This document shows, in pieces, positions 1 through 64,000 of a stretch of 64,000 nt of DNA. The DNA comes from Eledone cirrhosa (Eukaryota). Position numbers and translations under genes: made by a program. The stretch spans positions 12,772,001 to 12,836,000 of the forward strand of contig OZ024746.1 in the NCBI GenBank assembly GCA_964016885.1, written 5' to 3'. How positions within the stretch are numbered: the first letter of the stretch is position 1; each line of letters starts with the position of its first letter. The notes beneath the pieces are model-generated. The model did not search any database and was not told where the DNA came from. It saw nothing but the letters and a program-made list of their open reading frames with translations.

Positions 1-131
1 TTTATGGTACGTTGTGTCGTTTAGCAGTCCGCTCAGCTGTATCTGTAATTCATAGTGCCAGCCTTGTCACACGGAATATACCCGAGAATTACATTGTGTC
101 CACTTGTCTGGGAAATGTTCAACTACTTATA

Positions 132-312
132 TAGGCACAAGGCCAGCAATTTTGGGGGAGGGGGAAGTTGATTAAATCGACCCCAGTGCGTGACTGGTGC
201 TTTATTTTATCGACCCCGTAACGTAAGGTGGAATTTGAACTCAGACCGTAAAGGGCCGTAACTCTGTGTTGCAAAGCATGGTGTCCGACTCTCTAACGAT
301 ACTGCCAATCCA
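132..312 (-). mobile_element. Nin-domain tRNA-derived SINE copy
   Basis: Reverse complement reads ggcagtatcg...tctgagttcaaattccacc...cggggtcgataaaataaaagcaccag...aattgctggccttgtgcc, the family repeated many times in this window. Confidence 0.8.
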
Positions 313-1202
313 CCGCCCGCCCTTGATGGGTTAAATAAAACCATGTCATCTGCAAGTTCCAGCCGACTGATCTTACACCCACAAATCAGCTGGAATTTGC
401 AGCCTATGGTCATGAAGCTGGAAGGAGTATTTGAGGACTCTGCTCCCCCTCCCAGAAATAAGTGGGAGGCGGAGAAGTAGGAGAACCACCACCTTCATTA
501 TTGAAAGTATTTAAAGAACAATTTTTTTATTAACCACATCTTAATAATGGCATTGTTTACAATCTCGGAGATGTCGGTCATCAATTGTTGGGACCTGTAT
601 TAGCTGGTTTTGCCAAGAATTCTATTTACCTTCTTTTTTATATATAATAATTACTATTATTGAATTGGGGAGACTGGTTGGCAGTCTTGGTGGAGCATTC
701 AGTAAAATTCATCACAGTATTTTGTTGTGTCACTCTATTTCATCATCATCCTTGTCTGCTTTCCATGTTGGTATGTGTTGGACGAGTTGCTACGGTCTAG
801 GACCAGACAAGTTGTTGAGACCTCTATCTCACTCATATATTACATATTTCGCACGGTTTCTTCAATTTGATCCTGTTCCTAATGAAAATCACCTTACAAG
901 GTGTACTGGGTATGTTATTTTGTGGCACCACTACCCCTTTACAAAGTGTTCTATGTGCATTTTTTCATAGTACTAACACTAGCACTTTGTAGAGTGTACT
1001 GGGTACATTTTATCAAACCTTATATTGTCTCCATTTGATTACTAACACCTTTGGTCTCTAACACTTACATTTAGCGTTACATTGCTCTTACTGGTGAACA
1101 GGTCTTTTGTATTATGGAATATCACCAGTCGGTTCAGTTATATGTCATGAGATTCAGTTTCTTGAGGTCATTCCCTCATATTGTTATGAATTGATATTCT
1201 AG

Positions 1203-1408
1203 GAATTGGTTGGATCTGTTGGGATGGAAGAGATTGACATCAAATCTTTGTCTCCTGGTGCTGTTGTAAAAGAAATATATGACTCAGCATTGCGAGAAAT
1301 AAGAGATGAAGTAAACATTCCACAGGATCGGCTTTTTGAACCTGAATTGATGGGCATTGTTGGCAACTTAACAAGTGCTGGTAGACCAAGTTTGGAGTTC
1401 TTTGTAAG
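1203..1408 (+). CDS. NUDT22: NUDT22 (UDP-glucose pyrophosphatase, Nudix) penultimate coding exon
   Basis: AG at 1201-1202 and GTAAGA at 1409. Encodes ELVG...EIYDSALREIRDEVNIP...LMGIVGNLTSAGRPSLEFFV, matching from memory vertebrate NUDT22 ELFSSVLQEICDEVNLP...LLGIARNETSAGRASAEFYV. Upstream exons not seen in the window. Confidence 0.88.
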
Positions 1409-1451
1409 GTAAGAAAAATATATTTAAATCACACACACTTATATCAGGGGT

Positions 1452-1694
1452 CAGAGGCGTAACTAAAGCATGGCACATGTCATGGGCACCACTTAGACAA
1501 AGAGCACATTCTATTAAAGTCAGAGTAGAGAGTGAAAAAAGAAACTCCTTCAGATCATGGGTGAGAACATTATGGTGGCTAGATCATTAAACCCTTTATA
1601 TAAATTATTAGGCCCATAGGTAAAAATACAGTGCTGGAGAGGGGCACAATTTCACTGCTTGTCATAGGCACTATTTTCCCTAGTTATGCCTCTG
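1452..1694. mobile_element. Non-autonomous TIR element (MITE) in NUDT22 intron
   Basis: Terminal inverted repeats CAGAGGCGTAACTA / TAGTTATGCCTCTG; no clear TSD, superfamily uncertain. Confidence 0.55.
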
Positions 1695-2239
1695 AGTCCA
1701 TGTGTATATACACAGATACACACACATATGCAAACACACGCATATCCACACACACTCGTGCAATACAAAATAGATCCTTCATTAGTTTCATTGGTGTGTG
1801 TTCCAGTTGTTTTCAATCAACTGAACAACCTATTCATTGAATTTTAGTGCAAACGGTTTAGTATTACATGTACACTTGTATCGTTAACATAGTCATCAGC
1901 TTCATTAAGCTGACTCTTTGAATTACAGGCACAGTCAATCTGATAGACTTGCACATAATTCCCATCTGCCTAGTTTATAATGGAAGCCATTTGCCTAAGA
2001 AGGTGGTGAATTAGCAAAGTCGTTAAGGTGTTCAATCAAAAGTACCTATGTATTTTTCTGGTTCAAATCCCACCAAAGTCAACTTTGCCTTTCACCCTTT
2101 CAGGGTCAATAAATAAACTACTTGACCAGTCTAGCTTTAGTACATGACAACCTGTCTAACCCATACAGTCTTTGAAAGTAGACATTAAATTACACACATG
2201 CATATATATATATATATATATATGAGAGATAGAGAGTTG

Positions 2240-2436
2240 ACGTCATGACAAAAAGCACCTAGTACACACGTAAATGTGGTTGGCATTAGGAATGGCATCC
2301 AGCCATAGAAACTTAGCCAAATCAGTTCTGTATGAGCAAGACATGGCCATCTGACCTGGTTTGTCTCACAATGAGACAATTCGTCTAACCCATGCTAGCA
2401 TGATAAAATGGACATTAAACGGTAATGATGATGATA
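2240..2436 (+). mobile_element. RTE-tailed SINE-like element
   Basis: aaaagcacc...ggcattaggaatggcatccagccatagaaac...tcgtctaacccatgctagcatg..aaatggacattaaacg..(gat)n tail. Same family at about 740-1010, 5850-5995, 7835-7980, 20905-21050, 26240-26330, 26635-26790, 29250-29410, 30170-30400 and 57933-58290. Confidence 0.75.
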
Positions 2437-2487
2437 ATATATAAGTGCACACATGCATATTAATAATACTTTGTTTTCTTTGGTTAG

Positions 2488-2752
2488 ATGCAATATACCT
2501 TCAGATAAAGTGCTTCAGTTGTATCTGGAAGGAAACCAACCAGAAGCAGATGAATCAACAAATATCCAAACTCTTTCAGTGAATGATGTCTTGAAGCTAA
2601 GAGAAAACAACACAGAGCTGTGGAACTCCTTGGCTCCATCGGCAAAAGGATGTTTCACTCTTTTCATCGGCATGGTTTTAAATAATGTCTTAACTCTTGA
2701 TTCCAGCACCAATAACTGCAGCAGCAGTAATACTAACATCGTTGAATCATAG
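2488..2752 (+). CDS. NUDT22: NUDT22 last coding exon
   Basis: ttttctttggttAG acceptor at 2486-2487, phase 2 compatible with the previous exon (AG+A = Arg). Encodes CNIPSDKVLQLYLEGNQPEADEST...ELWNSLAPSAKGCF, matching NUDT22 [23 protein letters not shown]...EMWAELCPSAKGA. Stop TAG at 2750-2752. Confidence 0.88.
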
Positions 2753-5700
2753 TGTCTTATTTACACTTTTGGAATATAAATATTTGCACATAAAATTCAT
2801 TTTTGATCTTGGTTCCAAACTGTGAATGAAAAGGGTACGGGTGAACTCTTTTTGCAATATGACCATTTTGCTAAGAAGAATACACTGCCCATGTTTCAGT
2901 TAATTTTCAAAATAAATAAGCTTTTGAATGAGTTTAGTAAAACCTTTTCATTTATGGGTATAATTTCTAATACATTTCAGCAAAATATTCTTACATGAAC
3001 ATTTTTTAGAGGTTTTACCTACTGAAATTTCATCTAATTATCCTTCTAATCATGAGATTCTAGTTTATATTTAAATTTGAATATAAAGATATTAATATGA
3101 GCAGTTTTACAGACAAGTTGGTATCATGATACCAGGAATAGTTTCACTGTAGATATTACAATAAATCTCCAGATATATGGAACTAGGACTAATAGGATTT
3201 TCTTCTTTTTTGTGTGTATTTCATATGTACACTGATAGATGTGAGGTGGATATGAGAGAACTGAGTAAAGTTAAAGTTTTCAAATACTGTCCACATAAGT
3301 TCACATCTACTGTCATTGCTATGTGCCTCTGTGTATAAGATACCTAACTCTACTTTCTAGAGTTTTGTCTGATTGAACAAAAAGAAAGAAAACTTTCTTT
3401 TACCTCATAATTCAGTAGTTAACTATAAGGACATTCAGATGTATGAAAAAAATGCCCTTACAAATAAAAAGTTGTATTAATGCAAGGATAAAAAACATAT
3501 ATAACAACTGGAGAGTAACACTAGTTGTTATGACAGTGCAATAAGACTTTAAATATATACTTGAGTTGCCTTCCCTAGATTGAATTTATTTTTCTGGCTT
3601 TGTATGTTTGAAAAATATCTTCCTTTATATGTTGGATTTAATAGAGAAGTCCAAAGGGCCAGTAAAATATTCACAGTAGCTGAGAGAGAGAGTCTGTGTG
3701 TGTGTGTGTGCACAAGTATTGGGAGACATTTTTGAATCTTTTTAATGCTTGGATTTTTATTTTTCTAGAAGATTATTCCAGATTCTGCTGGATAAATTCC
3801 TGCTGTTTCTCTCTAGCAACAACAGAAAGAACAGGCTGAGATCAGCCATTTGTTAAACTTCTGATTCTGTGAAATTATTTGGAAAAATTGTTTATTTTTA
3901 TTTTTGGGAAAATTTTTTAACAGAAGGTTCATTTGTTTATTGATAAAAAATAAATTTTAAAGAAATATTTAAAGAAAAATTGAGTTTTATGTATGTATAT
4001 GAAATAAAATATATTTTGCATTACTTAAGACACTTTATCATTTGTTGTTTTATATTTTTGTGGGTCAATAGAGCTTGACTTTGGAAAGATTAGTTGGAGC
4101 AACAAAAATATTAGTTTGAAATATAAAAAAGAAAACCATATGTCCAGAATAATACTGAGAATTAATGAGAAACAAGGCAGTCAATTCACCAGCCATTTCT
4201 GGCCAGAATTTTCTCACCTCTTTCTGTTTAAACCAGCCATAACTGGCCATTCATACCGACATTAAGGTATTATTCTCAAAATAAATATCAAAATCTCATA
4301 GATTCCATATTATGTGAGGTAAAGCCATTACTGTGAAAATAATAGTGAATATAGAGTAATGTAAATGGTAAAAGGTTAATTGGATATGTGCTGAATAATC
4401 TACCTAGAAGGCAGGAGTTCCTCAACTCTAGTGCTGGTATTTCTTTATTTTGAGACACTGTACTCCACATTGACTTACTTCACATAGATTTTGAGAATAT
4501 GTACCAGATCAATGTTTGGCTTTAAACTAGTGTTCACCAGTTTTCTGAGTCTGTCTTATTAAATTTCAACTGTAGTTCTGGTGATAGGTTACAAGTGATA
4601 ACTGCTGTGGGCAACAATGAATCTAACATTAACCATTAATTAATTGTACTTAAAGATTACCTCCATTCAATATGCACAGTTATGAAAATGACAAGATTTA
4701 TTTTGCAAAATTTCTTAGGCTCAGGATTATCAGAACATTGGACAAAAAGCGATGTAGTATTTATTAATTTACATCCCTATACACTCTAAGTTTAAATCTT
4801 GTATGAGTCAACTTTGCCTTTCATCCATCCAGAGCTGATAAAATAAGTACCAGCTGAGTAAATCTAACCAACTATATATCCCACGATAAAATATGCTTAT
4901 CATAAAAATCAATATTAATTTAGATATCCTTTCAAAACCACAACAGTTCAATTGTTCAGAGTTTATCTCCAATTTCGGTGCTAAGTGAATAAGAGACAAG
5001 TATCCCCTGGATATGATGCTATGCTATCACAAGTAATGTTTCTGATGGCAGAACTGAGCTCTGCACTGGATAACAACAAAACACATATCCATTATTATCA
5101 CTAGTTTTACACTGTGATACCTATTTACAGCTACATAGACTAGACCACTGGAGTATCAAACACTAACTGGATCAATTGGTGATGGTTGCTTGTGACAGGA
5201 CCCACTAGAAGGAATGCTTGAGGACTCTGCCCACCCCCCATGACCAAGAATATCTGAGTGAAGAAGAAGTTTTAATGGTTCATCACTCTACTTTTTCTGT
5301 CAGTCAACGACCTTCACTCCATTATTAATTTTAATTATTTCTAACTTTGGCACAAGATGTTGATGAGGTACGACCAATAGACTTCAGTATTGATCAAATG
5401 GCGAGTCATTAGGGCATTGGATTAAATACTTAGATATTTGTCCTGGCTCATTGAACTTTCAGTTCAAACCCCACTGGAGTCAACTTTACGTTTCATTCTT
5501 TTCAGGTTGATAAATAAAGTACCAGTTCAATACTGGGAGTCGATTCTTTCTTTACTATACTCTCTCACTCTCTGTCTCTGTAAAAAAATCATCTGTTCTC
5601 TAATGTAGAGAGGGACAGGCTCTGCCAGGTTTAAAATACCCAAGACATGCCATGTGTCAACACAGCACACTCAGAGGTTATGGGCCTTGCCTGTTTTTCG

Positions 5701-5849
5701 TATTTACCTAATACTTATTTTGTCGACTGTAGTAAAGCAAAAATGTTTGAAATTTATAAAATAAACAAACATAGGTAAGTACAACAAGATTATTCTGTCT
5801 GGTATCTTCTGTTGTCAGCTATCGAACTACTTATTCTGCTTCAATATAT

Positions 5850-6182
5850 ATCATTTCATTTTACGTCCACTTTTCCCTGCTTGTAAGGGTGGGATGGGAA
5901 CTGATTCTGGCTTCATTTCTACAGCTGGATGCCCTTCCTAACACCAACCTCATTTACAGTGAGTGCTGGGTGCTTTTTTGCCGTGGCACCTCCATGACCA
6001 CTTTGCAGTAAAATGATAGGGACCCCAGTCCCTATCATCTCATTTCTACAGCTGAGTAAACTGGAGCAATGTGAAATAAAGTCTCTTGCTCAAGGAAACA
6101 ACAAATCACCCGGTCTGAGAATTGAACTCACAACCTTTCGATTGCAAGGCCAATGCTCTAACCACTAAGCCATGTGCCTCCA
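5850..6182 (-). mobile_element. Composite SINE (tRNA-like head, central ccttgagcaag domain, RTE-type tail); near-identical copy at 7835-8150
   Basis: Reverse complement begins ggcacatggcttagtggttagagcattggccttgcaatcgaaaggttgtgagttcaattc (A/B box-like). The two copies align over about 320 bp. Confidence 0.7.
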
Positions 6183-6247
6183 TCTCTAACCACTAAGCCA
6201 TGCATATATATATATGTGTGTGTGTGTATATATATCAATATATCAAT

Positions 6248-6349
6248 ATCAAGGAAAAGAAAAAAATGCTCTATATAATGTACAGACCCATTATATATAT
6301 ATATAATGGGTCTGTACATTATATAGAGCATTTTTTTCTTTTCCTTGAT
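6248..6349. repeat. Perfect 102-bp palindrome centred on (TA)n
   Basis: atcaaggaaaagaaaaaaatgctctatataatgtacagacccattatatat followed directly by its exact reverse complement. Confidence 0.95.
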
Positions 6350-6405
6350 CTATTTCTTCGGAAGTTCTTGGCACAAAATGAATATATATATATATATATA
6401 TTCAT

Positions 6406-6536
6406 TTTATTAAGGCTAAATAGTGAGTCTTGTTACTCTGGAGTTTCGCCTGCCTCTCACAGGGTCATGTCTGATGACCCTGTGTTAAACAAGTGAAACT
6501 CCAGAGTAACAAGACTCACTATTTAGCCTTAATAAA
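6406..6536. mobile_element. Inverted Penelope-type pLTR relic (hairpin) A
   Basis: Arms tttattaaggctaaatagtgagtcttgttactctggagtttc / gaaactccagagtaacaagactcactatttagccttaataaa. Contains a hammerhead core and lies next to (TA)n. Confidence 0.7.
6464..6515 (+). ncRNA. Minimal type I hammerhead ribozyme (family A)
   Basis: GUCAUGU - CUGAUGA (6471-6477) - C CCUG uguuaaa CAAG U - GAAA (6495-6498) - C uccaga G - UA cleavage after 6508 - ACAAGAC pairing with GUCAUGU (6/7). Stem II is imperfect here but CCUG/CAGG is perfect in the inverted partial copy. Confidence 0.65.
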
Positions 6537-6681
6537 GTTATGAAACTCTACTTCGGTATTCAGTAGTCAACCACATACGTATATATATATGTGTGTGTCT
6601 GTGTGAAACTCACTCTTTCTTTTAAGTGTGAAATTAATACAACTTTATATTAATGCATCCTCTTGTTTGTTTGTTTCTTAT

Positions 6682-6737
<56 letters not shown>

Positions 6738-6960
6738 ATGTGGGCTGATCAACAATAACTGCTGTTGCACCTCCTCTTCCTCCGTTCCCTCCTCATTCAA
6801 ATATAACCACTACCACCACTACTATAGCAATAGTGGTAAATTTTATCATTTCTAACTCACACTGTCCCCCTCTCTCCCTCTTTCTCTCTCCCACTCTCTC
6901 ATCGTCATCATTAAATGTCTTGAAAAATGGATGTTAAATGATAATTATATATGTACACAT

Positions 6961-6994
<34 letters not shown>

Positions 6995-7092
6995 TATATA
7001 CATATATATATATATGTGTGTGTATGTGTGGTGTCCTTTCTTTCTATCTCTATTTGTGTCCCATCCTCTAACTCCTCTCTCACATACATGTA

Positions 7093-7123
<31 letters not shown>

Positions 7124-7283
7124 GCAGACATCTGCCAGAAACAAACATAATAAACTAAATTCAAACAATGATAGAGATAACAGAGGGTTGCGGGTGAGAG
7201 CTTTCTACAATGATGATTAGATTTTGACCTATATATATGCGTGTGTGTGTATGTGTATGTATGTATTTATATGTATGTGTATG

Positions 7284-7340
<57 letters not shown>

Positions 7341-7343
<3 letters not shown>

Positions 7344-7750
7344 AGGTCGCTCTCAAGTGCTACTGGTAACATGTAACCCAGTATAACCTGTCTCATGGTC
7401 GGGTCGTTGGTGACTAAACCGGCAATCCCACCAAGCTTTCTTGTTGAGGAGGGTGATATTTGGACACCCTGTGGGATGAAATACAAGAGCAGAGGAACTA
7501 AACAGAGTCAACGGCCATCCAAATAGTACTTTTTTTTTACCTGGTAGTAAGAGAGGGAAACCTGCGGCTTCGAAAGCATCCGCTGATGTTGACCAGTTCT
7601 CCTTTTTGGATAGTGTTTTCGATGCTCAGAAAGTGGGATTGGTTGAGTGCAAGGCCTTTCCCCACTTAAAAAACCTTCAAAGCACAGGCATTGCTTGTTC
7701 AGGATCTGTTACAAGCGCTTGCAATGCTCTTAGCAGAGTCTGCAGCCATC
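7341..7750. mobile_element. Unclassified GC-richer insert between (TA)n tracts, probably a retroelement untranslated fragment
   Basis: Sharp compositional boundaries at (TA)n on both sides, local hairpins (tactgg/ccagta; gtcg-ttgg-tgac), no credible ORF. Confidence 0.4.
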
Positions 7751-7796
7751 ATATATATATATATAGTAAATACATGTAAACAAAACTTTATCGTTC

Positions 7797-7836
<40 letters not shown>

Positions 7837-8148
7837 TCATCATCATTTTACGTCCGCTTTTCCCTGCTTCCAAGGGTGGGACGGTAACTGATTCTGGCTT
7901 GATTTCTACAGCTGGATGCCCTTCCTAACACCACCCTCATTTACAGTGAGTGCTGGGTGCTTTTTTGCCTTGGCACCTACACGACCACTTTGCAGTGGAA
8001 TGATAGGGACCCCAGTCCCTATCATCTCATTTCTACAGCTGAGTAAACTGGAGCAATGTAAAATAAAGTGTCTTGCTCAAGGAAACAACACATCACCCGG
8101 TCTGAGAATTGAACTCATAACTTTTCGATTGCAAGGCCAATGCTCTAA

Positions 8149-8279
<131 letters not shown>

Positions 8280-8402
8280 GTAGGAGGTGAGTTTTATTGT
8301 AGTACAATAAAGCAATGCAGATATCGGATAAGAAGCACTCTACAGTTTGTAGGACTGGAGTATACATAATATAAGATCAAAAGATGGTTAAAGGAGTTCC
8401 AT

Positions 8403-8473
8403 GTATTTTATTATGCGCATTTCAAAAACAAACATCATCATGCAATAATATTTGTGTTTTCATCAGATAAAAC
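8403..8473 (-). ncRNA. Minimal type I hammerhead ribozyme (family B), - copy
   Basis: Reverse complement of the 8581-8650 motif (tcatcag at 8460-8466, atgcgcatttc at 8413-8423). Confidence 0.78.
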
Positions 8474-8580
8474 AGGAGAACATGATATGAAGGCTAAAAA
8501 ACACCTGTGGACAGTGTAGTTTTAAATAAAAAAACTGCACTGTCCACAGGTGTTTTTTAGCCTTCATATCATGTCCTCCT

Positions 8581-8650
8581 GTTTTATCTGATGAAAACAC
8601 AAATATTATTGCATGATGATGTTTGTTTTTGAAATGCGCATAATAAAATA
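8581..8650 (+). ncRNA. Minimal type I hammerhead ribozyme (family B), + copy
   Basis: GUUUUAU - CUGAUGA (8588-8594) - 16-bp stem II (8595-8630, one mismatch, three G-U, loop GCAU) - GAAA (8631-8634) - U gcgc A (palindromic AUGCGCAU) - UA cleavage after 8642 - AUAAAAU pairing with GUUUUAU. Confidence 0.8.
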
Positions 8651-8680
8651 CATGGAACTCCTTTAACCATCTTTTGATCT

Positions 8681-8719
<39 letters not shown>

Positions 8720-8976
8720 AAGTTTTATTTAAATTGTTGGGTTACAACGAGTAAATATTTATAACTGATATAAAAGCACTCAACAAGTATTTGGAGTATA
8801 TTTACAATATTAAATAAATGGAAACTATATTTATAAAACCATATTTATTTCATTATATATATTTCAAGGATATCATATTAAAAATATTAAAAATATGGTA
8901 TGCCTTCTTCAGACAAAATACAATATAAACAGTCTTATAAATAGATAGATTTGATATATATATATATATATATTTG

Positions 8977-9178
<202 letters not shown>

Positions 9179-9274
9179 TATAGCCATTTCTATATTATAC
9201 TCAACCAATGTATTGAGTACCTTAGTTACTATGGTTACCCCTGATTGAGCCCAGGACTCACACACACACACACA

Positions 9275-9323
<49 letters not shown>

Positions 9324-9839
9324 GTGTGTGTGTATATGTGCTCTCCTCCTATTTTTCACCCCCCCCCCCCCCTCTCCTATATCCTGCTGGTTCTCTCTCA
9401 ATCCCTTCCTCTCTCTCCAAATATAAAATAAACCTGTTGCGAGTACGAAACTCAGAATTCGTCAACCCCTTATTTCAGGCTAGGCTGCTCGCTCGCTCAT
9501 CTAAATGTAACGTAGAAATGCTATTTTCTTTACTCTTCTCTCCATTTTTTCCCCGGTCCATTCATCTATCTGTATCATTTCGACCAGAATCCAATCTTTG
9601 CTTTTTCAATGCTATTCGATAAATATGTCTGATTGTTCAAAACAATCTTCTTGTATTTTTAAATTCCATAATTCTTCTCTTATTACTGTTATATATGCTT
9701 GTTCAATTATGCCCAAAATTCGAGGATTTTATTTAAACCTTCTCGCTAACTACCCCATATCCCTCCCACCCGCCCCCACTCACCACCATTATTACGTGGA
9801 GCAATCATAAGTCAGTGGCCTATGCTATCACTTCTTAAG

Positions 9840-12800
9840 TTTAGACCTGGTTGCCTTTCGATATGATGGATGGACTACGGAATTCTGGAGAGTTTGAAAA
9901 GAAAAAATCTGGACACTCAGTGACAATGCCAAAGATAAAGACAAATTCACCCCATGCTGCCGGACGAGAATGCAAGGACTCCTCCTCTTTATTTCGGCCA
10001 CGGATGGCTAACATAACCCCGTCTAGCTCACCCCCACCCACCCACCCCTGCGCCCCACCGTTCCCACCCTCCAAACGCAATCCAAAACTTCAAAGTTGGT
10101 ACCATGAATGTAGGCACCTTAAAAGGTCGCTCTAACGAGGTTGTGGAAATACTTGAACGTAAGGAGGTCGATGTTTGCTGTATTCAAGAGACCAGGTGGA
10201 GGGGTGGGTCTGCTAGATTCATTGTGGGTAAAAAACGATGCTATAAGCTTTTCTGGGTGGGAAATGACAATGGGCTGGGTGGAGTAGGAATCATGGTAGC
10301 AGAAAAGTGGGCAGATAAGATAATAGATGTAAATAGCGTGAACGACAGAATAATTAAAATAAGACTTGCCCTCAATAATATCTGCATATGCACCCCAATC
10401 CGCACTGCCTGGTGTTATAAAAGACAGATTCTATGAGTCGTTAATGCTCACTACCTCCGAAATAACCGACAGTGACTACATAATTATCGCTGGCAACCTA
10501 AATGGTCACGTTGGACAACATTGTGACAGCTATGACGGAATCCATGGAGGCTATGGGTTTGGTACTAGAAATGAGGAAGGCTCCAGAATCCTGGAATTCT
10601 GTGACGCAAATAACCTAACTATCTGTAACACTAACTTCAAAAAACAAGACAATCACTTGATCACTTATAGATCAGGGGAACACACCAGCCAGATAGATTA
10701 TATCCTTACCAGAAGACGTGACAGAATGTCTGTTGTAAATTTAAAAGCATATTACTTGATGCTTTTGATAGTAAGGAAGAGCAATTAGAGTCGTACAATA
10801 TAGAAGAACAGTGGGAATTCCTGAAAGCTAACCTGCTGAAGGCGACAGATAAAATCTGTGGCTGGAGCAGACCTATAGGCAGGAGGAGAGTAACTTGGTG
10901 GTGGAACAGTAAGGTGGAGAATTCAATCAAGGCCAAAAATCAGGCTTGGAAAGCATGGCGGAGTGAGGGAAGTAGAGAAGACTATCAAATGGCCAGGAGG
11001 GAAGCTAGGAGACAAGTGTACTTCGCAAGACGGGAAGCAGAGGAAAGAAAGTTCAAGCATGTTCTACAATGCGAGGACCAAAAACGTGAGGTGTTCAGGA
11101 TTGCTAGGCAATGTGTCAAGGAAAGCCGTGATATTGTCGGGGAGAAGTGTGTCCTTAATGATGATGATGTACTTACCATCACTGACGCTGATAAGAAGGT
11201 AGCTTGTAAGTGTCACTACAAAAGGCTACTAAATGAGGAGAATAAATGGGAGAAAGACAGTCTCCCCCACATCGATCCAATAGAGGGACCAGCAGTGCAA
11301 GTTGAAGGTAGTATAATAAGTAAGGCAATCAAAGATATGAAGACAGGCAAGGCGGCTGGGCCTTCAGAAATAGTTGCTGAAATGCTGAAAGCATCTGGAA
11401 CAGTGGGACACACTATGGTCACCCAGATAGTAAACCAAGTCATACAGAATGGGGTCGTTCCGAAGGACTGGTGTAGCAGCATCATCATTAACTGCTACAA
11501 GGGTAAAGGAGATGCCCTAGATAGGGGAAACTATAGAGGCATTAAATTAATTGACCAGGTCATGAAGGTCACAGAAAAAGTAATAGCGCAACTAATCAGA
11601 GAGCGAATTGATCTAGATGAAATGCAGTTCGGGTTTGTGTCAGGTAAATGTACCACAGACGCTCTTTTGATTGTACGACAACTACAGGAGAAGTACCTAG
11701 CTAAAAGTAAACCCCTATACTTAGCTTTTGTTGACTTGGAGAAAGCCTTTGACAGAGTCCCCCGCTCCATTATCTGGTGGGCTCTTAGAGAATTAGGTGT
11801 TGATGAATGGCTTGTGAGAGCTATACAAGCCATGTATAAAGAAACAGTCAGCAAGGTTAGAATTAACAACAAATATAGTGAAGAGTTTAGCGTAAAAGTT
11901 GGTGTCCATCGGGGCTCCGTCCTTAGCCCCCTACTATTTATTATTGCCCTTCAGGCTATAACAGAGGAGTTCAAGACCGGCTGCCCATGGGAACTCCTAT
12001 ACGCAGATGATCTAACACTCATAGCTGAATCAATGGCTGAACTAGAGAAGAAATTCCAAACATGGAAGCATGGCCTAGAATCAAAAGGCCTTAAAATTAA
12101 CCTGTCTCAGACTAAAGTTCTAGCTTGTAGGAAGGAAAATAGGGCACTGGTCCCATCTGGGAAATGGCCATGCTCAGTGTGTAGGAAAGGAGTAGGCAGA
12201 AACTCCATTTTATGTCCCAAATGCAAAGTATGGGTGCATAAAAGATGTAGTGGGATCACAGGTAAGCTAACTAAGAATATAGATTTTATATGTGGTCGGT
12301 GCTCAGGTGCAATAAGTAGCAGCAAGTGCCCACAGAATACTAGCTCATTCCATTGCACAGATGGTTCTATAGAAATAGTGGACACCTTCCGTTACCTGGG
12401 TGACAAAATCAGCAGTGGTGGAGGGTGCTCTGAAAGTACAGAAGCTAGAGTCAGAATGGGATGGAAAAAGTTCAGAGAGCTTATACCACTATTGGCTGCT
12501 AAAGGGTTCTCTCTAAAAATGAAAGGCAGGCTGTATGATGCCTGCATACGAACAGCAATGTTACATGGCAGTGAGACTTGAGCATTGTGTGCAGAGGATA
12601 TATGCAGACTGGAGAGGAACAAAGCTTGCATGTTCCGCTGGATGTGTAATAGTAATATACGTGAACGGCAAAGCATAAATGAAGTAAGGGAGAAATTGGG
12701 AATAAGAGGGATCAGATGTTGTTTACTCGAGAGAAGACTACGTTGGTACGGTCACGTGATGCGCATGAAAGACGACAGCTGTATAAAAATGTGCAGGGCG

Positions 12801-13020
12801 ATAAAAATAGATGGTAGCCACGGAGTAGGCAGACCCAGAAAAACCTGGGACAACTTGATAAATTCCGACCTCACACACTTACACCTCTCCAAGACAATGT
12901 CACTGGACCGAGATCTTTGGCGCTACACAGTAATACAGAAGACCCGCCTTGCCTAAGTACAAAGCGAAACCTACAGTCAGTAGGCACCTCTTAACAAAAA
13001 TACACCACCACCACCACCAT
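9840..13020 (+). mobile_element. Near full-length RTE-clade LINE, inactivated (APE endonuclease, RT, internal PHD finger)
   Basis: APE motifs NVGTL, DVCCIQETRW, SAYAPQ, GNLNGHVG, SQIDYIL (10104-10740); RT motifs NYRGIKL, QFGF, FVDLEKAFDRV, GSVLSPLLF, YADD (12000-12011); RLRWYGHV and GRPRKTW at the C-terminus. Frameshift near 10380, apparent deletion near 10745, TGA at 12579-12581. Confidence 0.93.
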
Positions 13021-13081
13021 GAAACATAAAACAGAAACATAAAACAGAATATTAATTATTCCCTTTGCATATTAATTGATT

Positions 13082-15391
13082 AACTGTACTATTAATATAT
13101 ATTACTATCAACATGTACTACTATCTATGTGTACTACTATCAACATGTACCACTATCAACATGTATCCCTATCAACATGTACCACTATCAACATGTATCC
13201 CTATCAACATGTACCACTATCAACATGTATCCCTATCAACATGTACCACTATCAACATGTCCTACTATCAACATGTACCACTATCAACATGTACCACTAT
13301 CAACATGTACCACTATCAACATGTACCACTATTAACATGTACTACTATCAACATGTACCACTATCAACATGTACCACTATCAACATGTTCTACTATCAAC
13401 ATGTACTACTGTCAACATGTACCACTATCAACATGTATCCCTATCAACATGTACCACTATCAACATGTCCTACTATCAACATGTTCTACTATCAACATGT
13501 ACTACTGTCAACATGTACTACTATTAACATGTACTACTGTCAACATCTACTATCAACATGTACCACTATCAACTTGTACTACTATCAACATGTACCACTA
13601 TCAACATGTACTACTGTCAACATGTACTACTATCAACTTGTACTACTATCAACATGTACCACTATCAACATGTACCACTATCAACATGTACCACTATCAA
13701 CATGTACTACTGTCAACATGTACCACTATCAACATATACTACTATCAACATGTACCACTATCAACATGTACCACTATCAACATGTACCACTATCAACATG
13801 TACCACTATCAACATGTACTACTATCAACATATACTACTATCAACATATACTACTATTAACATGTTCTACTATTAACATGTACTACTATCAACATGTACT
13901 ACTATCAACATGTACTACTATCAACATGTACTACTATCAACATGTTCTACTATCAACATGTACCATTATTAACATGTACTACTATCAACATATACTACTG
14001 TCAACATGTACCACTAATAACATGTACTACTGTCAACATGTACCACTATCAACATGTACTACTATCAACATGTACTACTATCAACATGTTCTACTATCAA
14101 CATGTACCATTATTAACATGTACTACTATCAACATATACTACTGTCAACATGTACCACTAATAACATGTACTACTGTCAACATGTACCACTATCAACATG
14201 TCCTACTATCAACATGTACTACTATTAATATGTACTACTATCAACATGTACCACTATCAACATGTACCACTATTAACATGTACTACTATCAACTTGTACT
14301 ACTATCAACATGTACCACTATCAACATGTACCACTATCAACATGTACCACTATCAACATGTACCACTGTCAACATGTACTACTATCAACATGTACCACTA
14401 TCAACTTTTACTACTATCAACATGTACCACTATTAACATGTATTACTGTCAACATGTTCTACTATCAACATGTACTACTATCAACATGTACTACTATCAA
14501 CATGTTCTACTATCAACATGTACCATTATTAACATGTACTACTATCAACATATACTACTGTCAACATGTACCACTAATAACATGTACTACTGTCAACATG
14601 TACCACTATCAACATGTCCTACTATCAACATGTACTACTATTAATATGTACTACTATCAACATGTACCACTATTAACATGTACTACTATCAACTTGTACT
14701 ACTGTCAACATGTACCACTATCAACATGTACCACTATCAACATGTACCACTATCAACATGTACTACTATCAACATGTACCACTATCAACATGTACCACTA
14801 TCAACATGTACTACTATCAACATGTACCACTATCAACATGTACCACTATCAACATGTACCACTATCAACATGTACCACTGTCAACATGTACTACTATCAA
14901 CATGTACTACTATCAACATGTACCACTATCAACATGTACCACTATCAACATGTACCACTATCAACATGTACCACTGTCAACATGTACTACTATCAACATG
15001 TACCACTATCAACTTTTACTACTATCAACATGTACCACTATTAACATGTATTACTGTCAACATGTTCTACTATCAACATGTACTACTATCAACATGTACT
15101 ACTATCAACATGTACCATTATTAACATGTACTACTATCAACATATACTACTGTCAACATGTACCACTATCAACATGTCCTACTATCAACATGTACTACTA
15201 TTAACATGTACTACTGTCAACATGTACCACTATTAATATGTACTACTGTCAACATGTACTACTATCAACATGTACCACTATCAACATGTACTACTATCAA
15301 CATGTACCACTATCAACATGTACCACTATCAACATGTACTACTATTAACATGTACCACTATCAACATGTACTACTATTAACATGTACTACT
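13082..15391. repeat. 16-bp tandem satellite, about 144 units, consensus TATCAACATGTAC(C/T)AC
   Basis: Directly visible. It explains all the MYHYQHVPLSTCTTIN ORFs. Confidence 0.97.
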
Positions 15392-15970
15392 AAAACTTTC
15401 AACGAACATTTAATGAAAATTCAAACCATGTATAAATGAAACAATTCTACATAGACATATTAATATATTATAACTGTTGCTCTCGTAACCTTTTTTGTGG
15501 GGGAGTAAGGGAAAGAATGATAAACAAAATAACTAAAAGTGAGTGTGAATGGTGTACAGTCGGGTCCCAAACAATAGGGGTGTGTGTGTGGAATAAGTGG
15601 TGGGATTGAAAAATAGATAATTTTTTAGGCTGTCTATCTTGAGTTTTTTTAAGCAGAATTAGTCATTTAGTTACATATTGAGACCCCAACTCATCCTATT
15701 TATTTATAACGTATGTTCTTTTTGTTTGTTTGTTTTGTTTTGTTTTTTGTTATGTATAATGTTTTTTTTAATATCTAAAGAAAATTAACTGTTGCAGGAA
15801 TGCAACCATTTAAAATAAAGTTTCGCTGGAGATAGATTAGCAAAATGTAATAAGCAGAGCTGTGGAATAAGAGTGTGGGAGGTGGGAAAATATCTGAAAA
15901 ATTAATAAGTGATGGAGGGACGATTATTGGAAACTTGAGAGTATATGAACTAGAAGTTGGTAATATATAT

Positions 15971-16044
15971 GTAAGGGCAATAACTAAGGTAAAAAGAGTG
16001 ATCTACTAAGTTAGATAACTCTTTTCCTTAGTTATTGCCCTTAC
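15971..16044. repeat. 74-bp hairpin with AAGGGCAATAACT arms
   Basis: gtaagggcaataactaagg...aagag.gatcta / tagataactctt..ccttagttattgcccttac. Confidence 0.85.
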
Positions 16045-16183
16045 GGCGATAATTTAACGGGATATGGTTAATTATAACATACATTTGAAGCACGACAATT
16101 TGGGGTCTGAAGTTGATATATATGTGTGCAAAGGTTGCATAAAACATTTTTAGAAGGCCACCCTAGCATTCATTATTGTATGA

Positions 16184-16365
16184 ATTGGCAGTATCGGTAG
16201 AGGGTTGGACGCCATGCTTTCTAGCATAGTTACGTCCCTTTACAGTCTGAGTTCAAATCCCGCCGAGGTTAACTTTGCCTTTCATCCTTACGGGGTCGAT
16301 AAAATAAAGTACCAGTAATGTACTGGGTAATTTCTGGCCTTGTGCCTAAAGTAGAAACAATTATT
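16184..16365 (+). mobile_element. Nin-domain SINE, well preserved
   Basis: ggcagtatcggtagagg...tctgagttcaaatcccgccgaggttaactttgcctttcatccttacggggtcgataaaataaagtaccag...ggccttgtgcc. Other copies at about 2020-2125, 4790-4860, 5400-5540, 17075-17295(-), 28430-28790(-), 36420-36540, 38330-38470(-), 42243-42386, 43583-43685, 45906-46130 and 49113-49298. Confidence 0.85.
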
Positions 16366-16560
16366 GTAATCTGTAATTAAGGGAGTGTGCATGTTTTCTC
16401 TTTTTTCTGACTTATTTTTATTGATTTTATTTTTTGCAAATCAATTTATTTTATAAAATATAGAGTTAAATTGTATGTAAACATATATATATGTGTAAAA
16501 TGGAGAGTTAGAAGAGACGATGGAACGATATATATTTTACAGTATCTAGTTTTAGTCTGT

Positions 16561-16620
16561 ACATATTGATAGTGGTACATATTGATAGTGGTACATGTTG
16601 ATAGTAGGACACGTTGATAT
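16561..16620 (-). repeat. Inverted 3-4 unit copy of the 16-bp satellite
   Basis: acatattgatagtggtacatattgatagtggtacatgttgatagtaggacacgttgata is the reverse complement of the satellite unit. Confidence 0.9.
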
Positions 16621-17929
16621 TCTGAGTTCAAATTCTGCTGGTGTTGACTCTAGAGTAGCGCAATTAATACTAGTAATATACTGAGGTTAAACCAATCAGT
16701 ATTTTCCCTCTATTTGAATAATTGTCCTCATGCCTGAAGAAGAAAAAACAATGCATAAATTCAATATTTTGTGACTCTGTTATAGACGTAGAATGAGTCA
16801 TATGCCAGTAAGATGTTCACTCAATGTTAGACACCTGTACATGGTAAACTTAGCGAGAAACTATTGTACAGTGGCCATCACAAACAGTCTGTAATCAAAA
16901 CCAAGACATGAAGTCAATGATAAGACTGATGGAGATTATTACATACTCTGGTTTTTCGGTTGTCTTGACTATGTACTGATCGTGCACCTTTGATGAGTTG
17001 TAGTGCACCTGAGCACTGTACACAATAATTTAATTTTTATTATTATTATGATCAAAGGTGACTTAAAATCGTAAATAACGGTTTCTGATTTTGACACTAG
17101 ACCAACAATTTCTAGGGAGGGAAACGTTGACTAAATTGACCCCAGAGCATTACTGGTACTTTATTTTATTGATTCTGTAAGGATGAAAAGCAAAGCTAAT
17201 CTCAGAAGGATTTGAACTCAGAACATAAAAGGCCGTAACTCTATGCCATAAAGCATATTGTCTGATGTTCTACCGATACTGCCAATTCACCACCCCTAAA
17301 TTCGTTAATAATAACTAGCTGTATCAATGCATGGAATTAATCCAATGAAAGTATACGTGATTTTGGTTGGTACTCCAACTGTTGCTACTGACAGTTAGCA
17401 ACACTTTTATCAACTTAGTCAACTACAACTATTATAATATTACCAAGAATACAACTTCTTTATTCCAGCCAAAAGATTAAGGTGTGATAACTAACTTTTC
17501 TTTTGAAAATAACTTTTAGCCCTTTCGTTACCACATTTCTAATGAAAGGCACAGCATATGATTTTCGAATAATTTTGAAAATATTAATACGGTGTGTGGA
17601 ACGTAACTTAATAAAGGCTTTTTCATAAACCGTTGCCTTCACAAGCATTGATTTTTTTTCTTTTTGATTATTCAAGAGAAAAAAGCAGTACACATGACCC
17701 TTTACAGGAGCTCCACGACTGATGGGCGGGAGGGAGAGAGGATATTATCTTCAGACAGGAGACATGACCTGAATTTTTGCAACAGAGTAGACACTACTAA
17801 TAACACCAAATCCCAGGTGGTGATATTAAGCCAGACGACGGTTAAGTCTACAACCAAATCTTTTTAATGGCCTTTTAATCCTTTGTTGAAAAGTCTCAAC
17901 CATTTATTATAATTCCATTAATACATATG

Positions 17930-18210
17930 TGGAGGCACGTGGCCTTGTGGTAAGGGTCTTGGATTTATGATCATAATGTTGTGGGTTTCATTCCTGGACT
18001 GAGTTGTGTTCTTGAGCAAAACACTTCATTTCACGTTGTTCCAGTATACTCAACAGAAAATGTGTACCAGCAATAGCTGGGGGTTTAACCCTGCAATGGA
18101 CTGGTGTCCTATCCAGGGGGGGGGGGGGTCTTATATTCTCAGTTACTTCATGCTACAAAACTAGGATAAGCACTGGCCTGATGAGCTTCCTGCTTGGAGA
18201 CTGACTTAGA
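17930..18210 (+). mobile_element. tRNA-derived SINE with tgtgt(c/t)cttgagcaa central domain
   Basis: ggaggcacgtggccttgtggtaaggg...gggtttcattcctggac...tgtgttcttgagcaaaacacttcatttcacgttgttccag. Related copies at 42648-42800 and 56277-56400. Confidence 0.7.
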
Positions 18211-18211
18211 C

Positions 18212-18250
<39 letters not shown>

Positions 18251-19380
18251 CGAGGTGTATATGAAGGGATACTATTAACGTTTTAAGCTGTGATATGATC
18301 ACAGCTATCTCAGTAGCCATGTGAGAATGCCAGACACATGTTTCTGGATTTTTATCCATCATCGGTAACTTTAACTCACTCATTATGTAGACAGGAATAA
18401 TCTATAGCTTATACACTTTTTTTACATGACAGATCGGCTGGAGATGCTCATTTAACATAGAGTGCAAGCTTGACTAGCTAGGATTAATAACATTAACATT
18501 ATGAGTACACTGGGTGCATTCTATGATGGTACCATACATTATATCTAGTAACAGAAGACTTTTCTCTTCTCGTTAACAGGTTGAAATAAGCTTGGAGAAG
18601 ATGGTAAATGAAGAAGCAGAAAGGACCCTGTCTGCCAGTATGCTCCTGACTCCCACCATCTATTTCCCTTCATCTTATTCCCTCACCACCATCTGGTCCA
18701 CCTACATCCTTTAGGCCTCCTCTACTCACATCCTTCATCATCCAACCCATGCCAGTGTGTAAAGACAGGCGCACCCTCTCCAACAATGTGCTATTCCCAC
18801 CCACCAACATCCACAACTCACCCAGCCAAGACCAGCAATATAAAGCCAGGCTCATCACAGAATATACTGTTACACACTCTCTTGATAGCCACTCCCACGA
18901 CCGTATTGTTCCACAATGAGATGACAACACCCCTCAGTCAATAAGATCTGGCTTCCTGGTTGTTTCATCTTGATTGTATTTGAAAAATTTTGGGCTTGCT
19001 GTTCAGATTCATAAAATACTTAACAGTGTATAATCTGTACAATCAAACTCAAACATATTAAGTCATTGCTGTTAATCTCTCTATAATGTTGTAATTAATA
19101 TATCTCCCACTTACCACAGATACAGCAACAGTAGAAGTTTTGTAACTTAATAGCTCTCAACTCCTTAACTTTTAACATCCTGCACTACATGAAGCTGCAT
19201 TAGCAAGACATCCTTCTCAGGTACAAAACAGCATTACAACAGCATCATATTAAAAACTAGTCTTTAATTTAATATTACATATTTTCACAATGATCTGTCC
19301 ACTAGTAAAGATACTATAAACATTTGAATTAAAAGGTCCCACTTTTAGATATTTTCTGCCAAATTATTATAGGATGTTAA

Positions 19381-19579
19381 CCCTTTAGCATTTAAACCGG
19401 CTGTATCTCTCACTTCTTTCTATTCAAACCGGCCACTCATACTGACATTAAGGTATTGTTCTCAAAATAAATAACATCAAAGTCTTGTAGATTCGATATT
19501 ATGTGAGATAATTATGTAAGATAAAGCCTTTACCACAAAAATACAATAGTATATATAAAGTAATGTAGATGCTAAAGGG
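19381..19579. mobile_element. piggyBac-like MITE (TTAA TSD, CCCTTTAGCAT TIR)
   Basis: ttaa|ccctttagcat ... atgctaaaggg|ttaa. Same family at 23525-23743 and 57283-57483, partial copies at about 4190-4379, 20463-20660 and 25261-25425; a related TTAA-flanked element at about 21670-21903. Confidence 0.8.
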
Positions 19580-20627
19580 TTAAGAGTTAAACTATACATA
19601 ATCATCCGACAACTTTCTATGGAGTGAGGTCTTATTAGACCATAAATGTAAACAACCAAAAGATTTCATTTCTAACAGCAATTTATTCACATGTAACCTT
19701 TTATTACTATATTTCCAATAAAAGACACTGCATATGGATTTCAAATAATTTGGAAAATAATAAAAAATTTGAAGGATTTAGTAATATAAGTAACTTTCTC
19801 ATTAAGCTGATATTTGGAACATAACCAAAGCTCTTACATAAAATTACGGTAAAAGATTTTTAGTCAAAGACACATTAAAACTGTCAGTTTTGTATCTTAG
19901 AACTAGGAATGGTTTCAGGCAATTTACTACTAAGAAGGTTAATGATATAATTATGATTATTTCACATACTTGTATTCAACAATTGAACATATTTCTATTG
20001 ATACCAAACAAACAGTTCCTTCTCTTTTCTTTGGATTCTATTCAGTACATTTCAATAACCCGTGTGGAAGTGAATAGTTACCTGTAATATTACAAAACAA
20101 TGAAGTCTATAGTAACAGAAAACATTTAAGTTGGAACAATGACCTGGCAGATTGAATCTGGTTCTAAATCCTATTGTAATAATATTGACTAGAGTTATGA
20201 AACTATATCAATTAAAAAATTTGTAAACTGTCATGTGAAAACCAAAATAATAACTTCCTTGATTCCAAAATAGTAAATATATTCCATAATTAGTTCATTA
20301 TGGGAACCAGTGAAGATCCATTCCTTCAGAGATGAACATTGAAGAATACACAGGAGTGGTTTCCATTGTTTTCTCCAGACCCTCAATAAGATGTAAATTT
20401 AACACTGAAAGCTGTTGCAGTGATGAACTACTGTAATGTCTAGAGTTAAGTGTGTATGACTGTTAACCCTTTCGTATTTACATTACTATTATATTTTCAA
20501 AGTAAAGCTTTATCTCACATATTTTTGAATCTATGAGATATTGATATTTATTTTGAGAACAATACCTTAACATCAGTATGAGCGGCTGGTTACAGCTGGT
20601 CTGAACAGAAAGATTTGAGAGAATTCT

Positions 20628-20749
20628 GGCCAGATATGGTCGACCTGTTTAAATGTTAAATTTCTTGATCACATACAATAGCAGGATATGGCCAGATATG
20701 GTCGACCGGGTTAAATGTTAAATTTCTTGATCACATACAATAGCAGGAT
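20628..20749. repeat. Tandem duplication of about 61 bp
   Basis: ggccagatatggtcgacc..ttaaatgttaaatttcttgatcacatacaatagcaggata occurs twice in tandem. Confidence 0.9.
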
Positions 20750-22069
20750 AGGAGCTGATAACCTCTTGACTTATTGTCTTGTATCCTATTAATTCAGTTT
20801 ACTAAAATGAAAGAATAGTGTAAAGATTAATTTTTCATTCTCCAACACACACAAAAAAAACAAATGAACTAATATATGTTATTTTGGACTGTAGTCTAGT
20901 TTAAAATCATCAACATTTTATGGCCATTTTCCAGCACGAGTTGAGCAGGTTAAAGTGACCTCATGTGTTCCATATTTGGCATGGTTTCTACAGCTGGATG
21001 CACTTTCTAATGCCAGCCACCATACAGGATGTACTGGATACATTTTTTATGATACTAGTTTAAATATTAAACTATTGTACAATATGCTCCTCATTTCATA
21101 AACACAATAATTCATTGACTTCTAGTTTTAACAAGTCTGAAGCAGAGAGACAAATTTACACCATATATAGAATACTAATCTGTCCCATGGCTTTTCTCCT
21201 GAACAGTTTGAAACTAAGGTAATATAGAATTAAATATATTATCGAGAAACCTCCGAGTTGGGTTTGAAATAAATCTTAATCCAGCATTCCATCTAATAAA
21301 CTACTTGGATATTTCCTCTTTATGATATATATCTTTAAATGTTGAGTATATAAAATAATCTTACTGGAAGTTTCTTTTCATTCCATTAACATCTTTACTT
21401 TATTAATGTATTTAACTATTGTTATGTTTATGAATCCATACATACTGGGGATCAATGCTATCAAATAAGAACTTATATATAAGTTTGTGACCCAGTTTCA
21501 TTTTATTCCCATCATTGTATATCCTTAGGAAAGGTATAACCATCATATATAATTATACAATTTCCATTACCTCTCAATAATCACCCATTGAACAACATAT
21601 TCAACAATAAAAAAAAAACAGATTCAAAGCCGACTGTTTATTATACTTACAGGAGATAAATTTGTTTAACCCTTTCATGACTGCATTTCTAATGAAATAT
21701 ACTCTATTTTGATTAATTAATGAAAAAGTTTGAGGGATTTACTAAAATTATTAATTATTTCATTACTAAGAATGTAACTTAATGCAAGGTTTTTATTTAA
21801 AAAATTATGTTGGAAGATTTTTATTTGAATTGGAAACCTTTAAAATAGGTGGTTTTATTTCATTGAATCAGAACTAGTTTGGACCAGGTTGGTAACTAAA
21901 GGGTTAAAGAAGCCAATGTTTAACCTAATACAAGGGGAATGTTTTTGAGAAAGAGATGCTGTCTATTGATTGTCCACAGCATGTTGCTGATAGTTATTCT
22001 TAACTGACTTCCACAAAGGAAAGTTGACTGTCAAAAATTGAAACCAGAAGATAGGATATGTTAAACATA

Positions 22070-22365
22070 TAATAATAATTAAAGTATTGTATAGTGCTCA
22101 AATGCACTACAACTCATCAAAGGTGTATGTATAGTACATAGAATAATATACAAATGTCAGGGAAGTGAATAGTGTACGAGTCATGATATACATGTATGCG
22201 TGTGTATGGAGGGGGAATATTAGGTGTAGTGATGGTGAATCTCAGAGAGCATGGAGGTTTTAAAGGATGCAGTGTCTTGACAGCTAATAACTGATGCAGG
22301 TAGTTTGTTCCATGCTTCAGCAACTCTGAGCATGAAAAAATGTTTCTGAAAGTCATATGGTTGTT
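22070..22365 (-). mobile_element. CR1-type LINE 3' fragment
   Basis: Reverse complement matches the FRKHFF.LRVAEAWNKLP end and the 3' UTR of the 27-kb and 41-kb copies. Shorter 3' tails at about 16983-17050(+) and 35975-36075(-). Confidence 0.85.
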
Positions 22366-24470
22366 TTTATTGAACCAAACCAGTGAATTACTGGTACCTT
22401 TTAATGAATCCTGGCAAGTGAAAACCAAAATGAACTTCAACCAGGAATACAATTCAAAATTTTAAATGTTGAAAAATAAATATTGTATGATATTTAACAA
22501 GATGATTAATTGATGTCCAGGTATGTCAAAATGGAAGCATCAATCAGGAAACTTTCCTGGTGATTTCAAAATGAATGAAACAGTTCTAGTCCTGTAAAAG
22601 AAATTTCTATATAATATATATATATATGTTGTTACTGATAACATGTTTGGTTAAAGTGTATTAAAAGACTATGACTTTATTTTATTTTATTTTTTTATTC
22701 CAAAATTGACCAAAAACAAAACATAAAGATAATAAAAAATATGGCATGAATACATGACAATCATCATCATCATCATATTGATCATATTGACTGAGTATAA
22801 TGTAATCAATAACCTATTCACCAGGTTTAATAGTTTTTCCTTTGACCTTTTTTCCCCAGTTGGTGATGGAGATGTGTGGAGGGTGGGGTATACAGGAAGT
22901 CTGTGTTTACCTACTTTTCAGTGGGGTGGGGTTAAAGCATCAATAAATTGTCATTATTACACCATCACCCATCTCCAAGACAGGTGTAATAGTATAATTT
23001 TTATTATTACACCCCGGATGTCTTTCCTAATGCCAACCACTTTACAGGGTTGACTGGCTGCTTTTTGTCATGACACCAACACTGCCTTACAGAGCAAACT
23101 AGGTGCTTTTTGTCATGGCACAGTATTATAAGGCTGCATAAGTATTTCAAATAAGTTTTGTTTTAATTATTCGGCAATTATGAGAGACAACTTGAGACAT
23201 GTTTTGATCTAATTAAACCTCCTCAACAAAATATTTCTTGAAATATCAATGAGAGAATCATCAAGTAAATATACAATATTTTACGTGAGGAGACACTAAA
23301 ACTGACATATTCGAAAAACAAATCACCGAGACTTATAACTTAGAGATGCCATCCACATGAAAAATAATAGTAAAGTTGTGTTAACATATTTAATGTAATA
23401 ATCATTAAATATTGAGTTAAAAATACTCAGTATATGGTGAAGAGAAGATAACATTAACTCAATATTATTTTGGTGTTAGATTTTTTAAAACTGACAATAT
23501 TAAATATACTGAATACTAACTTAACCCATTATCATTTAAACCAACCATATCTGGCCAGAATTCTCTCACCTCTTTCTGTTGAAACCAACCGTAACTGGCC
23601 ACTTATATCAATGTTAAGGTATTGTTCTCAAAATAAATAATTTCAAAATCTCAGATTCAATATTATGTGAGATAATTATGGAAGATAAAGCCTTTACCGT
23701 GAAAATATAATAGTAAATATAGAGTAATGTGAATGCTAAAGGGTTAAAAACTGTTTACCATGTTAATGCTTCTGATTTGGGAGGTTTTTTTAAAAATCTT
23801 AATATCTTAGCTCAGGTATAGAAAATCCCGATAGCACTGGATCCCTGTCCCTACTTGACTTCCAACTGAGAAGGTGACATGCACACAGACTTAATATACT
23901 GTAATGATTTAATGCTGAATGGAAAGTATCTAAAAATCAGGTTTGTTAATTCAGATGTTTATAGTATCTTTACTAGTGGACAGATCGTTGTGAAAATTTG
24001 CAGTATTAGAATAAAGACATTAATTGTTTCACGTGATGCTGTTTTGTCCTTTTTCAAGAATGTCTTGCTAATGACATTCCATGTGGTACAGGATGTAAGG
24101 AGTTAAATAAGTACTAAATAATTAGCAGTGCTCCGATTGATGGTATCTGGAATGGGGGGAGTAACTGAAGGTCAACAATATTTCTGGGTATTTTCAAATA
24201 ATTCTATTTTATAGAAATTGATAATTACTATTACCAACTGTGAACTTGCAAAGGTAAATTAGTCATTTTAAGGTTATAACAACAACAACAAAAATAAATC
24301 AATGACCAAAATAATGTAAACAAACCATTTCAAACCTGTAATAAAATTGAAGTGAGTGGTGGTGGTGGTGGTGGTGGGGAGGGGGGATAGATGAAGAAGG
24401 AAAGACAAAGGGAGATAATCAATGGATTGGGGTTTTTGTTTTTGTTTTTGCATTATGAATGTTCCTGCCA

Positions 24471-24965
24471 TCAATCTCTAAAGTGCAACCCATCACTGAT
24501 AGCATCAGCGACATCATTGATATAAAATTCTTCATCATAGTGAACACACTGGGATAGAATTACAGAGACTTTCACAGTGATGTCACCAAAAACAGAACGA
24601 GATTGTTTAAGAAGACGGTCTTTAAAGCTTCTTTTGGCATCTTCAGCTTCATCACGGTACATTGGTTCAGAAATAAAAGTCTGAGTGCCATACCCGCCAC
24701 CACTCAAGCCTTCAATGTAACGCCAGCGGATATGATCTATTTGATTACTCTTCAGAACACCAGCGCCCAAAGGTATTCCATTTATGAGCCGTGGAAGACG
24801 CTTGTAACATGTGTGTGGCAGAGGGTCATTAGGATTACCTGTGTAGACTGGATGGAGGGTGATTTGCATGAGGTAACATTGTCGGTCATCTTCAGAATAA
24901 TTCTGCTGACTCACCTGTTGACTAGCTCTGACTGGAGAGACTGTGAAACGAGATGTGGTTGCCAT
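24471..24965 (-). CDS. Uncharacterised 164-aa protein, single coding exon, N-terminal SRFTVSPV motif
   Basis: Uninterrupted non-repetitive ORF with ordinary globular composition; ATG in attATGG context; tttctattgtAG acceptor (24993-24992) 26 nt upstream; TGA at 24473-24471. No family recognised. Confidence 0.6.
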   Translation of the reverse strand: MATTSRFTVSPVRASQQVSQQNYSEDDRQCYLMQITLHPVYTGNPNDPLPHTCYKRLPRLINGIPLGAGVLKSNQIDHIRWRYIEGLSGGGYGTQTFISEPMYRDEAEDAKRSFKDRLLKQSRSVFGDITVKVSVILSQCVHYDEEFYINDVADAISDGLHFRD

Positions 24966-26845
24966 AATAAGATGATCAGAGTTCAATAGATCTACAATAG
25001 AAATATGTGTTGACAAAATATTAAACAACACCCTACAACAATATAAATGTATGGGGCATTTGGTTTTTGAGGGGGTCCTTTAACTATTTTACATAGATTT
25101 ATCAGACACATTTGACTAAATCGTTAGGATCATTATTGACCAACCAAAATACTAACAATGCTGCTTAGTATCAACATCATATTTAAATTTCACTAACTCA
25201 TGCCATCTAGCTGTAAACAGGATACATGCAAAATTATAGTTCATTTGTATATAACTTATTTTAACTCTTTAACGTTTACATTACTCAATATTTACCATTA
25301 TAATTTCACAGTAATATTGAATCTATGAGATTTTGATATTTTCAATATGAGCGACCGGTTACAGCCAGTTTGAATAGAAAGAGGTGAGAGAATTCTGGCT
25401 AGATATGGCCAGTTGAAGTGTTAAACTTACAATGCTGTGAAAATGTCCTAAATTACCTGTTTGATTGTGCAACTTGTTTTTATCACATGTTGGTCTGTCA
25501 CATATTTATGTGAAAAAAGCTGTGACTTATACTATTATATATGACAATTTTTGTTTTTAATAAAATATTCATAGTTGCACAGGGAGGACTTTTGCAGTTT
25601 GTTTATTTTTGGTGAGATGTTTTTGTTATTTTTTGCTTTAATTTAATGAAAAAATAAATTCCTTTATATTAATAGCTAAAAAAGAAAATCTTTAATTTGG
25701 TGTAAAAAAAAAACCTTTACAGGAAGACAGTTTGTATCATTTCAAGAAACTAACCTAACCTAACATAATATTAGATTAGCTTCAGGTTTGATTAGTTTAT
25801 TTGTAATATGATACACAAAATACTTACATTACAAAATCATTTCTTTATATTAATTGTGATAGTAATAACAGCCTACATCTGAGTACATTGTGTTCCAAAT
25901 ACATATTTCTGGAGCATCTAAAAGTATAAAAACATTAATTGGTGGTTAGTGAATTTTGTACTTTTCTATAATAAGATTACATTTTCATGAATCATGCATT
26001 TGGACTCAAGATTTGTTCACTTACACTCTTTGATCATAACCATAATCCTTTTTACATCTTTTCCAGGACATCTTATTGTACCCCTTCGTCATCTCTTCTG
26101 TGAGGTTCATTGTTTTAAGATCTACTCTCACCATGTTTGCTCAGGTTTTCCTTGGTCTTCCTCTACCACAGCTTCCCTCCACTTGCAACTCTTAGCACTT
26201 CTTCACCCAATGATCATCATTCATTCATATCAGCAAGACAAGGTCAGACGACAGGACTGCCCACAACAGGACAACCCGTCTAACCCATGCTAGCGTCGAA
26301 GAACGGACGTAAAACGGTGATGTTATGAGAAGAGGGTAGACAAACAGTTATTAAGAATTACAATTGAGGACGTTTTCAGCAGGATACAAACTATATATGG
26401 ATAATAACAGTTGAAAGCATTGCAATGTAAGAATAGCAACAGACAATTGTTACATTGACCTCAATAAACTAATTGTGAGGGCTGAATGGATTTGGATAGG
26501 ATAATGTCGACAACTCTTCCATCATACCATTCCAGGGTTTAACTTGACAACAAATGGTACAATTGAGGTTATGTTAACATGTTAACATACTCACTATGTA
26601 TTATCTAAAAAAATTCACTACATCCGAATGAAATCATCATCATCGTTTTTACATCCACATTTCCATGCTTGCATGGGTTGGACAGGCAGCATTTTGGCTG
26701 GGTTTTACTGGCTGGATGCCCTTCATAGTACCAACCACTTTACAGCGTGGACTGGATGCACTGTTCATGCCACCAACACTAGAGAGGTTTTACCAGAGTT
26801 AAGGGTCCTCTACACCCTGTAAAAATATTTCCCTGTATCAAGCAT

Positions 26846-28075
26846 GATTATAATAATAATAATAATGACATTATTGTGTACAGTGCTCAGGTGCACTACA
26901 ACTCATCAAAGGTGCATGTATAGTACATAGAATAATGTACAAATGTCAGGAAAATTAACAGTGTACGAGTCATGATATAATAATAATAACAATAATGAAA
27001 TATTGTGTACAGTGCCCAGGTGCACCACAACTCATCAAAAAAGTGCATGTACAGTACATAGGGCAATGCACAAATATCAGTAAAATGAACAGTGCACGAG
27101 TCATGATACACACATGTGTGCATGTGTATGGAAGGGGTACATCAGGTGTAGTTTTGGCGTATTTCGGGAAACATGAGTGTCTTAAAGGATGCAGTGTCTC
27201 GGCAGCTAACAATTGACGCAGGCAGTTTGTTCCATGCTTCAGCAACTCTGAGCGTGAAAAAATGTCTACGAAAGTTATGGGAGCTGTGCTGTTTTCTGAT
27301 CTTGTAGGCATGTCCACGTGTGTTAGACACATGGAGATCAAAGAGGCGCTCAGGGTTGCAATTGGCGAGATGGCTAAAAACTTTGTGGGTATTCACCAAG
27401 TCCATTGCCAGACGTCGGAGCTTCAATGAATCCATGCCCAGGGAAGCAAGGCGTTCAGAGTATGGTAGGTGTCTGATGGATGGTATGCGCTTGGTTGCAC
27501 ATCTCTGAACAGTTTCCAGGAGGTCAATGTTTTGAGCAAGATAGGGGTTCCAGACTGATGATGCGAATTCCAAGTGTGGTCGTACCATAGCTGTATACAG
27601 TTTTAAATAGATGGCTGGAGAGCGGCTAACAAAGGTCTTGCTGAGTGATGCCAAGACACCCTCGGCCTTCTTGACAATCTTAGAGACATGCTTTGTCCAA
27701 CGCAAATCGTTGCTGACAGTAATGCCCAGGTCACGTTCACAAGAGGACTTTTTGATATCAGTGTTGTGGAGGGAGTATGTGGACGCTGGATTTTTCCTTC
27801 CAAAATGCATGGTGGTACACTTGTCCACAGCCAGCTTCAGTTGCCAGTCTGTGATCCATTGCTGCATTGTGTCCAGGTCTGATTGTAGGAAAGAGTTGTA
27901 AATTTCAGGATCAGTCCTTTTGATTTCAAGGTACAGCTTGATGTCATCTGCATATTTTAGTACCGTGGCATTCTGTAAGTTGGCATCTATGTCGTTAATA
28001 TATGCCACAAACAAAAGAGGACCAAGAACAGATCCCTGTGGTACACCAGATGACATCTCATATGAACCATTATCT
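26846..28075 (-). mobile_element. 5'-truncated CR1-type LINE with open RT C-terminal ORF and doubled 3' end
   Basis: SGVPQGSVLGPLLF, YADD, ERDLG, LYTAMVRPHLE, TRGH, AWNKLP in ORF 27142-28146 (homology begins near 28070). 3' UTR with GTGC-loop-GCAC stem and (att)n tail at about 26977-27035; a second 3' end at 26846-26977. Confidence 0.93.
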
Positions 28076-29125
28076 ACTGAACCACAACATTTCATAAAGG
28101 AAACATCACCTGCACTATACTCACTGAGAACATATTGATCGTACACACGTCAGTGATAGCTGCAATGATGAATTCTATTATTTATTCGGTTGCTAAACCA
28201 CTGTACCACAGAATATTATCTTTAAGTAATGTATCAAGATCAGTTTATACTAATAGTACAACTTACAGCTCAGTATTATAACTCCTGATAGAGTTATAGA
28301 GGAGCTATTGTGACATGCTACTAGGGTACTTTAAACCTGACAGAGAACAGCCCCTCTCCAGGTTTGAACTCAGTCAATTTCTTCCAAAGTAGGGTAGAGA
28401 GAATGACAGAAAATGCGAAAGAAATATGGAAGAACTGACTCCAATACAGGTCAGGTACTTCTTTTTTTATTGATCTCCAAAGGATGAAAGGCAAAGTTGA
28501 CTTTGGTGGGATTTGAACAGAGATCACAGAGAGATGGAAAAAATACCACAAAGCATGCTTAGGGTTCTTTAAACCTGAACACAGCTGATTTCTTCCAGAG
28601 GAAAGAGAGGTGGAGAAAAATGGTGGGAGAAAGGAAGTGAGAAAGAGGAAGAATTGACCCAGTACTAATCTAGTACTTTTTTTATTGGCCTTAAAAGGAT
28701 GAAAAGCAAATCTGACTTCAGCGGGATTTGAACTCAGAGAATGCAGAGAGAGCCAGAACAAATACTGCAAGATGTTCTAACAACTCTGCCGAGAACTATA
28801 TACTTCATACAACAAAAGTAAACAGTTGTTTTTCAGTAAAATATTGGCATGTGTCCAATAGGTGAATGATTCTGTTGCTAAATAGATATAAGATTAGTAC
28901 TATCATGCTATCTCTGGAGAAAACACATGCATAAAATCACATACACACACGTGTGCAAAAAAAAACACATGCAAACACACACAGACCACACAAAATTAAA
29001 CCCACATAAAGAAGAAGCAACAAATATTAAACAAAATATACCCCCAAACAAATACTTCATAAGTGACCTAGAAAACAGTTGACTTGGATGAGTAAGGTTA
29101 ACATATTTCTAAAGTGAAAGTGAAC

Positions 29126-29162
<37 letters not shown>

Positions 29163-29411
29163 TGTAAAGTAGTGATTGGAAGGATCTGAAATCAGGAAAA
29201 CTATAACCTACAAAACTATAACCAGGAGCTGGTTTCAAACAGAGATGGTGAATCATCATCATCATCATCATTTAACATCCATTTTCCACGCTAGCATGGG
29301 TTAGATGGGCTGTCCCATTTGAGGCAAGTTGGGTTGAGTGACCGTGTCCTACTCAAATAGAACTGTTTCTGGCTAGGTTTCTACAGCTGGATGCCCTTCC
29401 TAATGCTAACG

Positions 29412-30022
29412 ACATTTAGTGTGGACTGGGTGCTTTTTGTCGTGACACCTACACAACCACTTTACAGTGTGGGCTGGACACTTTTTGTCGTGACACCTAC
29501 ACAACCACTTTACAGTGTGGGCTGGGCACTTTTTGTCGTGACACCTACACAACCACTTTACAGTGTGGACTGGGCACTTTTTGTCGTGACACCTACACAA
29601 CCACTTTACAGTGTGGACTGGGCACTTTTTGTCGTGACACCAACACAACCACTTTACAGTGTGGGCTGGGCACTTTTTGTCGTGACACCTACACAACCAC
29701 TTTACAGTGTGGACTGAGCACTTTTTGTCGTGACACCAACACAACCACTTTACAGTGTGGACTGGGCACTTTTTGTCGTGACACCTACACAACCACTTTA
29801 CAGTGTGGACTGGGCACTTTTTGTCGTGACACCTACACAACCACTTTACAGTGTGGACTGGGCACTTTTTGTCGTGTCACCTACATAACCACTTTACAGT
29901 GTGGACTGGGCACTTTTTGTCGTGACACCTACACAACCACTTTACAGTGTGGACTGGGCACTTTTTGTCGTGTCACCTACACAACCACTTTACAGTGTGG
30001 ACTGGGCACTTTTTGTCGTGTC
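29412..30022. repeat. 48-bp minisatellite (about 12.5 units) amplified from the inside of the RTE-tailed SINE
   Basis: Unit accactttacagtgtggactgggcactttttgtcgtgacacctacaca follows directly on ctacagctggatgcccttcctaatgc of a SINE copy starting near 29250. Confidence 0.93.
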
Positions 30023-30989
30023 ATATTCACGACTACAGAAAGTTTAAGGTGAGGTGCATCAACTATCAACTGGACTGTTGCCTGTCTCTCATCAAACAGC
30101 TTCCTTTACATCTATGATACAGATATTCAAATGCCCATTATATCAAACCTGAAACAACAAACTCTAATCATCATCACCATTTAATATCCTTTTTCTATGC
30201 TAGCATGGGGGAGACAAGTTGTCTCATTGTGAGACAAGCCAGATCAGATGACCATGTTTTGCTCACACAGAACTGTTTCTGGCTTTGTTTCTACGGCCGG
30301 ATGCCCTTCCTAACACCAACTTTTTGTTAGGCACCAACAGTAGCACCTTAAAGAATGAACAGGGTGATTTTTATCAAGGCACCAACACTACCTAATTACA
30401 GCACCAGTGTGTCAGGCCGAGGAGTGATGGAATGTAAAAATATATAATATACAAATAACAAAAATGGTAAACAAAAAATAATAAGTACATGAATTACAAT
30501 AATGATACCAAGTATAGATACTAAATTTGTAAACAGGGGGAGATATTGCAATGCAAATGACCAATGAGAAGATTATTAGAGTTGTAAGTTGAGGGGGTTT
30601 AGAAAGAGCAAGGACTAAGGCTGGTCAAGAAACCTACTTAATATATTGTGGATTGGGGATGGGGAGGGGAGAAGAGAAAAAGAAATGAGGCCGAAGGGAC
30701 GAGAAATGATAAGATATTGTTGAAAAGTTATAAATTAAATTGGGGAATAAAGTGTTAGGTTTTATCTCAACAGAGGGGACAAATGGGCACCAAGACGAAT
30801 AAAGGTGGTGAGAAGGAGGGGAGGGAGGGTGGTGTAAGGAGTGAGTATTTCAAGTAGAGTGGATACAGAGACACAGGATCCAATCCTATGCTAGTCATGG
30901 TGATATTTAGCAAAGGTTTTTAATGCCTTATGTTGGCAGTTAAAGAGAGTTCAACAGATCTAATCCAGTCATAATTTCAGAACACCCAC

Positions 30990-31342
30990 CTCCACTGCTA
31001 ATTTGGTTACCCAGGTAGCAGAACCTGTCTACTGCTTCTACCAAACCATCCCAGAATTTGATAGCAGTTGTTTCCTATGGACGTTTGCTGCTTACTGCTT
31101 CAGTGCAACGGATACATGTAAAACCTATATTCATAGCTAAATTTCCAGAGATCCCACTACATTTCTTGTGTATCCATAGTTTGCATTTGGGATAGAGGAT
31201 GGAATTTCTGCCTACACCATTCCTACTCTCTGAGCAAGGTCATTTCCCCGAGGGGATCAGGGTTGTTTTCTCTTCTACTTACTACAACCTTAGTCTTTGT
31301 CAGTTTGACTTTAAGACCCTTTGTTTCTAGGCCCTGCTTCCA
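30990..31342 (-). mobile_element. Degraded RTE fragment covering the PHD region
   Basis: Reverse complement encodes PSGK*PCSE..GVGRNSILYPKCKLWIHKKCSGI, homologous to 12150-12300. Confidence 0.8.
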
Positions 31343-32329
31343 TTATATATATATAATTAATAGATAGATAGATAGATGTTTTCTCATTAATGTCCATGGT
31401 ACTGAAAACAGTGTTATATATCTTTAGAATGCTGGTATAATTTTAAAACTTCAGACAAAACTTTGCAAGAACGAAAACAACCAGGATGAATATCTTGCCA
31501 ATGTGTTAAGAAAAGATATTCATTTTAATATTTTTAATTTATCACCTTTTATTATTTTTTTCATCTCCAAATGTTTGTTTGTTGTCATAAGAGATCTAAA
31601 CTTATGTGAAAACAAAGAAAAATAAACAATAACAAGATAGACAAAAGTGTTCCTTGTAAATTTCTGATACTGAAAACAGAGTTATACTAATATCATCAGA
31701 ATGCAGCCATATTTTTAAAACTTCTGATAAAATTTTGTAGGAATGAAAACAACTAAGATTGATACCTTGCTACTCAACATCCCTCCACCTACTTTTATAA
31801 AGGTTGCCTCCTCTCTCTCCCATAAAATCCTGAATAAATAAGAATGTACAAAGTAAACAGACTCCATAAGCTGTGTAGAAGACACTCTAATTAGACAAAA
31901 TCATGATTACACAAAACTGCACAGGGTAGGCATGAACCATAAGCCACAGCAAAGGCAATCTGTTTAGAAGAGCAGTCTCTCAGAGTAAATCTGATACAGT
32001 GTCAAGATTCTTATGTCCTGACAAACAACCTCTCCAGTACTGGTGGCATGATAAAATGCACCCAGTCTATGATGTTGGTGATAGAAAGGACATCTAGTAA
32101 GGAAAATCATGCTAAAACCATAACTAGCACAACTGGTTGCATATACAGTGGACTAACACTAACCCTGGTAGTGCTGCACACATTAGCAGGGTGGCTGACC
32201 CAGCCTTGAGTGAGAACCTATTGACAGTTGTGAAGCAGTCACACATTCCTTTTCAAGTAGAGAAAGCTGTGGCCAAAAGATAGTCCAGTCACAACTGGAT
32301 ATATCCTTCCTGTAAGGTACCACATTTCA

Positions 32330-33010
32330 GAGCTGCCACCATTAATGTTGGCACAATGAAAAGTAGGTTGAGCAAATTGTGGGGTTGCTGGTGAAGAGAC
32401 AAGTCGATGTGTGTTGTGTACAAGAGGTGAGATAGCTAGGAACTTCAGTCAGACTCCTCACAGGCAAAGTGTACATATATAAGCTCTTCTGGATAGGAAA
32501 TGATGATGAAGCAGGCATCATTTGCTAGCTGAGAAGTAGATAGATAATATAATTGAGGTAAAGTTTGTGAAAGAGTTATCAAGTTTAGAATTGTCAGTCA
32601 ATAGAATGACAGTTATCTCCACTTATGCAGCACAATCTGGTCCAAGTAATGAACAAAATAACTTCTATGAGGACCTCCTACAGATGACTTCAATAACAGA
32701 TGACAGTGACTTTATCATCCTGGCTGTTATGAGACATGTTAATGAGACATGTTAATGAGAAACAGGGCAGCTATTCTAGAATACTATGGATATTGCTCAA
32801 GAAATGAAAAGGGATCAAGGCTCCTAGAATTCTGTGATGCAAATGACTTAAAGAAAACCAGCCAATCAGACAAATATTCAAGCCAGTTTGACATTAGTGA
32901 ACAAGATAGATAGGTAATTATGAATGCCAAGTATTTTCCTGGAGAAGTATGTACTATCCAACATTACTAGCAATCTCAGGATAACAAAATAAAATAAAAA
33001 ATGCAGACCA
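32330..33010 (+). mobile_element. Degraded RTE endonuclease fragment
   Basis: INVGTMKSR, VDVCCVQEV, KLFWIGND, ISTYAAQSG, RNEKGSRLLEFCDANDL with stops and frameshifts. Confidence 0.8.
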
Positions 33011-33576
33011 ATGTGAGGTACGGAGTAGAAACTAAAAGAACCTTTTGTTAAATAAAGATTTAGAAAAATGTTATGTGATGCTTATGGAGGGGGAGATGGA
33101 ATCATATGACACAGAGTAATTGAAAACATTTACAGGACAACCTGTTGCTGGCGACAGACGAGATCTGGAGTAAGATACCACCCAGATTAAAGGTGATTTG
33201 GTAGTGGAATAATTGTGAACCAGAAAAGCTAAGGACATACAATGACCAAAATGACACCCTCTTCGATTTCGTAATTGACTTTTTTCTAGAAAAAAGTAGG
33301 GGTGGATTTTCCGTTTTCTGTGCAAAAAAAGTTGATCATGAGCATCTAGGTGGTTAGACTAGTTGATAGCACACGGAAGAATAATTTTTAAAAAAAAAAG
33401 GGGGGGGGGGGGGGGGCACAGAAATTAATATTGCTATATCAACATTGCCTTAATTTATTTTAAATTATTGCTATAGTATTATTGGTCTAACTACAGTTTA
33501 GTGAGTGCTCTGTGCCACATTGAAAAGAAAGTTTATACAATTACTTGGAAATGAAGAAGAAAATATAATACTTTCT

Positions 33577-33894
33577 GGATTGGCAGTATCGGTAGAGGAT
33601 CAGACGCCATGCTTTGCCGCATAGAGTTACGGTCCTTTATGATCTGAGTTCAAATCCCGCCGAGGTTAACTTTGCCTTTCATCCTTACGGGGTCGATAAA
33701 ATAAAGTACCAGTAATGCACTGGGGATAATTGCTGGCCTTGTGACAAAAGTAGAAACAATTATTAATAGAATAAAATAGTTTTATAAATAATTGTTTCTA
33801 CTTTAGGCACAAGGCCAGCAATTACCCAGTGCATTACTGGTACTTTATTTTATCGACCCCGTAAGGATGAAAGGCAAAGTAAACCTCGGCGGGA
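33577..33894. mobile_element. Tail-to-tail pair of Nin-domain SINEs forming an inverted repeat of about 108 bp
   Basis: 33656-33764 and 33787-33894 are near-perfect reverse complements with a spacer of about 22 nt. Confidence 0.9.
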
Positions 33895-34085
33895 TGTTAC
33901 AAATTGTTTATAATTCTTACAGAATCAAAATATAAACACAAATAATCTATCTAGGGCAGGTAAAATTCCCGAGTAATATATACATTTAATTATTGCTAGG
34001 ATCCTTATAAATATATAATCAAAGCGAGGGGAAAACAAACATCAATTCACCACTAAGTGTGTCAATTGGCCGCCCACTAAAAGGG

Positions 34086-35300
34086 TCATTGGAAATTTTT
34101 GAGGCAAGCCAACACGCTCTCAGCATTACCGTGGGTGATGGCGAGGCTAAGGCGCTGAAACAACCACATGCATCTCACGTGCATCACCTAACACCTCGTA
34201 AGGCGAGCCACTAACGATGACAAGAACTTTGTTGTCAGTGGCCCAACTCCATCAAACGTCTTGAACGCCACAGGCTGGAAAAAAAAAAAGTTAATAGTTC
34301 CCGGTATTTTAGGATTTTATTTCATTCGGCTTCGGTAGTGGTGGCCCTCACATTTGCCATGGCACCCAGGATGTGGGAGGGAGCAAAAGAGTCACTGACT
34401 GAGGCGTCCCAGATGAAACATCGACCTCTTACCCAGGGACAAAGGGAAAGACCATCTGGTCTCTTTCCATCAATTCTGAATAATCCAGCCGGCTCCAGAA
34501 CTTGGGGGATATTTACCCGAGCTAGAGCCCGCTTAATGATCAGGTTTAGCTCAGTGTGACGGGCTGAGCGACCAGCATCCAAGCGGCAGGACAAACAATG
34601 GAGACCTGTGAATTCGAGTCCTATCACAGCGACATCTCAGACCCCCCCCCCACACACACACACACACATCAGCTCTCACTCTGAGTCAATGGGGATGAGG
34701 AGCTCCTCCAGACTGAGAAGACCACCAATGCTGGCCACGAGCAGGGCATCAACCCAGTCCCCCGAGAATTTTGGGCTTGCAAAAAGTAGGCGACACCTTG
34801 AAAATTGATCAGATTAATCCAAAAGAGAGTTAAAGGTGTCGCTGGAACGCAGATTGTTCCATACTCTCTACTTCCGTCTATCCTCGTCAGTATTAGTAGG
34901 ATGTCGCCTACTAAAAGGGAAAACCATGGATGCGAGAAAGAAAGTAAGGTAGAGACAGAGATGAGCATTTACGCAGACCGAGACCTCCATTGGCAAGGCA
35001 GCCTGGTCACGGAACTCTGGAGAGAGTCTGACATTGACCAAGCATTGAGTTCACTGAAGATTAAGTTGTCAAAGCGATGGCGAGATGACGAGAATCTATA
35101 AGAGGGACTAACTCTGAGGAAATATAATTTAGAAATCAACAAGTAATTCCTAAGTATAAAAAAAAGAACCTTGATGAGGTTCAATAGCCTCAAGGTTTTT
35201 CAAAAGTTGCTGGAGGTTAGCCAACTTGGATCGAAAGATGGAGTCGAAGGCTTGGTCAGTAATTGGAGTTCCAAGGGAACACCACACTGATGAGGGAGGA
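34086..35300 (-). mobile_element. CRE-clade (RLE) non-LTR retrotransposon, 3' part, degraded
   Basis: GLHCLSC...RHTELNLIIKRAL...LEP.GL...DGKRPDGLSLCPW..GR...WDASVSDSFAPSH...EAE, then WLFQRLSLAITHGNA to a stop near 34086; upstream LGTPI and AWS..RLP motifs. Confidence 0.8.
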
Positions 35301-36840
35301 ACCGCGATAGAGGGGGGGGGGGGGGGGGTCGTGATAGTGGGGAAGGAATCTGTAAATGGGTTTACAGTCTGATTGTACCTCCATTTCTCAATTGCTAGGA
35401 ACCTCACAACATATCGTTTGATAAATTGAAAGTGACACATTATAATCAAACCTTGCAGAATATATTTTTATATACAATTATTTATTTTATACGTTAAATT
35501 TTTTTTATTTTTTATTTAAATATAATATTTGAAGAATTATTATTTCTTTCATCAGAAATGTTAATGACATCCACGTTTGTACTGTATTCTGTTTTAGTTT
35601 TTTTGTTTCTAGTTTCTATTTGTATTTTCCTTTTGAGCAGTTATGTGAAGGAGCGCTATGAAGAATTATATGTACTTATATTTTGTATATATCTTTGAAC
35701 GGGGTACATCTTCACCTCCACCCCAAACACACCAGAACGACTTTAGGTAATTTTCTATTATGAAATTCCCGGATGGGGGGGGGGGGCACACGAGACATTT
35801 GCAACAGTTTTGAAGGCCATATTCGTTTATAACATTAAAAAATCATAAGAAAAATATCAATTTCACCTTCAAAACTTTTAACGAAACCTATCAACTAACG
35901 ACCCACACATTTTTAATTGCTATTATACCCGTATCCGATGTAATAGTAAAAGTTCACTCGACTTTATATTTAAATAATAATAATAATAATGAAATTATTG
36001 TGTAAAGTGCTCAGGTGCACTACAACTCGTCAATATAGTACATAGAATAATACACAAATGTCAGGGAAGTACATGTGTGTATGTGTTAGCTGTTCTGTTG
36101 GCGGATTTGATAAAGTACATATGAATGCGAGTGGTTATTAAATTAAAAACTGAGTACAATTCAATAGAAATAACACAAATAATAATGGGAGGACTGGAAA
36201 TTGAAGCAAACTAAGTAAGTATACTTTGGCGAATTTGTATCATAGATAATTACCTAATTTAAACAACATACATAAATAGTACAGTTGGGCAAAACGCCAA
36301 CACACCTACGCAAGGTAACCAGCATACTACAGCAGATAGATGCAATTTTGTCAAACACTTATTATTTCTGTTATTAGTATTATTATTTATAGAGTAGGAG
36401 AAAGGTAAGAGTTTTGCAGTATTTGTTCCGGCGCTTTGCGTTCTGAGTTCAAATCACGTTGAGGTCAAGTGTACTGGGATTGATGTAATCGACTTTCCTC
36501 TCTCTCCTCAAAATTGCTGGCCTTCTACCTAAATTAGAAATCTTTTTTTTTTTTATATACGTTTAGTTAAACTCAAAGCTCAACTTTATTATTGCAGGAT
36601 ATAACATTAAGGGTATTTAGCAAAGTATGTTAAAAGAAGTGCCTAAAATCGGGAATTGAAACCAGGTAGAAGATTAGATTAGCCAAGAATGTGCAATCCA
36701 GGACAGTTGAGAACATCTGCAAGCAATAACAATCATGACAACAATAATTTTTCTTTTGAGGTTAATTATTTCTAACGAATTATTCCCCTTTAAACAGATA
36801 CTTCAATAAACTTAACTATAATTTAATCTCTTTTTTTGGT

Positions 36841-37418
36841 TTCTTCATAACTTTCTTAGTAATGAATATTTTAAAAAGAAATTTTGCCGCGATACGTTTT
36901 CGAATGTGTAGACAACGTGTATGTTGGTGAATTTTTTAAAAATGAAAGTTATCTTTTTTCCTGCAACTCATTGTTGTAGAAATGACAATACATTTCTGTT
37001 TTGTTTTGTGGAATTTTAATTCTTTCTTATCCAGGATTATCAACATGAAACTGGAAGGCATGATGAAAACAAATGTCCGTGTTTCGAAAGTAATGAAAAT
37101 AATTATTTTAGAGCACCCCATCACAAAAATGTTTTTTTTTAAATTTCCTTTACATTTTCTTTAATATTGCAACATTAAAAGAATATATCCTTCTGAAAGA
37201 ATCGCGAGCAATTTATAATGTTATCTAAGCATTTGTAATGTTATTTATGTATATATTTAAAACATATTTATGTTATTCTACTGTAAATTTATTTATATGC
37301 TTTGTAAAATAAAAATTTAGAAACTTTAAAGAAAATCAAATAAAAATCTACACCTTCGAAGACGCGTTTCTGCAAAATTTCATAAAAATGTATTTATTAT
37401 TAAGAAAGTTATGAGCAA
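36841..37418. mobile_element. Old non-autonomous DNA element with imperfect inverted repeats of about 72 bp
   Basis: tcataactttcttagtaatgaatatttt...gaaattttgc...ttcgaatgtgtaga (36841-36912) versus tctacaccttcgaa...gcaaaatttc...aaaatgtatttattattaagaaagttatga (37347-37418). Confidence 0.6.
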
Positions 37419-38001
37419 ACAAAGTTAGGTTTGGAGTCATTAAACTGTAATTATCTTTACCTTTCAATCGTTTTCACTGTGTAACTTCCCAGTGAACGAA
37501 ATGGTAAATGGAAAATAAAGAAAATACTTACATCAGGCAAAATAGATACTGTTGGTGAAAAGAGCTAAACTATGTTAAATATTCGTGTATCCCTTAGAAG
37601 AATAGTGCAGCAAAGCAGGCACTAAATCGATTAACAAGTCAAGTCAAACTTATATAGAAATATAAACGTATGTCCTTGGAATTCAAAAGCTATAAAGTCT
37701 GAGTTTTAAAAAACACTAAGTAGAAATTAATGCTTTAAATTAGGAAAGGTTCGTGAACAATTCGATTTTTACGAACCCTCTCTACAATGATTTCACTTTC
37801 GTTTTCAGTATGAGCTTGGGAATAATCAAAACTAAAAGTTATTACACTTACGGAGGGAGGGAGGGTCTTGCTGCCTATAAAAAAATAAACAAAAAACTAA
37901 CTAATTCTATTTTAATGTCATCACACTAATATTTCACAGAGAGAGAGAGAGAGACCATGATCAGCTAAGTACTCGATACTTAGGAAAGTAGAGTATACGG
38001 A

Positions 38002-38067
38002 TAGTGGTCCAACGATTGGGCTCACGCCGTTTCAACGACTAGTGGATAGCCCAACCGCTGGACACTA
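38002..38067. repeat. Small imperfect hairpin / mini-MITE
   Basis: tagtggtccaacgattgggct ... agcccaaccgctggacacta. Confidence 0.6.
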
Positions 38068-38072
38068 ACTTT

Positions 38073-38115
<43 letters not shown>

Positions 38116-38610
38116 TTACAGTTGGCCTTGTGCCTAAATCAGATACCAATATTTAAATTACAGTACTGTATCTCCTGAGGTAGTCGTAGGGACGCCATAT
38201 CGACATACAACGTTTCTAGGGAATTTTTAAAACTGACTGACCCCATCTCCTCTCTGAATACAGTAAATTTCTTCCAGGGAAGGATAGAGAGAATGAGAGA
38301 ATAGAAATGAGAAAGAGATATAGAGGAAGAATCGAAATCCCAATACTAGACTGGTACTTTTTTTATCGACCTCGAATAGATGAAAGGCAAAGTTGACCTC
38401 GGCGGGATTTGGACTCAGAGAGCAGAGAATCGAAACAAATACCGACGTTCTAAACACTGCCCATCGCCGCATATGTAAAAAAAAAAATTATTATTTTTGT
38501 TAGTCATCGTAGAAACGTGTAATAAGAATAAAATGTCATTCTTGGATTCCTGCATGTTGTCGACTTCGATTAACGCACCTTACCAAAAATTATATTCGAT
38601 TATTCCACTA

Positions 38611-38643
<33 letters not shown>

Positions 38644-39680
38644 AAGAATTATGTGTAACTTGTGTTTGCGTGTTGATATTGTATTCGCTTACCTGTAATT
38701 AAGTTGGTTCATTTCGATAAGTTATTTTGCTGAAGGTAACTAAATTGTTTATCTCCAATGGCATACCTCCTCTGACACTTTATATGTTATCGTATTCGCG
38801 ATAACATTCCTTTCCACAGACTGATGCAACTTACAAAGATTTTCAAAACCGCTGTTTGATTGATTTTCGTTCTTTTTTTCTTTTTCTTTTTTTTTTTGTA
38901 TTATTTTATTTTGTCTTTTTTATTGAAAAAGACCAAAAACAAAATAGAAATATTAGTTAAATTGTTTCACAAAAAAATAAGTTCCCAAGTTGAAACAGTT
39001 GCCTCTTCTTACTCGTAATAGGTCATATCCCAGTAGACGAAGAAAACAGTTCTCTTCTTATCTTGCGAAGCTTAACTGTACTTAAAAGAAAGCCCCGTGG
39101 CTTTTTAAAGCTGATACGGCAAGGAATGCTGCACTAGCAAATCCGAAAACATAGTCTTCGGTGTCGCCACTGTTGAATATAGACGTTGAAAGTTCCTTTT
39201 TTATTTAATATAAGTATTTTTTTTGGTTTCGGTAATTCTGTAAAAGACCGTTCCGTGGGACTTGGCACGGAGATAACAAGTCTACCTGTATACAATACCA
39301 AATAGCGAATGTGTAAAAGCTTACAAACTTGTAATCGGAACCCGACAAGCAAGTTAGTCTTAACAGAGAGCGAATATAAAGCTGTTCATGCCTACTGAAT
39401 GTGTCTATTTATGCATATATCGATGTTCTCTATCTATCTATTTTTCTCCCTATGTATGTGCATGTGTAGACACACAATATATATATATAGAGAGAGAGAG
39501 AGAGGTACATATGTGTGTGTGTGTGTGTGTATATATATATAGGTATATGTGTGTGTGTGTGTGTATATATATATAGGTACATATGTGTGTGTATATGTAT
39601 ATGTACATATATACATGTGTGTGTATATATATAGGTACATATATGTGTATACACACACAGACACATACATATAGGTAATA

Positions 39681-39744
<64 letters not shown>

Positions 39745-39807
39745 TATATATATATATTTATATAGGTACATACACTGGTGGTTTTCCCTGTTTTATTGAT
39801 GGCACGC

Positions 39808-39864
<57 letters not shown>

Positions 39865-40189
39865 AGTGTGTTACCCTTTCAACATATTGTATTTTAAAGA
39901 GCTCGGGATTCCTTTTCCTTTGAGCACCTAATTTACAGGGAATAGCGAGAGTCCATGGCTCCGTTAATTTATCGTGATATATATATATGTGCGTGTGTGC
40001 GTATATATCTATCTATATTTAGATAGATAGATATATGTGTGTATGTTAATATCATAACTCTCCAAGAAAAATTAATTAGTGTTTTGTTAGTTTTAATCTA
40101 ATCTAATCTATACACACATATACAAACACATGCATATAGAGGTATACCCCTGCGTGCACACGCGCACACACACACACACACACACACAA

Positions 40190-42242
40190 ATATGTTCGAA
40201 AAGAAGGTCTTTAAAATATCCTCCTCAAGATCCAGAAAACAGCCCAGGTGTCTGTGGCCGGTGCCCTCGCAGCCTCAATCTGCAAAGCCTTGGACTCCAA
40301 TCGACACAACGATTGTTTTATTTCGCTGAACTTGTCCATAGTCTTCTCAACTCTGGTGGCGATCGAGGTGGCTTGTAAACAACAGCGCTGGTCTAGGCCA
40401 ACATCTCGACTTTCAGGCAGATGTCCAAACCCAGTGTCTCTGAGCAGGTTACATTCCACACATTCCTGTGCCCACAATCCTTCACCCTTCATGTCAGCTC
40501 AAAGCATTTACGTGGTTGCGTAAACGCCAAACTTATCAAGGATGATATCTCGGTTGCCATCAGAGTAATTGCTTCTGATGACACCATCCTCTACCCCACC
40601 GAGGAGGTCTTGGCTACTCTTCAGCTTAATCATCCCAATCGACCTACAGACCTTAGACACATACACCCACCTGACCCCCAACCACTTTACATGGCCTCGC
40701 CAACAGGTTCATTCACGACACCCTAACCCTTATTCCTGAGGCCTTTTCGGCACACCTCACCGCTCTTGGGAAGAAAGATGGTGGTTCCCGTTCTGGCGAG
40801 TATCGGCCTCGAAATTAACTTATTCAAGTTGGAAGTTGTCAAAATGTCAAAATTTGGGCTATAAAAAATGTCACAGGCCGTCAACAAGGGTAATTTGTTT
40901 AAAAACTACTGGAAATTTAATGATACAGGTATGTGTATGTACTATGTAAAAACATTCACCAATTTTTCAAAACAAAATTGGGAAAATGGTATGTAATTAC
41001 CCAATTGATTTTATATACATTTTCTTGCTAAATGGTCATTTGCTTTGAAAAGTTATGTAGCAAGTAAAACTTTGCATAAGGTTTGGCAGCCCTGGTCTCT
41101 GCTCAATGTCAGACTTGGCATTACCAATCTATTTTTGCTCCACTACCCCACACATGTGCACGTGGTTCTCCATAATATATTCAAGCCTAATTATTGTGTG
41201 CCGTGAATTCAAGACATTGTAGAATGTCAGGGGTGCAGGATTGTCTCACTGTTCCCCACAAAATACACCCAATCAACAAAACTGAGACAATGTCTAATGT
41301 AGTTCCACCAGTGGCATGCCATTATAGTACTGGCCACCTACCACACCATGCTGCTCTCAATGAGATCAAAAGGAAACTGTTCAGAGACGTGCAACCAAGC
41401 GAATACCCTCCATCAGGCATCTACCATACTCTGAACGCCTTGCTTCCCTGGGCATGGATACATTGAAGCTCAGACGTCTTGCAACTGACTTGGTAAACAC
41501 CCACAAAATTATTAACCATCTTGCCAACAACAGCCCTGAGTACCTTTTTGATTTCCATGTGTCTAACACACGTGGGCATGCCAACAAAGTCAGAAAACAG
41601 CACAGCTCCCATGACTTTCGGAAACATTTTTTCATGCTCAGAGTTGCTGAAGCATGGAACAAACTACCTGCATCAGTTATTAGCTGTCGAGACACTGTAT
41701 CCTTTAAAACCTCCATACTTCCTGAGATTCGACAACACTACACCTAATATTCCTCCTCCATACACATGCACACATGTATATCATGACTCATACACTATTC
41801 ACTTCCCTGACATTTGTACATTATTCTATGTACTACACATGCACCTTTGATGAGTTGTAGTGCATTTGAGCACTATACACAATAATTTCATTATTATTAT
41901 TCATTATTATAAGGCAGGGCCTGAACATCGCAGGCTTCCCTTCCCAGCTCAAGCCAGCGAGGCTGAACCAGGGAGACAGTAAAAGGCTAAATGGCATAAC
42001 AATCTTCCTGCTCCGCAGTCGTAGGTCCCAGCGGCAACCTTGTACTTTACGCTTATCAGGCTGAAGAGGGCAAACTATCGAAGTATCAGTTGCTCTCCGA
42101 TAAGTTTGTGGTTGAGCCTGTGGCAGTGGAGATTTTTGGTGTTCTTGGCCCCCTTCAGACCATATTCTTACTCAATGCTATCCTCCGGAGCAACATCTTC
42201 TCCATTCTGTCCGCTGGGACCACAAGATGGTCTAACTCTTTA
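40190..42242 (+). mobile_element. Second CRE-clade element, fragmented and interrupted
   Basis: CVNAKLIKDDISVAIRVIASDD...LATLQLNHP and AHLTALGKKDGGSR (40515-40795); HAALNEIKR (41345-41373) continues after a CR1 insertion as QGLNIAGFPSQLKP...GDSKRLNGITIF, then AEEGKLSKY...VEPVAVEIFGVLGP. Confidence 0.72.
41374..41910 (+). mobile_element. 5'-truncated CR1-type LINE nested in the CRE element
   Basis: ETVQRRATKRIP...TRGH...AWNKLP...stop at 41747, then 3' UTR and (att)n tail. AAGG is present on both flanks (41370-41373, 41911-41914). Confidence 0.9.
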
Positions 42243-42879
42243 AAGCATAGACTTACGTCCCTTCATGATCTGAGTTCAAATCCCGCCGAGGTTAACTCTG
42301 CCTTTCATCCTTACGGGGTCGATAAAATAAAGTACCAGAAATGTACTGGGTAATTGCTGGCCTTGTGCCAAAAGTAGAAACAACTATTTTTTTGTTCTTC
42401 GTTTTATTTTTTATTCTATTCGTTGGGCACATATAACTCTTCCTTACCAAACCACCACCACATTGTTTTTAATTATTATAATAAAATTAATATTTAAACA
42501 ATTACAAGTCAAAAGATACCTAGACTAGTCATCAAATAAAAATTAATTTACCCATCTCGATGGCCTAGTGGGAGGTCTTAGAGAAGGCGGTGATCCTGGT
42601 CAGGAGTTGCATGTAGGGGGGGGGGGGGCTTTTGCTACTTTTTAGAGAAGGCATGTGGCTTTGTGGTTAAGGCATTCGACTCGCAATCATAAGGTAGTGA
42701 GTTTTATTCTCAGTGGAGCGCTGTGTCCTTGAGCAAGACACTTTATTTCACGTTACTCCAGTCCACTCAGCTGGTAAAAGTGAACTGTACCCGTAATTCA
42801 TTAGGTGGTGCCCATGAGGATGCTTGGTTATTCCAACAACTTAGCCTCGCCATCACCTGCAGCAGTGCAAAGGAATCAC

Positions 42880-43185
42880 CCAGCACGTGAGTCACTTTGA
42901 AGATCTGCTGACCACAGTGAAAAGGAGGAAGTTGAGGTGGTATGGGCATGTGACAAGATCAGACGGACTCTCTAAGACAATTGTCCAAGGAACAGTGCAG
43001 AGGAAGGAGGAGACGGAGCAGACAGAGGTAGTGGTGGACAGACAACATAGCTGAATGGACGGGGAAGAACTTTGCCACAACTTAATCACTCACCAATGAT
43101 TGACAGAGATGGAGACAGTTGGCGCAGTGTTCAACACTGTAGTGTCCCAACGACCATTAAAAGGGTTAAGGGACCATCATGATGA
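42880..43185 (+). mobile_element. RTE/BovB-type LINE 3' fragment
   Basis: EDLLTTVKRRKLRWYGHVTRSDGLSKTIVQGTV...WTDNIAEWTG...RWRQL, then a short gat-type tail. Confidence 0.8.
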
Positions 43186-43689
43186 CCCTGTGAATGAAAA
43201 CCAGATTTTTCCTGAAGAGTTATACCTAAACTAGGCCTTCAGTTTATCAATTCATTGATATATATATACGTATATAATATCACGTTATATATAAATAGTA
43301 ATTTATTCAGTGACTATCCGTCACTTATAATTTATGTTACAGGGGAAATAACTTTTACCTATCAATTTTAATCTACCTACGAAAATAAAAAATGAGAATA
43401 GGAATATTTCTGTACAATTTATTTATTTGTTCCAACAAATACACAATGATCACCAATCTAAAAAAAAAGGGGGGGGGTAGAATATAGGTTGGTTATAGAA
43501 AGAAACTAATAATATATTAAAAGTCAATGTTTAATAAAAAATAAAACTTGTTAGTAATTTATTAACAATTATTATTTCTATAGGTTAACTTTGCCTTTCA
43601 TCCTTACGGGGTCGATAAAATAAAGTACCAGTAATGCACTGGGATGATTGCTGGCCTTGTGCCAAAAGTAGAAACAATTATTTCTATTA

Positions 43690-44850
43690 AGTTTCATGTT
43701 GTAACATTCTCAAACTTACTCAAGTCTTCCGATCAATATGATACACACAGATTTGATATTATCATAATATAGTCTGATTGTCATGTCGGTCCCTTAGCTT
43801 CTCAAGCCTTGCATCCAAACTTCAACTAACTGCTCCCAATGCGCCAGCCGTAATTGATACCATTTCGCGTGTCTGATTCTCCTTAGTTTCCTGATTTCCC
43901 TCTTCATTTCCTGGTTTTTCTCAACTTTCTCACTTTCCTTCTCATTCACTCGGTGGTCCAGCCTTGTTATTCTTCTTTTCTACGACAACAATGCCAGGCT
44001 TTCTAGCCACGATAAATTGGTCGCACTGTATGGTCATGTCCAACAAGATACTGTTCGTTTTCAGCAACCCTTTCCAGTTGATGCTCATACCATTTCTCTC
44101 TTCTGCTCATATCATATTTACGACAGATCCTCCTATGAACCAATCTGCCAATGTTGTCATGCCTTCTCTTGAACTCTTTCTGAGCAATCATCTTACATTC
44201 ACTAATAATGTGGTTTATTGTTTCACTTTTCTCACCACACAACCTACAAAGTGGAGAATTTACTGACTTGTTAATATTGAACTTGATATAGTTCGTTCTC
44301 GGTGCCTGTTCCTGGGCTGCGAAAATAAAGGGCTTCAGTTTCAATTTTTAAGTCGATTTTCCTAGTCTATTCCCAGTTCTTATCTTTGTCAACTGTCTCA
44401 GGCATTTCCTACAAGAATTGACCACACTTTATTTTTTTATTTCCATCTATTCAAGGTGTCATTCTGTCTTGTTTGACTCTTTGTTTCATCACTGTTCAGG
44501 ACCTTTATCTTTCTTACTCCTGCCATCAATCTCTCCTTTGAATTCTTTACATACCATGCCAGATTATTTTCCTCCAACTTCACACACATTTCACAGCTAA
44601 TGAGACCTCTTTCTCCTCTCTGTTGTGATAGATACAACCTGTCCACGTCACTTTATGGTGTAGTCTCTTGTAATGTCATCATTGTCCTCGTTTTTCTATC
44701 ACATCTCCACTCGATCACACTAACGCTATACCTTACAGCTGCAACAGCCCATGTGTTGATAGCCAGTATCTTATTCCTACCACTTTGTCTTTAACACCAA
44801 TGTCAGCCTCCATTTATATTCTTTTAATAATAGTTCTTTTATTTCCTTCT
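43690..44850 (-). mobile_element. R4/Dong-clade (RLE) non-LTR retrotransposon fragment
   Basis: AINTWAVA, DVDRLYL..RGERGL, FIFAAQEQA.RTNYIK, CRLC...ETINHIISEC (CCHC knuckle), RRHDN, KWYEH, ARKPGIVV; frameshifted. Confidence 0.82.
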
Positions 44851-45769
44851 CTTTCGTTTGGTTTATTTCTCTTATTTCTTTCTCTGGAAGAAATCGACGG
44901 CCTTTGAACTTGGGGAAGGTTCAATTTACGACGGCTCCCCAATAACTAACTCCATTAGAAGTTATGGGATCGGTGACAAAACTAGTATTATTTATGAAAA
45001 TATCGATGGTATGCAGAAACTAAGATCATCTTCGAGCTCGGCGCCAAAAAATACAGCTACAACCCACAAATTCAGATAAACAAAACACGCCCCTTGTGAT
45101 GTGTGATTAAATGTGCGAGATCTCTCCATATACACACTCTTTTCTTCTTTATTTATCATGTATTATCTAATGTTATCCTATATACACATTAAAATACAAG
45201 TAAATATGACCCTATAGCACTTAGAAATATCTATACTTGTCGTATTTAATAAAATAGCTTCGCTAAAGTGACGCTCGTCGCAGAATTGAAATATCAGTGC
45301 TTGAAGTTTTACTTCTAATTACCTAAGACAGTTTACGGCTAAAAATACTAAAACGAAAATAAATACGATGAATAAAAATGAATTCGTAAGTTTTATCAAT
45401 GCAGAAATTTAATATGGGTTTAAATTAAAATGTAGAAATTACAATATTTTAAACTCAAACGTTTACTAAAAATCCTGGAAAAATCACAAAGTTCATTATC
45501 TACACTACTTATAAATAATAGAAAATAAAAGAACTAGAATTTGGGCCGAATAGATCCCACTCAAAATCGCAGGCCTATGACAACTGGTCTATCTGTCCTT
45601 CCTCATTTGGTGTGAGGGAATAAATTATACGTCAGTAGCAAGCACACCAACACGAGGAAATATATACTCAATACACTACAATATGTTTAACTGAAGTTTA
45701 AACTTAACTATTACGACCCTATAATAGTAAAATTTCAGGTTCAATTAAATATTGTATATACAATTAATA

Positions 45770-45839
<70 letters not shown>

Positions 45840-46169
45840 TCACGTGTATACATACATAACAGATTATATAAAATTATTGTTTAATTATATAAATATCTCT
45901 CTCTAAGGGCGATGAACTGGCGGAATTGGTTGAGTGTCAGATAAAATGCCATTGCAGATTTGTTCTGATTTTTTACATTCTGAGTTCAAATCCTACCGTT
46001 GTCAACTTTGCTTTTCAACTTTCCGGGGTCGATAAAATAAAATTTCAGTCAAGTACAGCTGGTGATTTAATTAACTTTACTATTCCCCCTTAATTTGCTG
46101 GTCTTGTGCCAAAAGTAAAAATCAATTATTTATAATTAGATATACTCTACTTGTCAGTCACTGATGCAA

Positions 46170-46300
46170 ATAAGCGCGACGGCGCTGTAATATTAGCGGA
46201 AATGAGGAACTCTCCTCTCATCATCCGGGTTGTTTTAGAGGCCATCTTTGGTTTCTTATTACACAGAAAAACGCAGCGATCAGAAAAATTTGTCAGAAAA
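46170..46300 (+). promoter_or_regulatory. Probable ZNF207 promoter / TSS region
   Basis: CpG-containing patch 250-350 bp upstream of the ATG with GCGGAAAT (ETS-like, about 46196) and GGCCATCTTT (YY1-like, 46240-46249). Confidence 0.4.
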
Positions 46301-46536
46301 CTCACTATTTCCTACAATTTAAATAATAACCATCAAAGACAACAACAATAAAAGTTGTTTTAGATCAAACTGTTTTAAGTATAAATACTATTTATTATCT
46401 CTTAAATACTAACTACCTCATTTCGACCAACATCAATCGATATAATTTTTTTAAATATTATTCACATATGAATTGTATATTTCCAGTATTAATTAGGAAA
46501 TAACTTCAAAACTTCGAAAAAAAATTAATAATAATA

Positions 46537-46577
46537 ATGGGTCGTAAAAAGAAGAAGCAGTTAAAACCTTGGTGCTG
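46537..46577 (+). CDS. ZNF207: ZNF207/BuGZ exon 1
   Basis: MGRKKKKQLKPWC-TG, the conserved BuGZ N-terminus, followed by GTATCCTTT. Confidence 0.95.
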
Positions 46578-49500
46578 GTATCCTTTATATTTTATCTTTT
46601 TTCTATTATTCCTTTAATGTGCGTATGTATTATTTATTACTCTAAATGTTACGTAAAGACAATGTATATGTCTATTGTAACATTGCATTTCTTTCTATTC
46701 TATTTCTAATCCATTTGATTTTGTTTAATATTTTACATTTTCTTTCGTATATAAATTTGATAGACGTGTTTGTAATCGTTGGCTTTTTTTCAATCTATTT
46801 ATACAAAATATCGCGCCTTAACAATAAAAAGGATATTTCCGGTTAATATATATATATTTTATGGAAAACGTTTGTTAGTCATTTTGGTGCGTAAATAGTC
46901 TCCTGTATCATTTTATTTTTTAGGGCAAATTTTAAGGATTACTCTTCTTTTAATCTCATTGTTTCTCCTATCGTATTTCTTTGTTTAATTGATTGATTAC
47001 AAGATTGATTACAAGAATTGATTGATTACAAGAAAGAAATCAAATTGTGTGTATTACGAACCACAAATTTCCTTTGTTAGCTTAGTTAATATTGTGATCA
47101 TTCTCAGTTTATTTATTTACATAACCAATAAGTATTATACGTATATATATAATTTCATATTAAATATATAAATATATATTTCCAACTTTCTTCTTCTAAG
47201 GTGATTTTTGTTGTTATAATCCAAGAGAAAAGGCATAAATAAATGTCACAGGATCTTATTTCTTCCTTCTATATTGTATAAAGGCAATATAGTTGTAGGA
47301 AAAGGGGTTAATATGTCAATTGAATCGACTAATATTTTACTCGTATTTTGTTTTTGTTTTGTTTGCTTTTTTACTCAGAAAGCATGAAATGTAAAGTTTT
47401 AGTTAAGTGAAATAAGAACAAAGAATATAAAAGAACGGAACTAATTATTATTAGGTATTTGTTAGTGTGCATCACCGTTTCTTTTCTTCCATTAAATAAA
47501 TTGTAATAATTGTAGCTCTTCCTTAATCTATGCCGTTAGCATAAATGTATAATTACAATACAAACTGTGTTATATATATTTGGTTCTAATCTCATATTCT
47601 CTCTCTTTAGATACACAATTATATAGACTTTCTATATTTTGACAATCCTTCTAATCTTTTCTTTCCAGTTTCAAAAATTCTCATAGCTTCTATTGAGAAA
47701 CTGTAACCATTGAATTGTTTATGCAACTAACTTCACTTCAGTTATTAATATCCCATAGTTAAGATAACCATTGGGTGATAACTAATATTCACTAATTTTA
47801 ATAGCTTTATCAATATGTGCAACTTACTGTCTTTATTTTCAATACTACTTCGTGTTTATTTGGTTTGTCTTTTGTTATTGTTATTCTACTGGAGACATGC
47901 CAACTTTTCAGTTTTATTTTTTAACGGAAGTGACTTGATTATTACTAACAACGCCCACTTTATTACAAGTTGCTACAAGTTAAAAGCACAACTAAATAAG
48001 ATTTATTGACATTGTTTACACTAAAAACCATTTCAATTTACTTCCTCGGAGGCCACTTCCGGCTGTCATTTTATAAAAGAAATCTTGATACTGAAACGAG
48101 CCTGTTTATATATAAGCTTCATTCTTCCATTGTAATAAGCACGAGTAGTAAATATATTGGGGATGATGGAAATAGTCTTTACTTTCTTTGTGTTAGGTTT
48201 AAAAACATTATTGCCCATGATAAATAAACTTTCGTTGTACCCTATAGGAATTCTGTTTCGATTGCTGATTATAACCACATAAGCCGCTAGTGACCTTGAA
48301 AAAGACATGACTGTTGCACTTTTAAATTTCCCAGTTCTATAAATGTGTAATTTTGAGCTTCCATTGGAAGAAACGGTAAAAAATGAGTCGGAATCTTGCC
48401 AAGAGGATTTCATCTTCCCACCTCCCCTTCAAGAATCAATAAGAAACAACAGCATTAATATTGATACGTCGTAAATTAATAAAGACAGCACATCCCGACG
48501 ATTGATCGAAATTCATATGCCTAATGATATTGATTAATGTCAATGAAATAATCAAACATTTTTAATTGATGTCCACTACGACTGCTTGCATGGTAGCTTC
48601 CATATATTTCCAGTGTAGTTATGTACGAGTGATACAATCGATTTAATTCACCTAAATGTACACCTCTCTACAACAGTTGTGTACCTTTCCTCCACTAACA
48701 GGATAAAAGGATCAACAATAGTGAAATGATATCTAACTAGATGTATTTCATTTATATATCCTTAATGTTCTTACAGAAGTCCATGAACGCCCTAAGCATT
48801 CTGTTTGTTCAGTTCTTGTTTTTTTTTTTAAGGATCTCTTGTTTCATAGCTTTTCTTGGAAGTAATCATTAAACATGATAAATGGAACGTTGTTGATTTA
48901 TTTATTATGCTCCTTCCCATGCAAAAATTGGTCTTGTGCCAGTCTAGTTTGAAGAAACTATTTCATTCTTTGATTTATTCTTGATTTTTAGTTTCCATTC
49001 AGAAACACTGATTCATTCATATAATTGACATTGGTATGTAGGTCACAACTTCCTATTACCATTCCCTTATCAAATAGTTGGCATCGTCTGAGACATTATT
49101 ATTATTATCCAGTGGATTGGCACTATCGGTAGAGGGTTGGACGCCATGCTTTGCAGCACAGCTACGTCCCTTTACGGACTGAGTTCAAATCCCGCCGAGG
49201 TTAACTTTGTCTTTCATCCTTACGAGGTCGATAAAATAAAGTACCAGTAATGCCCTGGAATAATTGCTGGCCTTGTGCCAAAGTAGAAACAATTATTATC
49301 CACCTCATCAAATTTCCCTGTACCTCCAAGCTCGTATATTGCGGCATGTAGGAGAGTGATCTTGTTATGTATGTAAGAGATTAGGTTAGCCCTGAATGAA
49401 CAGATTTATAATCATTCCATTATTTTGCCAGTGTATCTAGGACTACATTGTCCAATGTGTCCTTTTATTTAAGGGAGATTTGTCTGGTATTTTTAGCATG

Positions 49501-50289
49501 TTGAACAACTGCATAGAGACTCCTTCATTAGATCGTGTAGCATTGGTGGTGAAGTTCAAATCTCTTGTCTATTTACTTTTTTGTTGCCATATTTCTATTG
49601 ACAGACTCTGCCTATGATATTCAAATAATTTTGGACAAGAAACGATTTCTAAGACCCCATACAACCTATGAATTCATTCATTGAAATTAACCTTACTTAA
49701 CTGGATGCCCTTTCCTCTTACACTCCTGTGAATTGTAGATATTCATAAAAACTTAATGTCTTGATTTTGTAGCCCGTTCATCAATTCTAAGATATTCCTT
49801 ACTCCAACTGTGCTAAGGAATATCTTAGAATTGTATCCATCAGTTTTATATTGATTATAAATGGCACAAAATCTGGTAACCTTGAAGTATTTTGTGCCAC
49901 TTGTAAGAAAACTTTTTAAGAATTCATCCCTTGTTTTTGCTTTATTTTTAATAACCATATTGAAAAACTTTGTTGATAATTAATTCTGTATGATGCTTTT
50001 AAAACAGATTTATATTGAAAAACTTTTTTGTGTATTTATTGTCTCCACTGCACAAATTACATACTAATATGCAATTGTTCCAGAGAGTCAGTTATGATGA
50101 TGCCAGTATTAAGACAGCAGATATAATTCCTAAAATACCAGACCAAATGAAAAAATTTACTTGTAGATACTTTACCCAAATCCTTAGATTTAGTTTGGTC
50201 TGTGGAACAACTTTACACAATGTTTTAAAAGAAGTATTTGTTTGTATTATTTTAGTATTCTGCAAGTTGTTTCCTTAATTATAAATCAG
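46578..50289 (+). other. U12-type (minor spliceosome) GT-AG intron 1 of ZNF207
   Basis: 5' site GTATCCTTT; branch site TTCCTTAAT at 50271-50279, about 10 nt from CAG (50287-50289); no polypyrimidine tract. Confidence 0.92.
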
Positions 50290-50416
50290 GTACTGTAACA
50301 GGGAATTTGACGATGAAAAGATTCTTATACAACATCAAAAAGCAAAGCATTTCAAATGTCATATATGCCATAAGAAACTTTATACAGGACCTGGTTTATC
50401 GATACATTGTATGCAA
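50290..50416 (+). CDS. ZNF207: ZNF207 exon 2 (two C2H2 fingers)
   Basis: (W)[42 protein letters not shown]; GTAAGT donor. Confidence 0.96.
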
Positions 50417-51138
50417 GTAAGTTACTAATTTTTATTAAAAACTTTTTTTAAAGATTTGTTGCCTGAATTAACACGTAAAATTTAGTCTACTAAACATTTT
50501 CCAGGTGCTTGACCACTTCATGTGTTGGACTGTACCAGTAGCATTTGATTCAGTGTAGGTTAGAGATAAAGGTTGAGTAAACATGATGGGTTTGGTTTGT
50601 ACTAGCATTATCTGCTAGTGATAAATTCCCATTGCTAACAGAAGTACTCCATATAAGTTAGTGTAACTTGTGTTTACCCTGTATTGATTATTGATTTCAT
50701 GTTCAGTAATGACTTAAATAGATTTGGTGTATGTCATAATGACATAAGCTTCCAGTAAGTTATGCCAGTCCATTGTTGATTATTGGTTGGTACTACTGTA
50801 TATCACTTATGTCTTGTATCTGAGTTTGATGTGCTAGTAGTTTAGAAAAGGATGATCTTTAGCAAGCTAACCAATTTGCTTTCAGTGATTAGAAACATAG
50901 TAAATCCTTTAGAGAACTTTTCTAGTGTCACAGAACTATTCCATTTGTATTTTGTAATATCTTAAATTCTATGAAGACTAAGTGTTTGTATTTTTTAATT
51001 AAGCTTTGATACGAGTAGTATTCCACCAGACAGCAGCCCTTTAAAAAAATGTTATAATCTTGGTTTCATTTCTATGTTTTTGTTTTTAACATGTCCATAG
51101 AAAATAAACATTACAACTATTTTTTTTCTTTCATGTAG

Positions 51139-51271
51139 GTTCATAAAGAAAAAGTTGATAAAGTTCCCAATGCATTACCTGGTCGGAATAACATAGAAAT
51201 AGAAATCTACGGAATGGAAGGAATTCCAGAAGAAGATATGAAAGAACATGAAAAACACAAACTTGGAAAAG
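51139..51271 (+). CDS. ZNF207: ZNF207 exon 3
   Basis: [44 protein letters not shown]; AG/GT boundaries, phase 0 to 1. Confidence 0.95.
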
Positions 51272-52378
51272 GTACCACACTGTGGCACATTGTTTTCCTT
51301 AATCATACATGCCACTATTAATTATACTATTTTCTCTCATTGATATACCACATTTAAAATATTTCATATTACTAAATTACAATACATGGTATGTTTTTGA
51401 TGGGGGTTTAATGTCAAAAACTTTGACTTCTTCAAAAAACGATTTCAGTGAAGTTATGATGATTGTGCATTGAATGTTACCATAAATATGAATAGAACCA
51501 GTTAAGTACAATTTGTAAGGTTGATGATGGTTAATTTAAAATTAATTTCTCTTAAAGGAGCAACATATTCAATTGAATTACTCTTCAGAATATGGCTGTT
51601 ATTTATAGTATTCTACTATATCTGCTGTAATGATATCTATGTTTTCTCTGGTAGTCCATAAGAAAATTTAAACATTACATTCAGCAACATTGTAGTGTTT
51701 TTGCTGATTTCAGCGATGAAGTCTTTTACATTGTATTTATTTGCAGCTAAATGAATTTCTGTATCAAATCTTTATTGTCCAACAGCAATTGTAGATGTGA
51801 CTATCTTTTCTGGTATAAGTATATCTAGGATGAAACTTAAATTTATTGAGGCTTCCTCATTGATTCCACAACTTATCGTAGCTTAATAAAGGCTGATCTT
51901 GTATTTCACATCAACATTAACTGGTCAGTTAACTAAATGTATTCGTCTAGGACACTGCAGTGTCAGTGGACAGGAGAGAAACTATTGCCCTTTGGCTGTT
52001 AGACCAAAACATTTGTGATCTTCTTTTGATGCATGTAGGAAACATATTTAAATAATGTTTGAAGGTTTAACAAAATCTTATTGTCTCTTCAGGTTAGTTT
52101 GTAAATTAAGATATGAAGAATTAATTAAAACAACTGCTCTTTACCTATTTAATTATCACTTATTTCTTTTGTTTTTCTCTCTTTCCATTCACCTAGAGAT
52201 GTGTTTATGGTAGGATGTATTTCACAATTTATATTATGAGATAGTTTATTTTTATGTGGGTGAGAATTTATCAATATTATTTCTTAATTTTTTTTAAATA
52301 ATATCCTTTCCCATCTAACCCATGCTAGTGTGGAAAATGGACATTAAATGATGATGATGATGATGATCTATTTTATAG

Positions 52379-52597
52379 GAGATAATCGGCAGCCTCAAGC
52401 AGACAGTGATGAAGACAGCAACAGTTGCCCAGCCAATAACACCTATTTCAATGGAGGGCAGGTGCCAGTAGCTGCAATACCACCATTTGTTCCTCCAGGT
52501 GCTCCAAGTATGCCACCTCTTCCTCCTGGGCCAGGACCAGCTGGACCATTGGGGCCTCTAGGACCAATGGGTCCAATAGCACCAATGCCTCCTGTTG
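52379..52597 (+). CDS. ZNF207: ZNF207 exon 4 (acidic then Pro/Gly-rich)
   Basis: DNRQPQADSDEDS...PPFVPPGAPSMPPLPPGPGP...MPPV; tatAG / GTAAGT; phase 1 to 1. Confidence 0.88.
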
Positions 52598-52629
52598 GTA
52601 AGTTGAACTATAATCACAAATTTCTCGTG

Positions 52630-52940
52630 TGTGTATAGGAGCGAAAAGAAGAATTTGATTTGGAGAAAGCTTTTGATAGGGTTCTACGGGAAGTAGTGAC
52701 ATGGGCATTGAAAGAATTTGGAATGGAGAAATGCTTGGTTAGAGTAATGATAATGTATGAGAAAGTACATACAGTTGTAAGGACAAATAACGAGAACACA
52801 GATGATGTTGGGGTGCATCAGGGATCAATATAAAGCCCACTACTATTTGTAGTTGTAAAGAAGGGTTTACCATACACAGATGACCTAGTGTTAATAGTGA
52901 ATATGAATGGATTGAGGGAGAAAATGAATAGTTGGAAGGA
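52630..52940 (+). mobile_element. Degraded RTE RT fragment in ZNF207 intron 4
   Basis: DLEKAFDRVLREVVTWALKEFGMEKCLVRV, VGVHQGS, YTDDLVL. Confidence 0.8.
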
Positions 52941-53146
52941 ATCTGTGGCTGTTTTCAAATGTCAAAATTATTGATTGTAAATCCCAAAAGATAGAATTTT
53001 AATAGATTTTGTTCATCATTTTCACCTTAAAATTTGGACAAAGGTTTCATGTTGTGTGTGTAGATTTTTTGTATGGTTGGAATTTCTTGGATCAAAATTG
53101 ATCCTGGATCAAACAACTTTTCATTGTTCTTAATTTGTTTTTCCAG

Positions 53147-53174
53147 GCCCTATGGGACCAATATCACAAATAGG
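53147..53174 (+). CDS. ZNF207: ZNF207 exon 5 (28-nt microexon)
   Basis: ttgtttttccAG / GTAAGT; GPMGPISQIG; needed to convert phase 1 to phase 2 between exons 4 and 6. Confidence 0.82.
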
Positions 53175-53763
53175 GTAAGTGTTATTTTTTTCTCTGGTTT
53201 GTTCATTGTTTTAATACATTGTCACTTCATTGTTTGAAATATTCTGTTTATTGTTACAGAGTGCACTTTTTGTTTAATAATATACTGTTGTATAGTTTAA
53301 ATAACTGAGTGGTTGAGATATGCAAATGTCCAAATTTGTAAAACACAGTCTACCACAGAAAAAATAGATGTAAAGGTCTCTAAAATTGATGTATAGTTAA
53401 CTAGTGTAAAGAAGAGTAACAGTAAAACGTGAACTCTATTCAGTTTTATGTTAACAACACAAGTATGAGTGATACTTGAGCCAGTTTAGGCAGCTATAAC
53501 TTTAGACTTTTGTTTTGTTGCATGAAAAAGATGCTGTTAAATTAACATTAATATAATATTTAGCAGTCAAACATCCCTAAACTTTCTAGTAGCAAATGAC
53601 AGCAATTTTCTTAACTCATAAACAACTTCTCGTAATGGCTTATTTTGTTCAATGTCTGCAAATTGATACGAGAGGTCAGAACAATCCTGAAATCACTATA
53701 ATCAGTTTACCACTACTCTATCGCTTTCAATAGAAGCACTAACTGTATTAGCTTCATTTGTTT

Positions 53764-54872
53764 ACTAGCAGTGGTACCCGGCGTTGCACGGGATAAGGTA
53801 TTTTGGAACGCGGGCCGCCAACAGACCTAATTGTGGAAAAACTGCCTGCCTGAACAATATGTAAAGAAAATAAACCGAATACTCTGATGGCTGGATAATC
53901 TTTAAGGTTTTCCTCGATGAAGTAGGAAAAATGCAAGTTTTCACCTAATGTGGGCCCTAGGGGATCAAGAAAATGGATTTTTTTAATGTGCACAACATGC
54001 CTTGAAATTTCAGGAAAATCGGCTAGGCGTAACGCCTCAAAAGAGCCCTGAAAAGCTGAAAAAAATGAAGTTTTTCACCTAATGCAGGCCCTAGGCCATA
54101 AAAAAGTTGGATTTTCTTTGCTCACGGTATGAAGAGACTTACTAATACATAGTTACAATTTTAAGGAAATTGGTCTGACGTAACGCCTCCAAAAAACCCC
54201 TAAAAAGCTGAAAAAACACAGTTTTTTACCTAATGCGGGCTCTAGGAGATCAAAAAGTTTAATTTTTTTATGTGCATAGCACTCCCTGAAACATAATACA
54301 CATGTAAAGTTTGAAAAAAATTGGTTGGCTACTTCTCGGGTTTCACACACACACACACGCCGCACTTCCTGCCTGCCTTCCTTCCTCAGTTTTATATATA
54401 TACATATATAGATTAAAATAACAAGATTAAAGTTTAAGCAAAGAATCGCTGCTTTCACCCTTAACGGGATCTTCTGAAACTAAAAACATGTGAACACAGA
54501 AGTAAATATTTTGAAAAACGTTGCAACCGAAGGAAAACGGGAAGACGATGCTTTGGTTCGTGAAGACGTTCCCTGGCAATGAACGGATAATAACGGAACA
54601 TAATATGTCATCAATGTTCGTCATAATGTCGTAATGCAGACAGCCAGGCATAGAGACAGATATTATAAGAGCACTACGGAGATGGATAACCGGCGCCTAA
54701 CACCCCTTTAACAACAGAAAATTGAAAAATATAAGCTGCAGTTAATATCTTTAGACCGCAAGGAATATATAAATGCAAGTTTGAAGTCAATCGGAGTAGA
54801 AATGTGGATTTGTATAGACTTTGCAAAAATGAGGACACACAGACAGACAACTACAGTTTTATATATATAGAT
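53764..54872 (+). mobile_element. Helentron-associated non-autonomous (HINE/DINE-1-like) element(s) with internal tandem repeats
   Basis: Starts actagcagtggtacccggcgttgcacggg (hairpin); three units of about 135-150 bp beginning tttt(c/t)acctaatg (about 53938, 54072, 54223); microsatellite plus cagttttatatata...gat ends at about 54413 and 54872. Confidence 0.7.
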
Positions 54873-55310
54873 TTATTGTCGTAAAATAAGTTGTTATATT
54901 ATACCAATTTCAATTAAATTCATGAATTATCTTGTTCTTGAGGAACATTTTAGTTCTCATCATTAGAGACCCTTTCTTTACCATATTTCTAACAAATATA
55001 TACTGCCTTTGTATTTTAATTATCATAATAATCAATAATTACAAGAAGTTTTCATCTTAATAATAAAGTATAAATATTTAACTACTGAAATCTTATCTAC
55101 CATGTAATGATGAGATTTCAGTCCAAGATTTGAATTTAAATTTGAACAATGGAGGTATGTTTAGATGGGTTGCTGTTTAGGGTGAAGTAGTTTGATATAT
55201 CAATATTGACTGTTTCAGAGAAGTAGTTACGTTTTTTTGGAAAACTTTGAATTGTACAGGGTATTTTTAAAGAATTCATTATTTAAATTTGTTGGTTTCT
55301 TTATTTCCAG

Positions 55311-55467
55311 AATGCATCCAAACAGTGCTCCCGGTATGCCAGCAATGGCTGTTCCACCTCGAGGAATGATGCCCCAAGTATCAAGACCACCGATTTCTTC
55401 ACAGTCTATAACTTCAACACAGAATGCACCAGCCAAACCTCTTTTTCCAGCTGCTGCAGCTGGACAG
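55311..55467 (+). CDS. ZNF207: ZNF207 exon 6
   Basis: MHPNSAPGMP...APAKPLFPAAAAGQ (KPLFP motif); ttccAG / GTATGT. Confidence 0.9.
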
Positions 55468-57564
55468 GTATGTAACATTTACATATAAACTATTGTCACT
55501 CACAAATAGTAAATTATAAATTCTTCCTACTATATGAAGAATTATCGTTATTTTTGCCTTTACATGCACATGTGGGTTGGATAGGTTTGCAACAGCCTTC
55601 TATATGACTTGAGTCTGTGACATCTTTACATATACATCTAATGTGCTCATATTTTTCTTGATTCCTTCCCAGGTTTTTCTTTGTCTGCCTCTGCTATATG
55701 TTCTGAGCTAGTTCTGTGGATTATGTAATTTCAGATCAGCCCATGTTCAGTAAACCTGTATGTAGTTGCTTAATCTTCAAGAAACATCAGCCAAATCTTT
55801 TGTCTTAAAAAATAGATGAATGCATTTAGTCCTAGATATAATATGTAGAAGTGAAGATGAGATGGTCAAGGCTAGAATACTGACGAAAGATTTGTTGCAG
55901 TAAGCCAAAATAGTTGAACATCAAAAACTATGTGGCTAAACAGCTCTGTATTACATGGATGTCACACTATTATTCTTTCTTATTTTCTGAGTCTCTACTT
56001 GTGAGTGTGAATCTGGTATCCATTTTTTGCAAACATAAATACATACAGGAAATATTAAAATGATAATTTAGAGAGAAATAATCCCTAAATTCAGAGAACA
56101 CAAATTACATGTTGAAAAATGTCAGGTGAAAGTGTTTATCTAATGAAGTCACATGTTTTTATGGAAATAATGAGATTTGCATTGACATTCTCATTTAGAT
56201 ATGAATCTATTGTTTCAGCTACGTGGGTAACATAAGACTGAAATTTCAACTGTTTTTGGTTGGATTAGTAGTGAGTGAAGGTGTGTAGCTGATTGGTTAG
56301 AGAACTGGATTCGCAATTGTGAGGTTGTCGGTTCAATTCCTGGACTGGGCAATGCGTTATGTCCTTGGGCAAGACACTTTATTTCATTTTGCAACTGATA
56401 GATAGTATTGGCAATTGGAAAGACCAATGGAAACATTGTTTCCTCAGTCCAATTTGACGAAAGTCGATCAACAAATTTTTTTAGTTGTGAGAAGGTTAAA
56501 CTATATCTGATCAGCTTGGTAGTGAAGGCTAAACTAGAACTGAAAAAAAGCCATTTGTTTAGCTGATTGGTAAAAACTTACTAATCAATATACTTTCAGC
56601 TGATTGGCAAAAGCTCACTAATCAATATACTTATAGTCTACAGTTATGCTGTCTCCTGACTCTGCTTATACTATTGCAGCTATACTGACTCGTTTCTTGA
56701 AATTACCTAGTTGTGTAGCACTTCTATCCAAGTACACCTCTTGTCATCTATACTGCATTAGATTCCACCCCTGGCATGTTAACTCCGGAATTCCCTTTGA
56801 GCTACAATATACCAGCTATGTATATTCTGTATACAAGAGTAATGCCTAAGTAGATCAGGTATTGAACTGTTTTGGATTGTGGAATCATACATACATCAGA
56901 TGTTTCATTTTTCAGTAAGCCAGTTTAGTCTATATTTACTCAGTATAATATAGTTGTCAACAATAGGACCAGTAAAGTTGATCCATTGAGAGATCTAGAG
57001 GAATGAAGCATTTGACGATATTTTTGGCACCAGTATATAGTGTAAATAAGTATGGGAAGAGATTGTGAAGTTAGATCTTAGGATGGTATGAGTACAAGGC
57101 TTCACAGATGATGATAGCAAAGGATCTCAACCAGTGGTAATATACTGTACAGCAGACACATCCAAAACATGACAGAATGGAGAAACATTAAATTAAGAGC
57201 CATGAGGTTATACATACTTCTCCATTTAAATGTGTGTTTCAAAGCTAGCATTGGTTCAAAATATTTACCCTGTAGCATTTAACCCTTTAACATTTACATT
57301 ACTCTATATTATTGTATTTTCACAGTAAAGGCTTTACTTCACATAATATCAAATATTTGAGATTTTGATATTTATTTTGAGAACAATACCTTAACATAAG
57401 TATGAGCGGCCAGTTACAGCCTGTTTGAACAGAGAAGGGTGTAAGAATTCTGGCTGAATACAGCCAGTTTAAATGCTAAAGGGTTAAACTTCTATGAATT
57501 TGTGTGTCTTATACTTCAAGATAAACGTTGACCAATCTTTGGTTTTTTTTTTTTTTTAAACCAG

Positions 57565-57786
57565 ACTCAGTCTAACACAGCCCGACCAGTCGGACCAGAT
57601 TTCAAACCAACCACAGCTATAACTCAAGGTATGGCACAGATAAAACCAACGTTTCCTTCAGCAGCTGCTGTCACTACATCAATCTCCCCCAGTGCCACAA
57701 TATCAGGAGCACCTATTATCCGTAAACCAGAATCAGCGTCAGGTTTAGCTTCAAAGTTGATGCATCCAGATGAAGATATATCATTA
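57565..57786 (+). CDS. ZNF207: ZNF207 exon 7
   Basis: TQSNTARPVGPDFKP...KPTFP...SKLMHPDEDISL (first half of the GLEBS Bub3-binding motif); GTAAGT donor. Confidence 0.92.
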
Positions 57787-59714
57787 GTAAGTTTTCTTCA
57801 CATTTGTTTGTGTGTGTGTGTGCGTGTGTGTATACAAACAAATATCACTGCTTGCAATATCAAATGTTATAAGTAGAAACAAGTGTGTGTGTGTGTGTGT
57901 GTGCATATGGGTATACATATATGTATGCGTATATCATCATCGTTTTTCCACTTTTCCATCCTGGCATGGGTTGGGTGGGATGTTTTATGTCCAGAATCCC
58001 TTCCTAACACCAGCCTTTTTGTCACCTCCTACAACACACAGGGATGCAGTGTACCTATTCGACATACACACACGATGATACATACATATGTATGTATATT
58101 ATCATCATCATCATCATCATCAGTGTTTCCATGCTTGCATGGCTTAGACAGATTGTATTCTGGGGCTAGACAAATCAAATGACTGTTTTCCTCATACATT
58201 CTGTTTGGGTTGATTTCTATGACTGGATGCCCTTCCTAATGCCAAGCACTTTACACCATGTACATGGTGCATTTTATCAGCCTCCAACACTACCACCATA
58301 CATGCACACACATAGATACCCAGCATCATATGCCTGCTTTTTCTTGCTGACAAGTATTAGGTGTGTCTGTTCCAGCACAGTATCTTACCACTTTTGTAAT
58401 CCTTCAACATCTGTTTCATGAAGTCTGACATCCTTAGATTATACCACATTTCCTCTCATATATGAGGTCTTCCTCTTCAGGTTCTTTCCTTTTCACAGAC
58501 ATAAATATATATATATATATATATATATGTGTGTATACATATGCATGAGTACATACATGTATGTATATAATATACACACTCACATATACGTATATATATA
58601 TATATAGGGAAAATACCCTCTCCTCTTTTTTTTAAATCCTTGTTTTCTTTTGTTGATGTTTTGAAGCAAATATTTTATCCCTCCTTTCAAATCAATTTTA
58701 TAGGATATTTGTAAAACAATTGATGTCTGAGAGAATGCTAAAGATAAAAATGTTAAATTGATTTTGCTATTTTTCTTAAGGTAGTGGTGGTGTGTTGGGC
58801 ACTGTAGTGTGACGGTAAGTTCTTGACAAACAATGTTTTGTGACCTGTTTTTCATTCCCATTTGGAACTGTTTCACTTCATTATACTCACTAATACCATT
58901 GTAAAATGGTATGAGTTTCACAATTTATCATTAACCCTTATTTAGAAACTTCAGGCTTCATACAAAGTGATTTTGTATTAGCAGGTTCATGTGAAACACT
59001 TCTCACTTAGCTCTATTTAATCCAGTTATTAAGATTTAAACATATTGACTGTAAACACAGCATAACATTACAACACGATAAAAGCCACAAAACTATCGAC
59101 CAACAACCTACACCATATCATTTTTAGTTGGTGCAGTGGTACATTCTTGGCAATTAAATGTGTCACAATTTGTATTCACTGCAAAAACCACTTAATTCAT
59201 GTTTTTAGACCTTTGATAAAATGCATAAATGCCAGATCTTCATTTTCAAATTATGAACCTGAGGCTTCATGCCTGTGTGAGCTGTTAATGTTAATCACCA
59301 TAGCACAGTGATAAGATCTTGATCTCCTCTTGGAACTATTCTTCACTAATTCTTTGTTGTTGATCATTTTCCATTTTTGTTACATTTGTGAATTGGCAAA
59401 TTTGAATTGAAAAGTCTGTTAGCATCATGAATATTGGTGTATTTGTCTGATGTTATCCTCCTAGATTTAAATAAAATGTTACAGATTTTAGGTAATGTTG
59501 CTTTGAAAATTACTACTATAGTCCCAGAAATCAGCAAATGGTTGAGTTGGCCATCTTTCTTCACTCAGGAATTGATCAGTAAGTGAATGATGCACTACAA
59601 TTTTCTTCATTTACTAATGTATGAATGAATCATTTAGAAATTGAAGAAACACTGCATAGTTTGTTTGGTTTTGTTTAATTTCTGGAAGTAAGTGATGTAT
59701 TATTACTTTTATAG

Positions 59715-59805
59715 GAAGAAAGACGTGCCAGTTTACCGAAGTATAAAAAAGCCACTCAATCGCCTCGGCCTGTGCAGGGTATGATTGCATCTGGAATGCT
59801 TTCTG
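59715..59805 (+). CDS. ZNF207: ZNF207 exon 8
   Basis: EERRASLPKYKK... completes GLEBS (DISL-EERRA); donor GTCAGT at 59806, alternative GTATGA at 59779. Confidence 0.88.
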
Positions 59806-61255
59806 GTCAGTATTTTCCTTTTAATTGTTTTTGTTTTTCATTTAAACACTTAGCTTAATTCTTCATATTTATCCCCTTTGTATGAAACGAAACCTAGAAC
59901 ACCTATACAACTCAAAAGTAATACTTTCAATACATTGGTAAATATTTAAAATTTCAGTTCTCATTTTCCGTAATAAATGATTTTTCATGAAAAAAAAAAA
60001 TATTTAACAAAAAATAGAAATTTCCTGTACTCTAACAGATAAAGGTTCTCTTAATGTGTGAAAAAGCATATTAACAAGGAAATTTGATGTATTTCGACCA
60101 TACGAATAAGGCTCTCTTCTATTATTTGAAGGAATTCCCTTCCAACGACTACGACTAATTTTCTGACTTCAGATATTATGATCATTTCTCTAATCTTGAA
60201 ACCATAACACTGAAGTTTTCCTCTCAGGTTTATATTTCATAAAGTGTTCAAATTAAATCTGGTGGTATACAGTGTTATCAGTTGTAATGGAGAGAGAGCT
60301 GGCAACTTCAGAGATAATCTTGCAAAGAATACTTCCCCAAAAGCACTGCTTCCTCTTCGGTTCAAGATAATTTTTGAACTCTGATCATGTACGATTGGGT
60401 CAGTTTTGTTTTGATGAAATGGGACCACAACTGTCAGTTCAATTCCCACAAGCAACTCTATCCATTTTTCCCCCTCTCTAGGGGTTTATATGCCCAAATT
60501 AAACTATTTTAATAGTCTAAACCTGTGTTGTAGCTACTTACTGTAAGTATACATACTTTCAACATGCACCCAACCTAGACCATCTAGCATAAAGACTTAG
60601 ACTACAAGGTAGCCTCTACATGGTTGCTTGACCTGCTAGCAATGGCAGCTATATCTCTTTTAATTCATACTCAACAAGGAGAGGAGATATTAGATAATGT
60701 AGTCTTACATACCCTTAAATAGATGGGATTGTCATTGATGGAATGCTTTTGTTCAATCAACATTGACTTGTGACTAAATAAGAGGTTTTCTTCTCAGTGC
60801 TTCTTATGAGCTATGTAAAAAGGTCTTGTGTTGTATTTTTAGAAAGTCACTGTTTCTATATGTTATTGTAAATATAAACCAAAGAACAGCTGGAAAATGT
60901 TATTTCACTTTATATCACAAAAATAATCATTATAAACTCAAGATTCTAGGTTGTGGAATATAATAGTAAACACTTAAACCATGTGTGTCCTGTGATCTAT
61001 AGTACAAAACCAGATTCATAAAAGATTGGCGGTAGTGTGCAAAAAGTATATCTGCTATATTTGATATATCAAGCATTTTAAAAGTTGGAGAATAATGATT
61101 TAAAAAGTGAAGAAATGAATCTCAGAAATAGAAAATTGACATATTTACTTTGATTCTATAATTTTCATAACAAAATTGATGATTGACTACTTTTAATTTC
61201 CACTTAAACATTTTTTTTTTTCATTTTCTTCATTTTAAACACTTGACAATTTCAG

Positions 61256-61395
61256 GCCCAATTCTCACTCGGATGCCAACCACTGTACCGCAAGCTATAG
61301 GTATACGTGCTGCTTACAACCCATATCCACGTGGTGTCATGATGAGTCAACCAGCAACGACAACACAATCACCACAACAAGCAGGGAGGTTCTAA
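61256..61395 (+). CDS. ZNF207: ZNF207 last coding exon
   Basis: tttcAG acceptor, phase 1; GPILTRMP...YNPYPRG...QQAGRF stop, resembling the GRY end of vertebrate ZNF207. Summed CDS is 1158 nt, in frame. Confidence 0.85.
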
Positions 61396-62981
61396 ATGTT
61401 GTTAGAGCTGTTTTTTTTTTTTTTCCTCTCTCTCTCTCTTCCTCTTTCCATTTTTCCCTCTATTCTTTCTTTACTGCCACCAACTTAGTGAGTACACCTT
61501 ATTGGTGTCATCATGGGAATCACTAAGTTATCTAGCAGTGACAGTCTAACTGGCAATTACAGCAGTATTGTTGAGCTTGTGATACAATTAGTATTATTAT
61601 TTAACTTGAGTTTGCTACTACTGTTGCTGGTTAGTTTAGGTTTTCAGCTACTAAACTATTCCTCCTGCTCCCTTGCTCCTCCATTTCACAATCATATTGT
61701 GACTGTCCACTCTTTAAAAAAAAAAGAAGTGTATTTTTTTTTAATACCTTTGAAAGTCAACTTCTATTAAACAAAATTGAAGAACAATCTCTTTTCCCTA
61801 CAAATGTCTATTTTTTAAGAAACCTGTTGTAAGAAATATCCGTATTTCTATTAGGACTTTTCACTAGATCATAAACATAATTAACCTGATGGGTATTGTT
61901 ACCTTCAGTAAGCAGGTCAGGGGATAGAAGAGGAACTTACTCAAGCTACCTATCCAACACTTGAACTCAAGGTAAGCGTAATCCTTTAGTCTATTCAGAC
62001 TTCACTAATGTCCTTTTCTTTGTCTGCTGCCACTTTCTCGTCTCCAGCAATAGTGCTACTAGTTCCACTCTGCTATTAAATTATTCAGCTAATTATTTGC
62101 AAAGACATTGTTTGTCCCCACCCTACCTATTTCTAGTTGCAGAGTGTTATTATCTTTGCATTCTTATTGCTGTCTTTGGATTTATTGATTCAGTTTACGA
62201 TTCACAAGTCTAGACATCCCATACTTCTTAATTTGACATTAGATGTCATAGAATTCGAAAATTTCAAAATTTTACAAGTTAGGAAAATGTTGAACAGCAA
62301 TTTCACCTCAAATGTTTTCTGACCTCAGCAATTTGTGACTAACCTTCAGTTAATTATGAACTATCTTCAAAAAATTCTGAAATAAAACTCTTGATCTGTC
62401 AAATTTTGTGTGTAATATATAGCATTTCAAATCTACATTTACTACCCCCTACACAACTGTCAAAATACTTCGTACAAATTCCATCATATTCATTGGATAA
62501 AATTAGTTATTCATTAATGTTGTATAAATGGTCAAAGAAATAGTTGCCTCACTTTTAAAAAAAAAGATAAACATGGACATTTGTTCCTGACCACGATAGT
62601 TCATTTGGGTAATATGTGGTAGGGGTGGTACAAATCTTTATTTCAAATTCATCTAATTACCATTGAGCACTCTGGAATCTGGTAAGTGTGTTTATATATT
62701 CTGAACCCCACCTATTTAATGTATAGCTCATTGTGTATACTTGGGGTATTTTAATTTCTAATAAATTACTCTAAGGAACAAGTTTTCAATATGTGTACTG
62801 TTATGATTTTTTCTTTTCAATTCCCTTTTTTTTTTTTTTTTTTTAAATAAATGTCTTGTTGGTTTAAGTCATTTTCTTGCTAGGGCTGGTAGAAAGTATC
62901 CCTAATGGAACTTTCTAAGAGCATCAACCTTTTCTTTTTTTATGTTTATAAATTTGAAAGAAAACTTGTTAATTTTATAAC

Positions 62982-63016
<35 letters not shown>

Positions 63017-64000
63017 GTAGAAAGAGCAGTACATTTAATATGTTTCTGATCTCGAAGACAGGTTAATAGTACAGGTAATGATGGGTAGGTAAAGTATTTA
63101 GTGCAGAATTAGAGGATGTGAAGCAATAGAAGAAATAAGAGGCTAGATGAGGGAACTCAAGGAAGCAGAAGCTGTCATAATAATAGTAAATATGACAGAG
63201 AAGGCACAGCTTGGCAAGGACCATGAGTGTCAGGATGCAATACATAGTGCTGTCCAGTCCAGATGTGTCAGCCAATGTTTTATAAACTTATACATTGTAT
63301 AAGATCAATAGTTGTTTGAAATTTTTATGAGCTGCTATATTTATATACACACACACTTTTGCTGGTTTAGTTAATGGCTAAGGCCAAGCTGGAGCATCAT
63401 CATGAAAACATGCACCTGTTAAGGACTTGAATCTATAACCCACAAATTAAAGGTATAATGCTCTACTGGGTAACTTACAATATATATCTATGTGTGTCAC
63501 AGTTCATTGACAATTAGGTTAATTGCAGTTATATATCCAACAGTCACCAATTTGAAACTATAAAAATATGACTATATAGACACACACATATATATATATA
63601 TACACACAAACATACAGATGTGTGTATACATGTATATTCAAGTTTATTTATGAAAGTCTTTGAAGTCTTATGTTATATATGCTTAAATTGCAGATTTAAC
63701 ATTTTAATATTTTTTTTTTAAATTCAATTCAGTTAATTTATCTGAAACTTTATATTTCTTTTTTTTTTTTCTTCTTCTTCTCTTTATAAAAGGCTGAAAT
63801 AATTTTTATTTTCTGCCTGTTGGTGGTTTCGGTTTTGGGTTCATTGGGTGGGACTGAGCTTGCTTGTGACCTGGCTAAATTTTGGTACCACTGACTTAGG
63901 ACTCACAGGAATTCTACAGGCAAGTCAGTCACCACGTCACAGTAAGGCTGCTATGTTATTTCTGCAGCTTACTGTTGGGCTTGCTACAATGGCCCCCAAC

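Follow-up and report, generated by a model that had tools for sequence, protein, structure and literature searches.

A head-to-head, hammerhead-bearing stub of a Penelope-like element in Eledone cirrhosa and how such stubs might form

The insertion and its two hammerhead motifs

The window analysed here, a stretch of 64,000 nucleotides from the genome of Eledone cirrhosa, contains an insertion of 409 bp in which two 5'-truncated arms of a Penelope-like element (PLE) lie head to head within a (TA)n microsatellite. Throughout, position 0 denotes the end of the pLTR, negative positions lie inside the pLTR and positive ones in the element body or tail. The features are, in window coordinates:

8151..8277, no strand: (TA)n target microsatellite, left portion (repeat scan)
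8278-8686: whole insertion, 409 bp, 5'-truncated, head-to-head PLE arms
8278..8367, minus strand: 90-nt tail, equal to the opening 90 nt of the element body (5' UTR)
8368..8527, minus strand: left arm, pLTR, the element's final 160 nt (-160 to 0)
8405..8473, minus strand: left-arm hammerhead motif (type I), cleavage predicted between 8412 and 8411
8528..8530, no strand: head-to-head junction, AAA between the arm starts -160 and -156
8531..8686, plus strand: right arm, pLTR, the element's final 156 nt (-156 to 0), without tail
8581..8649, plus strand: right-arm hammerhead motif (type I), cleavage predicted after 8642
8581-8587 pairing with 8643-8649, plus strand: right-arm stem I, 7 bp, one G-U
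8588-8594, plus strand: right-arm core CUGAUGA
8595-8630, plus strand: right-arm stem II, 15 pairs (3+12), one C-U mismatch
8631-8634, plus strand: right-arm GAAA
8634-8641, plus strand: right-arm stem III palindrome AUGCGCAU
8640-8642, plus strand: right-arm cleavage triplet AUA, predicted site
8687..8716, no strand: (TA)n target microsatellite, right portion (repeat scan)

The inverted repeat (8361-8523 / 8531-8693) is 163 nt long and 98% complementary, with two mismatches inside the arms, as expected from an earlier note on this DNA that had described a palindrome of near-identical inverted arms in a microsatellite target; the (TA)n indeed flanks the insertion on both sides. That note set the element at 8366..8688, but the insertion begins at 8278, because the left arm bears a 90-nt tail that had been overlooked. 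Comparison with family loci shows that this sequence follows the pLTR end and precedes the ORF in full-length copies. In the window the tail is limited to the left arm, and the right arm passes directly into (TA)n at its 3' end. The left and right arms start 8 and 12 nt short, respectively, of the family's 5' hot spot at -168 and show no G there, and the junction, with its three extra A, differs from the other centres examined. A tblastn search over the window detected no family ORF. The window's own copy is an ordinary stub.

Each arm carries the layout of a minimal type I hammerhead, with a CUGANGA core, GAAA, an NUH triplet, stems I and II, and a stem III that is palindromic, the left arm repeating the motif of the right on the minus strand (8473-8405). 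The two opposed layouts that the earlier note had read from the letters (CUGAUGA, GAAA, palindromic stem III, AUA and a 7-bp stem I) are therefore present; its stem II of 16 bp has to be corrected to 15 pairs (3+12) and one C-U mismatch. Metazoan PLE hammerheads share the type I topology, the long stem II and the palindromic stem III, and are believed to work as dimers (Cervera and de la Pena, PMC4209133). Compared with the motifs described in that source, stem II is much longer here, and the pair adjoining the core is A-U instead of the expected, highly conserved G-C; the Hydra motifs listed in PMC8557442 have 3-7 pairs in stem II. The computed self-duplex energy of AUGCGCAU is -10.5 kcal/mol.

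The folding energy of the motif is at chance level (z = -1.06), 31 of 200 shuffled sequences folding equally well. The Rfam check proposed for the hammerhead yielded no match at the gathering score in the window, and none of the 28 weak matches around the site was to a hammerhead family; the miRNA-like ones among them are due only to the long hairpin. Stem variation was compared among eight family variants, chosen from ten full-length variants seen at least three times (76 distinct variants in all). All eight stem pairs that vary remain paired, every change being one-sided and most being swaps between G-U and Watson-Crick pairs, with no two-sided change; the shuffle control for this comparison was uninformative (500/500), and controls with slid positions were paired in 42-61%. 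The two omitted variants are changed at a position picked by the mutant-selecting search and, inspected by eye, have stem I paired in one case and broken in the other. Support for a hammerhead beyond chance thus comes from the complete core within a PLE end and from the eight of eight varying pairs that stay paired. The motif is well formed, its conservation is weakly supported and its activity is a prediction from sequence. An AATAAA at 8642-8647 (plus strand) overlaps the predicted cut, so cleavage would destroy it; a second AATAAA lies at 8293-8298 (minus strand), about 15 nt ahead of the +90 end.

The earlier note had also anticipated a competition between ribozyme and hairpin, and the predicted energies agree: about -274 kcal/mol for the hairpin against -5 to -8 kcal/mol for the ribozyme, according to which a read-through transcript of the palindrome would fold as a long hairpin rather than as a ribozyme. 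Such a transcript holds a single sense hammerhead motif. Since each strand consists of one sense motif and its antisense arm, dimerisation in cis would not take place within the palindrome, and pairing of the palindromic stem III would require head-to-tail tandems or a partner in trans.

Another repeat end, unrelated to this family (8717-8960, minus strand), faces the right arm over the same (TA)n. It has a hammerhead motif at about 8920-8847, with CUGAAGA, a long stem II, GAAA, AUAUAUAU and an 8-bp stem I. About 15 of the other fetched loci also contain this repeat end, with a variable stem II; at one of them (L132) it forms an inverted pair with one arm longer. Judged by these features, it probably represents another PLE family. 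Near the fetched insertions we saw at least six further hammerhead-motif families with a palindromic stem III (at L003, L031, L032, L058, L093, L137, L224 and others), and the Eledone cirrhosa genome holds many such putative ribozyme motifs of PLE type. Elsewhere in the window there are open frames at 10722-12581 (plus strand, 619 aa) and 27142-28149 (minus strand, 335 aa), which by eye we take to be non-LTR reverse transcriptases of RTE and CR1 type, a 16-bp minisatellite of 144 copies (13087-15392) and a 48-bp tandem array of 12.6 copies (29418-30020).

Family identity

When the arm was searched against its own genome, 40 scored candidates yielded 57 matches. Of these, 54 are near full length and 98-100% identical, in keeping with the youth that the earlier note had ascribed to the element, and many form head-to-head pairs of variable spacing, one of which encloses the end of a GIY-YIG ORF. 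Two loci (L042 and L043) have an open frame of 821 aa with reverse transcriptase (RT) and GIY-YIG parts, and a third (L044) shows the order inverted pLTR, direct pLTR, ORF, pLTR, which is the published PLE layout; pLTR, inverted 5' copy and a tail on one end are found together at L044, L041 and L182. The family unit measures 3,672 nt, of which 1.1 kb are 3' UTR, and its full-length relatives carry a single RT and GIY-YIG ORF of about 800 aa, as do EN+ PLEs. The suspected link to PLEs therefore holds, the arm being the 3' end of an autonomous PLE, whereas the idea of a self-contained, non-coding fold-back element fails, as the arms are 99% identical to ORF-linked copies. Against Pfam, the C-terminal piece of the protein matched GIY-YIG with an E-value of 0.0011, below Pfam's cut-off, and the whole family protein matched neither RT nor GIY-YIG.

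The Hydra clade is defined by RWK, DKT, CxCx5C and CxxC/CxH motifs, by the lack of CCHH and by a (TA)n target (PMC8557442). The 821-aa protein contains RLRWT, SDKTN, CNCRIKNKC, CNLCLNE and CLH, with the K of RWK replaced by T; judged by eye it lacks the CCHH motif, and of the 97 terminating arms nearly all run into (TA)n. In common with members of the clade such as Hydra-1_Obim and Penelope-13_HM are RW-K/T, DKT, the CxCx5C linker, CxxC/CxH around E and N, the C-terminal GIY-YIG, the (TA)n target and a hammerhead near the 3' end; for Penelope-13_HM an inverted copy truncated at its 5' end is also listed, with hammerheads on both strands, as here (PMC8557442). By eye, against the supplement of that paper, the family protein resembles Hydra-1_Obim, but their hammerhead sequences are unlike, so the two are different families. 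Members of the clade are described there as generally smaller than 3 kb, and the Eledone cirrhosa unit, at 3.67 kb, exceeds this because of its long 3' UTR (1.1 kb) and an N-rich linker. In the L042 protein (P0001) this linker, rich in Asn, Ser and Thr, occupies residues ~590-680, so that RT and EN are separated by some 70 residues missing in the aligned homologues. It is reminiscent of the N-rich inserts in rotifer Penelopes (PMC3846280). Taken together, the window feature is almost certainly a stub of a young Hydra-clade Penelope-like retrotransposon.

The family is not only young but also large in the Eledone cirrhosa genome. A 35-nt piece of the hammerhead has 8,236 exact genomic copies (control: 0), and in a protein search all 150 scored matches were 99-100% identical, with the 821-aa frame intact in about 26 of them, counted by eye. 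Near-identical arm and tail pieces also occurred under several organism labels in public sequencing runs (X4, X6, X7 and others; four runs covered), a pattern pointing to broad sharing among relatives or to transfer.

Arm ends, pairing and the start at -168

We examined arm ends on contig C1, using its first 100 motif copies in positional order (60 loci, 63 Mb), a sample that contains only copies with an intact 35-nt motif. The 3' ends fall at two places, 56 at 0 and 41 at +87..+92, and 3 read on or end otherwise. In 34 of the 37 head-to-head loci with two arms, an arm ending at 0 is paired with one ending at +90 (p about 6e-8 against 0.5); the three exceptions are two +90/+90 pairs and one 0/0 pair, and no locus among the 60 is tail-to-tail. 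By eye, an older subfamily has the same arm ends. Partners also match in length, 35 of 37 pairs being short/short or long/long and 2 mixed. The 19 short/short pairs are mini-palindromes resembling that of the window; extrapolated from 19 of the 60 sampled loci, about 1,500 of them would exist genome-wide. Their centres, where inspected, are all different, with trims and small duplications, so the palindrome must be built anew at each insertion rather than copied whole. Partner arms differ from each other at a mean of 3.0 positions, compared with 5.8 between insertions, and 14 of 31 pairs are identical, which fits one source locus per insertion. Among 34 pairs there are 13 whose tail-less arm extends beyond the 5' end of its partner by more than 10 nt, the tail being on the partner only, and thus neither arm is contained in the other. 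At L006, L010, L039, L092 and L093 small tail pieces (e.g. +17 or +38 to +89) are found on the 5' ends of some insertions, as if a second cDNA had been trimmed or a template switch had occurred early.

The 5' starts are also concentrated: 37 of the 100 arms (18 arms ending at 0 and 19 tail arms) start at -174..-163, mostly at -168. Across the genome, 2,492 arms have their start at -168 preceded by a foreign (non-C) base, and 2,341 read through this position. The base ahead of -168 is G in 1,236 of the 2,492 arms, compared with 9 of 50 control junctions. Among 30 inspected loci with this G, partner sequence or a local duplication can account for it at 16, and at 14 the G matches no element sequence; it is present in three of six solo copies adjoining (TA)n. 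Microhomology by itself could yield 21-45% G among non-C bases, and 40-45%, near the observed 50%, where 3-4 bases are shared with the partner. The sequence at -169, CATATG, is a 6-bp palindrome that could draw joining or pausing; of 18 further palindromes of this length within the final 1.2 kb, none has a comparable hot spot. A G at -169, as a trace of template jumps, was absent from the first 100 of the 2,341 read-through arms. An untemplated 5' G is the accepted mark of cap copying in L1 and SVA (PMC4859970), and an internal promoter has been described for the Penelope of D. virilis (PMC2377424). From the position and base composition of these junctions, -168 is likely to be the 5' end of a capped RNA and the G a copied cap.

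The hammerhead cut, in contrast to -168, left no such mark. Pattern matches for arms starting at the cut (-44) number 64, compared with 68 and 67 at two control positions, and an apparent pile-up of ends there (20 true junctions among 30 loci) disappeared beside the control sites (16 of 30 and 14 of 30). The priming sites 0 and +90 are both located 3' of the cut, which the cDNAs cross, so the templates were uncut. A genomic footprint of cut templates is absent, and the RNAs that were integrated were uncleaved.

Formation of the stubs and its meaning

We consider it fairly probable that the stub is a head-to-head insertion produced by two reverse transcriptions of RNA uncut by the hammerhead. 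The observations that this reading connects are the family with its ORF and copy number, the 0/+90 ends and their pairing, the start at -168, the unique centres and the cut-site counts. The GIY-YIG nuclease would cut both strands of the (TA)n, and of the target 3' ends set free one would prime at 0 and the other at +90. Where priming takes place on the site copies near the RNA 5' end, two short cDNAs would run off at -168, the presumed capped transcription start; their ends may then be trimmed and joined via microhomology or short insertions copied from a template. In this reading, the pair of divergent hammerheads would be a by-product of insertion, because the motif falls within the 168 nt copied by both cDNAs. 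Long arms could arise by priming at the downstream copy in tandem templates or by a template jump; tandem templates exist in the family, and long tail-bearing arms need either these or a jump. A more specific version, in which a protein dimer primes at 0 and +90 on capped, uncleaved RNA starting at -168 and so yields a PLE analogue of strong-stop DNA, is one we put forward tentatively, with slightly less than even confidence.

Several parts of this reading have counterparts in known systems. Head-to-head insertions with an inverted pLTR and a tail from the start of the element body have been described for PLEs (PMC3846280, PMC2377424); there the tail is given as 30-40 nt, compared with 90 nt here, and about half of the inverted insertions of the present family are, unlike those described, pLTR-only stubs ending at one fixed position. 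Pairs of opposite-strand hammerheads 100-700 bp apart have already been noted in Schistosoma (PMC4209133). The Anolis PAc protein cuts and extends both strands of an AT-rich target, has two internal RT start sites that bound the tail and is a predicted dimer; its ribozyme depends on the protein, and the RNA used as substrate is mainly uncleaved (PMC11167929), with which the uncut templates found here agree. PAc belongs, however, to Poseidon, another clade than Hydra, and the parts of that paper available to us link the start sites neither to the two arms of an inverted insertion nor to a fixed 5' run-off. In L1 twin priming, too, two primers per insertion lead to an inversion and G marks the capped end (PMC4859970); unlike there, both arms here duplicate the same terminal sequence, the starts are fixed 90 nt apart and poly(A) was not seen.

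Among the rival explanations, an unlikely one, although it fares best, is a separate short capped RNA of about 258 nt (-168 to +90), primed at two sites and mobilised in trans in the manner of SINEs, whose source could be stub copies or early polyadenylation at the AATAAA 15 nt ahead of +90. The position of this AATAAA in the tail, shortly ahead of the +90 end, would suit it, as would tail-bearing solo stubs and the pair lengths (19 of 37 short/short, only 2 mixed); but poly(A) occurs at none of the listed +90 junctions, 18 tail arms are long, and short and long copies have subfamily variants in common, so there is no separate mini lineage.

Marginally less likely still is self-priming, proposed for rotifer Penelopes (PMC3846280), by which a cDNA or antisense RNA would snap back at CATATG and copy itself. 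A hot spot on a 6-bp palindrome and the perfect hairpins at some centres would be expected from this, and partner arms are closer to each other than arms are across insertions (3.0 vs 5.8 differences; 14 of 31 identical). Fold-back is nevertheless disfavoured by the 13 of 34 non-nested pairs, in which neither arm lies within the other and which argue against the published model; also, solo copies start at -168 likewise, and the 18 other palindromes of this size in the last 1.2 kb lack a similar hot spot.

An independent non-autonomous fold-back family of retrozyme or MITE type, its palindrome copied whole and its ribozymes processing its own RNA, is improbable and largely refuted. The roughly 1,500 extrapolated mini-palindromes and the stems retained among variants might speak for it, but the inspected centres of short palindromes all differ, ends show no excess at the cut site (64 vs 68 and 67), the hairpin at -274 kcal/mol outweighs the ribozyme fold, and the arms are 99% identical to ORF-linked copies. 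Copies of MITEs and fold-back DNA transposons have one common internal sequence and symmetric ends; here the centres vary and the ends are asymmetric, by which we rule out such an element. We also rule out a non-LTR retrozyme, defined as non-coding head-to-tail tandem repeats with one hammerhead per unit (bioRxiv 10.64898/2026.07.22.740005), the insertion being head-to-head, of two copies, and its arm derived from a coding element. Finally, 20 of 24 public sequencing runs contain part of the stretch and 12 at least half its words, none of those listed being an RNA run, and although the contigs of four runs have no piece spanning the stretch with the window's junction, an assembly or amplification artefact is highly improbable, since the window arms differ at two sites and in the tail and the same asymmetric design recurs with different centres at 34 of 37 sampled loci.

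Inverted pLTRs, tails, (TA)n targeting and opposite-strand hammerheads are already published for PLEs. In the portions of the literature available to us we did not find the strict 0/+90 pairing, the fixed 5' run-off with its excess of G or a counted absence of ends at the cut site, nor, among titles and abstract openings (subscription papers being outside this scope), a link between inverted PLE stubs and a capped 5' run-off. The origin of PLE inverted repeats and tails and the role of the hammerhead are stated to be open questions in PMC8557442 and PMC11167929.

For these questions, the family's thousands of near-identical copies make PLE integration directly testable, with coordinates to start from: a pair of priming sites separated by 90 nt, a start predicted at -168 and no indication that templates were cut. 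About 1,500 hairpins of roughly 160 bp have likely been seeded in one genome, and these could feed dsRNA pathways if transcribed. If integration by two priming events on capped, uncleaved RNA is true, the 0/+90/-168 rule would account for the tails, the inverted repeats and the pLTR length of PLEs; -168 would be the real boundary of the pLTR, the hammerhead would be silent on the RNAs that are integrated, and the roughly 1,500 mini-palindromes would be a record of the rule.
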